A stretch of DNA of 12,734 nucleotides from a virus (taxonomy: Duplodnaviria > Heunggongvirae > Uroviricota > Caudoviricetes). Numbering within the stretch: the stretch's first letter is position 1; each line of letters starts with the position of its first letter. The stretch lies in the IMG/VR virus record IMGVR_UViG_2548876862_000016. The stretch is one strand, 5' to 3'. Below the pieces are notes generated by a model. That model did no database searches. It had not been told where the DNA came from and saw only the letters and a program-made list of their open reading frames with translations. Made by a program: the position numbers and the translations under genes. Positions 1 through 12,734 of this stretch are shown here, one piece after another.

Positions 1-55
1 ATGATGCCAGTTAGCCGTTATCTCTGCATTTTCATAAACGTTGGTTTGGGAGAAG
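1..55. repeat. Left inverted repeat of the invertible tail-fibre segment (55/55 identical to the reverse complement of 1942-1996)
   Basis: Base-by-base comparison: 1-55 equals the reverse complement of 1942-1996; identity stops at position 56/1941. The repeat starts at the window edge, so its outer limit on the left cannot be seen. Confidence 0.9.
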
Positions 56-432
56 CGGCAACGAGGAACGTCGGAACGGATACCGGGCAAGTACCAGATA
101 TGAGTAGTTTTACAACGGGGTATTCTGGAGCAGCAAACTGGCCGAATAGTAAATCTGGATGGAGTAAGGGGCCGGATGGGGTAATTACACAATGGGGTAT
201 TTTCGGTTTCCCCGTTGGACAGACAGGGACGAATGTTGTTTTCCCGCTACCTTTCCCCGCGCGGGTCGAATCAATTACACTGACAATGGCAGATATCCAG
301 GAGTCTCTGCTTTCTCCAACAACCATGCCTGCTTATGGAGTTAACTCAACTGGTACTTCAAGAACGGGTTTTACAGCCCGTATGTCAGGCGTCGGTGGGT
401 TTAATCTTTGCTATATAGCGAAAGGGAGATAA
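1..432 (+). CDS. Tail-fibre C-terminal variable cassette A (receptor-binding part), probably fused in frame to a constant N-terminal part upstream of the window; 5' end likely incomplete
   Basis: Only frame 1 is open through the inverted repeat; the ORF runs to a stop at 430-432 and is followed 4 nt later by a tail-fibre assembly gene with a GGGAGA ribosome-binding site. Same strand as the tail operon. Confidence 0.65.
   Translation: MMPVSRYLCIFINVGLGEAATRNVGTDTGQVPDMSSFTTGYSGAANWPNSKSGWSKGPDGVITQWGIFGFPVGQTGTNVVFPLPFPARVESITLTMADIQESLLSPTTMPAYGVNSTGTSRTGFTARMSGVGGFNLCYIAKGR
29..54. other. hix/gix-like 26-bp invertase crossover site (left)
   Basis: TTTTCATAAACGTTGGTTTGGGAGAA; its reverse complement TTCTCCCAAACCAACGTTTATGAAAA matches the remembered hixL sequence TTCTTGAAAACCAAGGTTTTTGATAA at 20 of 26 positions, including the AAACC / central AA / GTTT core. 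Confidence 0.7.
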
Positions 433-436
433 CAGA

Positions 437-880
437 ATGAATAAAGTTAAAAGTGTTTACAGCCCGTCCGAAAATGCAATCTACAACGCAGCGCTATATG
501 AAAGTTATATCAAGGAGGGGGCATGGCCGCAGGATGGTATTGAAATCAGCGATGAGGATGCTGTCAGATTTAATGGGGGAAATAAGCCAACAGGAAAAAT
601 GCTGGGAATGGTTTCAGGGACCCTTGCATGGGTTGATGAGCCGCCGCTTTCACCAGAACAGAAAATATCAGATGCAGAAAACATGAAAGCCACATTTCGT
701 GCAAAAGCTGACAGTGAAATATCCTGGCGTCAGGATGCTGTTGATGCTGGTATCGCAACTGATGAAGAAACTTCAACTCTCACCCAATGGAAGAAATACC
801 GTGTGCTGCTGATGCGTGTTGATACGTCAACAGCACCCGATATTGAATGGCCTACGCCTCCGGCAGCTCAGGCCAGATGA
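437..880 (+). CDS. Tail-fibre assembly chaperone (Tfa, P2 G / Mu U family), partner of cassette A
   Basis: 147 aa; C-terminal motif ...RVDTSTAPDIEWPTPP typical of Tfa proteins; GGGAGA ribosome-binding site 8 nt upstream of the ATG. Confidence 0.85.
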   Translation: MNKVKSVYSPSENAIYNAALYESYIKEGAWPQDGIEISDEDAVRFNGGNKPTGKMLGMVSGTLAWVDEPPLSPEQKISDAENMKATFRAKADSEISWRQDAVDAGIATDEETSTLTQWKKYRVLLMRVDTSTAPDIEWPTPPAAQAR

Positions 881-1457
881 CATCAGGCGCGGTGCTGGTA
901 TCTGTTGCCGTCACCGCGTCAATGTAATCCAGCACGACGTTAAGTCGGGTTGTTTCTGCCGGCGTCAACTTCCGTCCGGCCTGTAATTTCAACTGAATCA
1001 GACTAATGGAAGCTATTGCAGTATCCATCAGCGACTGGCGCTGTGCTTCTGCTGCATCTACTGCGGCGCTATGCTGTGCCTCGGTATCCGTCACCCATTT
1101 CTCACCATCCCATTTATCGTATGGCGTTAACGGGGCTATAGTGGTTGTATTTTCGGGGTAATCACCCGGAGTTGTGATTTCTTTGGCGTCTCCCGTTTCG
1201 GTGTTATAGACGATTTCACCGCGATGGTCTGGCACATATTCCCATGAGTTTAAATCTGCCGAACGGCAGATTGCATAACCAGCCTTATGTATACCAGGTT
1301 CATCCAGACAGGAATATGCCGGAATACCAACACCTACAGCAAGAAATTCGGTTGATGCAGAAATATATTCCCTTGTCTCACTGTTATAGTTGTAAACGAT
1401 AATGTTTCCTTCCTGTACGGCAATAAGCTCATTGTTTAATATCGCGTTATTCATCAT
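852..1457 (-). CDS. tfaE: Tail-fibre assembly chaperone (TfaE-like), partner of cassette B
   Basis: 201 aa starting MMNNAILNNEL... with C-terminal ...LDYIDAVTATDTSTAPDVIWPELPEA; closely resembles the e14 prophage TfaE as I remember it. Its ATG overlaps the stop of the upstream cassette (ATGA). Confidence 0.8.
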   Translation of the reverse strand: MMNNAILNNELIAVQEGNIIVYNYNSETREYISASTEFLAVGVGIPAYSCLDEPGIHKAGYAICRSADLNSWEYVPDHRGEIVYNTETGDAKEITTPGDYPENTTTIAPLTPYDKWDGEKWVTDTEAQHSAAVDAAEAQRQSLMDTAIASISLIQLKLQAGRKLTPAETTRLNVVLDYIDAVTATDTSTAPDVIWPELPEA

Positions 1458-1996
1458 GCAGCTCTCACAATATAGTTAAATGCAATATTTCGCGGGCGTG
1501 TTTCATTTGTTCCGTATGCTGTTGTTCTTTGGTTGCCGACAAAATATCCATTTGGATTCGAAGATACAGAGTAATCATCAAAATCAAGTGGACTATCAGC
1601 GCCCGGAGTCAGACTGGCAATATATCCTCTACCCATAACTTCTGATGCTGGTATTTCTTTTGTACGATAATCACTGACTCTGAATATCTGCCCCTGATGA
1701 GTATGTAATTCTACCCCTCCATTCTGAATACTTAGCAGCGTACGTTCTGCATCAATGCCGCGCCCATCATCCCAGCCACGAATAAACTCACCGCGTAAAT
1801 CAGGCAGTTTATTTGTCGGATAAGCCTTTGCCAGTTTAGGATATTCAACGGCAGAAAATACTGCACCGTTGCATTTCAGCCAGCCTGTCGGCGGCGTAGC
1901 TGAAGGCCACGGAACTATCACGCCAACAGGCAACGCAGAACCTTCTCCCAAACCAACGTTTATGAAAATGCAGAGATAACGGCTAACTGGCATCAT
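1454..1996 (-). CDS. Tail-fibre C-terminal variable cassette B with phage tail-collar-like domain; silent in the present orientation
   Basis: 180 aa containing PVGVIVPWP...PTGWLKCNGAVFS...LPDLRGEFIRGWDDGRGID, the tail-collar signature. Begins with the same 18 inverted-repeat-encoded residues as cassette A; an in-frame stop (2006-2008 on the minus strand) lies just upstream. Confidence 0.8.
   Translation of the reverse strand: MMPVSRYLCIFINVGLGEGSALPVGVIVPWPSATPPTGWLKCNGAVFSAVEYPKLAKAYPTNKLPDLRGEFIRGWDDGRGIDAERTLLSIQNGGVELHTHQGQIFRVSDYRTKEIPASEVMGRGYIASLTPGADSPLDFDDYSVSSNPNGYFVGNQRTTAYGTNETRPRNIAFNYIVRAA
1942..1996. repeat. Right inverted repeat of the invertible segment
   Basis: Reverse complement is identical to 1-55. 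Confidence 0.9.
1943..1968. other. hix/gix-like 26-bp invertase crossover site (right)
   Basis: TTCTCCCAAACCAACGTTTATGAAAA; 12-bp half sites flank the central AA at 1955-1956. Confidence 0.7.
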
Positions 1997-2023
1997 CCCC
2001 GGTTTTTATTCAGGGGATTGATC

Positions 2024-2590
2024 ATGCTTATTGGCTATGTACGCGTGTCAACAAATGACCAGAACACCGATTTGCAACGTAATGCACTGAACTGCGCGGG
2101 ATGTGAGCGGATTTTTGAGGACAAAATCAGTGGCACTAAGTCCGACAGACCGGGGCTGAAAAAACTACTCAGGACACTATCGGCAGGAGACACGCTGGTT
2201 GTCTGGAAGCTGGACAGGTTGGGGCGCAGTATGCGGCATCTTGTTACGCTGATAGAAGAGTTGCGCCAGCGTGGTGTGAATTTCAGAAGCCTGACTGACA
2301 GTATTGATACCAGTACCCCAATGGGCCGTTTCTTTTTTCATGTCATGGGTGCCCTGGCTGAAATGGAACGCGAACTGATAGTTGAACGTACCAGGGCAGG
2401 GCTGGCTGCAGCTCGTGCCAAAGGCAGAGTAGGTGGACGCCGTCCTAAGTTGACCACCGAACAGTGGGCACAGATTGGGCGTTTACTCGAGGCCGGAGAA
2501 TCAAGACAGCGTATTGCACTGATTTTTGATGTAGGCGTTTCTACCATTTATAGAAAATTTCCGGCAAATAAGATCAATGAATCCCCCTGA
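2024..2590 (+). CDS. pin: Site-specific DNA invertase, serine recombinase of the Gin/Pin/Cin/Hin family
   Basis: MLIGYVRVSTNDQNTDLQRNALNCAGCE...LVVWKLDRLGRSMRHL...GRFFFHVMGALAEMERELIVERT...GRRPKL...STIYR matches the invertase family almost residue for residue, with the catalytic Ser in YVRVSTNDQ and a C-terminal helix-turn-helix. The ORF track starts at TTG 2018; ATG 2024, 7 nt after GGGG, gives the canonical MLIGY N-terminus. Confidence 0.95.
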   Translation: MLIGYVRVSTNDQNTDLQRNALNCAGCERIFEDKISGTKSDRPGLKKLLRTLSAGDTLVVWKLDRLGRSMRHLVTLIEELRQRGVNFRSLTDSIDTSTPMGRFFFHVMGALAEMERELIVERTRAGLAAARAKGRVGGRRPKLTTEQWAQIGRLLEAGESRQRIALIFDVGVSTIYRKFPANKINESP

Positions 2591-2638
2591 ATCAGCATTA
2601 TGTTGATTATCCCTGCAAGCAGACAAATACCGTTATTT

Positions 2639-2656
2639 TGTGTGAATAACGACACA
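2639..2656 (+). promoter_or_regulatory. Candidate Ogr-dependent P2 late promoter element (TGT-N12-ACA) for the FI operon
   Basis: TGTGTGAATAACGACACA, dyad centred about 85 bp upstream of the FI ATG; P2 late promoters carry this motif near -55. No strong -10 hexamer could be picked out. Confidence 0.45.
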
Positions 2657-2732
2657 ACTGCGCTTAGCTGTTTGTCAGGCACAATCACTTCAACATAGGG
2701 CGAAGCCTAATCCAATCAGGAGGTTCGCCACT

Positions 2733-3905
2733 ATGGCTCAGGATTACCACCACGGGGTGCGCGTTGTTGAAGTCAACGAAGGCACCCGATCTATTACCAC
2801 GGTGAGCACCGCCATCGTGGGTATGGTCTGCACGGGCGATGATGCCGATGCAAAAATGTTTCCTCTTAATAAACCCGTGCTGATCACTGATGTGCTGACT
2901 GCCAGCGGTAAAGCGGGTGAGTCAGGTACTCTGGCCCGTTCGCTGGATGCCATCGCTGACCAGGCAAAACCCGTGACCATTGTTGTGCGTGTGCCGCAGG
3001 GTGAAACGGAAGACGAAACCACGACCAATATCATCGGCGCAGTGACCGCTGAAGGTAAAAAAACAGGTATGAAAGCCCTGTTATCTGCCCAGTCACAGCT
3101 CGGCGTTAAACCGCGCATTCTCGGCGTGCCAGGCCACGACACCAAGGCGGTAGCTACTGAGTTGCTGAGCGTGGCGCAAAGCCTGCGTGGATTTGCTTAC
3201 CTGTCAGCGTATGGCTGCAAGACAGTGCAGGAGGCGATCACTTACCGCGAAAACTTCAGCCAGCGCGAAGGGATGCTGATCTGGCCTGACTTTACTGGCT
3301 GGGACACGGTGCTGAATGCCGAAGCAACGGCATATGCCACCGCCCGTGCGCTTGGTCTGCGCGCCAAAATTGACGAGCAGACCGGATGGCACAAAAGCCT
3401 GTCCAACGTGGGCGTGAACGGTGTCACCGGAATTTCTGCAGATGTGTTCTGGGATCTGCAGGACCCGGCAACCGATGCAGGTCTGCTGAACCAGAACGAC
3501 GTCACCACGCTTGTGCGTAAAGACGGTTTCCGCTTCTGGGGTTCCCGCTGCCTGAGTGATGACCCGCTCTTTGCCTTCGAAAACTACACCCGCACGGCGC
3601 AGGTGCTGATGGACACGATGGCAGAAGCACACATGTGGGCGGTGGATAAACCGCTTAACCCGTCGCTGGCCCGCGACATTATCGAAGGTATCCGCGCCAA
3701 AATGCGCAGCCTGGTCAGTCAGGGCTATCTCATTGGTGGTGATTGCTGGCTGGATGAGTCGGTGAACGACAAAGACACGCTGAAAGCCGGAAAACTCACC
3801 ATCGACTACGACTACACGCCAGTGCCGCCACTTGAAAACCTGATGCTGCGTCAGCGCATCACCGATCAGTACCTGGTGAATTTCGCCAGCCAGGTCAGCG
3901 CGTAA
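2733..3905 (+). CDS. FI: Contractile tail sheath protein (P2 gpFI)
   Basis: 390 aa, P2 FI-like in size and sequence; AGGAGG 9 nt upstream of the ATG; first gene of the FI-FII-E-T-U-D block. Confidence 0.95.
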
Positions 3906-3914
3906 GGGGACAAC

Positions 3915-4430
3915 ATGGCTTTACCACGCAAATTAAAACACCTGAACCTGTTTAACGACGGGAACAACTGGCAGGGGATCGTTGAGTCGCTGACGCTGCC
4001 GAAATTTACCCGCAAATATGAGAAGTATCGCGGCGGCGGAATGCCGGGTGCGGTGGATGTGGATCTGGGGCTTGATGACAGTGCGCTGGACACAGAATTT
4101 TCCATTGGTGGTACTGAATTGCTGCTGTTTAAACAGATGGGTAAAGCCACGGTGGATGGCATCCAGCTGCGCTTTACCGGCTCTATTCAGCGTGACGATA
4201 CCGGGGAAGTGCAGGCCGTGGAGCTTGTCGTGCGTGGACGTCACAAAGAAGTGGATTCCGGCGAGTGGAAGACGGGCGAAAGCAACACCACCAAAGTGAC
4301 CAGTACCAACAGCTACGCGAAGCTGACCATCAATGGTGAGGTGCTCTATGAAGTGGACCTTATCAACATGGTGGAAATTGTGGACGGTGTGGACCTGATG
4401 GAAGCGCACCGCAACGCCCTCGGCCTCTGA
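3915..4430 (+). CDS. FII: Tail tube protein (P2 gpFII)
   Basis: 171 aa, P2 FII-like; starts 9 nt after the FI stop, with a GGGGA ribosome-binding site. Confidence 0.95.
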   Translation: MALPRKLKHLNLFNDGNNWQGIVESLTLPKFTRKYEKYRGGGMPGAVDVDLGLDDSALDTEFSIGGTELLLFKQMGKATVDGIQLRFTGSIQRDDTGEVQAVELVVRGRHKEVDSGEWKTGESNTTKVTSTNSYAKLTINGEVLYEVDLINMVEIVDGVDLMEAHRNALGL

Positions 4431-4440
4431 TATATCTGAA

Positions 4441-4459
4441 CGGCGCGGGATACCGCGCC
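4441..4459 (+). other. GC-rich hairpin in the FII-E intergenic region (7-bp stem, GATA loop), no U-tract
   Basis: GGCGCGG-GATA-CCGCGCC at 4442-4459; followed by AGAACCC rather than a T-run, so not a classic intrinsic terminator. Confidence 0.4.
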
Positions 4460-4484
4460 AGAACCCAATTGACAGGACAGCAAA

Positions 4485-4787
4485 ATGAGCGATAAGCAGA
4501 CTGAAAAGACCATTCAACTGGATACCCCCATCAAGCGCGGTAAAACAGAAATCACCGAAATTGTGCTGCGTAAACCGCAGTCCGGTGCGCTGCGCGGTAC
4601 ACGCCTGCAGGCCATTATGGATATGGATGTAAACGCGATGATGACCGTGATCCCCCGCATCTCCAGTCCGGCACTGACTGCACAGGAAATTGCAGAGATG
4701 GACCCGGCAGATCTCACTGCCATGTCGGTTGAGGTTGTCACTTTTTTGTTGAAGAAGTCGGTGCTTGCCGGTTTACCGACAGCCTGA
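4485..4787 (+). CDS. E: Tail assembly chaperone (P2 gpE)
   Basis: 100-aa ORF in the P2 position between FII and T; contains the slippery heptamer near its 3' end. Confidence 0.85.
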   Translation: MSDKQTEKTIQLDTPIKRGKTEITEIVLRKPQSGALRGTRLQAIMDMDVNAMMTVIPRISSPALTAQEIAEMDPADLTAMSVEVVTFLLKKSVLAGLPTA

Positions 4788-4921
4788 CGGTTGACGATCT
4801 GGTGGCAGATATCGCCACCATTTTTCACTGGCCGCCATCCGTTACTGACGTTATGCCGCTGACCGAAGTGCTGGAATGGCGGTATAAAGCGATTCAGAGA
4901 AGCGGGGCCAACGATGAGTGA
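4485..4921 (+). CDS. E+E': Tail assembly chaperone frameshift product (P2 gpE+E'), made by a -1 ribosomal frameshift at 4742-4748
   Basis: T_TTT_TTG lies in the E frame (codons ACT TTT TTG). After a -1 slip the reading frame stays open from 4748 to a TGA at 4919-4921, giving about 145 aa (P2 E+E' is 142 aa) and overlapping the T start codon at 4914. Confidence 0.75.
4742..4748 (+). promoter_or_regulatory. Programmed -1 frameshift slippery heptamer TTTTTTG
   Basis: X_XXY_YYZ heptamer in the correct phase, at the conserved position for the tail-chaperone frameshift. Confidence 0.75.
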
Positions 4922-7900
4922 TAACAGCCTGCGTCTGCAGGTCATTCTTAATGCGGTTGACAAGCTCACCCGCCCATTTCGATCTGCGCAGGCCAGTTCA
5001 AGAGAACTGGCTGCTGCTGTCAAAAAATCCCGCGATGCAATAAAGCAGCTTGATCAGGCCGGGAGCAGTCTGGACAGCTTCCGAAAGCTGCAGGCAGAAA
5101 ATCAGAAATTAGGCGACAGGCTGAACTATGCCCGCCAGCGTGCAAATTTGCTCAGTCAGGAACTGGGAGCGATGGGGCCGCCTTCGCAACGTCAGGTTGT
5201 TGCTCTGGGCCGTCAACGGCTGGCTGTTCAGCGCCTGGAAGAACGCCAGAAAAAGCTGCAGCAGCAGACGGCGCTTGTGCGTGCTGAACTGTACCGGGCG
5301 GGAATTTCTGCGAAAGACGATGCGGGAGCAACTGCCCGTTTAGCCCGTGAAACATCACGTTATAACCAGGAACTTTCGAAACAGGAGGCGCGGCTGAAGC
5401 GACTGGGGGAAGCTCAGCGCAGGATGAATGCAGCGCGTGCCAGTTATGCCCGTTCGCTGGAGGTGCGTGATCGTATTGCAGGTGCCGGAGCCACCACCAC
5501 GGCTGCAGGGCTGGCAATGGGTGCGCCAGTGATGGCGGCAGTAAAAAGCTATACCAGCATGGAAGATGCCATGAAAGGTGTGGCAAAGCAGGTCAATGGT
5601 CTGCGTGACGATAATGGCAACCGCACTGCACGTTTTTATGAAATGCAGGATGCCATCAAGGCTGCCAGCGAACAGTTGCCGATGGAAAACGGTGCGGTGG
5701 ACTTCGCTGCACTGGTTGAAGGTGGTGCGCGCATGAACGTCGCAAACCCTGACGACAGCTGGGAAGATCAGAAACGTGACCTGCTGGCCTTCGCCAGTAC
5801 GGCAGCAAAGGCGGCAACAGCCTTTGAGCTGCCAGCGGATGAACTGTCAGAAAGTCTGGGGAAAATCGCCCAGCTCTACAAAATCCCCACCCGCAATATT
5901 GAACAGCTCGGTGATGCGCTGAACTATCTGGATGATAACGCCATGTCGAAAGGGGCAGACATCATTGATGTGATGCAACGTCTGGGCGGTGTGGCTGACC
6001 GTCTGGATTATCGTAAAGCGGCGGCGCTGGGTTCCACCTTCCTGACACTGGGCGCTGCGCCAGAGGTTGCAGCCAGTGCAGCAAACGCGATGGTGCGTGA
6101 ATTGTCCATTGCCACCATGCAAAGCAAGAGTTTCTTTGAAGGGATGAATCTGCTGAAACTCAATCCTGAAGTGATTGAAAAGCAGATGACGAAGGATGCG
6201 ATGGGAACCATCCAGCGCGTGCTGGAGAAGGTAAACGCGCTGCCGCAGGACAAGCGCCTGTCTGCCATGACTATGTTGTTTGGTAAAGAGTTTGGCGATG
6301 ACGCGGCGAAACTGGCAAACAACCTGCCGGAACTGCAGCGTCAGTTAAAACTGACAGCGGGCAATGATGCGCTCGGCTCCATGCAGAAAGAATCCGACAT
6401 TAACAAGGATTCACTTTCTGCGCAGTGGTTGCTGGTCAAAACCGGAGCGCAGAACACCTTCAGCAGCCTGGGCGAAACGCTGCGCCAGCCGCTGATGGAT
6501 ATTCTGTACACGGTGAAAAGCGTCACGGGGGCGTTGCGTCGCTGGGTGGAAGCTAACCCGGAACTGACAGGCACACTGATGAAAGCATCGGCTGTTGTGG
6601 CTGCGGTTACCGTCGGCCTCGGCACCTTAGCGGTGGCGCTGGCTGCAGTGCTGGGGCCGCTGGCAGTGATCCGTCTGGGATTCTCTGTGTTGGGTATCAA
6701 AACGTTATCTTCCGTTACGGCAGCAGTAACTCGAACCAGCAGCGCGTTGTCCTGGCTGGCTGGCGCACCACTGGCACTGCTGCGACGCGGGCTTGCTTCA
6801 TCGGGCAACGCCGCAGGTTTACTTACTGCGCCGTTGTCGTCTTTGCGCCGCACGGCATCACTGACGGGAAATGTCCTGAAAACTGTAGCAGGTGCGCCGG
6901 TTGCACTTTTGCGGTCTGGATTATCCGGTTTACGTGCTGTTGCTGTGATGTTTATGAATCCTCTGGCGGTACTGCGCGGTGGACTGGCTGCCGCAGGCAC
7001 GGTGCTGCGAGTACTGGCATCTGGTCCACTGGCGATGCTGCGCGTTGCCCTGTATGCCATATCTGGTCTGTTAGGTGCTCTGCTCAGTCCAATAGGTCTT
7101 GTGGTTACTGCACTGGCGGGCGTGGCGCTGGTTGTCTGGAAATACTGGCAACCCATCACCGCATTTCTCGGTGGCGTGGTGGAAGGATTCAAAGCGGCGG
7201 CAGGTCCCATCAGTGCAGCGTTCGAACCGCTTAAGCCCGTGTTCCAGTGGATTGGCGACAAAGTGCAGGCGCTGTGGGGCTGGTTTACTGAACTGCTGAC
7301 GCCCGTTAAGTCGACCTCTGCCGAACTGCAGAGCGCAGCGGCAATGGGGCGACGATTCGGGGAGGCACTGACAGAAGGGCTGAATATGGTCATGCATCCG
7401 CTGGACTCCCTGAAATCCGGCGTTTCCTGGTTGCTGGAGAAACTCGGCATTGTCAGTAAAGAGGCTGCAAAGGCGAAACTGCCGGAAAGCGTGACGCGTC
7501 AGCAACCTGCGACGGTGAATGCAGACGGTAAAGTGATGATGTCATCGGGTGATTTTCCGTCATGGGGATATGGCTTTGCGGGGATGTATGACAGCGGCGG
7601 CTATATCCCGCGCGGGCAGTTTGGCATCGTCGGTGAAAACGGGCCGGAAATTGTTAACGGCCCGGCAAACGTGACCAGCCGGAGAAATACAGCTGCACTG
7701 GCTGCCGTTGTCGCCGGAATGATGGGTGTTGCTGCCGCGCCAGCAGAGCTTCCACCGTTGCATCCTTTGGCGCTTCCCGCAAAAGGCGGTGAAGCGATGG
7801 TGAGTCGTGCAGCTACTGTGCCGCCCATTTACCGGATTGAAGCACCGACGCAGATCATCATCCAGACACAGCCAGGACAAAGTGCGCAGGATATTGCGCG

Positions 7901-7991
7901 GGAGGTGGCCCGCCAGCTTGATGAACGTGAACGCAGGCTGAAGGCAAAAGCCAGGAGTAACTACAGCGATCAGGGGGGATACGACGCATGA
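4914..7991 (+). CDS. T: Tail tape measure protein (P2 gpT)
   Basis: 1025 aa; coiled-coil-like N-terminal third, central hydrophobic repeat region, Gly-rich C-terminal part; lies between E/E' and U. Confidence 0.95.
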   Translation: MSDNSLRLQVILNAVDKLTRPFRSAQASSRELAAAVKKSRDAIKQLDQAGSSLDSFRKLQAENQKLGDRLNYARQRANLLSQELGAMGPPSQRQVVALGRQRLAVQRLEERQKKLQQQTALVRAELYRAGISAKDDAGATARLARETSRYNQELSKQEARLKRLGEAQRRMNAARASYARSLEVRDRIAGAGATTTAAGLAMGAPVMAAVKSYTSMEDAMKGVAKQVNGLRDDNGNRTARFYEMQDAIKAASEQLPMENGAVDFAALVEGGARMNVANPDDSWEDQKRDLLAFASTAAKAATAFELPADELSESLGKIAQLYKIPTRNIEQLGDALNYLDDNAMSKGADIIDVMQRLGGVADRLDYRKAAALGSTFLTLGAAPEVAASAANAMVRELSIATMQSKSFFEGMNLLKLNPEVIEKQMTKDAMGTIQRVLEKVNALPQDKRLSAMTMLFGKEFGDDAAKLANNLPELQRQLKLTAGNDALGSMQKESDINKDSLSAQWLLVKTGAQNTFSSLGETLRQPLMDILYTVKSVTGALRRWVEANPELTGTLMKASAVVAAVTVGLGTLAVALAAVLGPLAVIRLGFSVLGIKTLSSVTAAVTRTSSALSWLAGAPLALLRRGLASSGNAAGLLTAPLSSLRRTASLTGNVLKTVAGAPVALLRSGLSGLRAVAVMFMNPLAVLRGGLAAAGTVLRVLASGPLAMLRVALYAISGLLGALLSPIGLVVTALAGVALVVWKYWQPITAFLGGVVEGFKAAAGPISAAFEPLKPVFQWIGDKVQALWGWFTELLTPVKSTSAELQSAAAMGRRFGEALTEGLNMVMHPLDSLKSGVSWLLEKLGIVSKEAAKAKLPESVTRQQPATVNADGKVMMSSGDFPSWGYGFAGMYDSGGYIPRGQFGIVGENGPEIVNGPANVTSRRNTAALAAVVAGMMGVAAAPAELPPLHPLALPAKGGEAMVSRAATVPPIYRIEAPTQIIIQTQPGQSAQDIAREVARQLDERERRLKAKARSNYSDQGGYDA
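6765..7055 (+). repeat. Five degenerate tandem repeats (63-66 nt period) inside T, encoding a hydrophobic 21-22 aa unit (x-P-L-A/S-x-L-R-x-G-L)
   Basis: Repeat units start near 6765, 6828, 6894, 6957 and 7023: APLALLRRGL / APLSSLRRTASL / APVALLRSGL / NPLAVLRGGL / GPLAMLRVAL. Confidence 0.7.
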
Positions 7992-8473
7992 TGATGGTGC
8001 TGGGATTGTACGTGTTTATGCTGCGCACCGTGCCGTATCAGGAGCTGCAGTATCAACGCAGCTGGCGACATGCGGCAAACAGCCGGGTAAACCGACGTCC
8101 GTCCACGCAGTTTCTGGGACCGGACAACGACATGCTGACGCTTTCCGGTGTTCTTATGCCGGAGATAACAGGTGGCAGGCTGTCGTTGCTGGCACTGGAG
8201 CAGATGGCAGAACAGGGGAAAGCATGGCCCCTGATTGAAGGCAGTGGCACGATTTATGGCATGTATGTGATTGAGGGACTGAATCAGACTAAAACGGAGT
8301 TTTTCCGCGACGGTATGCCGCGCCGGATTGAGTTCACCCTGTCGCTCAAACGGGTGGATGAATCCCTGTCCGATATATTCGGTGATCTCAGTGCGCAACT
8401 GAATAATCTGCAGGACACAGCAACGTCTGCCTTAAGCGATATCAGTAAAACGGTGGGAGGGCTGCTGTCATGA
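7988..8473 (+). CDS. U: Tail protein (P2 gpU)
   Basis: 161 aa (P2 U is about 159 aa); ATGA overlap with the T stop; three consecutive ATG codons at 7988-7996. Confidence 0.9.
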   Translation: MMMVLGLYVFMLRTVPYQELQYQRSWRHAANSRVNRRPSTQFLGPDNDMLTLSGVLMPEITGGRLSLLALEQMAEQGKAWPLIEGSGTIYGMYVIEGLNQTKTEFFRDGMPRRIEFTLSLKRVDESLSDIFGDLSAQLNNLQDTATSALSDISKTVGGLLS

Positions 8474-9570
8474 ATTTCAGCTCTGAACTGCTTAACAAAG
8501 GCAACAAAACTCCCGCATTCAGCATCAGTATTGAGGGCAGGGATATCACCACTGTGCTGGATAACCGCCTGATGAGTTTGACGCTGACGGACAATCGGGG
8601 CTTTGAAGCGGACCAGCTTGATCTGGAGCTGGACGACGCCGACGGAAAAATCGTGCTGCCGCGCCGTGGTGCGGTTATTACGCTGGCGCTGGGCTGGAAG
8701 GGGCAGCCGCTTTTCCCGAAAGGGGCATTCACGGTGGACGAGATTGAACACACTGGCGCACCGGACCGCCTGACTATCCGGGCGCGAAGTGCTGATTTTC
8801 GTGAAACGCTGAATACCCGCCGTGAAAAGTCGTGGCACAAGACCACCGTCGGGGAAGTGGTGAAGGAAATAGCTGTGCGGCACAAACTGAAGATGGCATT
8901 GGGTAAAGACCTGTCAGATAAACCCGTGGAACATATAGACCAGACCAATGAGAGTGACGGCAGTTTTCTGATGCGGCTGGCGCGCCAGTACGGTGCTATT
9001 GCGTCGGTGAAAAATGGCAATCTGTTATTCATCCGGCAGGGACAGGGTAAAAGCGCCAGCGGTAAACCACTACCGGTTATCACTATCACACGTAAGGACG
9101 GCGACAGTCACCGCTTTACCCTGGCAGATCGCGGAGCCTACACGGGCGTAATTGCCAGCTGGTTGCATACCCGCGAACCCGCGAAGAATGAAAGCACCAC
9201 GGTGAAGCGTAAGCGCAGGACTAAGAAGCAGAAGAAAGAGCCGGAAGCGAAGCAGGGCGATTACCTGGTGGGTACAGATGAAAACGTGCTGGTACTTAAT
9301 CGCACCTATGCCAACCGGAGCAACGCCGAACGGGCGGCGAAAATGCAGTGGGAACGCCTGCAACGCGGCGTTGCGTCATTCTCGCTACAACTGGCAGAAG
9401 GTCGGGCAGATCTCTACACGGAAATGCCAGTGAAAGTCAGTGGCTTTAAACAGCCGATAGATGATGCGGAATGGACCATTACGACTCTGACGCATACCGT
9501 CAGCCCCGATAACGGTTTTACAACCAGTCTGGAGCTTGAAGTGAGGATTGATGATTTCGAAATGGAATGA
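8470..9570 (+). CDS. D: Tail protein / late gene D product (P2 gpD)
   Basis: 366 aa with a basic KRKRRTKKQKKEPEAK stretch; ATGA overlap with the U stop; last gene of the tail block before ogr. Confidence 0.95.
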   Translation: MNFSSELLNKGNKTPAFSISIEGRDITTVLDNRLMSLTLTDNRGFEADQLDLELDDADGKIVLPRRGAVITLALGWKGQPLFPKGAFTVDEIEHTGAPDRLTIRARSADFRETLNTRREKSWHKTTVGEVVKEIAVRHKLKMALGKDLSDKPVEHIDQTNESDGSFLMRLARQYGAIASVKNGNLLFIRQGQGKSASGKPLPVITITRKDGDSHRFTLADRGAYTGVIASWLHTREPAKNESTTVKRKRRTKKQKKEPEAKQGDYLVGTDENVLVLNRTYANRSNAERAAKMQWERLQRGVASFSLQLAEGRADLYTEMPVKVSGFKQPIDDAEWTITTLTHTVSPDNGFTTSLELEVRIDDFEME

Positions 9571-9596
9571 TTCTTCGCAATGGAGAACTTTTAAGT

Positions 9597-9626
9597 TTGC
9601 AAAATGGAATAATGCGGTGTCATTAT
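9597..9626 (+). promoter_or_regulatory. Candidate sigma70 promoter for ogr (TTGCAA, 18-bp spacer, extended -10 TGtCATTAT)
   Basis: Hexamers read directly from the D-ogr intergenic sequence; weak match, no experimental support. Confidence 0.3.
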
Positions 9627-9660
9627 TGTGAATTTAGCAAAAATGGGGAGAACTCGAAAA

Positions 9661-9879
9661 ATGATGATTTGCCCACTGTGTGGAAGTGCCGCCCATACTC
9701 GCAGCAGTTTTCAGGTATCTTCATTGACCAAAGAGCGTTACAACCAGTGCCAGAACATTAACTGCAGCCATACTTTTGTTACCCATGAAACTTTTGTTCG
9801 TTCGATTGCAACGCCAAAAGAGTCAAATCCGGTTCAGCCGCATCCAATGAAATCAGGACAGGTGGCGCTCTCTCTTTGA
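9661..9879 (+). CDS. ogr: Late transcription activator Ogr (zinc-finger, P2 Ogr / 186 B / P4 delta family)
   Basis: CPLCGSAAHTRSS...YNQCQNINCSHTF gives the Cys4 zinc-finger pattern of Ogr. The ORF track starts at GTG 9628, but ATG 9661, 10 nt after GGGGAG, gives the canonical ~72-aa protein beginning MMICPLC. Confidence 0.85.
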   Translation: MMICPLCGSAAHTRSSFQVSSLTKERYNQCQNINCSHTFVTHETFVRSIATPKESNPVQPHPMKSGQVALSL

Positions 9880-9959
9880 CGCTGCCGCCATTTTGTCGCC
9901 ATCATTAAAAAACAGTGCTTCTAACATCATGATTTTGAATGGCATAAATTTCAGGCAAC

Positions 9960-10002
9960 AAAAAACCCATCAACCTTGAACCGAAATGGCGGGGTTGATG
10001 GG
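9960..10002 (-). terminator. Minus-strand intrinsic terminator candidate (10-bp stem, then six T)
   Basis: On the minus strand: CCCATCAACC - 17-nt loop - GGTTGATGGG followed by TTTTTT; it lies 110-150 nt downstream of the ybjL stop. Confidence 0.5.
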
Positions 10003-10114
10003 CTCCACAAAATGGGGACATCAAAGAAAAGCAGTGGCACTAATTAAGACTGATGCCCTGCGGAAAAGTTCTGCGGTTGTGCAAAAAAATTTCATTTTCA
10101 GGGCAACTTCAGTT

Positions 10115-11800
10115 TTATCCTAATCTTGGCCATACCATGACGATGATTGTCCCTGCCAGCGTCAGCAGGACGTTGGCGATTGCATAGGTGCCCGCATAGC
10201 CCAGCGCCGGGATGTTACTGCGAGCTGTATCACTGATGATCTCCATTGCCGGCGCGCAGGTACGTGCGCCCATCATTGCGCCGAACAACAGCGCGCGGTT
10301 CATTCGCAATACATAAGCACCGAACAAGAAACAGATAACCACGGGCACCAGACTGACAATCAATCCGGCAATCAACATCTGACCGCCAATCGCGCCCAGG
10401 CCGTTATTAATACCGCTACCGGCGCTCAGACCAACGCCTGCCATAAACACCATCAAGCCGAACTCTTTCACCATGCTTAATGCACCCTGCGGAATGTAAC
10501 CGAAGGTCGGGTGGTTAGCACGCATAAAGCCCAGCATAATTCCGGCGAATAACAACCCGGCAGCGTTCCCCATGCCGAAACTGAATGTGCTGAACTGGAA
10601 GGTGATCATCCCGATCATCAGCCCAATAACAAAGAAGGCGCAGAATGCCAGCAGGTCAGTGACCTGGCTGTGAATCGAGATAAAGCCGATGCGATCGGCG
10701 ATGGTTTTTACGCGGCGGGCATCGCCGCTGACTTGTAAAACGTCACCTTTGTTAAGCACGACGTTGTCATCTATCGGCATCTCAATCTGGCTACGAATGA
10801 CGCGGTTAAGGAAGCAACCGTGATCGGTCAACTTCAGTTGTGCGAGACGTTTACCTACAGCGTTATGGTTTTTAACGACCACTTCTTCAGTGACGATACG
10901 CATGTCGAGAAGGTCACGATCGAAAACTTCTTTACCGTTACGGAAGCTGGGATCGAGTCGGGCATGGGCGTCGGGATAGCCTACCAACGCTATTTCATCG
11001 CCCATTTGTAGCACGGCATCACCGTCTGGATTTGCCAGAATCCCGTTACGTCGAATACGTTCAATGTAGCAGCCGGTTTGTCGATAAATACCCAGTTCAC
11101 GCAGATTTTTGCCGTCGGTCCAGGCCACCAGTTCCGGGCCGACGCGATAGGCGCGGATCACCGGTAAATAAACCTTACGGTTGGCATCAGTGTCCAGGCC
11201 ACGTTCGCGGGCGATTTGCTGGGCGCTGGTCTGTAAGTCCTGATGCTGCAATTTCGGCAAGTAACGCGCACCAACAATCAAACTCACCAGACCGATTAAA
11301 TAGGTTAAGGCATACCCGAGGCTCAGATTATCCAGTGCCAGTGAGAGCTGCCTGCTTTCCATGCCGGAATGACGCAGTGTATCGCCAGCACCGACCAGAA
11401 CCGGTGTCGACGTCATAGAACCTGCTAACATACCGGCCGTCAGGCCAATATCCCAGCCAAACAGCTTACCTAACCCTAAGGCGATCACCAGCGCACTGCC
11501 AACCATCACCAGTGCTAACATTAGGTAATTTTTCCCATCGCGAAAAAAAATGGAAAAAAAGTTCGGTCCGGCTTCGACCCCGACGCAGAAAATAAACAGC
11601 ATAAAGCCAAGATTAAGCGCATCGGTGTTAATGCTGAAATGTTGTTGGCCTAATAACAGCGATACGACTAAAACGCCAATGGAATTACCCAGTTGGATCG
11701 AACCAAGTCGTAACTTTCCGAGACATAGCCCAAGCGCGAGGACCACAAATAATAACAGAATGTAATTCCCATTTAACAATTCGGCGACGTTTATATTCAC
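10115..11800 (-). CDS. ybjL: Putative transport protein YbjL (AAE / YidE-YbjL family with two central RCK/TrkA-C domains)
   Basis: 561 aa, [36 protein letters not shown]...; matches E. coli YbjL in length and sequence as I remember it; GTG start at 11800. Confidence 0.93.
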
Positions 11801-12069
11801 GGAGGCTAACTTCTTGTTTACTAGTAAGCTGTTGAAAGAAATGGTAATTTACGATAATGTTTTTTACCAGAATTCAGGGCGCAGATTCATTCAGCGCACC
11901 TAAACGATAGTAAAGTAACAATATATTTTACTAGTGTAATCACATTAGGTATCAACGGCTATATGAATTGCGTTGGCCTATATTAGCATGGAATGCGAAG
12001 CGGCTTTATCTTACTGAACGCCACACTGGCGAAAAATGTGTTCGATAGACGCAGTGTCAGGAGGAACGA

Positions 12070-12447
12070 GTGAAACATAAACAACGTTGGGCGGGGGCAA
12101 TCTGCTGTTTTGTCCTCTTCATTGTGGTGTGCCTTTTTCTGGCGACGCACATGAAAGGCGCTTTTCGGGCTGCCGGGCATCCTGAAATCGGCTTGCTATT
12201 TTTCATTCTTCCTGGAGCAGTCGCCAGCTTCTTTTCACAGCGTAGAGAAGTCCTGAAACCTCTGTTTGGCGCAATGCTGGCGGCACCCTGTTCGATGCTC
12301 ATTATGCGGCTGTTTTTTTCACCGACGCGCTCATTCTGGCAAGAGCTGGCATGGTTACTAAGCGCGGTGTTCTGGTGTGCGCTGGGGGCACTGTGTTTCT
12401 TATTTATCAGTAGTTTGTTTAAACCACAGCACAGAAAAAATCAGTAA
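12070..12447 (+). CDS. ybjM: Inner membrane protein YbjM
   Basis: 125 aa, MKHKQRWAGAICCFVLFIVVCLF...; GTG start with AGGAGG 6 nt upstream; divergent from ybjL as in E. coli. Confidence 0.9.
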   Translation: MKHKQRWAGAICCFVLFIVVCLFLATHMKGAFRAAGHPEIGLLFFILPGAVASFFSQRREVLKPLFGAMLAAPCSMLIMRLFFSPTRSFWQELAWLLSAVFWCALGALCFLFISSLFKPQHRKNQ

Positions 12448-12467
12448 AGCCCTCAACGCGAGGGCTT
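12448..12467. terminator. Hairpin between the convergent ybjM and grxA genes (possible bidirectional terminator)
   Basis: AAGCCCTC-AACGC-GAGGGCTT (8-bp stem, 5-nt loop) immediately after the ybjM stop and 10 nt from the grxA stop; short T-tracts on both strands. Confidence 0.5.
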
Positions 12468-12476
12468 GTCAGACGA

Positions 12477-12734
12477 TCAGGCGTCCAGATTTTCTTTCAC
12501 CCATGCAGCAAAATCGGTATAGCCGCCGATATGTTGCTGATCGACAAAAATCTGCGGCACGGTTTCTACGGGTTTACCTGCCTTTTGTTGTAGATCTTCT
12601 TTAGTGATCCCTTCCGCACGAATATCTACATACTGATACTGAAAATCATCGCGTTCATTGCTCAATTTCTCAGCCAGATCTTTTGCACGCACACAGTAAG
12701 GGCAACCCGAACGACCAAAAATAACGGTTTGCAT
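12477..12734 (-). CDS. grxA: Glutaredoxin 1
   Basis: 85 aa, MQTVIFGRSGCPYCVRAKDLAEKL... with the CPYC active site; matches E. coli GrxA. The start codon sits on the last three bases of the window, so the promoter is off-window. Confidence 0.95.
   Translation of the reverse strand: MQTVIFGRSGCPYCVRAKDLAEKLSNERDDFQYQYVDIRAEGITKEDLQQKAGKPVETVPQIFVDQQHIGGYTDFAAWVKENLDA

Follow-up and report, generated by a model that had tools for sequence, protein, structure and literature searches.

The stretch of DNA analysed here (the window, 12,734 nucleotides in its whole length) carries a tail-fibre switch unit in a P2-like (Peduoviridae) prophage that lies beside the host gene ybjL. The unit is placed between the tail genes H and FI, with an invertase gene between G and FI, and the overall gene order is H-G-(insert)-FI-FII-E/E'-T-U-D-ogr. 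The P2-type tail genes FI, FII, E/E', T, U, D and ogr occupy positions 2733-9880 on the + strand. Pfam matches were obtained for the sheath, tube, TAC_7, tape measure, GpU and GPD, and GpE and Ogr_Delta were recognized from gene calls. Upstream genes V, W, J and I were found in NZ_CP041678 (L001), a closed genome with a 99.9% identical prophage. The window lacks the constant part of the fibre gene, which was seen in this genome and in a draft contig (L006) whose prophage is 100% identical. On its right, the window was cut at a gene boundary, the start codon of grxA.

The invertible segment extends over positions 41-1956 (1,916 bp from core to core) and lies in the opposite orientation relative to its flanks in the 100% identical draft contig. 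It contains two pairs of genes, each composed of a variable tail-fibre C-terminus and a chaperone. Cassette A (40-432, + strand) encodes a Gp53-like_C domain (Pfam E 2e-10) with weak PDB matches to phage and pyocin fibre tips, and is followed by its Tfa chaperone (437-880, + strand; Caudo_TAP, Pfam E 1e-32). Cassette B (1454-1957, - strand, within a window ORF that spans 1454-1996) encodes a Collar domain (Pfam E 4e-16), is 57% identical to e14 StfE, and matches a phage short tail fibre (9cuy, E 2e-19), the T4 gp37 tip and gp12 in the PDB. Its chaperone (852-1457, - strand; Caudo_TAP, Pfam E 7e-31) is 84% identical to e14 TfaE by BLASTP. Cassette B is silent in the orientation of the window. 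The Pfam domains bear out the description, given in an earlier note on this DNA, of two tip and chaperone pairs, A with Tfa and B with a TfaE-like protein. The two tips were also said to be unrelated, and indeed they belong to different Pfam families and gave a BLASTP E value of 0.42 against each other. The pairs had been called divergent; they are instead convergent, and their 3' ends overlap at 852-880. The nature of the domains suggests that receptor specificity would change between the two states.

The serine DNA invertase (2024-2590, + strand, 188 aa) begins with the ATG at 2024, as annotated in NZ_CP041678, and contains Resolvase (Pfam E 1e-52) and HTH_7 (E 1e-15) domains with the catalytic residue Ser9. 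It is 87% identical to e14 PinE, 77% to P1 Cin and 74% to Mu Gin, and its alignment with the Gin structures 3UJ3/4M6F covers the full length (E 1e-92). All NCBIfam matches stayed below the cut-offs. The Fis/enhancer-dependent subclass of these enzymes is characterized by a basic patch on helix B (Hin residues 47, 48 and 51) and by Q151, R154 and L155 in helix 1 of the DBD (PMC3798978). In our alignment, Hin K47/R48/K51 correspond to K46/K47/R50 of the present protein and Hin Q151/R154/L155 to Q150/R153/L154 (Gin numbering), and H106 and M114 are wild type. The ORF is intact and both Ser9 and the Fis-contact residues are present, in agreement with the previous assignment of a Gin/Pin-family invertase just beyond the right repeat. 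A promoter scan of the + strand between 1957 and 2023 detected no sigma-70-like promoter for the invertase gene.

Two inverted 26-bp sites, each with 12-bp half-sites around an identical 2-bp core, bound the segment: TTCTCACATACC-TT-GGTTTGGGAGAA and TTTTCATAAACG-TT-GGTTTGGGAGAA. The right site is found at 1943-1968 and reads TTCTCCCAAACC-AA-CGTTTATGAAAA on the + strand, with the core AA at 1955-1956. The left site, as it appears in the window, occupies 29-54 (+ strand) and reads TTTTCATAAACG-TT-GGTTTGGGAGAA, with the crossover core TT at 41-42; in the closed genome, its outer half is TTCTCACATACC, on the fibre-gene side. The inner half-sites are identical between both sites, and the core TT/AA is as in P1 cix. 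We compared these sites with gix, cix and pix taken from the Mu, P1 and K-12 records, and the invertase-side site proved identical to e14 pixR at 26/26 positions. The reported match to hixL at 20/26 positions was reproduced for 29-54 and 1943-1968. A multi-site shufflon was considered and rejected, because no third site occurs within the window at three or fewer mismatches.

The 5' part of the invertase gene contains a putative Fis-dependent recombinational enhancer (2042-2113). By homology, this stretch corresponds in position to the annotated enhancer of P1 cin (nt 19-90), with 56/72 positions identical in P1 and 63/72 in e14. Known enhancers of this type are cis-acting and have two Fis sites about 48 bp apart. 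The candidate G-N13-C sites in the window, GTGTCAACAAATGAC (2045-2059) and GCGCGGGATGTGAGC (2094-2108), are spaced by 48-49 bp, and their scores in a simple Fis-consensus scan are weak and non-specific. Synonymous-site conservation in the putative enhancer showed no significant excess over the rest of the gene (p = 0.05 for the best window pair, 0.16-0.72 for the others). Homology to P1 cin suggests a possible enhancer function for 2042-2113.

At the left end of the window, the arms 1-55 and 1942-1996 are 100% complementary, exactly as the earlier note stated. As a biological feature, however, this perfect 55-bp repeat did not survive comparison with other genomes: 40 of its 55 bp stem from the end of the contig, and the real sites are the imperfect 26-bp ones. 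The source contig, AIBM01000029.1 (GCA_000446785.2), corresponds to the window from its second base on and is 100% identical over the 10,432 bases compared. The contig thus starts 1 nt left of the window, which led us to reject the idea that the left edge of the window is an arbitrary cut; in the contig, the inverted repeat is 56 nt long and extends to base 1. Positions 1-40 (+ strand) are a contig-end copy of the invertase-side flank, i.e., the reverse complement of 1957-1996, and lie outside the fibre gene. The ORF start 'MMPVSRYLCIFINV' (1-42) is flank sequence and not fibre sequence.

In NZ_CP041678, the match to the window begins at about 29-41 and is preceded by the fibre gene (..TTCTCACATACC-TT-GGTTTGGGAGAA) in place of window positions 1-40. 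The repeat in this genome is 27 nt at 85%, of which 15 nt are perfect; the true repeats, here as in the flipped draft contig with the identical prophage, are the imperfect 26-bp sites (22/26, with 15 bp perfect). The invertase-side flank is absent from the fibre-gene side in both of these prophages (99.9% and 100% identical, respectively). We also searched 5,426 complete E. coli genomes, in which 21 records covered at least 80% of positions 1-2700. Among the matches listed, none of these 21 records starts before position 36, no complete genome has the arrangement of the window, and matches that do start at position 1 end at about 1959 and represent flipped copies.

The junction of positions 1-40 with cassette A is a recombinant junction expected solely in flipped molecules, and L002 and L006, which are flipped, contain it. 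Junctions of both orientations are therefore combined in the contig: its left end is flipped, and the other end of the segment is unflipped. We reached this contig-end reading because the repeat extends to base 1 and because relatives have no such flank on the fibre side. Since the contig carries junctions from both orientations, the culture that was sequenced was most likely a mixture of the two. The 56-nt overlap would correspond to k-1 of a de Bruijn assembler run with k = 57.

Evidence for inversion came from the comparison of genomes. In the draft contig L006, the prophage is 100% identical and the segment is flipped, which generates an in-frame Hc-collar fusion of 516 aa (Phage_tail_fib + Collar); the Hc-B junction in this contig is the predicted recombinant sequence. 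In NZ_CP041678, the prophage is 99.9% identical and unflipped, with an in-frame Hc-Gp53-like fusion of 479 aa (Phage_tail_fib + Gp53-like_C). In the set of 5,426 complete E. coli genomes, the Hc-A junction was counted 29 times, Hc-B 346 times, B-invertase 826 times and A-invertase 30 times. Because the same prophage occurs both flipped (100%) and unflipped (99.9%) with the predicted junctions, the comparison of these near-identical copies in opposite orientations supports the view that the segment inverts. The central claim of the earlier note, an invertible two-tip fibre switch in a P2-type tail module, is upheld in that the invertase, sites, cassettes, chaperones and tail genes were all found.

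Overall, we consider it very likely that the locus is a two-state fibre inversion switch of the Pin/Gin/Cin type in a P2-like prophage by ybjL, and that the perfect 55-bp repeat is no part of its mechanism. In such a switch, the constant N-terminal two-thirds of the fibre gene H, just left of the window, would continue across the 26-bp site and into the segment (1,916 bp). One orientation would complete H with the Gp53-like tip, followed by its own chaperone; the inverted orientation would complete H with the collar-domain tip, followed by the TfaE-like chaperone. The invertase (2024-2590), encoded outside the segment, is predicted to bind both sites, cleave at the TT/AA core and exchange strands by subunit rotation. 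As judged from its family, it would act in a Fis-bound enhancer complex, with the enhancer in the first ~90 bp of the invertase gene. The expected outcome is a mixed population of virions with two receptor-binding tips.

Other explanations were weighed against this switch. The assembler may have collapsed two copies of the segment, for example in related prophages with fixed opposite orientations, in which case the chimeric contig end would be uninformative with regard to switching. In genomes that match the region, the number of matching places has a median of 2 and a maximum of 12. However, the collapse requires copies that are identical over ~1.9 kb plus 41 nt of invertase flank, whereas the e14 flank is just 87% identical across the 55 nt and only three contigs of the public collection contained the exact 143-aa ORF; we regard this explanation as improbable.

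Still less probable is a real perfect repeat of 55/56 bp, in which the fibre side would have gained the invertase-side flank and the contig would have broken at the long repeat. The deposited contig does show a perfect repeat, and repeats are places where assemblers break, but exchange at the 2-bp core leaves the outer half-sites in place. As core exchange never moves these half-sites, inversion is unable to create a perfect repeat. In addition, the 100% and 99.9% identical prophages carry TTCTCACATACC on the fibre side, the arrangement occurs in no complete genome among the matches listed, and H reading into 'MMPVSRYLCIFINV' would replace conserved fibre sequence. Finally, decay is seen in many invertible regions of prophages, and the stfE gene of K-12 e14 is a pseudogene, but a frozen relic that retained the elements and ceased to invert is the least credible alternative here, given an intact invertase ORF that keeps its catalytic and Fis-contact residues, intact sites with matching cores, near-identical copies (100%, 99.9%) in opposite orientations, and open ORFs for both fusions.

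As biology, the two-state switch is a further copy of a common E. coli P2-like prophage tail-fibre switch and nothing new; the complete genomes that carry its junction types number in the tens to hundreds. The contig itself conveys a caution: when a draft contig begins at base 1 with one arm of a perfect inverted repeat, the repeat can have arisen in the assembly of a population that is mixed in the orientation of an invertible segment. Gene callers then label the silent cassette, together with codons from the flank, as a 'phage tail protein' in its own right. The signature of a repeat reaching the first base could, in turn, help to recognize loci with active switching among draft assemblies.

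A second role for the flipped state may be envisioned by analogy. Inversion of the e14 P segment makes the StfE2 chimera, which blocks adsorption of T-even-type phages (PMC12529663). Because the collar tip in the window is 57% identical to StfE and its chaperone 84% identical to TfaE, the H-collar fusion might likewise block T-even-type adsorption, and the flipped state would then double as a phase-variable anti-phage defence. We view this as a long shot; if true, the prophage switch would benefit the host besides changing the phage host range.

The design of the locus is already known from e14, Mu, P1, EPEC P2-like prophages and Peduovirus pro483. One of the closest systems is the e14 Pin/P-segment of E. 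coli K-12 (pinE, stfP-tfaP / tfaE-stfE). The invertases are 87% identical, the invertase-side site equals pixR at 26/26 positions, and the inner half-sites and the TT core are identical; likewise, the chaperone is 84% identical to TfaE and the collar tip, of the StfE type, is 57% identical. The layout is also shared, i.e., a constant part, a site, two convergent cassette pairs, a site and the invertase. The two systems differ in that e14 is a defective lambdoid prophage, whereas the present one is an apparently complete P2-like prophage. Moreover, the Gp53-like tip of cassette A is unrelated to StfP (26% over 133 aa), and the segment measures 1,797 bp in e14 (PMC12529663) versus 1,916 bp here.

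Mu Gin and P1 Cin belong to the same invertase family (74% and 77% identity, respectively) and act on 26-bp sites that are identical to those of the window at 17/26 and 19/26 positions. Both systems combine a constant N-terminus with alternative C-termini and chaperones, and both have an enhancer at the place within the invertase gene where we located the putative one; in Mu as in the window, the distance from the crossover to the first Fis site (a candidate here) is 96.5 bp. Their segments are longer (~3 and 4.2 kb, compared with 1.9 kb), their tip domains are different, and the phage backbone is P2-type only in the present case. The core of Mu gix is TC, and gix lies in 34-bp perfect repeats. 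P1 cin, unlike the invertase gene described here, is directed towards the segment. The Hin/H segment system of Salmonella has an invertase of the same subfamily, 26-bp sites and conserved Fis-contact residues, but Hin inverts a promoter for flagellin genes rather than coding cassettes, and hin lies inside its segment.

In P2-type phages, Peduovirus pro483 has the same gene order, namely I, H, tfa, tfa', collar cassette', invertase and sheath. In the P2-like prophages of EPEC E2348/69, an invertase and inverted repeats switch tail-fibre C-termini (Goldberg et al. 2014, PMC4272514), and it is in this design, a fibre C-terminus switch in a P2-like prophage, that they resemble the present locus. 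With its two sites and two states, the present locus differs from one EPEC locus, in which three repeats give four states. Co-existing orientations in E. coli P2-like prophages have been demonstrated by paired-end sequencing and PCR, and inversion of e14 by sequencing and PCR (PMC4272514).

Four open reading frames (ORFs) between the repeat arms form two convergent pairs, identified by ORF and domain match. The plus-strand pair is cassette A, a tail-fibre tip with a Gp53-like_C domain (1-432), and its Caudo_TAP chaperone, Tfa (437-880); the minus-strand pair is cassette B, a tip with a phage tail collar domain (1454-1996), and a TfaE-like Caudo_TAP chaperone (852-1457). The earlier note had called these pairs divergent, but the strands of the ORFs (plus over 1-880, minus over 852-1996) contradict this. 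It had also described the two receptor-binding tips as unrelated, and indeed no relation was detected between them (E 0.42). Similarity of the two chaperones is confined to the C-terminal third, at 32%. The different domains of the tips and their PDB matches to fibre tips suggest that they may bind different receptors.

As had been claimed, an invertase is located just outside the right repeat; this serine recombinase carries a Resolvase and an HTH_7 domain. The gene begins with the ATG at 2024, following the annotation of a near-identical genome, and its 188-aa product is 87% identical to e14 PinE, 77% to P1 Cin and 74% to Mu Gin, and matches Gin crystal structures at E 1e-92. Ser9 is present, and position 114 is the wild-type Met, which is Val in the crystallised hyperactive Gin. 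All the residues that McLean et al. described as specific to Fis/enhancer-dependent invertases (PMC3798978) are found here. The basic helix-B patch of Hin (47/48/51) corresponds to K46, K47 and R50, and Hin Q151/R154/L155 to Q150, R153 and L154.

In the P1 record, nt 19-90 of cin are marked as the Cin enhancer, to which window 2042-2113 is homologous. It is identical to P1 at 56/72 positions and to e14 at 63/72, the rest of the gene being somewhat lower (66-75%). Candidate Fis sites GTGTCAACAAATGAC and GCGCGGGATGTGAGC are spaced by 48-49 bp; the crossover lies 96.5 bp from the first of them, a distance equal to that in Mu. Excess synonymous conservation in this stretch was not significant. By homology, 2042-2113 is a putative enhancer, and inversion may use both it and Fis.

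The recombination site on the fibre-gene side reads (outer half-core-inner half) TTCTCACATACC-TT-GGTTTGGGAGAA, and that on the invertase side TTTTCATAAACG-TT-GGTTTGGGAGAA; with the same inner halves and cores, they are 22/26 identical. The crossover dinucleotides, at window 41-42 and 1955-1956, define an invertible segment of 1,916 bp. The invertase-side site is identical to e14 pixR (26/26) and matches pixL at 21/26 positions, the P1 cix sites at 19/26 (with the TT core in common) and Mu gix at 17/26. A reported 20/26 match of a window site to hixL was reproduced against the sequence taken to be that of hixL. No third recombination site was found in the window, which rules out a shufflon and makes the locus a two-state switch.

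A prophage with 100% identity, sharing the ybjL site, occurs in GCA_051437965.1 (L006); with its invertase and tail genes as reference, the 1,916-bp segment is flipped there, and the fibre-gene junction is exactly the predicted recombinant. The reading frame is open in both fusions, the unflipped one encoding 479 aa (Phage_tail_fib and Gp53-like_C) and the flipped one 516 aa (Phage_tail_fib and Collar). Synthetic junctions of 160 nt, constructed from the closed, unflipped genome NZ_CP041678 (L001), served as queries against complete genomes, and all four were found. The unflipped junctions were present in 29 genomes (constant N-terminal part of fibre gene H joined to cassette A) and 826 genomes (cassette B-invertase), and the flipped ones in 346 (constant part-cassette B, one at 100%) and 30 (cassette A-invertase).

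The perfect 55-bp inverted repeats of the earlier note can be seen in the window, where arms 1-55 and 1942-1996 are perfectly complementary, but sequence comparison identifies their full extent as a contig-end feature: in NZ_CP041678, 99.9% identical to window 29-6700, the arms of the repeat match at 85% over 27 nt and perfectly over 15 nt. What precedes window position 41 in that genome is the tail-fibre gene (...GTAGCTGGTCTTCTCACATACC then TT GGTTTGGGAGAAG). Contig AIBM01000029.1 (GCA_000446785.2), which matches the window at 100% over the 10,432 bases compared, begins one base left of it, so in the contig the repeat is 56 nt and reaches the very first base. The invertase-adjoining flank (1957-1996) recurs as its reverse complement at window 1-40, which, with cassette A, forms the junction of the flipped-segment genomes (L002, L006); the cassette B-invertase junction is present at 1942-2023. 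A molecule that has just one invertase flank cannot hold both of these junctions. In 5,426 complete E. coli genomes, 21 records cover at least 80% of 1-2700; none of these was listed with a start before position 36, and, among the matches listed, those starting at position 1 end near 1959. We infer that both orientations were present in the DNA behind the contig, i.e., a mixed culture; at such a branch, an overlap of 56 nt would be expected from a de Bruijn assembler with k = 57.

When next to the invertase, either cassette gains 14 codons from the flank, with an ATG-ATG start (MMPVSRYLCIFINV; window 1-42, and 1955-1996 on the minus strand). The silent cassette is then annotated by pipelines as a gene of its own, as in L001, L002 and L006 ("phage tail protein", "gp53-like domain-containing protein").

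Downstream of the invertase are the P2 genes for sheath, tube, E/E', tape measure, U, D and ogr, followed by host ybjL, ybjM and grxA, the start codon of the last being the exact right edge of the window. The prophage-host junction lies at 9881-10114, between ogr (9662-9880) and ybjL (10115-11800, minus strand), and the insertion point is identical in NZ_CP041678 and L006. Within 4485-4922, gpE (4485-4787) and a short overlapping GpE-family ORF (4803-4922) form a tail chaperone pair in the usual P2 E/E+E' arrangement, which relies in P2 on a programmed frameshift. The invertase gene occupies the spot of the Z/fun insert in P2 itself. A TGT-N12-ACA dyad (TGTGTGAATAACGACACA) at 2639-2656, ~85 nt upstream of sheath gene FI, matches the motif bound by the Ogr activator at P2 late promoters, which would put the invertase gene after the H-G operon and before a P_F promoter that appears intact. 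Immediately ahead of the invertase start, a weak hairpin and T-run (AACTGGCATCATCCCCGGTT TTTATTC) at 1985-2004, whose score in the scan did not exceed chance expectation, could stop transcripts that read through from the fibre operon.

Related prophages vary in their cassettes. A prophage in NZ_CP148746.1 (L003) has identical invertase, sheath and tube proteins; at 5657-6482 of its locus, cassette A and its Tfa are replaced by another alternative tip, of 128 aa, with a chaperone, and cassette B is kept. This pairing shows modular tip exchange between otherwise identical prophages. In NZ_CP039298.1, from a pig isolate, the fibre gene by the flipped segment (locus 1893-3176) is annotated as two pseudogene fragments, an example of the constant part decaying while invertase and cassettes persist.

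In layout, the locus corresponds to the e14 P, Mu G and P1 C segments, and its gene order is that of the classified P2-type phage pro483 (Peduovirus); reading the locus as an invertase-driven tail-fibre switch was thus correct. Under the least ordinary reading, an unlikely one, the flipped fusion might be host-protective, by analogy with StfE2 of e14 (PMC12529663). Several P2-like phages of Escherichia and Klebsiella that have been sequenced carry related invertase genes. Such loci were described by Goldberg et al. in e14 and in P2-like prophages of EPEC E2348/69, with mixed orientations in clonal cultures detected by sequencing and PCR (PMC4272514), and the switch in the window is a system of this known kind.

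Follow-up and report, generated by a model that had tools for sequence, protein, structure and literature searches.

A long inverted repeat at the start of a P2-like prophage contig: very probably an assembly artefact of an ordinary invertible tail-fibre segment

Does the long inverted repeat with which this locus opens belong to the prophage genome, or to the way in which its contig was put together? The DNA analysed here, a stretch of 12,734 nucleotides that we call the window, carries at positions 1-55 and 1942-1996 an inverted repeat of 55 nt with 100% complementary arms, a pair for which our own estimate of the chance expectation in 12.7 kb is about 1e-25. The original prediction took it for an inverted repeat extending about 28 bp outside the crossover core. 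We find it very probable that the apparent long repeat is instead the same 40 nt written twice, an assembly artefact of an ordinary invertible fibre segment of which both orientations were sequenced. The repeat is present in the sequence, and its extension past the 26-bp core, as judged from the alignments described below, is not a genomic feature. The coordinates of all features are collected in Table 1.

Table 1. Features of the window, followed by the junction elements read from its relatives
Feature	Position	Strand	Basis or content
Inverted copy of the invertase-site flank, holding ATGATG	1..28	+	Reverse complement of 1969-1996
26-bp crossover site, recombinant (flipped-state) form	29..54	+	Junction comparison; L001 homology from 41
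Parts of site 29..54	29-40; 41-42; 43-54		Invertase-side outer half TTTTCATAAACG; core TT; inner half GGTTTGGGAGAA
Fibre C-terminal cassette 1, Gp53-like_C	1..432	+	Pfam PF21882; 143-aa ORF from the flank ATGATG
Tail fibre assembly chaperone, cassette 1	437..880	+	Pfam Caudo_TAP, E = 1e-32
Tail fibre assembly chaperone, cassette 2	852..1457	-	Caudo_TAP, E = 7e-31; tfaE-like annotation in relatives
Fibre C-terminal cassette 2, Collar domain	1454..1996	-	Pfam PF07484; 180-aa ORF from the flank ATGATG
Invertase-side 26-bp crossover site	1943..1968	+	
Parts of site 1943..1968	1943-1954; 1955-1956; 1957-1968		Inner half TTCTCCCAAACC; core AA; outer half CGTTTATGAAAA
55-nt spacer from site to invertase ATG	1969..2023	+	Alignment to e14 pinE and Mu gin upstream regions; conserved block TGGCATCAT (1988-1996, reverse complement of ATGATGCCA), T-run, ribosome-binding site AGGGGA
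Serine DNA invertase, 188 aa	2024..2590	+	Resolvase PF00239 2e-53 and HTH_7 PF02796 1e-15
Sheath, tube, tail assembly genes, tape measure	2733-7991	+	
Small ORF, putative ogr-like	9567-9761		Position and size; no Pfam match
Host gene ybjL	10115-11800	-	
Host gene ybjM	12070-12447		
Fibre-side site	After fibre coding sequence		TTCTCACATACC-TT-GGTTTGGGAGAA
Invertase-side site	After ...TAAAAACCGGGGATGATGCCAGTTAGCCGTTATCTCTGCA		TTTTCATAAACG-TT-GGTTTGGGAGAA
Fibre constant region, site-proximal end			...GGTCTTCTCACATACCTTGGTTTGGGAGAAG

An exact-protein match to the ORF at 1-432 retrieved the 86.6-kb draft contig AIBM01000029.1 (L005; GCA_000446785.2), whose bases 2-12735 are the window, with 0 mismatches over the 6432 nt compared. 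This contig begins 1 nt ahead of window position 1. Its arms measure 56 nt (contig coordinates 1-56 and 1943-1998) and are 100% identical up to contig base 1, so that the left arm ends where the assembly ends. It had been pointed out that the left end of the repeat coincides with the window edge, which is correct; this edge, however, is the physical end of the parent contig.

The finished genome NZ_CP041678 (L001) holds a prophage 99.9% identical to the window (2 mismatches in 6660 nt) and co-linear with it only from position 41. At positions 1-40 there are 25 mismatches, and the left flank in L001 is the coding sequence of a 479-aa fibre gene. The same prophage is found in flipped state, with 0 mismatches, on a 124-kb contig of GCA_051437965.1 (L004): window 1-1956 corresponds to L004 6001-7956 and window 1957-7996 to the reverse complement of L004 1-6040. 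Because both blocks map onto it, window 1-40 and window 1957-1996 are one single 40-nt stretch of L004. In these two other assemblies, which hold the segment in opposite orientations at 0-2 mismatches, the sole repeat is an imperfect Gin/Pin-type crossover site of 26-27 nt; in L001 it is a single inverted repeat of 27 nt at 85%. The extension of about 28 bp outside the core thus fails as a biological feature, and from these alignments the outer 40 nt of the left arm are almost certainly not a second genomic copy. Window 1-28 is identical to L004 6001-6028 and to 5001-5028 of a further relative (L002), directly adjoining the invertase gene, and this flank is not present on the left side of the unflipped L001; by its sequence it is part of the junction of the flipped state. 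Of the 21 finished E. coli genomes co-linear with window 1-2700, not one matches ahead of position 36, and in finished genomes that match 1-140 fully (L002 and L003 were inspected) the stretch abuts the invertase on the opposite strand.

The junctions tell the two states apart. In L001 cassette 1 is attached to the fibre side and cassette 2 to the invertase side, L004 and L002 have the reverse, and in the window both cassettes are attached to the invertase side and neither to the fibre side. The identity of the junctions, and their presence or absence in the relatives, can be read directly from the aligned sequences, which also place the exchange point within 41-55; the exchange itself would occur at the TT of 41-42.

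We read the locus as an ordinary invertible tail-fibre segment in a P2-like prophage, with two cassettes and a Gin/Pin-type serine invertase, and a fibre switch of this kind is well described and nothing new. It is established that Gin/Hin-type sites have a 2-bp core. Two inverted 26-bp sites with imperfect 12-bp half-sites and an identical 2-bp core are found in L001 and L004, and the Hin (hix) site has the same size of 26 bp (PMC3798978). The sites lie within the fibre frame, the C-termini are exchanged, and each cassette has one chaperone (two Caudo_TAP genes). A small serine recombinase with Resolvase and C-terminal HTH_7 domains adjoins the segment, its gene being conserved as DNA with pinE and gin over the first 200 nt, in the 5' part where members of this family would have a Fis-bound recombinational enhancer, and both states occur with reciprocal junctions (L001 against L004 and L002). 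The L001 and L004 fibres share 354 identical N-terminal residues, ending in ...LLTYLGLGE, and continue with AATRNVG... (479 aa) or GSALPVG... (516 aa). In the unflipped state the residues of cassette 1 from LGLGE on form the C-terminus of the 479-aa fibre (L001 CDS 2953-4392); cassette 2, parked beside the invertase in the orientation of the window, forms when flipped the C-terminus of the 516-aa fibre (L004 gene 7454-9004). The surroundings of the segment are a P2-type tail module, and the ORFs after 7991 fit P2 genes U, D and ogr in order and size. The prophage ends shortly past the small ORF at 9567-9761, host ybjL and ybjM coming next.

On the reading that we propose, the two 26-bp sites of real molecules have nothing in common beyond the central TT and the inner half-site (window 41-55). 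Site 1 lies inside the fibre gene after the 354-aa constant part, and site 2 at 55 nt upstream of the invertase gene. As expected from its family, a Gin/Hin-type invertase would cut each 26-bp site at its central 2 bp and swap the halves. Inversion would then exchange the cassette, together with its own chaperone, that is fused to the constant part, while the other cassette would be parked beside the invertase and would gain the start codon ATGATG from the invertase flank.

How often a longer repeat occurs at related loci was seen from 80 IMG/VR loci around close invertase relatives, roughly 55 of which span the segment. In the approximately 45 spanning loci with a fibre-type outer half-site, the outward match is only 26-30 of 54 positions and perfect complementarity is mostly 14-15 nt, with a maximum of 34. 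Extended repeats of the P1 C-segment type, with outside homology at both ends, were seen neither in L001, given its mismatches over the first 40 positions, nor in these loci. A true long repeat of the kind known from P1 or Mu was likewise rejected: the finished relatives are without it, and the extra length of Mu lies inside the segment. One further locus (L052) has a fibre-type outer half, TTCTCGCATACC, at its invertase-side site, which gives a perfect 27-nt repeat.

A terminal repeat like that of the window was found on two unrelated contigs (L035 and L043), in both of exactly 77 nt and reaching up to 6 nt from the invertase ATG; these arms extend beyond the stop codon that had been noted just outside the right copy. 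At least five further contigs start at a crossover site or a few bases from one. The repeat thus varies in length by assembly, and it is absent from L001-L004 and from the 21 co-linear finished genomes. With arms of 56 nt in this contig and of 77 nt in L035 and L043, the repeat has an outer boundary set per assembly, and the only biological boundary is the inner one, window 55, where the homology between the cassettes stops. In another locus (L039) a 782-nt perfect inverted repeat (1-782 and 2495-3276) encloses an internal region, and the contig starts at the central TT of the site; here either duplicated cassettes or an assembly artefact could be the cause.

The invertase flank stands on both sides of the segment in three of the approximately 55 spanning IMG/VR loci. 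In L016 (IMGVR_UViG_2695420809_000009, 947-4064) two diverged invertase genes, inverted relative to each other, enclose the segment; over about 500 nt the arms share about 82-86% identity and do not form a simple fold-back, both cassettes have an MMPVS leader, and no fibre constant region adjoins. Either the arrangement with two invertases is real, or two prophages have been joined into a chimera. The other two, L036 (about 666-4330) and L081 (about 375-4743), have palindromic arms of 886 and 1299 nt that are 100% identical, break off abruptly and put the invertase side at both segment ends, a scrambled inverted piece following in L081. The abrupt break of the identical arms, and the scrambling beyond them in L081, led us to reject both as genuine precedents; they were probably mis-assembled by fold-back and share their origin with the terminal repeat of the window.

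These loci bear on the possibility that the extended repeat is real, the invertase flank truly standing at the left end through an inverted duplication or a second invertase gene. The repeat would then measure 56 nt or more, and it would not adjoin the constant part of the fibre. Invertase flanks at both segment ends would indeed yield an identical contig, and L016, with its two different invertase genes and MMPVS leaders on both sides, offers a parallel. We nevertheless consider this very unlikely, as the arm is 100% identical and halts at the contig end, the identical prophage has normal architecture in L004 and L001, a like terminal repeat of another length (77 nt) is present in other assemblies, and L081 is visibly scrambled past its arm.

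The artefact that we favour could arise as follows. Contig-end overlaps of de Bruijn assemblies (Velvet/SPAdes-type) leave a 100%-identical arm at the contig end, with a length fixed per assembly, and such overlap repeats sit at branch points where one sequence has two alternative neighbours; 56 and 77 nt fit the usual overlap sizes, although the commonest setting gives an overlap of 55 and not exactly 56. If the sequenced DNA was a mixture of both orientations, a de Bruijn-type assembler arriving at the branch would open a contig with the last common k-mer of invertase flank and site, that is window 1-55. It would have written cassette 1 with the invertase flank (the flipped junction) and cassette 2 with the same flank (the unflipped junction), and would have stopped after one 56-nt graph overlap. 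We infer the mixed population, the assembler mechanism and the missing fibre-side contig from the junctions, and the sequenced culture probably held both states. Coexistence of both states in clonal E. coli cultures has been described for the segments of e14 and of P2-like prophages (PMC4272514). As a single assembly contains junctions of both types, the structure of the contig suggests that inversion occurs in the strain of the window.

Two junction types in one assembly could also come from two elements. A second prophage or e14-like element with an identical parked cassette 1 and a flank identical over at least 41 nt might have been present, and the assembler might have merged both loci; the repeat would still be an artefact, yet would say nothing about active switching. 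In E. coli genomes with such segments the median number of matching places is 2 and the maximum 12, and the invertase-side flank is highly conserved between elements. On the other hand, the contig continues unbroken past the invertase, over about 7.7 kb of tail genes and the host genes ybjL and ybjM, as far as 86 kb, and therefore the invertase side is single-copy in the assembly; the second element would moreover need a cassette 1 identical beyond a read length. On balance we regard such a merger as quite unlikely, and we retain the mixed-orientation reading.

Segment switching in culture can thus start a draft contig with a perfect inverted copy of the far-side flank, and caution is needed since such a copy mimics a long inverted repeat together with a truncated gene that has its own start codon, its length being due to the assembler and not to biology. 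The same terminal-repeat artefact is also a cheap sign that both orientations were probably in the sample.

The reading frames of the repeat were for the most part described correctly. Frame 1 is open, the left arm being translated as MMPVSRYLCIFINVGLGE; frame 2 is closed by a stop at 2-4 and has a further one at 32-34; frame 3 is closed as well, but by a TAG at 12-14 and not at 10-12. The in-frame stop reported on the minus strand by the right copy is the TAA at 2006-2008, three codons ahead of the right-hand ATGATG. Both cassettes keep frame 1, as had been said, with ORFs at 1-432 (+) and 1454-1996 (-), and the crossover site encodes ...LGLGE. The tail-fibre gene of the relatives uses the same frame: window 41 corresponds to L001 position 4001, the second base of codon 350.

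It had been left undecided whether the left copy is fused to a constant fibre N-terminus or is a fragment starting at ATG-ATG, as in the defective e14. Both are true, depending on the state: window 1-432 is the parked fragment, and the locus of the relatives is fused and intact. Read literally, window 1-432 is an e14 stfE-type parked ORF starting at ATG-ATG. It had also been proposed that an in-frame stop immediately upstream, with no tail-fibre gene nearby, would make the switch a relic. This test is misleading: the molecules represented by window 1-60 show exactly that, and the switch is nevertheless intact, as the fibre gene is found at the opposite end of the segment. The stfE-like fragment, as far as the sequences tell, does not make the locus a relic, since the fibre N-terminus is at the far end of the segment and the relatives have a complete baseplate and fibre module. 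A defective fibre fragment of e14 type, without a full-length N-terminus, was not found in the relatives differing by 0-2 mismatches, which encode 479- and 516-aa fibres with a Phage_tail_fib N-terminal domain along with the baseplate genes V, W, J and I. A damaged fibre does exist in some relatives: in the finished genome NZ_CP039298 (L003, 6445-7728) the segment-side fibre gene is annotated as two pseudogene pieces.

The flank copied at the left end is itself well conserved. Of 45 distinct flank variants, 44 carry ATGATGCCA unchanged; the frame is kept open, and codons 4-9 of the leader vary mostly non-synonymously (S/A/N/T, R/C/H/W, Y/N, L/R/F). Read on the other strand, the unchanging bases are TGGCATCAT, a block that is likewise conserved in the upstream regions of Mu gin and e14 pinE. 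Selection for coding in the MMPVSRYLCIFINV leader was considered and rejected, in view of the changes in codons 4-9 and of one locus (L071) without the leader; no evidence for a selected leader peptide was found among the 45 flank variants. We take the conservation of the flank to reflect upstream signals of the invertase. L071 has an unrelated invertase flank, lacks the ATG leader and has a closed frame. A block TGGCAT(C/G)AT followed by a GCTTTTA run and a ribosome-binding site is conserved in the window prophage, e14 (L006) and Mu (L087); it lies about 30-35 nt upstream of the invertase start, and its opposite strand supplies the ATG of the parked cassette in all three.

Apart from the repeat of the window itself, the same conservation of the flank is all that could suggest that the outer 28 nt extend the functional site, for instance as an accessory binding site required on both sides. 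It is, however, accounted for by the place of the flank ahead of the invertase gene, and on the fibre side the 28 nt are missing from functional loci of either orientation. Contradicted in this way by the finished genomes, a functional extension is extremely improbable.

ATGATG might still give the parked cassette a start of its own, and the product would be a free, N-terminally truncated receptor-binding tip of StfE/StfE2 type that flips with the switch. We consider this unlikely. If it were true, the truncated tip might block the adsorption of other phages. The ORF at 1-432 has the architecture of StfE2, with a stfE-type leader and a gp53-like C-terminus, and over-produced e14 StfE2 blocks the adsorption of other phages (PMC12529663). 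When 1850-2750 was scanned for promoters and terminators, the spacer between site and invertase gave no promoter-like site. The scan returned a promoter-like TTGTCT-18-CATAAT at 2626-2597 (-), just downstream of the invertase gene and directed antisense through it towards the parked cassette, at chance frequency. At 1985-2004 (+), ahead of the invertase start and after the crossover site, a hairpin with a T-run resembles a terminator; such hairpins are no commoner than in shuffled sequence.

Among known systems, the P segment of e14 in E. coli K-12 (PinE; stfP/tfaP, tfaE/stfE, pinE) has the same gene order, with DNA identity of 89-92% over much of the segment. Its core and inner half-site TTGGTTTGGGAGAAG are identical to those of the window, and so is its invertase-side outer half TTTTCATAAACG. 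The published repeat of the e14 P segment, TTGGTTTGGGAGAAGG (PMC12529663), is the invertase-side site of the window at 1943..1968. The e14 stfE reads (M)MPFACYFFIFINVGLGE where the window reads MMPVSRYLCIFINVGLGE, the ATGATGCCA leader being common to both. However, e14 is a defective lambdoid remnant whose fibre-side stfP has only 209 aa, whereas the relatives of the window have a 354-aa P2 H-like constant N-terminus in a complete P2-type tail module.

The G segment of Mu has a Gin 75% identical to the invertase of the window, 26-bp sites inside the fibre gene, constant and variable fibre parts, and U/U' chaperones. The invertase is just outside the segment, as in the window, and the parked ORF Mup52 starts in the gin-side flank. 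Mu differs in its repeat of 34-41 nt, with the extra length inside the segment, in being a transposable phage, and in its cassettes. The order of modules is also that of P2-like prophages with an invertible fibre, such as Escherichia phage pro483 and those of EPEC (PMC4272514), which have fibre, segment, invertase, sheath and tube in this order and at least two variants by inversion. Nothing essential differs from these, and the window prophage is another member of the P2-like invertible-fibre group, with its own pair of cassettes.

Follow-up and report, generated by a model that had tools for sequence, protein, structure and literature searches.

What occupies the interval between the tail-fibre genes and the tail sheath gene FI of a P2-like prophage, and is it a slot for exchangeable cargo or a working part of the fibre system? 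The question is raised by the first 3905 nucleotides of a 12,734-nucleotide stretch of viral DNA (IMG/VR record IMGVR_UViG_2548876862_000016; the whole stretch is called the window below), which belongs to a P2-like (Wadgaonvirus-like) E. coli prophage integrated beside rybB/ybjL. Phage P2 carries Z/fun between the fibre-assembly gene G and FI, and the module described here lies in the same slot, reaching from the fibre-assembly gene to the late promoter pF and FI. With a probability of about 90%, this part of the prophage is a site-specific inversion switch of the Pin/Gin type that governs host range.

The gene layout was based on open reading frame (ORF) calls and Pfam matches. Two cassettes, each consisting of a fibre tip and a chaperone, are placed head to head and fill positions 1–1996. 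The first lies on the plus strand and comprises Sv, an alternative C-terminal receptor-binding part of fibre H with a Gp53-like_C domain (55–432; ORF from 1/55), followed by its tail-fibre assembly chaperone, equivalent to P2 G and Mu U (437–880; Caudo_TAP, 1e-32; phrog_188). The second lies on the minus strand and comprises the chaperone Tfa′ (852–1457; Caudo_TAP), which is 84% identical to e14 TfaE and whose counterpart is named tfaE in the RefSeq annotation of relatives, and Sv′, a second alternative fibre C-terminal part with a tail Collar domain and 64% identity to e14 StfE (1454–1942), the ORF of which extends into the flank up to an ATG at 1996. A serine DNA invertase of the Pin/Gin family (188 aa; 2024–2590, plus strand; ORF from 2018/2024) follows, and FI (2733–3905, plus strand; 68% amino acid identity to P2 FI) opens the FI-FII-E-E′-T-U-D block. 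Since the invertase stops at 2590 and FI starts at 2733, the gap between them is exactly 142 bp. Rfam matched only RybB, outside the module, and no tRNA genes were found.

The invertase carries the Pfam Resolvase domain (2e-53) together with HTH_7 and aligns over its full length to the Gin structures 3UJ3 and 4M6F (E = 1e-92), with Ser9 of the catalytic domain aligned; its identity is 86.7% to e14 PinE and 76% to Mu Gin. In NCBIfam, only sub-threshold recombinase families were returned for the invertase, and the fibre parts had no match. The segment is flanked by inverted 26-bp crossover sites at 29–54 (plus strand) and 1943–1968 (minus strand), the right one adjoining the invertase gene and being identical to the e14 site beside pinE. 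In the window, the left site reads TTTTCATAAACG TT GGTTTGGGAGAA. The outer left half-site in the closed genome ESBL15 is TTCTCACATACC, and the true left site is thus TTCTCACATACC TT GGTTTGGGAGAA. Both sites have the central dinucleotide TT and stand in inverted orientation, and their pattern is hix/gix-like; the gix site of Mu, for comparison, is TTATCCAAAACC TC GGTTTACAGGAA.

In gin and hin, the enhancer lies within the 5′ portion of the gene itself. A comparison of 21 non-redundant invertase genes gives a synonymous codon identity of 0.56–0.63 in codons 1–40 (2024–2143) versus 0.31–0.48 elsewhere; this raised conservation fits an embedded cis element, as would be expected for a putative Fis-dependent enhancer within codons 1–40. 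A sigma-70-like plus-strand promoter for the invertase was not found in a scan of 1900–2800, where the counts of sigma-70 promoters and terminators did not exceed those in shuffled sequence. The terminator scan of this interval returned only a weak hairpin, at 1985–2004.

Evidence for inversion comes from near-identical prophages. In ESBL15, which is 99.9% identical to the window, Sv continues the reading frame of the H constant region to give a protein of 479 aa, and in the inverted orientation Sv′ is joined in frame to the same region, giving one of 516 aa; flipping the ESBL15 segment in silico yields in-frame H proteins of these two lengths. The second gene has been called in L168 (GCA_051437965.1), a prophage with 100% identity over 1–1956 and 1942–7996 of the window but with the segment inverted, so that it is flipped relative to both the window and ESBL15. 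The segment is thus found in both orientations among identical prophages. An orientation count in E. coli genomes was also tried with 200-nt junction probes; it gave 29 versus 407 genomes, numbers that include matches to non-invertible H genes with collar-type tips and that serve solely to establish the existence of both junction types.

Relatives in which the system has decayed would suit another reading, namely that the segment is a frozen relic in which the invertase or the sites are dead and a single fibre type is made. The invertase is frameshifted in p13P477T-2 and deleted or truncated beside pF in four other loci (L099, L104, L118 and L142), and 14 loci retain the inverted cassette in an interval that lacks the invertase. 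For the present prophage, this reading is very unlikely: the invertase ORF is intact, of full length against Gin and with Ser9 present, the two crossover sites are identical in their core and central dinucleotide, the opposite orientation occurs in a 100%-identical prophage, and the source contig itself terminates in a flipped junction.

This contig end also determines how the left edge of the window is to be read. Positions 1–40 are the reverse complement of 1957–1996, that is, a contig-terminal copy of the invertase-side flank, and bases 41–55 are a 15-nt core identical to 1942–1956. A genuine long inverted repeat, as the perfect 55-nt repeat would seem to offer, was considered and rejected; the closed relative shares only 15 of these bases, as identical positions within the 26-bp site, and the source contig starts there. 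The match to ESBL15 begins only at nucleotide 41, the H constant region preceding it; the source contig, AIBM01000029.1, starts 1 nt ahead of the window; and the flipped prophage L168 has the same junction as positions 1–40. Bases 1–40 are therefore a contig-end artefact displaying the junction of the flipped isomer, not part of gene H. Because the source contig begins 1 nt before the window and 1–40 represent the flipped junction, the window does not include the H constant region, and relatives were used to read the left half of the switch. The contig end suggests that both isomers probably coexisted in the sequenced culture. Many other draft contigs also break inside these crossover sites. 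Contig breaks and chimeric ends at such sites are a recurring assembly artefact of draft enterobacterial genomes, and they can be taken to indicate active inversion.

Taken together, a working scheme can be proposed for the switch. The constant N-terminal part of H would lie just to the left of the window and end at the 26-bp crossover site, with the second, inverted site 1.9 kb downstream beside the invertase gene. The serine invertase, presumably acting with host Fis at an enhancer within the first ~120 bp of its own gene, would invert the DNA that the two sites enclose. One orientation completes H with Sv (gp53-like tip, 479 aa), followed by the Sv chaperone; the other completes it with Sv′ (collar-domain tip, 516 aa), accompanied by the TfaE-like chaperone. 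A lysogenic population could in this way release virions of two receptor specificities. Downstream of the invertase, the 142 bp would serve the F operon as its Ogr-activated late promoter. The module as a whole probably belongs to the fibre, chaperone and invertase cassettes that circulate among P2-like, Mu, P1 and e14-type phages, a pool richer in AT than the P2-like core genes; it fills the variable Z/fun slot of P2 and is the commonest occupant in this lineage, sometimes lost or replaced.

The spacer between the invertase and FI (2591–2732, plus strand), which contains a ribosome-binding site ahead of FI, bears directly on what this slot contains. A dyad TGT-N12-ACA of the Ogr type is present at 2639–2656, about 90 bp upstream of FI; in alignment it coincides with the site annotated in P2 pF for activator binding, and no other part of the spacer is as well conserved. 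In relatives without the invertase, 2605/2607–2732 or 2635/2638–2732 is conserved. The 142 bp had been taken in the initial annotation as space left over before FI; it is instead the predicted, conserved pF late promoter, kept whatever lies upstream. The promoter is presumably activated by the product of the ogr/Delta-type zinc-finger late activator gene at 9661–9879 (plus strand; RefSeq annotation of an identical gene). The same annotation placed an e14/Mu-type module at the Z/fun position, which agrees with the invertase identities to PinE and Gin (87% and 76%), the e14 crossover site and the 84% identity of Tfa′ to TfaE. Its description of the interval between G and FI is correct in that an invertase is followed by 142 bp before FI; the interval does not hold the invertase alone, a whole second fibre and chaperone cassette being present too.

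The slot is variable among relatives, in which it contains the invertase module, a compact arrangement, an acyltransferase, a methyltransferase, a Tad2-like protein or small membrane proteins. The Z/fun genes of P2 matched only P2 itself among 168 sequences. The module is distributed patchily among phages whose FI genes are 96–99% identical, and because of this patchiness the region is mosaic, as had been proposed. The suggestion that the module carries no defence cargo also agrees with the PADLOC search, which gave no match for the window ORFs in 1–2732 or for three antisense ORFs inside the invertase gene. The absence of cargo is unremarkable; the commonest alternative state is a compact fibre-chaperone-FI order that is likewise without cargo.

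Cargo in related positions raises a different view of the recombinase. It has been suggested that small serine recombinases mark defence loci (PMC13552941). What follows the invertase is mcrA in e14, com/mom in Mu and a DNA methyltransferase in two relatives (L022 and L157), and relatives also have O-acyltransferases, a Tad2-like protein and further cargo separating the fibre genes from FI. The invertase could then be a cargo-associated small serine recombinase that marks or mobilises defence genes at Z/fun, and the present copy an emptied hotspot with no fibre switch. This deserves almost no credence, as a complete in-frame two-cassette fibre switch flanks the recombinase and fully explains its presence, PADLOC matches in the module are absent, and the invertase stop lies only 15–48 nt from the conserved promoter segment, with no cargo remnant there. 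A further proposal is that the few bases between the invertase stop and pF form a recurrent landing slot for modification or restriction cargo (mcrA, com/mom, and the N6/N4 methyltransferase of L022 and L157), the invertase module perhaps aiding capture or turnover and the prophage here representing the empty state; this, too, seems distinctly improbable.

The base composition of the module differs clearly from that of the adjoining tail genes. G+C is 0.468 for 1–1996, 0.503 for the invertase, 0.437 for the spacer and 0.559 for the FI-D block. Pooled GC3 is 0.394 in the fibre module versus 0.610 in FI-D (chi-square 92.5, p = 7e-22), with an intermediate 0.49 in the invertase, and all 300-nt windows of FI-D lie at or above the module mean. 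The AT-richness that the initial annotation saw in the fibre module relative to FI-D is thus confirmed, the two regions differing in the G+C comparison; the separate acquisition that it was thought to indicate does not follow. The drop in GC3 starts inside H, at the boundary between the constant and variable parts, and P2 shows the same drop (distal H 0.38, G 0.40); similarly, in invertase-free relatives, the chaperone has a GC3 of 0.38–0.46 against 0.64–0.66 for FI. Across P2-like phages, distal fibre and chaperone genes are generally low in G+C, which gives no acquisition date for the module. Because P2 and invertase-free relatives share it, low GC3 is regarded as a lasting feature of the common pool of fibre cassettes rather than a timestamp, and the low G+C of fibre cassettes should not serve to date acquisitions. 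Recent acquisition by this prophage from an AT-richer donor would account for a GC3 of 0.39 in the module beside 0.61 in FI-D, and for presence and absence that vary among phages with near-identical FI. It is nevertheless unlikely, given the equally low GC3 of distal H and chaperone genes in P2 and in relatives that lack the invertase, the majority status of the invertase-FI junction (68%) across this FI lineage in E. coli, and the invertase remnants in relatives, which indicate loss as well as gain.

Of 984 complete E. coli genomes with this FI lineage, 666 have the invertase-FI junction; the module is hence not universal among related prophages. The arrangement is annotated in the deposited phages 500465-1, Cartapus, KP12, pro483 and SEN8. 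It has been reported, from sequencing and PCR, that inversion occurs in P2-like prophages of EPEC E2348/69 (PMC4272514), and this strain has the invertase-FI junction, over 2024–3300 of the window, at 96.6% identity. Z/fun is treated as a hotspot, with invertases already noted there, in a 2024 preprint (bioRxiv 10.1101/2024.10.15.618418). Rousset et al. 2022 (PMC9122126) was considered as a description of the slot and set aside; its P2 hotspot is the old/tin locus beside the portal gene gpQ. The feature is ordinary and already known, the arrangement having been annotated and reported before, and, as a textbook host-range switch at such a position, it has little value as a discovery.

Among known systems, the closest is the P segment with PinE of e14, a cryptic prophage of E. 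coli K-12, which shares the order of fibre tip, chaperone, inverted chaperone, inverted tip and invertase. The invertase (86.7%), Tfa′ (84% to TfaE) and Sv′ (64% to StfE) are all similar to their e14 counterparts, and the right crossover site is identical, with a near-identical flank. However, identity to StfP/TfaP is no more than 28–40% in the first cassette (Sv plus chaperone), and e14 is a defective lambdoid element with the restriction gene mcrA after pinE, whereas the module here sits in an apparently intact P2-like tail cluster with the F-operon promoter directly after it. The mechanism, layout and 26-bp site pattern are also shared with the G segment and Gin of Mu, as with the C segment and Cin of P1 and with Salmonella Hin; Mu Gin (3UJ3, 4M6F) is 76% identical over its full length. 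Mu differs in its central dinucleotide (TC rather than TT), in fibre cassettes that are only distantly related (chaperones 28–41%) and in a 3-kb segment with gin followed by com/mom. Escherichia phage 500465-1 (Peduoviridae, Wadgaonvirus) is 99.5% identical over 1942–3905 of the window, from the right crossover site through the invertase and spacer to FI, shares the gene order and has an annotated 'DNA invertase'; within the segment, it and the EPEC E2348/69 prophages differ in their fibre-tip and chaperone alleles. The Z/fun locus of P2 corresponds in its position relative to H/G, the Ogr-dependent pF and FI, and the slot is variable among relatives, but no Z/fun homologue is present here, and the occupant belongs to the fibre system itself instead of being a lysogenic-conversion gene.

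According to the ORF listing and Pfam scan, the window opens with a C-terminal part of the tail fibre (1/55–432, + strand, Gp53-like_C) and a fibre-assembly chaperone (437–880, +, Caudo_TAP), followed on the opposite strand by a second chaperone (852–1457, −) and a second fibre C-terminal part (1454–1996, −, tail Collar domain). A serine recombinase gene lies at 2024–2590 (+), where ATG 2024 is the start annotated in relatives and TTG 2018 that given by the ORF lister; as the initial annotation had stated, 142 bp of non-coding DNA separate its stop at 2590 from the start of FI at 2733. The P2-type tail genes run from FI (2733–3905) through FII, E/E', T, U and D (to 9570) and are followed by ogr (9661–9879). 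Between G and FI, P2 has Z/fun, encoded on the other strand, together with a terminator and the pF promoter, and the interval of the window matches this position, in agreement with the proposed placement at Z/fun. The invertase is indeed found there, but it is not the only content, as had been supposed, since a whole second fibre/chaperone cassette is also present. A prophage in the closed E. coli ESBL15 genome is 99.9% identical to the window, while Escherichia phage 500465-1 (Peduoviridae, Wadgaonvirus) is 99.5% identical over 1942–3905 and its record is annotated with the same gene order, including a "DNA invertase". Between ogr and the host genes ybjL, ybjM and grxA lies the rybB sRNA gene (9957–10035, −; Rfam RF00110, 105 bits), which thus adjoins the prophage end and is a possible target of integration. 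A 369-aa antisense ORF (6341–7450, −) within the tape-measure gene T overlaps a region where the AT skew is strongly negative (−0.2 to −0.28 at 6501–7250); it probably arises as a side effect of the composition of T.

The Mu Gin crystal structures could be aligned with the recombinase from end to end (E = 1e-92); the catalytic Ser9 is present, and sequence identity is 86.7% with e14 PinE and 76% with Gin. The crossover sites read TTyTCAyAwACs TT GGTTTGGGAGAA, the same pattern as the Mu gix site (TTATCCAAAACC TC GGTTTACAGGAA), and the right site is identical to the e14 site, which bears out the assignment to the e14/Mu type. When the segment was flipped in silico in ESBL15, H stayed in frame in both orientations, giving a product of 479 aa with a gp53-like tip or of 516 aa with a collar-domain tip, each tip followed by its own chaperone. 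In addition, a comparison of 21 non-redundant, diverse invertase genes, including gin and pinE, showed a synonymous codon identity of 0.56–0.63 in codons 1–40 (window 2024–2143) and 0.31–0.48 elsewhere, a pattern that fits a cis-acting element lying within the coding region. In gin and hin, the Fis-dependent enhancer is located within the 5' part of the gene; the conserved codons are consistent with this position, without thereby identifying Fis sites.

A perfect 55-nt inverted repeat was detected between 1–55 and 1942–1996, its extent being limited by the window start. The crossover sites of ESBL15 have only 15 identical bases in common, within a 26-bp hix/gix-like site, and homology of this prophage to the window starts only at nt 41, the sequence before this point being the H constant region, whose last residues are ...LLTYLGLGE. 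Window positions 1–40 instead repeat the invertase-side flank in reverse complement. Looking up the 143-aa product retrieved both the source contig, AIBM01000029.1 (GCA_000446785.2), which begins 1 nt before the window, and GCA_051437965.1. The first 56 nt of the source contig (window 1–56; contig coordinates 1–57) are the reverse complement of 1942–1997. GCA_051437965.1 is 100% identical to window 1–1956 and to window 1942–7996, with the former piece inverted relative to the latter; in it, a called 516-aa gene joins the H constant region to Sv', the second fibre tip, while the end of Sv abuts the invertase. Because of this arrangement, the left junction of the window belongs to the flipped isomer and the right junction to the unflipped one, and both are impossible in one molecule. 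The 15-base core alone is too short to branch an assembly graph. Most simply, the sequenced culture probably yielded reads of both isomers. Several further draft contigs likewise begin within sites of this kind (L110, L094, L032, L022, L133, L065 and L084). The left window end is thus an informative artefact of the contig end.

The fibre module is more AT-rich than the FI–D block, as had been noticed by eye: G+C is 0.468 for 1–1996, 0.503 for the invertase and 0.559 for FI–D, and pooled GC3 is 0.394 vs. 0.610 (chi-square 92.5, p = 7e-22), with none of the 300-nt windows of FI–D falling under the module mean. The initial annotation took this as a sign of separate acquisition, but the same GC3 contrast is found in P2, which lacks the invertase (distal H 0.38 and G 0.40 vs. 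FI 0.67), and in invertase-free relatives (chaperone 0.38–0.46 vs. FI 0.64–0.66). In ESBL15, GC3 is 0.58 in the constant part of H and 0.40 in the variable part, the drop starting at about codon 300, at the crossover site; the invertase gene itself is intermediate (0.49). AT-richness therefore marks distal fibre and chaperone cassettes common to unrelated phages and is uninformative on when the invertase module entered this prophage.

Alignment of the spacer with P2 and relatives revealed one strongly conserved element, TTGTGTGAATAACGACACAA (2638–2657), which contains TGT-N12-ACA at 2639–2656 and lines up with the activator-binding site annotated in the pF promoter of P2. In close relatives without the invertase, homology with the window sets in again at 2605–2607, 15–17 nt past the invertase stop; in more distant ones it resumes at 2635–2638, exactly at the dyad. 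The aligned dyad and these resumption points suggest that the spacer is the F operon late promoter, rather than space left over, and the resumption points place the right mosaic boundary directly after the invertase gene.

FI of this lineage was found in 984 of 5,426 complete E. coli genomes, and the invertase–FI junction, probed with the invertase, the spacer and the 5' half of FI, in 666, about 68% of FI carriers (coverage of at least 80% in both cases). The junction carriers include EPEC E2348/69, in whose P2-like prophages inversion has been demonstrated by experiment (PMC4272514). Among the 80 closest IMG/VR contigs, the invertase adjoins FI in 35, the interval is compact in 24 and other ORFs occupy it in 11; the corresponding numbers for 80 genomes of different species are 11, 23 and 20. 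A further 11 of the latter, most of them from Photorhabdus and Xenorhabdus, show an inverted fibre cassette without any invertase in the interval (L046, L055, L056, L060, L068, L071, L072, L074, L076, L081 and L087). In three Photorhabdus loci (L058, L062 and L086), the invertase gene precedes H and is encoded on the opposite strand, not adjoining FI. Upstream of FI, L099, L104, L118, L142 and L135 retain no more than pieces of the invertase gene or right crossover site, joined to the pF promoter region (in L099, window 1946–1977 is joined to 2605–2732), which shows decay or replacement of the module; it has therefore been lost as well as gained.

No module ORF had a PADLOC match, in line with the reported absence of defence cargo, and in the window nothing occupies the slot that immediately follows the invertase. 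This absence is less notable than had been suggested: the three junction-free relatives inspected contain fibre, chaperone and FI with a spacer of 106–133 bp and likewise no cargo. The region is mosaic, and slot content differs among relatives. Between the fibre genes and FI, nine loci (L017, L028, L104, L114, L125, L126, L153, L138 and L026) carry Acyl_transf_3 O-acyltransferases, plausibly surface-modifying lysogenic-conversion genes; others carry a Tad2-like plus DUF7823 protein (L078/L069) or small membrane proteins. Some relatives also have genes in another accessory slot, which lies between S (virion morphogenesis) and V (baseplate): a hypothetical protein and a DUF6216 protein (L006, 1755–2192, −; L007, 1391–2197, −). 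In the ESBL15 prophage this slot is empty. The initial observation is thus confirmed as to position, type and mosaicism, with G+C, the 142 bp and the lack of cargo over-read; since the feature is already known and common, its interest is low. An N6/N4 DNA methyltransferase lies between the invertase and FI in two relatives (L022, 777–1529; L157), and directly downstream of the invertase e14 has mcrA (5347–6180 of the compared locus) and Mu has com/mom (5269–6103). This recurrence of DNA-modification or restriction genes is the only loosely novel thread, of modest interest and improbable as a mechanism; the switch itself is a standard Din-family host-range switch.

Follow-up and report, generated by a model that had tools for sequence, protein, structure and literature searches.

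Tail operon and E/E' locus of a P2-like prophage

The window (the whole stretch of DNA analysed, 12,734 nt) carries the tail operon FI-FII-E/E'-T-U-D-ogr of a P2-like E. coli prophage (Peduoviridae, Felsduovirus/Elveevirus-type). The E/E' locus sits between the tube gene (3915-4430) and the tape-measure gene (4914-7991). The genes and features of the operon, together with the host genes on its right, are as follows.

2733-3905: sheath gene
3915-4430, + strand: FII-like major tail tube gene (PF04985 Phage_tube, 8.8e-60; TIGR01611 tail_tube, 1.8e-49)
4485-4787, + strand: gene E, tail assembly chaperone, 100 aa (PF10109, phrog_103, sequence read)
4742-4748, + strand: slippery heptamer T_TTT_TTG, in phase with E
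4748-4921, + strand: E', the -1-frame extension, 57 codons and a TGA (PF06528, phrog_1756, wobble variability)
4485-4921, + strand: predicted E+E' fusion, 145 aa, predicted junction ...VVTF-L-VEEVG... (BLASTP alignment to P2 gpE+E')
4914-4921, + strand: 8-nt overlap ATGAGTGA, holding the T start codon and the E' stop codon
4914-7991, + strand: gene T, tail tape measure protein, 1025 aa (TIGR01760 tape_meas, 1.3e-92; PF10145, 2e-18)
7988-8473: gpU
8470-9570: gpD
9628-9879: Ogr (as ORF)
10115-11800, - strand: host YbjL-type Asp-Al_Ex/TrkA-C transporter
12070-12447: host ybjM
12477-12734, - strand: host glutaredoxin

Gene E starts with the ATG at 4485, has a Shine-Dalgarno sequence AGGA at 4474-4477 (7 nt 5' of the ATG) and stops at the TGA 4785-4787, as found both by reading the sequence and by script. 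The zero-frame codons at the heptamer are ACT 4740, TTT 4743 and TTG 4746, which is the X_XXY_YYZ phase, with TTT 4743 as the P-site codon and TTG 4746 as the A-site codon. The sequence read and this codon phase bear out the initial annotation, which had placed an in-phase T_TTT_TTG within E at 4742-4748. It had also described a -1 frame open for 57 codons up to the TGA at 4919-4921, and this frame is stop-free on reading: it follows a TGA at 4730-4732, is open from 4733, and from 4748 to 4918 it contains exactly 57 sense codons. Between 4733 and 4801 there is no ATG, GTG or TTG in the -1 frame, the first start codon being the GTG at 4802.

We also asked how often such an arrangement would occur by chance in the plus-strand genes of the window. 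In-phase X_XXY_YYZ heptamers number just 7 in their 2558 codons, and the -1 frame stays open for at least 57 codons at only 9.6% of codon positions. As a rough product, a heptamer within ~15 codons of the end of a particular ORF combined with such an open frame would be expected at about 0.4%. It is the homology and the conservation described below that exclude a chance origin of the E/E' arrangement.

The 54-nt spacer between FII and E holds a stable GC-rich hairpin without a T-tract (GGCGCGG-GATA-CCGCGCC, 4442-4459). It may serve in the processing or stability of the mRNA, or as a partial attenuator between the highly expressed sheath/tube genes and E-T-U-D; in the Mannheimia relative, a terminator is annotated at this same place. 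At the right prophage end, some 230 nt without coding sequence, presumably attR, separate ogr from the host genes. The prophage is a very common one in E. coli. Of 5426 complete genomes of the species, 999 contain the region, and in 973 of them the match extends over at least 80% of the 601-nt query, mostly at an identity of at least 95%.

On the left, positions 1-2590 of the window hold an invertible tail-fibre segment and its invertase. Perfect 55-nt inverted repeats are present at 1-55, where the edge of the window truncates the left arm, and at 1942-1996. They flank genes for tail-fibre assembly and alternative C-termini of the tail fibre, encoded in opposite orientations:

1-432 and 437-880, + strand: tail-fibre / assembly ORFs
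852-1457 and 1454-1996, - strand: tail-fibre / assembly ORFs
2018-2590: Cin/Gin-type serine invertase (Resolvase, 2.3e-53), adjoining the invertible segment

This is a host-range switch of the Mu G or P1 C kind, a reading that draws also on the Fels-2 annotation.

Homology and conservation of the two reading frames

Both parts of the locus matched known tail protein families. Against Pfam, E gave PF10109 Phage_TAC_7 (1e-18; 67.5 bits vs a gathering cut-off of 25), while the -1 extension gave PF06528 Phage_P2_GpE over fusion residues 107-143 (2.9e-18; 65.5 vs 23 bits). The corresponding PHROG matches were phrog_103, tail protein (4.4e-44), and phrog_1756 (1.8e-22). When the conceptual fusion was compared with P2 gpE+E' (142 aa) by BLASTP, a gapless alignment was obtained with 49% identity (E 4e-51), which runs through the junction, where TFLVEEVGA is aligned with GFLVAELGA. 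By tblastn, the two-piece E/E' match was present in 425 phage records; a search for a relative with a solved structure found none.

The P2 genes for gpE/gpE+E' (NC_001895, P2p25/P2p26) share with this locus the Pfam families of both halves, T_TTT_TTG at the same aligned residue, the gene order FII-E/E'-T and an E' that overlaps T by 8 nt. In the P2 record itself, E+E' is entered as a joined CDS, the point of the shift is marked 'site of -1 translational frameshift', and T overlaps by 8 nt. P2 differs, however, in that the proteins are just 49% identical, E has 91 aa instead of 100 and the fusion 142 instead of 145, E' ends with TAA instead of TGA, and the tape measure has 815 aa by its coordinates, against 1025 here. 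Much closer are Fels-2 (STM2699 / STM2697.1) and Escherichia phage 500465-1, with 86% and 99.8% DNA identity, respectively, over 4400-5000, both with an identical heptamer and an identical ATGAGTGA junction. From these two Peduoviridae of the Felsduovirus/Elveevirus type there is essentially no difference, and the window represents the same prophage lineage. The Fels-2 annotation states that the protein 'forms functional gpE+E' if translational slippage occurs', and in the PSP3 and KL3 records the E+E' frameshift is annotated as in P2.

Conservation of the slip site was assessed in the 45 related loci that could be analysed, 8 from phages and 37 from bacterial genomes, at DNA identities of 74-99%. 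An in-phase heptamer at the homologous place, together with an open -1 frame, was present in 45/45, in the form T_TTT_TTG in 38 and T_TTT_TTA in 7; one of the 38 has a second in-phase heptamer. TTTTTTG is found also in distant Peduoviridae, namely P2, PSP3, ENT90, Burkholderia KL3, Ralstonia RS-AB1 and an Acidovorax phage. Variants at the homologous site are TTTTTTC in Vibrio MAR, TTTTTTT in a Zymomonas element and G_GGA_AAG, the heptamer of lambda, in a Mannheimia phage, and in Klebsiella phage ST16-OXA48phi5.4 the sole in-phase heptamer seen was C_CCT_TTC. This comparison of distant relatives leaves out phiCTX.

Per-column variability was then calculated over 43 distinct sequences. Upstream of the slip site it peaks at the wobble position of the E frame (0.263 vs 0.081 and 0.046), at 4788-4913 it peaks at the wobble position of the -1 frame (0.185 vs 0.062 and 0.023), and in the 36-nt dual-coding stretch it is damped. 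Beyond the slip site, coding passes from the frame of E to the -1 frame, and the E' frame is under coding selection from the slip site on, with no start codon of its own upstream of GTG 4802. Wherever Thr is encoded just before the T-run (40 sequences), the codon is ACT, and in the remaining three it is CTT or ATT, so that its third base is T in 43/43; the Phe codon of the heptamer is TTT in 43/43. Neighbouring four-fold degenerate codons (4725, 4728, 4737), on the other hand, make use of all four bases. Since ACT (wherever Thr is encoded) and TTT are invariant next to codons that are free to vary, we conclude that selection acts on the nucleotides of the T-run itself.

In E. coli RefSeq genomes and in phages Cartapus, 4LV2017, SEN8 and RE2010, E' is annotated as an independent gene, which would require no frameshift. 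PGAP and many phage records list it separately, as a 39-aa CDS with an internal GTG or ATG start named 'GpE family phage tail protein', and a GTG is present at 4802 in the -1 frame. However, no Shine-Dalgarno sequence precedes 4802 (ACGGTTGACGATCTG), and the 18 -1-frame codons before it (VEEVGACRFTDSLTVDDL) align with P2 gpE+E' (VAELGAVTFPKNLSVDDL) right up to the heptamer, with 10 of 18 residues identical. An independent gene is at odds also with the phrog_1756 match, which spans extension residues 3-57, with the nucleotide-level selection on the heptamer, and with P2 genetics, which gave a frameshift fusion (cited in PMC3091744; P2 record). We regard an independent E' gene as extremely improbable; the entries that list E' as a CDS by itself most likely arise because gene callers cannot join frames. 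Because RefSeq/PGAP and phage records list E' separately, the 145-aa E+E' is absent from many proteomes. This annotation gap is the practical point of the present analysis, whose importance otherwise goes little beyond correct annotation: the P2-type E/E' frameshift is an already described, textbook case of recoding, and this copy is near-identical to those of sequenced phages.

Slippage mechanism and search for stimulators

The initial annotation had proposed a tail-chaperone frameshift of the P2 E/E' type, and this proposal is borne out by the homology of both halves, the gapless collinearity with P2 across the junction, the position between tube and tape-measure genes, the conserved in-phase heptamer and the switch of the coding phase to the -1 frame. 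The records agree, with Fels-2 gpE+E' said to form by slippage and the P2 frameshift site lying at the homologous position. Comparative sequence evidence thus supports the locus as a canonical P2-type E/E' programmed -1 frameshift. We put at roughly 93% the probability that a ribosomal -1 slip at T_TTT_TTG in this P2-like prophage tail operon yields both E and E+E'.

Such a slip would proceed as follows. When ribosomes translating E come to T_TTT_TTG, the P site would be occupied by tRNA-Phe, paired to UUU, and the A site by tRNA-Leu, paired to UUG. A minority of the ribosomes would slip back by one base, both tRNAs re-pairing (UUU-UUG to UUU-UUU, a tandem -1 slip), and would then read GUU GAA... 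for 57 codons to give the 145-aa E+E', while the majority would stop 12 codons further on and release the 100-aa E. If the analogy to lambda gpG/gpGT holds, the tape-measure protein T may be coated by E and by the E part of E+E', with the E' domain recruiting the tube protein, and the slip rate would fix the ratio of E to E+E' needed for tail assembly. Anatomy, homology, conservation and the coding-phase switch were read at this locus itself; for the production of the fusion, its frequency and the chaperone mechanism we infer from experiments on P2 and lambda.

The P2 frameshift frequency was reportedly put at about 10% by Christie et al. in 2002, which compares with a G:GT ratio of about 30:1 in lambda. 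The lambda gpG/gpGT system is known from Levin (1993) and from Xu, Hendrix and Duda (2004, 2013, 2014). In P2, the shift at TTTTTTG gives a 91-aa E and a 142-aa E+E' (PMC3091744), and P2 genetics demonstrated the frameshift fusion, made as a set fraction and essential for tail assembly (cited in PMC3091744; P2 record). In lambda, the tape measure is bound by G and by the G portion of GT, the major tail protein is recruited through the T domain, and the slip rate fixes the 30:1 ratio of G to GT (PMC5009743). The logic is the same as here, since two chaperones arise from one start through a -1 slip near the end of the gene; likewise, the lambda genes lie between the major tail/tube and tape-measure genes, and the frameshifted ORF overlaps the tape-measure start by 8 nt. 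Lambda differs in its heptamer (G_GGA_AAG) and in being a siphovirus, in contrast to the contractile tail encoded here. No BLASTP alignment of E to lambda gpG was obtained at E <= 100, therefore the locus resembles lambda G/GT in its working and is not a member of the same sequence family.

The same -1 product could, in principle, be made by transcriptional slippage, with RNA polymerase inserting one U too many at T6 and no slip by the ribosome. The run is a homopolymer and one extra U would put E' in frame; moreover, this route serves an analogous ruler-gene system, Shigella spa13/spa32 (PMC5009743). Against it, the heptamer is in phase with E in 45/45 relatives, which transcriptional slippage would not require. 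Efficient slippage of bacterial RNA polymerase takes runs of about 9 or more, and T6 is shorter. Related sites also obey X_XXY_YYZ with mixed bases, as in the Mannheimia G_GGA_AAG, which fits a tandem tRNA slip, and the last base of the heptamer is free to be G or A in close relatives. We consider transcriptional slippage very improbable here. Within the family, ribosomal slippage is favoured over it because some relatives have non-homopolymeric slip sites.

A search for stimulators of the ribosomal slip revealed no convincing stimulatory RNA structure around the heptamer. The following candidate was considered.

4757-4788, + strand: hairpin 8 nt 3' of the heptamer, MFE -13.5 kcal/mol, weak and possibly irrelevant

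Its z-score was -1.66, with 12 of 200 shuffles as good. As a stimulator, the downstream hairpin (models 4757-4780 and 4757-4788) was rejected: covariation was not significant (52 of 500 shuffles), compensatory changes amounted to one, in two related phages, and a counterpart of the 4757-4788 hairpin was absent in P2, ENT90, KL3, RS-AB1 and Acidovorax. The high percentage of pairing in this hairpin is due to the conservation of the dual-coding stretch. In P2 and Burkholderia relatives no downstream hairpin was reported, and none is needed in P2 (PMC3091744). RNAalifold over 4736-4945 also proposed a long-range pairing of 4771-4785 (the 3' end of E) with 4905-4919 (the T ribosome-binding site and ATG); we treat it as unsupported because it is rich in G-U pairs and its covariation term is only -1.27 kcal/mol.

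On the upstream side, a Shine-Dalgarno-like GAGGT lies at 4731-4735, 6 nt 5' of the heptamer; the stimulatory spacing of such a sequence in dnaX is 10-14 nt upstream. Motifs resembling AAGGTG/GAGGTG occur near the slip site also in P2, PSP3, Ralstonia and Acidovorax and are missing in ENT90, KL3 and Zymomonas. GAGGT was rejected as a stimulator, as the motif arises from conserved [E/K]-V codons. The wobble base of its GAG is conserved in 42/43 sequences, which is not above other Glu codons, so there is no sign of selection on the motif.

Two further hairpins near the slip site are of a terminator-like appearance. In P2 itself, GCTGGCCGG-TAAGGT-GGTCGGT forms a hairpin directly 5' of the slippery T-run (658-685 of the P2 segment compared) and, as it adjoins the T6 run, it scores as terminator-like; no equivalent was found in the window. 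The second was detected by a consensus scan of the window.

4800-4828, + strand: terminator-like hairpin in the E'-only segment, 7-bp stem (hairpin 4800-4820) followed by TTTTT

This element reads TGGTGGC-AGATATC-GCCACCA and then TTTTT. The stem, two paired wobble positions included, is conserved in 28 close relatives. At the homologous place it was not found in P2, PSP3, ENT90 or RS-AB1; the candidate is lineage-specific and was rejected.

Overlap of E' with the tape-measure gene

The initial annotation had the frameshifted frame ending on top of the T start codon. The two ORFs do overlap, sharing 8 nt; the E' stop, however, is not on the start codon itself, since the ATG occupies 4914-4916 and the TGA (4919-4921) starts 2 nt after it. 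The same 8-nt overlap is present in 39 of the 45 relatives. P2, PSP3 and ENT90 share it (ATGAGTAA), and the T/H overlap of lambda has the same 8-nt geometry (ATGGCTGA). In Ralstonia RS-AB1 only 4 nt are shared, and there is no overlap in Burkholderia KL3 (a 2-nt gap) or in the Acidovorax, Vibrio MAR and Mannheimia phages.

This conserved ATGnnTGA layout suggests that translation of T may be coupled to termination of E'. Ribosomes finishing E' would stop inside ATGAGTGA, and some may re-initiate on T. From the stop of E to the start of T there are 127 nt, which are traversed solely by frameshifted ribosomes. In the Shigella type III secretion system, the recoded C-terminal extension of spa13 likewise overlaps a downstream length-ruler gene, spa32, and strongly alters its expression (PMC5009743), although there the recoding is by transcriptional slippage and the proteins are unrelated.

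T may, however, be translated independently from its own ribosome-binding site, in which case the 8-nt overlap would reflect compact packing of phage genes and no regulation. T has a weak Shine-Dalgarno-like GGGG of its own (4905-4908, 5 nt 5' of the ATG), the overlap is shortened or missing in the phages named above, and overlaps of the ATGA type are common in this operon (T/U at 7988-7991, U/D at 8470-8473). Independent translation is harder to reconcile with the exact 8-nt layout, which 39/45 relatives share with P2, PSP3 and ENT90 and which lambda T/H has independently, with the 127 nt that only frameshifted ribosomes cross, and with the strong effect on spa32 in Shigella. To us, independent translation of T is an evenly balanced proposition, and the chances of a measurable effect of coupling on T are likewise about even. 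Since the 8-nt overlap is absent in several other lineages, we go no further than to call the coupling of T translation to E' termination plausible, as a putative and lineage-specific feature.

A stronger version, which we think unlikely, is that the frameshift itself may set the output of T, with slipped ribosomes ending inside ATGAGTGA, re-initiating on T and melting the 4800-4820 hairpin on their way. If this were true, synthesis of T (and of U and D) would be stoichiometrically tied to that of E+E', and the 8-nt geometry shared with lambda T/H would point to a design rule that holds generally for long-tail operons and has gone unrecognised.

At the other end of T, an in-phase G_GGG_GGA is found at 7973-7979, 3 codons before the gene ends. 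The -1 frame there is that of the U gene, with 164 open codons, and a slip at this site would fuse T to U. This heptamer is probably a coincidence of the T/U ATGA overlap.

Follow-up and report, generated by a model that had tools for sequence, protein, structure and literature searches.

The stretch of DNA analysed here (the window) is 12,734 nucleotides long, and all of the features described below lie on its plus strand. An ATG-initiated open reading frame at 4914–7991, which by the ORF list and its translation encodes 1025 amino acids plus a stop codon, is the T gene, coding for a tail tape measure protein (TMP). The surrounding genes follow the P2 order: sheath (2733–3905), tube (3915–4430), the 100-aa gpE (4485–4787), a P2-type slippery TTTTTTG seen in the sequence (4742–4748), the E′ frame (4802–4921), T, gpU (7988–8473) and the gpD hub gene (8470–9570). 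gpE and E′ form a tail assembly chaperone pair (PF10109 and PF06528), and this pair with its slippery site is the neighbourhood by which a tape measure gene is recognised. T follows the frameshifted pair directly and precedes the baseplate hub genes; gpU and gpD (PF06995 and PF05954) complete a P2-type tail operon around it. The T product exceeds the curated-model cut-offs of both TIGR01760 (310.6 bits over aa 200–567, cut-off 28.8) and PF10145 (67.4 bits, cut-off 33.2), and its family is PHROG 28 (E=7e-197), to which P2 gpT is best assigned as well. Models and operon order agree with the initial annotation, which had taken T for a P2-family tape measure gene. Identity to the T gene of the window is 100% for that of E. 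coli ESBL 15 and 98.8% for that of Escherichia phage 500465-1; the ORF is an ordinary gene of its kind from a common E. coli prophage of the P2 family.

T begins with an N-terminal region (aa 1–199; 4914–5510) in which aa 4–178 align with P2 gpT 3–177 at 27% identity (BLASTP, E=7e-19), and weak SMC/Rad50-type matches here, far under the curated cut-offs, are read as coiled-coil-like. The conserved tape-measure core domain matched by TIGR01760 follows (aa 200–567; 5511–6614) and is the least variable part of T among close homologues. A first transmembrane-grade segment, VAAVTVGLGTLAVALAAVL, spans aa 562–580 (6597–6653) and was located by hydropathy and a summed insertion-energy scan with scale values from Hessa 2005. 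The C-terminal region (aa 868–1025; 7515–7988) extends 79 aa beyond that of P2 and carries the GYIPRGQFGIVGENGPE motif; it is a second indel-prone zone of T, and the 114-aa insertion of 1139-aa alleles maps to aa 894–928 within it.

The central part of T contains a repeat array. A motif scan places P-[LV]-[AS]-x-[LI]-R at aa 582, 619, 640, 662, 683 and 705, with motif starts at nucleotides 6657, 6768, 6831, 6897, 6960 and 7026. The last five copies are in tandem, at spacings of 63, 66, 63 and 66 nt, and are the five 63–66-nt repeats with a P-L-A-x-L-R motif that had been described initially; the sixth copy lies 111 nt upstream. This outlying first unit (aa 582–618; 6657–6767, beginning PLAVIRLGF) is kept across the wider family and is lost as a block in 988-aa alleles. 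The tandem units are unit 1 (aa 619–639; 6768–6830; PLALLRRGLASSGNAAGLLTA), unit 2 (aa 640–661; 6831–6896; PLSSLRRTASLTGNVLKTVAGA), unit 3 (aa 662–682; 6897–6959; PVALLRSGLSGLRAVAVMFMN), unit 4 (aa 683–704; 6960–7025; PLAVLRGGLAAAGTVLRVLASG), which is doubled in 1047-aa alleles and absent from 1003-aa alleles, and the transmembrane-grade unit 5 (aa 705–725; 7026–7088; PLAMLRVALYAISGLLGALLS), which has counterparts in distant relatives and is therefore probably near the ancestral unit. Further units, degenerate but still Pro-initiated, follow at aa 726, 747 and 765, and the first two of these (aa 726–746, transmembrane-grade, PIGLVVTALAGVALVVWKYWQ, and aa 747–764; 7089–7205) are kept in P2 gpT and family-wide.

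The repeats were confirmed as real at the protein level. BLOSUM autocorrelation over aa 611–730 gave z values of 4.1 at lag 21, 7.7 at lag 43 and 4.8 at lag 64, with a top z of 4.3 in 1000 control shuffles, and the significant lags of the array were 21, 22, 43 and 64 only. The peaks at lags 21 and 43 indicate a unit that alternates between 21 and 22 residues within a 43-aa super-repeat. A unit HMM scored 22–27 bits for each array unit, as expected for a model built from those units, and reached at most 6.2 bits in 450 locally shuffled proteins. Only P1, L2, L5 and R6 are well conserved in the unit, while the remaining positions are variable; assignment to the 11/18-residue aromatic repeat type was rejected on these lags and on the markers Pro1, Leu2, Leu5 and Arg6.

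Three stretches of T are transmembrane-grade by hydropathy and insertion energy, aa 562–580, 706–724 and 723–741. The membrane-like segment reported after the repeats, ISGLLGALLSPIGLVVTALAGVALVVW (aa 716–742; 7059–7139), also scores as transmembrane-grade. The initial annotation had called the repeats themselves hydrophobic, which is too simple: they carry positive charge, are amphipathic only in part and sit between segments of transmembrane grade. There are 12 Arg+Lys and no Asp or Glu in aa 582–704, and among the tandem units only the fifth attains transmembrane-grade hydrophobicity. Helical hydrophobic moments are moderately raised in units 2–4 (0.40 in unit 2), at values matched by 2.5–7% of shuffles. 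DSSP assigns almost the whole of an AlphaFold model of aa 540–880 to helix, but at a pLDDT of 38 the model is unusable and its helices are only suggestive.

At the DNA level the array is far less regular. Tandem Repeats Finder reported no repeat in the DNA, even at a score of 30; the best copies are 65–76% identical over 34 nt, and no exact direct repeat within 6600–7250 exceeds 10 nt, the longest being out of register. The DNA autocorrelation has a single prominent lag, 129 nt, at a z of 4.2 that is about equal to the codon-shuffle maximum of 4.19. The periodicity that had been predicted holds for the protein (z=7.7 at lag 43) and is weak in the DNA. As for VNTR-like behaviour, neighbouring copies are not highly alike in nucleotides, and copy-number polymorphism with junctions at the repeats is present. 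With copies this diverged, the array is no classic slippage tract.

P2 gpT has 815 aa (NC_001895; NP_046782), which bears out the size comparison made initially and leaves T 210 residues longer. This extra length, which an alignment had been proposed to map, falls only partly in the array, with ~101 residues there, 79 C-terminal and 28 scattered. T is enlarged relative to P2, but not for its lineage, in which 1025 aa is normal, nor for the family, whose range includes it: among distant representatives with 700 aa or more, ~16% are longer than 1000 aa. P2 gpT shares PHROG 28, the TIGR01760 core and the operon slot (after FI-FII-E/E+E′ and before U-D) with T, and its residues 586–736 are homologous to aa 715–867 of T at 44% identity (BLASTP), including the last transmembrane unit and KYW-P. 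In place of the cationic array, P2 gpT has an unbroken hydrophobic stretch of ~70 aa (aa 540–612) with no P-L-A-x-L-R units and no Arg.

Of the 106 distant representatives with 700 aa or more, 104 had no match to the unit HMM. Transmembrane segment 1, a first P-x-x-x-L-R unit and a last PIGL...KYW-P unit persist in these relatives, and transmembrane segment 1 is followed directly by P-[ILMF]-x-x-[LM]-[RK] family-wide; the linkers in between are 60–190 aa long and mutually dissimilar, some with repeats of their own. The comparison suggests that the array is a lineage-specific expansion of a family-wide spacer. Within the lineage, near-identical TMP genes, annotated as such, occur in phage records, and 1089 of the 5426 complete E. 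coli genomes (~20%) also have one. Those of Escherichia phage 500465-1 (Wadgaonvirus), Klebsiella phage 4LV2017 and Fels-2-type prophages share 94–99% nucleotide identity and the 3078-nt length with T and show no material difference from it, the window carrying the modal allele of the lineage. The array and its copy-number alleles are unannotated in these records, and the literature searched yielded no description of either. The gene is of a known and annotated kind, in a very common prophage lineage; what is modestly new is the repeat polymorphism.

Near-identical relatives carry unit-sized, in-frame alleles of +66 nt (1047 aa), −66 nt (1003 aa), −111, −150 and −192 nt. Four of five inspected events are joined at 6–7-nt CTGGCR microhomologies formed by the Leu-Ala codons of the motif, and the −192-nt event is in register with only 2 nt shared at its join. 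The 1047-aa allele, which has a perfect 66-nt duplication, has gained exactly unit 683–704 (P0002) and the 1003-aa allele has lost exactly that unit (P0010); the two are exact reciprocal products at one microhomology pair, CTGGCG at 6963–6968 and its partner CTGGCG at 7029–7034. The copy at 6963–6968 is also a join of the −150-nt allele, with CTGGCGG at 7113–7119 as the right join. The −111-nt allele (L006) lacks 6660–6770, with CTGGCA at 6660–6665 as the left join and CTGGCA at 6771–6776 as the right.

Relatives with the 1047-, 1003-, 988- and 950-aa alleles are at most 0.6% divergent outside the array. The whole series of ruler lengths on nearly identical backgrounds comprises 950, 961, 975, 988, 997, 1003, 1025, 1036 and 1047 aa, and natural alleles have from two to six tandem units. 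The −22-aa and −64-aa alleles are found on several distinct backbones, and the 1003-aa alleles form a diversified clade with further occurrences on other backbones. Alleles of +22, −22, −37 and −64 aa occur in intact operons; in one complete genome the 1003-aa allele is annotated as a gene and is intact, as is the tail operon around it, and the 1047-aa allele is present on 24 contigs, one of them 4.6 Mb long. Indels of at least 5 aa concentrate in aa 575–746, with 21 of 34 alignment-defined events (p=5e-9), or ~16 of ~25 when alignment-equivalent placements are merged and counted by eye. Among complete E. coli genomes the 3078-nt allele is the most frequent and length variants are rare. The in-frame bias of the indels is partly ascertainment, since the survey took full-length proteins only, and some draft-assembly singletons could be errors or come from decaying prophages.

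These alleles show a natural series from 950 to 1047 aa, generated by microhomology misalignment of whole units in frame, and whole units appear to have been gained and lost without wrecking the gene. The proposal that the repeats make length evolvable is directly supported by the unit-sized alleles on near-identical backgrounds and the enrichment of indels in aa 575–746. The accompanying idea of slippage-prone repeats is not, as classical slippage would need DNA copies less diverged than these and the events are rare, four of the five falling at microhomologies. What the analysis usefully adds is a well-defined repeat family, statistically solid, with repeated natural copy change at identifiable 6–7-nt joins.

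In the accepted ruler model, the TMP chain, extended and mostly helical in the tail tube, sets tail length. We favour the explanation that T is a P2-family TMP with an amplified array, mainly a tolerant ruler spacer, whose copies are changed at microhomologies, and give this explanation as a whole a probability of roughly 0.75. By family knowledge, T would itself be such a ruler, an extended and mostly helical chain in the tube. Its spacer lies between the conserved transmembrane-like aa 562–580 and the conserved transmembrane-like pair at aa 705–746, in a position where length and sequence vary family-wide. In this lineage the spacer would have been filled by amplifying one ancestral helix-forming 21/22-residue unit, P-L-A-x-L-R-x-G-L, to give five tandem copies and one outlier. 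The DNA copies have diverged, yet all retain the codons CCN-CTG-GCR. As the comparisons show, misalignment at the 6–7-nt microhomologies, by replication slippage or illegitimate recombination, occasionally adds or removes units in frame. The main role of the array would most likely be to provide tolerant spacer length inside the ruler, with an estimated contribution of ~2–3 nm per unit and ~9–16 nm overall. The rings of the tail tube rise by ~38–41 Å; a 21.5-aa unit (~32 Å as a helix) mismatches this rise, and the units thus show no obvious register with the tube structure.

Published systems are consistent with a ruler of this kind. In the P2-like Burkholderia phages KS14, KS5 and KL3, TMPs of 842, 920 and 1075 aa accompany tails of 140, 150 and 160 nm, respectively, which is ~0.09 nm per residue and under the extended-helix expectation of 0.15 nm (PMC3091744). 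This slope suggests that not all residues count as extended helix, and it tempers the initial prediction of a proportionally longer tail. These P2-family myophages bracket T in TMP length and their tails lengthen with the TMP, but they are distant from T in sequence and a repeat array is unreported in them. The sole electron microscopy figure located for a relative, Felsduovirus MLG42, lists a 234 nm tail and a 128 nm head, values from a noisy data set that are not credible for a 31-kb genome. In TP901-1, deletions in the repeats and in a hydrophobic region alike shorten the tail, and the authors propose that repeats ease gain and loss (PMC5099701). The aromatic 11/18-residue repeats of TP901-1 and lactococcal p2 are likewise internal to the TMP, tolerant of gain and loss, and proposed to adapt tail length; they count towards tail length, as the array is predicted to. 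The period of 21/22 aa (43-aa super-repeat) and the Pro and Arg markers of the array differ from their Trp or Phe, the array lies between transmembrane-like segments and theirs after them, and the phage of the window is contractile-tailed with natural variation in its lineage, unlike these siphophages with their engineered variants.

Because its cationic units lie between transmembrane-grade helices, the array may additionally join an inner-membrane segment that aids DNA passage after ejection, and by analogy with T4-, TP901-1- and T5-type models it may form part of a segment that enters the membrane. That it works chiefly as a membrane or channel module, with the cationic, partly amphipathic helices and flanking transmembrane helices entering the inner membrane after ejection and copy number tuning the conduit rather than tail length, we consider unlikely. 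The transmembrane-grade segments on both sides, the 12 Arg+Lys with no acidic residue, the raised moments of units 2–4, the position-6 Arg conserved in all units and the weak PDB matches of aa 582–826 to the TMP chains 9j1k_J and 8kea_G would all suit such a module. So would the part taken by the T4 TMP transmembrane segment in the genome-delivery conduit (bioRxiv 10.64898/2026.03.06.709160) and the essential hydrophobic regions of TP901-1 (PMC5099701). Like T, the TMP T4 gp29 serves a contractile tail and is predicted to have a transmembrane segment, but it has no detectable sequence similarity to T and another domain layout, and tandem units are unreported in it. However, alleles with two to six units persist and diversify, most non-motif positions are free to vary, and no reliable model backs membrane insertion by the units (AlphaFold pLDDT 38). 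The units are also wholly absent from P2 gpT and from 104 of 106 distant relatives, which makes a precise stoichiometric role unlikely.

A doubtful extension of the spacer reading would make the array a natural vernier for contractile-tail length, in which units are recurrently gained and lost through microhomology, each altering the tail by about one sheath/tube ring, and selection sorts the alleles by how thick the envelope or capsule of the host is; in a variant, the number of cationic helices would set how large or how efficient the DNA conduit in the inner membrane is. On either reading, the alleles of E. coli, Salmonella and Citrobacter would be a ready allelic series for the myophage ruler model that needs no engineering. 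Such a graded series could show how a contractile tail turns ruler residues into discrete sheath rings, and whether the hydrophobic middle of a TMP is a ruler, a membrane device or both.

It is quite improbable that the repeats are periodic docking sites for gpE/gpE+E′ chaperones coating the hydrophobic part of the TMP, with copy number following the shielded length. The chaperone pair with its P2-type frameshift site does adjoin T upstream, gpE has 100 aa compared with 91 aa in P2, and the hydrophobic regions and repeats of TP901-1 and lactococcal p2 have been suggested to bind chaperones; nevertheless, alanine replacement of a repeat had no effect in TP901-1 (PMC5099701), and most relatives with similar gpE proteins lack the units. 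Hardly credible is the view that the length alleles are assembly artefacts or defective-prophage decay and the periodicity an Ala/Leu/Gly compositional bias, with nothing variable: many variant clusters are indeed singletons from automated assemblies of sequencing runs, the odd-length P0009, P0069, P0085 and P0103 resemble gene-call artefacts and the DNA-level repeat signals are weak, but composition-preserving shuffles never attain the observed periodicity, copies only 65–76% identical give assemblers no reason to collapse or expand them, and the reciprocal joins of the +66 and −66 alleles, the 24 contigs of the 1047-aa allele and the diversified 1003-aa clade, with one member on a complete chromosome among intact tail-gene neighbours, all speak against it. 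For prophage annotation, length variation in T should not be taken automatically for misassembly or pseudogenisation.

The T gene is a real open reading frame (4914..7991, + strand; ORF listing and translation) encoding a 1025-aa protein that passes the curated tape measure protein (TMP) models TIGR01760, at 311 bits (aa 200–567), PF10145 and PHROG 28, the last of which is the best family for T and for P2 gpT alike. A canonical P2-type tail operon surrounds T and includes the sheath (2733–3905), tube (3915–4430) and chaperone gpE (4485–4787) genes, a P2-type −1 frameshift site near the gpE end (slippery heptamer TTTTTTG, 4742–4748), the E′ frame (4802–4921; PF06528), which ends 8 nt inside T, and downstream gpU (7988–8473) followed by gpD (8470–9570). 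T clearly belongs to the tape measure family, as the orthologue of P2 gpT.

The initial annotation described T as enlarged by comparison with P2 gpT, given there as about 815 aa. The P2 length is correct (815 aa) and T is indeed longer than its P2 counterpart, but within its own lineage 3078 nt is the standard size. E. coli ESBL 15 carries an identical T (100%), Escherichia phage 500465-1 (Wadgaonvirus, Peduoviridae) has one at 98.8% identity, and those in Klebsiella phage 4LV2017 and its relatives are at ~94.5%; all of these genes are 3078 nt long. Of 5426 complete E. coli genomes, 1089 have a related T gene, so the version called "enlarged" is the usual one in a prophage lineage that is very common. 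The 106 distant representatives of the family that reach 700 aa or more have a median length of 865 aa and, by our count of the listed lengths, ~16% of them exceed 1000 aa; published P2-like phages have TMPs of 842–1075 aa (PMC3091744). The full-length match in E. coli E2348/69 (NZ_CP059840.2, genome match H30; 99.2% identity) spans 3077 rather than 3078 nt, suggesting a 1-nt indel that reflects either a frameshifted T or a sequencing error.

A motif scan of T placed P-[LV]-[AS]-x-[LI]-R at aa 582, 619, 640, 662, 683 and 705. The last five are tandem copies on the + strand starting at nt 6768, 6831, 6897, 6960 and 7026 (spacing 63, 66, 63 and 66 nt), bearing out the five repeats of 63–66 nt reported initially. 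Autocorrelation over aa 611–730 gave z = 4.1, 7.7 and 4.8 at lags of 21, 43 and 64, respectively, with no composition-preserving shuffle above 4.3; the array thus alternates units of 21 and 22 residues. An HMM made from the five units gives each of them 22–27 bits, which its construction guarantees; more telling is the control, in which 450 locally shuffled proteins reached 6.2 bits at best. Degenerate Pro-initiated units go on at aa 726 and 747, within the block homologous to P2 gpT. A tandem repeat at the DNA level was rejected, as Tandem Repeats Finder reported no repeat in the T gene, and a diverged protein-level repeat is therefore preferred. In DNA terms the repeat copies are old and have diverged: the best share 65–76% identity, and no exact direct repeat is longer than 10 nt, the one of that length being out of register.

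The membrane-like segment noted initially (aa 716–742) has a transmembrane-grade score, and a second segment of this grade lies at aa 562–580. The units between the two, which had been called hydrophobic, score below transmembrane grade and are not simply hydrophobic; aa 582–704 contain 12 Arg+Lys and zero acidic residues, and units 2–4 have moderately raised helical hydrophobic moments. Among 42 close homologues the array is one of the most variable parts of the TMP, with only P1, L2, L5 and R6 of the unit well conserved. An AlphaFold2 model of aa 540–880 from a 20-sequence alignment is unreliable (pLDDT 38, pTM 0.19). PDB sequence searches returned no significant homologue; the only matches, over aa 582–826 (nt 6657–7391), were marginal ones to 9j1k_J (FtbJ, E = 0.009) and 8kea_G (tmp, E = 0.27). 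Both are tape-measure chains, present as three per entry, and their alignments fall in the region that is hydrophobic and contains KYW-P.

Global alignment with P2 gpT distributes the 210 extra residues as +28 in aa 1–581, +101 in aa 582–706 (opposite P2 554–577), +2 in the conserved block and +79 in the C-terminal region (aa 868–1025). Mapping the extra length in this way, as had been proposed, thus assigns about half of it to the repeats. Distant relatives keep transmembrane segment 1, followed directly by a P-x-x-x-[LM]-[RK] unit, together with a penultimate PL..L.. unit and a final PIGL...KYW-P unit; the linkers between these elements are 60–190 aa long and unrelated in sequence. That the units are common to the whole P2 family was rejected, as the unit HMM matches only 2 of 106 distant representatives; visual inspection finds related single units and unrelated linkers instead. 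The array is therefore an amplification specific to this lineage, within a spacer whose length varies family-wide. Some of the linkers have internal repeats of another kind. In the distant relative P0140 (1041 aa), the linker before KYWEP holds a different repeat, approximately SGGF[ST]GL...A every 14–16 residues, which suggests that independent repeat expansions in the TMP spacer are a recurring theme of the family.

Natural length alleles were surveyed in the 120 best homologue clusters; the lengths include 1047, 1036, 1003, 999, 997, 988, 975, 961 and 950 aa. Pairwise alignment puts these differences within the array, and the DNA junctions are well defined. In the 1047-aa allele (cluster P0002) unit 683–704 is exactly tandem-duplicated, a +66-nt change that duplicates 6963–7028 at a CTGGCG microhomology pair (6963 and 7029), and the 1003-aa allele (P0010) lacks precisely this unit (−66 nt, the same segment and CTGGCG pair), making it the reciprocal product. 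The 988-aa allele (P0012, P0013) lacks the 37-aa first unit through removal of 6660–6770 (−111 nt; CTGGCA at 6660 and 6771), and the 975-aa allele lacks 6963–7112 (−150 nt; CTGGCGG at 6963 and 7113). In the 961-aa allele (P0040) 64 aa, or three units, are missing in register (−192 nt, 6792–6983), with only 2 nt shared in the window sequence, and the 999-aa alleles (P0118, P0119) lack 22 aa at 642–663. The sites at which joins recur correspond to the motif's Leu-Ala codons. Indels of at least 5 aa cluster in aa 575–746: this stretch makes up 17% of the length but has 21 of the 34 events defined by alignment (p = 5e-9); by eye, after merging alignment-equivalent placements, the count is ~16 of ~25.

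Judged outside the array, the 1003-aa alleles occur on at least three different backbones and the 961-aa alleles on two, and the 999-aa alleles adjoin 1021-aa relatives; the sub-lineage of the window (≤0.6% divergence outside the array) holds 1047-, 1003-, 988- and 950-aa alleles. On one complete chromosome the 1003-aa allele is annotated as a gene and is intact, as is the tail operon around it, and 24 contigs carry the 1047-aa allele. Strains with these lengths include E. coli ESBL 15 (NZ_CP041678.1; 1025 aa), MFDS1016424 (NZ_CP106924.1; 1003 aa), GCA_054549795.1 (1047 aa), GCA_014588955.1 (988 aa) and GCA_043716595.1 (961 aa). Length alleles are nevertheless rare in complete genomes. When 60 matches spread over the complete genomes were sampled, every full-length one spanned 3078 nt except one of 3077 nt. 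In a junction megablast of complete E. coli genomes, which is confounded by two wild-type pieces being joined as one place so that only identity bands are usable, the deletion junction was matched at ≥99% by only 6 records and the duplication junction had no single-piece match.

The initial annotation held that the repeats are prone to slippage and could make tail length evolvable, which stands in altered form. The whole-unit alleles in relatives support the evolvable length, but at the DNA level there is no tandem repeat of the slippage-prone kind. Conserved codon-level microhomologies instead permit occasional whole-unit gain or loss, and a fresh duplication, as in the 1047-aa allele, creates a perfect 66-nt repeat that would be truly unstable.

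In fourteen clusters (1053 aa; P0059 and P0060 among them) a cassette of 30 aa, FTSFAPGLFQSGDALKKLFGLFSGNEAGET, follows aa 611 (~nt 6746) and so directly precedes the tandem units. Its similarity to the linker of P0123, a relative with 58% identity, suggests that cassettes were exchanged by recombination, not slippage. A second length-variable zone lies at 7515–7988 (aa 868–1025), where the 1139-aa alleles (P0001, P0015–P0035) have a 114-aa insertion mapping to aa 894–928. Judged by eye from unaligned copies, this insertion looks like a diverged duplicate of ~aa 815–928, and it includes a second GYIPxGQFGIVGENxPE motif, also judged by eye. Insertions of 31 and 78 aa occupy this C-terminal site in other relatives.

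P2-like Burkholderia phages with TMPs of 842, 920 and 1075 aa have tails of 140, 150 and 160 nm, respectively (PMC3091744), and in TP901-1 deletions in the repeats and in a hydrophobic region both shorten the tail (PMC5099701). From the ruler model and these phages we infer that unit changes would alter tail length. At 0.09–0.15 nm per residue, one unit would correspond to ~2–3 nm, at most about one tube ring, and the whole array to ~9–16 nm. The predicted tail for a 1025-aa TMP is ~155–170 nm, compared with 135 nm for P2. Structural register of the unit with the tube rings was rejected, the unit measuring ~32 Å as a helix against a ring rise of ~38–41 Å. A tail-length figure for Felsduovirus MLG42 was also set aside as unreliable, as its 128-nm head is not credible with a 31-kb genome and the same table gives 133 to 188 nm for near-identical phages. 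The cationic units, with transmembrane helices on either side, may plausibly serve in a membrane or channel, by analogy with T4 gp29, a TMP in which a transmembrane segment has been linked to genome delivery (bioRxiv 10.64898/2026.03.06.709160).

Its period, marker residues and location set the array apart from the aromatic repeats of 11/18 residues known in TMPs. That repeats in TMPs ease length change (PMC5099701) and that TMPs have delivery-related transmembrane segments (bioRxiv 10.64898/2026.03.06.709160) is already in the literature; within the set of papers searched, no description of the present array or its natural allelic series was found. The main value of the alleles is as a ready-made natural series to test the ruler in a contractile tail.

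Elsewhere in the window, positions 1–2590 hold a host-range switch that works by inverting tail-fibre sequence. Between inverted repeats of 55 nt that match perfectly (1–55 and 1942–1996) lie alternative C-termini for the fibre, Gp53-like_C on the + strand and a Collar domain on the − strand, and a pair of Caudo_TAP assembly genes of opposite orientation; a serine invertase (Resolvase + HTH_7) is encoded at 2018–2590. An ogr/Delta zinc-finger ORF lies within 9628–9879, followed by host-type genes for an Asp-Al_Ex/TrkA_C permease (10115–11800, − strand) and YbjM (12070–12447, + strand). The window contains no tRNA or tmRNA, whereas the equivalent prophage end adjoins ssrA/smpB in the phage 500465-1 record and in strain MFDS1016424, so this copy of the prophage appears to occupy a different chromosomal site.

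Follow-up and report, generated by a model that had tools for sequence, protein, structure and literature searches.

Evidence that a P2-like prophage is integrated at the 3′ end of the host small RNA gene rybB in Escherichia coli

Where does phage DNA give way to host DNA when a P2-type late gene and an E. coli core gene stand side by side, and which sequence served as the integration site? The question is raised by a stretch of 12,734 nucleotides (IMG/VR record IMGVR_UViG_2548876862_000016), referred to here as the window. Its first 9879 bases form the right end of a P2-type late region according to the open reading frame listing and Pfam, with a tail-fibre C-terminus and assembly chaperones at the far left (open reading frames, Pfam) and gpU, gpD and Ogr, all of P2 type by Pfam, before the junction. 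On the other side ybjL, ybjM and grxA are E. coli core genes (Pfam, RefSeq annotation), and the interval 9880-10114 is the spacer from ogr to ybjL. The original prediction placed a prophage-host junction in this spacer, put the att core in roughly 9880-9960 and read a minus-strand hairpin followed by T6 as the probable terminator of ybjL; it was right about the core genes and about the presence of the hairpin. Here we show that 9880-10114 is almost certainly the attR of a P2-like prophage integrated site-specifically at the 3′ end of the host sRNA gene rybB. The window carries attR, and attL and int lie outside it. Feature coordinates are collected in Table 1.

Table 1. Features of the window and the basis of each assignment.
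Feature	Position	Strand	Basis or remark
Serine invertase, Gin/Cin-type	2018-2590		adjoins tail-fibre inverted-repeat segment
Sheath	2733-3905		Pfam
Tube	3915-4430		Pfam
E-type chaperone	4485-4787		PF10109
Tape measure	4914-7991
gpU	7988-8473		Pfam
gpD	8470-9570		Pfam
Ogr/Delta-type late-gene activator, final prophage gene before att	9661-9879	+	PF04606, E = 5e-22
Phage-derived arm of attR (attP arm on the ogr side)	9880-9956	+	continuous with the int-side arm in KP12 attP
Two tandem putative arm-type integrase-binding repeats	9884-9901	+	GCCGCCA-tttt-GTCGCCA
Putative IHF-like site	9922-9934	-	AATCATGATGTTA, 12/13 to WATCAANNNNTTR
Degenerate core extension	9944-9956	+	9/13 identical to K-12 attB; includes AATTTCAGGC (9947-9956)
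att core, last 14 nt of rybB	9957-9970	+	AACAAAAAACCCAT; four-way att comparison
rybB, sigmaE-dependent Hfq-binding sRNA gene, intact	9957-10038	-	Rfam RF00110
RybB Rho-independent terminator hairpin, 12 pairs, then U-rich tail 9957-9963	9964-10004	-	Rfam structure line; RNAfold
Candidate sigmaE promoter of rybB	10045-10072	-	sequence match; -35 AGAACTTTT 10072-10064, -10 GTCTTA 10050-10045
ybjL, aspartate:alanine antiporter family, host core gene	10115-11800	-	PF06826 + PF02080; RefSeq annotation
ybjM, host core gene	12070-12447
grxA, host core gene	12477-12734	-

To locate the junction, bases 9500-10600 were compared by megablast with 5,426 complete E. coli genomes, 5,419 of which matched. 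The whole query is covered in 1,115 genomes; in the remainder, including the K-12 derivatives ER1821R and C600, the match starts at query base 445, which is window position 9944 and in ER1821R falls 4 nt past the rcdA stop codon. Nothing in 9880-9943 has a counterpart at empty E. coli sites, and 9971-10114 is identical to K-12 host DNA. The junction therefore does fall inside the predicted interval, between P2-type DNA on the left and E. coli core DNA on the right. Its position within the interval moved, since prophage-free genomes carry the sequence from 9944 or 9957 to 10114 and nothing to the left of that. The expectation of a strain-variable P2-like prophage between rcdA and ybjL, lacking in K-12, is likewise borne out by megablast and RefSeq annotation. 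Two junction probes of 156 nt each, an attR probe (9880-10035) and an attB probe taken from K-12, give the limits to the base: the strictest partial match on the attR side starts at probe base 78, or 9957, the first base of the core, and in lysogens the attB probe matches over bases 1-91, ending exactly on the last core base.

The core itself was defined from alignments, both scripted and visual, of four types of site: attB (K-12), attL (E308 and HS), attR (the window, E308, HS and phage 4LV2017) and attP (Klebsiella phage KP12). The exact 14-bp block at 9957-9970 is the sole sequence common to all four. It occurs once in the window (0.01 copies expected by chance), once at the empty K-12 site (ER1821R, 2514-2527 of extracted locus L001) and once in the free phage KP12; it is directly repeated at both prophage ends in HS (3313-3326 and 34777-34790 of extracted locus L006) and in E308 (L002), which supplies the direct repeat anticipated at the other prophage end. 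The attP of KP12 (3360-3620 of extracted locus L003) is exactly the attR left flank, the core and the attL right flank joined together, and the gene order ogr-attP-int in this phage agrees with the prediction that ogr is the final gene of the phage on this side of att. At the four positions where the degenerate extension differs from K-12 attB, attR matches the phage and attL matches the host, which places strand exchange to the right of 9956. All partners are identical over the 14 bp, which hides the positions of exchange. We looked by eye for dyad symmetry about the core to place the overlap; the search yielded only an unconvincing CATAAAT...ATTTATG pair, 19 nt apart in attP, from which we claim no positions.

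Together, 9880-9970 would present the classical layout of arm sites, IHF site and core, binding to the arms and to the IHF site being predicted from motif matches. The tandem repeats match the 186-type arm-site consensus tgccGCCActt as given in the text of PMC3448106, and a second, directly repeated copy of the GCTGCCGCCAnTTTGTCGCCA block lies some 100 nt past the core towards int, in both attP and attL. Among the matches listed in Enterobacteriaceae, one genome per species, an IHF-like match with at most one mismatch at the same relative position is present at 39 of 83 occupied sites versus 0 of 30 empty ones. A promoter-like match at 9876-9905 is at chance level and was ignored.

The enzyme that would act on these sites is encoded next to them in related elements. 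A tyrosine integrase gene (PF00589 + PF24624) adjoins attL in HS, and in KP12 the integrase gene adjoins attP. Fifteen phage records, among them those of the Klebsiella Kp48xx phages with the same attP, carry this integrase at 95% identity or more; its identity is about 55% with 186-type integrases and 39% with P2 Int. The prophage is P2-like (Peduoviridae), of the 186/Fels-2 type and PhiECO1-like: its DNA in the window is 95-98% identical to Peduoviridae phages, and its P2-type late module, with Pfam matches for sheath, tube, E, T, U, D and Ogr, ends in D and ogr beside att.

Two further features of the late region deserve mention. A perfect 55-nt inverted repeat (1-55 and 1942-1996, the left arm possibly clipped by the window edge) brackets opposed genes for the tail-fibre C-terminus and assembly chaperones (437-880 on the plus strand, 852-1457 and 1454-1996 on the minus strand), so that 1-2590 appears as an invertible tail-fibre, host-range segment with its invertase alongside. 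At 4485-4921 we observe a tail chaperone pair of the P2 E/E+E′ type: a slippery heptamer TTTTTTG (4743-4749) lies within the E-like frame (PF10109), whose -1 frame runs on to about 4921, and the same stretch in E. coli ESBL 15 is annotated 'GpE family phage tail protein'.

Across complete E. coli genomes the site is polymorphic. The attB probe is fully covered, marking an empty site, in 4,227 of 5,426 genomes and the attR probe in 1,111 of 5,426, so that about one in five (~20%) is occupied; this presence/absence polymorphism supports integration and excision at the site. The survey was widened by scanning for the rybB 3′ end in one genome per species, which returned at least 120 loci; 114 of those listed are enterobacterial rybB-ybjL loci. 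Among these listed matches rcdA is directly adjacent, meaning an empty site, in 30 of the 114, and an insert separates rcdA from rybB in the other 84 species representatives. The 84 occupied loci listed include 7 with ogr within 400 nt and 25 with arm-like repeats. Many of the rcdA-rybB inserts among the listed matches measure only 0.5-3 kb and have attR-like flanks, and such short inserts would point to frequent decay of elements at this hotspot.

The closest genome, E. coli ESBL 15 (NZ_CP041678), is 99.8% identical over window positions 29-12734 (12.7 kb) and carries a full-length prophage with int. Searching it for the exact core returned one copy only, and reading its attL revealed a core with an A-run 2 nt shorter: AACAAAACCCAT (38530-38545 of extracted locus L127), with A4 as against A6 at attR. 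The shorter run is either genuine, a loss of 2 nt that could hinder excision, or the product of an assembly error in the homopolymer. On the int side, ESBL 15 has a variant arm in which the GCTGCCGCCAttttGTCGCCA block is retained. Between int and attL of ESBL 15 (37827-38249 on the plus strand of L127) lies an unannotated frame of 140 codons whose product would repeat YTGPGGG(L/M) about 11 times in tandem before a short C-terminus free of repeats; HS has an unrelated 89-aa frame at the same position and KP12 has none. Neither the glycine-rich 140-aa product nor the 89-aa one has a match in Pfam or NCBIfam. Judging from these three genomes, the int-attL interval looks like a variable cargo slot beside attP.

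The shortened A-run bears on whether the element is a fixed, decayed remnant, in which case the junction would be a fossil and this strain would hold no working recombination site. Remnants are indeed known at this site, E308 having a deleted prophage of about 10 kb, and many enterobacterial species among the matches listed have the short inserts described above. Nevertheless we consider decay unlikely here, as the 9.9 kb of phage DNA in the window keeps intact reading frames for tail fibre, invertase, sheath, tube, E/E′, tape measure, U, D and ogr, and the near-identical prophage of ESBL 15 is full length with int. Even if true, this explanation would touch current activity only and leave the identity of the junction as it is. 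On our preferred reading, an integrated prophage bounded by attR at rybB, the window's own copy may still be complete and able to excise.

The identification of the target gene rests on Rfam, which finds a full-length RybB on the minus strand at 10035->9957 (RF00110, 105.3 bits against a gathering score of 40, model positions 1-79, not truncated). The score is identical in the window, at the empty K-12 site and at the HS attR, and the same scan finds no RybB at attL or in the free phage KP12. The G at 10038, which we take to be +1 of the gene, is set from the RybB 5′ end GCCACUGC. It shares its strand with ybjL and sits in the rcdA-ybjL spacer, with the junction on one side and ybjL on the other. 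The candidate promoter upstream matches the published sigmaE consensus, GGAACTTTT / GTCAAA (PMC1804206), at 8 of 9 positions in the -35 element and 4 of 6 in the -10 element, with a 16-nt spacer; the same paper describes rybB in the ybjK(rcdA)-ybjL spacer with a sigmaE promoter. No tRNA or tmRNA was found in the window by ARAGORN, as predicted from the lack of any tRNA-like sequence; the target is still an RNA gene, the sRNA rybB. A DicF-like match at 10028-10054 (15 bits, E = 0.85) is noise. We also observe that a rybB feature is missing from the feature tables of four RefSeq records (K-12 ER1821R, E308, HS and ESBL 15); Rfam nonetheless gives rybB 105 bits in ER1821R and HS, the two records scanned.

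The predicted hairpin exists as described, with a stem of 12 pairs (9964-9975 with 9993-10004), the T-run at 9960-9965 and a fold of -24.1 kcal/mol (z = -3.4 versus shuffles, RNAfold). A simple terminator scan of 9500-10300 gave no match, because the RybB loop of 17 nt exceeds the 8-nt limit of that scan; RNAfold and Rfam both recover the hairpin. The core takes up 7 nt of its descending stem arm and the 7-nt U-rich tail.

Could this hairpin instead be merely the ybjL terminator, an untouched host feature beside a junction whose core lies in 9880-9960? The imperfect identity with empty sites does start at 9944, and from the ybjL stop to the hairpin, rybB promoter included, no separate hairpin-plus-T-run terminator was seen, so that read-through from ybjL may also end at the RybB hairpin. 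However, 9880-9943 has no counterpart at empty sites, and the exact identity of attB, attP, attL and attR is 9957-9970, overlapping both T-run and stem; moreover the hairpin belongs to a separate gene, rybB, with its own candidate promoter. A core in 9880-9956 is ruled out by the absence of that stretch from empty sites. We hold this explanation to be very improbable: the core sits inside the feature that had been set aside as a terminator, and 9880-9956 is the attP arm. The notion that rybB is itself phage cargo, carried as a complete copy, has in its favour that the gene directly abuts the phage arm. It can safely be dismissed: empty K-12 sites hold the full gene in the same place with the same score, the free phage KP12 has only the 14-mer and no RybB match, and 9971-10114 is identical to K-12 host DNA. 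The Rfam scans of the empty site and of KP12 refute it.

The spacer between ybjL and rybB has a structure of its own: 10036-10135 folds on the minus strand with -29.7 kcal/mol (z = -3.5 versus shuffles), overlapping the candidate sigmaE promoter, with no T-run behind it.

With the core placed at the end of rybB, integration can be outlined. The gene is used in the way that other phages use tRNA or tmRNA 3′ ends, with a phage copy that restores it. In attP the core forms the 3′ half of a small phage hairpin with a T-run (AACCCgTTTAcatAAAtGGGTTTTTT, minus strand, -9 kcal/mol), and in attB it forms the 3′ half of the RybB terminator. attP holds a 14-bp copy of the rybB 3′ end, AUGGGUU-UUUUGUU on the RNA strand. 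The phage tyrosine integrase would bind the arm-type repeats on both sides of the core, probably aided by IHF, and strands would be exchanged at presumed positions within the 14 bp. The 3′ halves would be swapped and both hairpins would survive. At attR a phage-supplied 3′ end follows the 5′ portion contributed by the host gene (promoter, seed, ascending stem arm and loop), and RybB is unchanged; the displaced host 14-mer lands at attL beside int and completes the phage hairpin there.

The sequence just 3′ of rybB is itself conserved. Its 10-nt consensus, AATTTCAGGC, is kept across enterobacterial genera at empty and occupied sites alike among the matches listed, with farther flanks unrelated; the mean match among these loci is 8.5/10 at occupied versus 7.3/10 at empty sites. 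The common E. coli allele, AGTTTTAGAT, is a diverged form four positions off the consensus, which explains why the 9944-9956 extension is imperfect. Some Escherichia genomes retain the consensus flank at an empty site (loci L071, L085 and L120). The conservation could be that of an ancestral host sequence copied by the phage, or could reflect homogenisation by phages.

The integration site has already been described and is not new biology. For prophage PhiECO1 of E. coli HS, Nilsson et al. 2011 (PMC3448106) give the coordinates 916812-948276, and both numbers fall exactly on the first core base, one at the HS attL and the other at the HS attR. PhiECO1-type P2-like prophages (E. coli HS, ATCC 8739 and CFT073) have the locus and core of the window and share with its system a 186-type switch (CI/CII) and 186-type arm repeats, whereas the window prophage differs in its cargo and its invertible tail-fibre module. 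Neither 'ybj' nor rybB occurs in the text of that paper, figures aside.

The island Kpn38RybB of K. pneumoniae ATCC BAA-2146 (Hudson et al. 2014, PMC4048246) occupies the same site, and the 19-bp attR annotated in GenBank/RefSeq for Klebsiella phage 4LV2017, CAGGCAACAAAAAACCCAT, contains the core of the window. In these Klebsiella elements the D-ogr-att region is 96% identical to the window at the DNA level; the host genus differs, and the attB identity is longer, with 19 bp annotated, because the ...CAGGC flank is kept there and lost in E. coli K-12. As a hotspot for defence islands in E. coli, rybB (#29) was reported by Hochhauser et al. 2023 (PMC10121019) with Felsduovirus prophages in 109 of more than 1,300 genomes; that study was a population survey without att anatomy, and the attR probe used here finds 1,111 occupied genomes among 5,426 complete ones. 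A 2026 paper places prophage NC-MV 'between ybjL and rcdA' (PMC12803456).

More broadly, Bobay et al. 2013 (PMC3603311) had already pointed to sRNA genes as phage targets. Phages 186, Fels-2/SopEPhi and HP1 at tRNA or tmRNA 3′ ends, and phages at the sRNA genes ryeE (cyaR) and ryeB, follow the logic seen here, with a tyrosine integrase aimed at the 3′ part of a structured RNA gene and a phage copy that restores it (PMC3448106, PMC3603311). Compared with these systems, the target here is the terminator of an Hfq-dependent sRNA, and in E. coli the block of identity spans a mere 14 bp.

A remote possibility concerns the host gene, for which such a prophage may not be neutral. Everything 3′ of the crossover is phage-supplied, namely the U-rich tail and the flank of about 10 nt. 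The genes ogr and rybB, moreover, point towards each other across nothing but the hairpin they share, so that RybB termination could change. We offer as a long shot that lysogeny or late-gene activation alters RybB termination or gives antisense read-through, and that recurrent integration conserves the 3′ flank. If true, altered termination or read-through would link the development of the phage with the sigmaE response to envelope stress and its control of porins, and recurrent integration could maintain the conserved flank 3′ of rybB across Enterobacteriaceae.

For annotation, the prophage boundary belongs at 9957-9970, and rybB should be listed as intact at 9957-10038 on the minus strand. 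The locus offers a clean textbook example of a phage exploiting an sRNA terminator as others exploit tRNA 3′ ends, at a site that is a frequent hotspot for cargo and defence, occupied in about a fifth of complete E. coli genomes and in 84 of the 114 enterobacterial species representatives among the matches listed.
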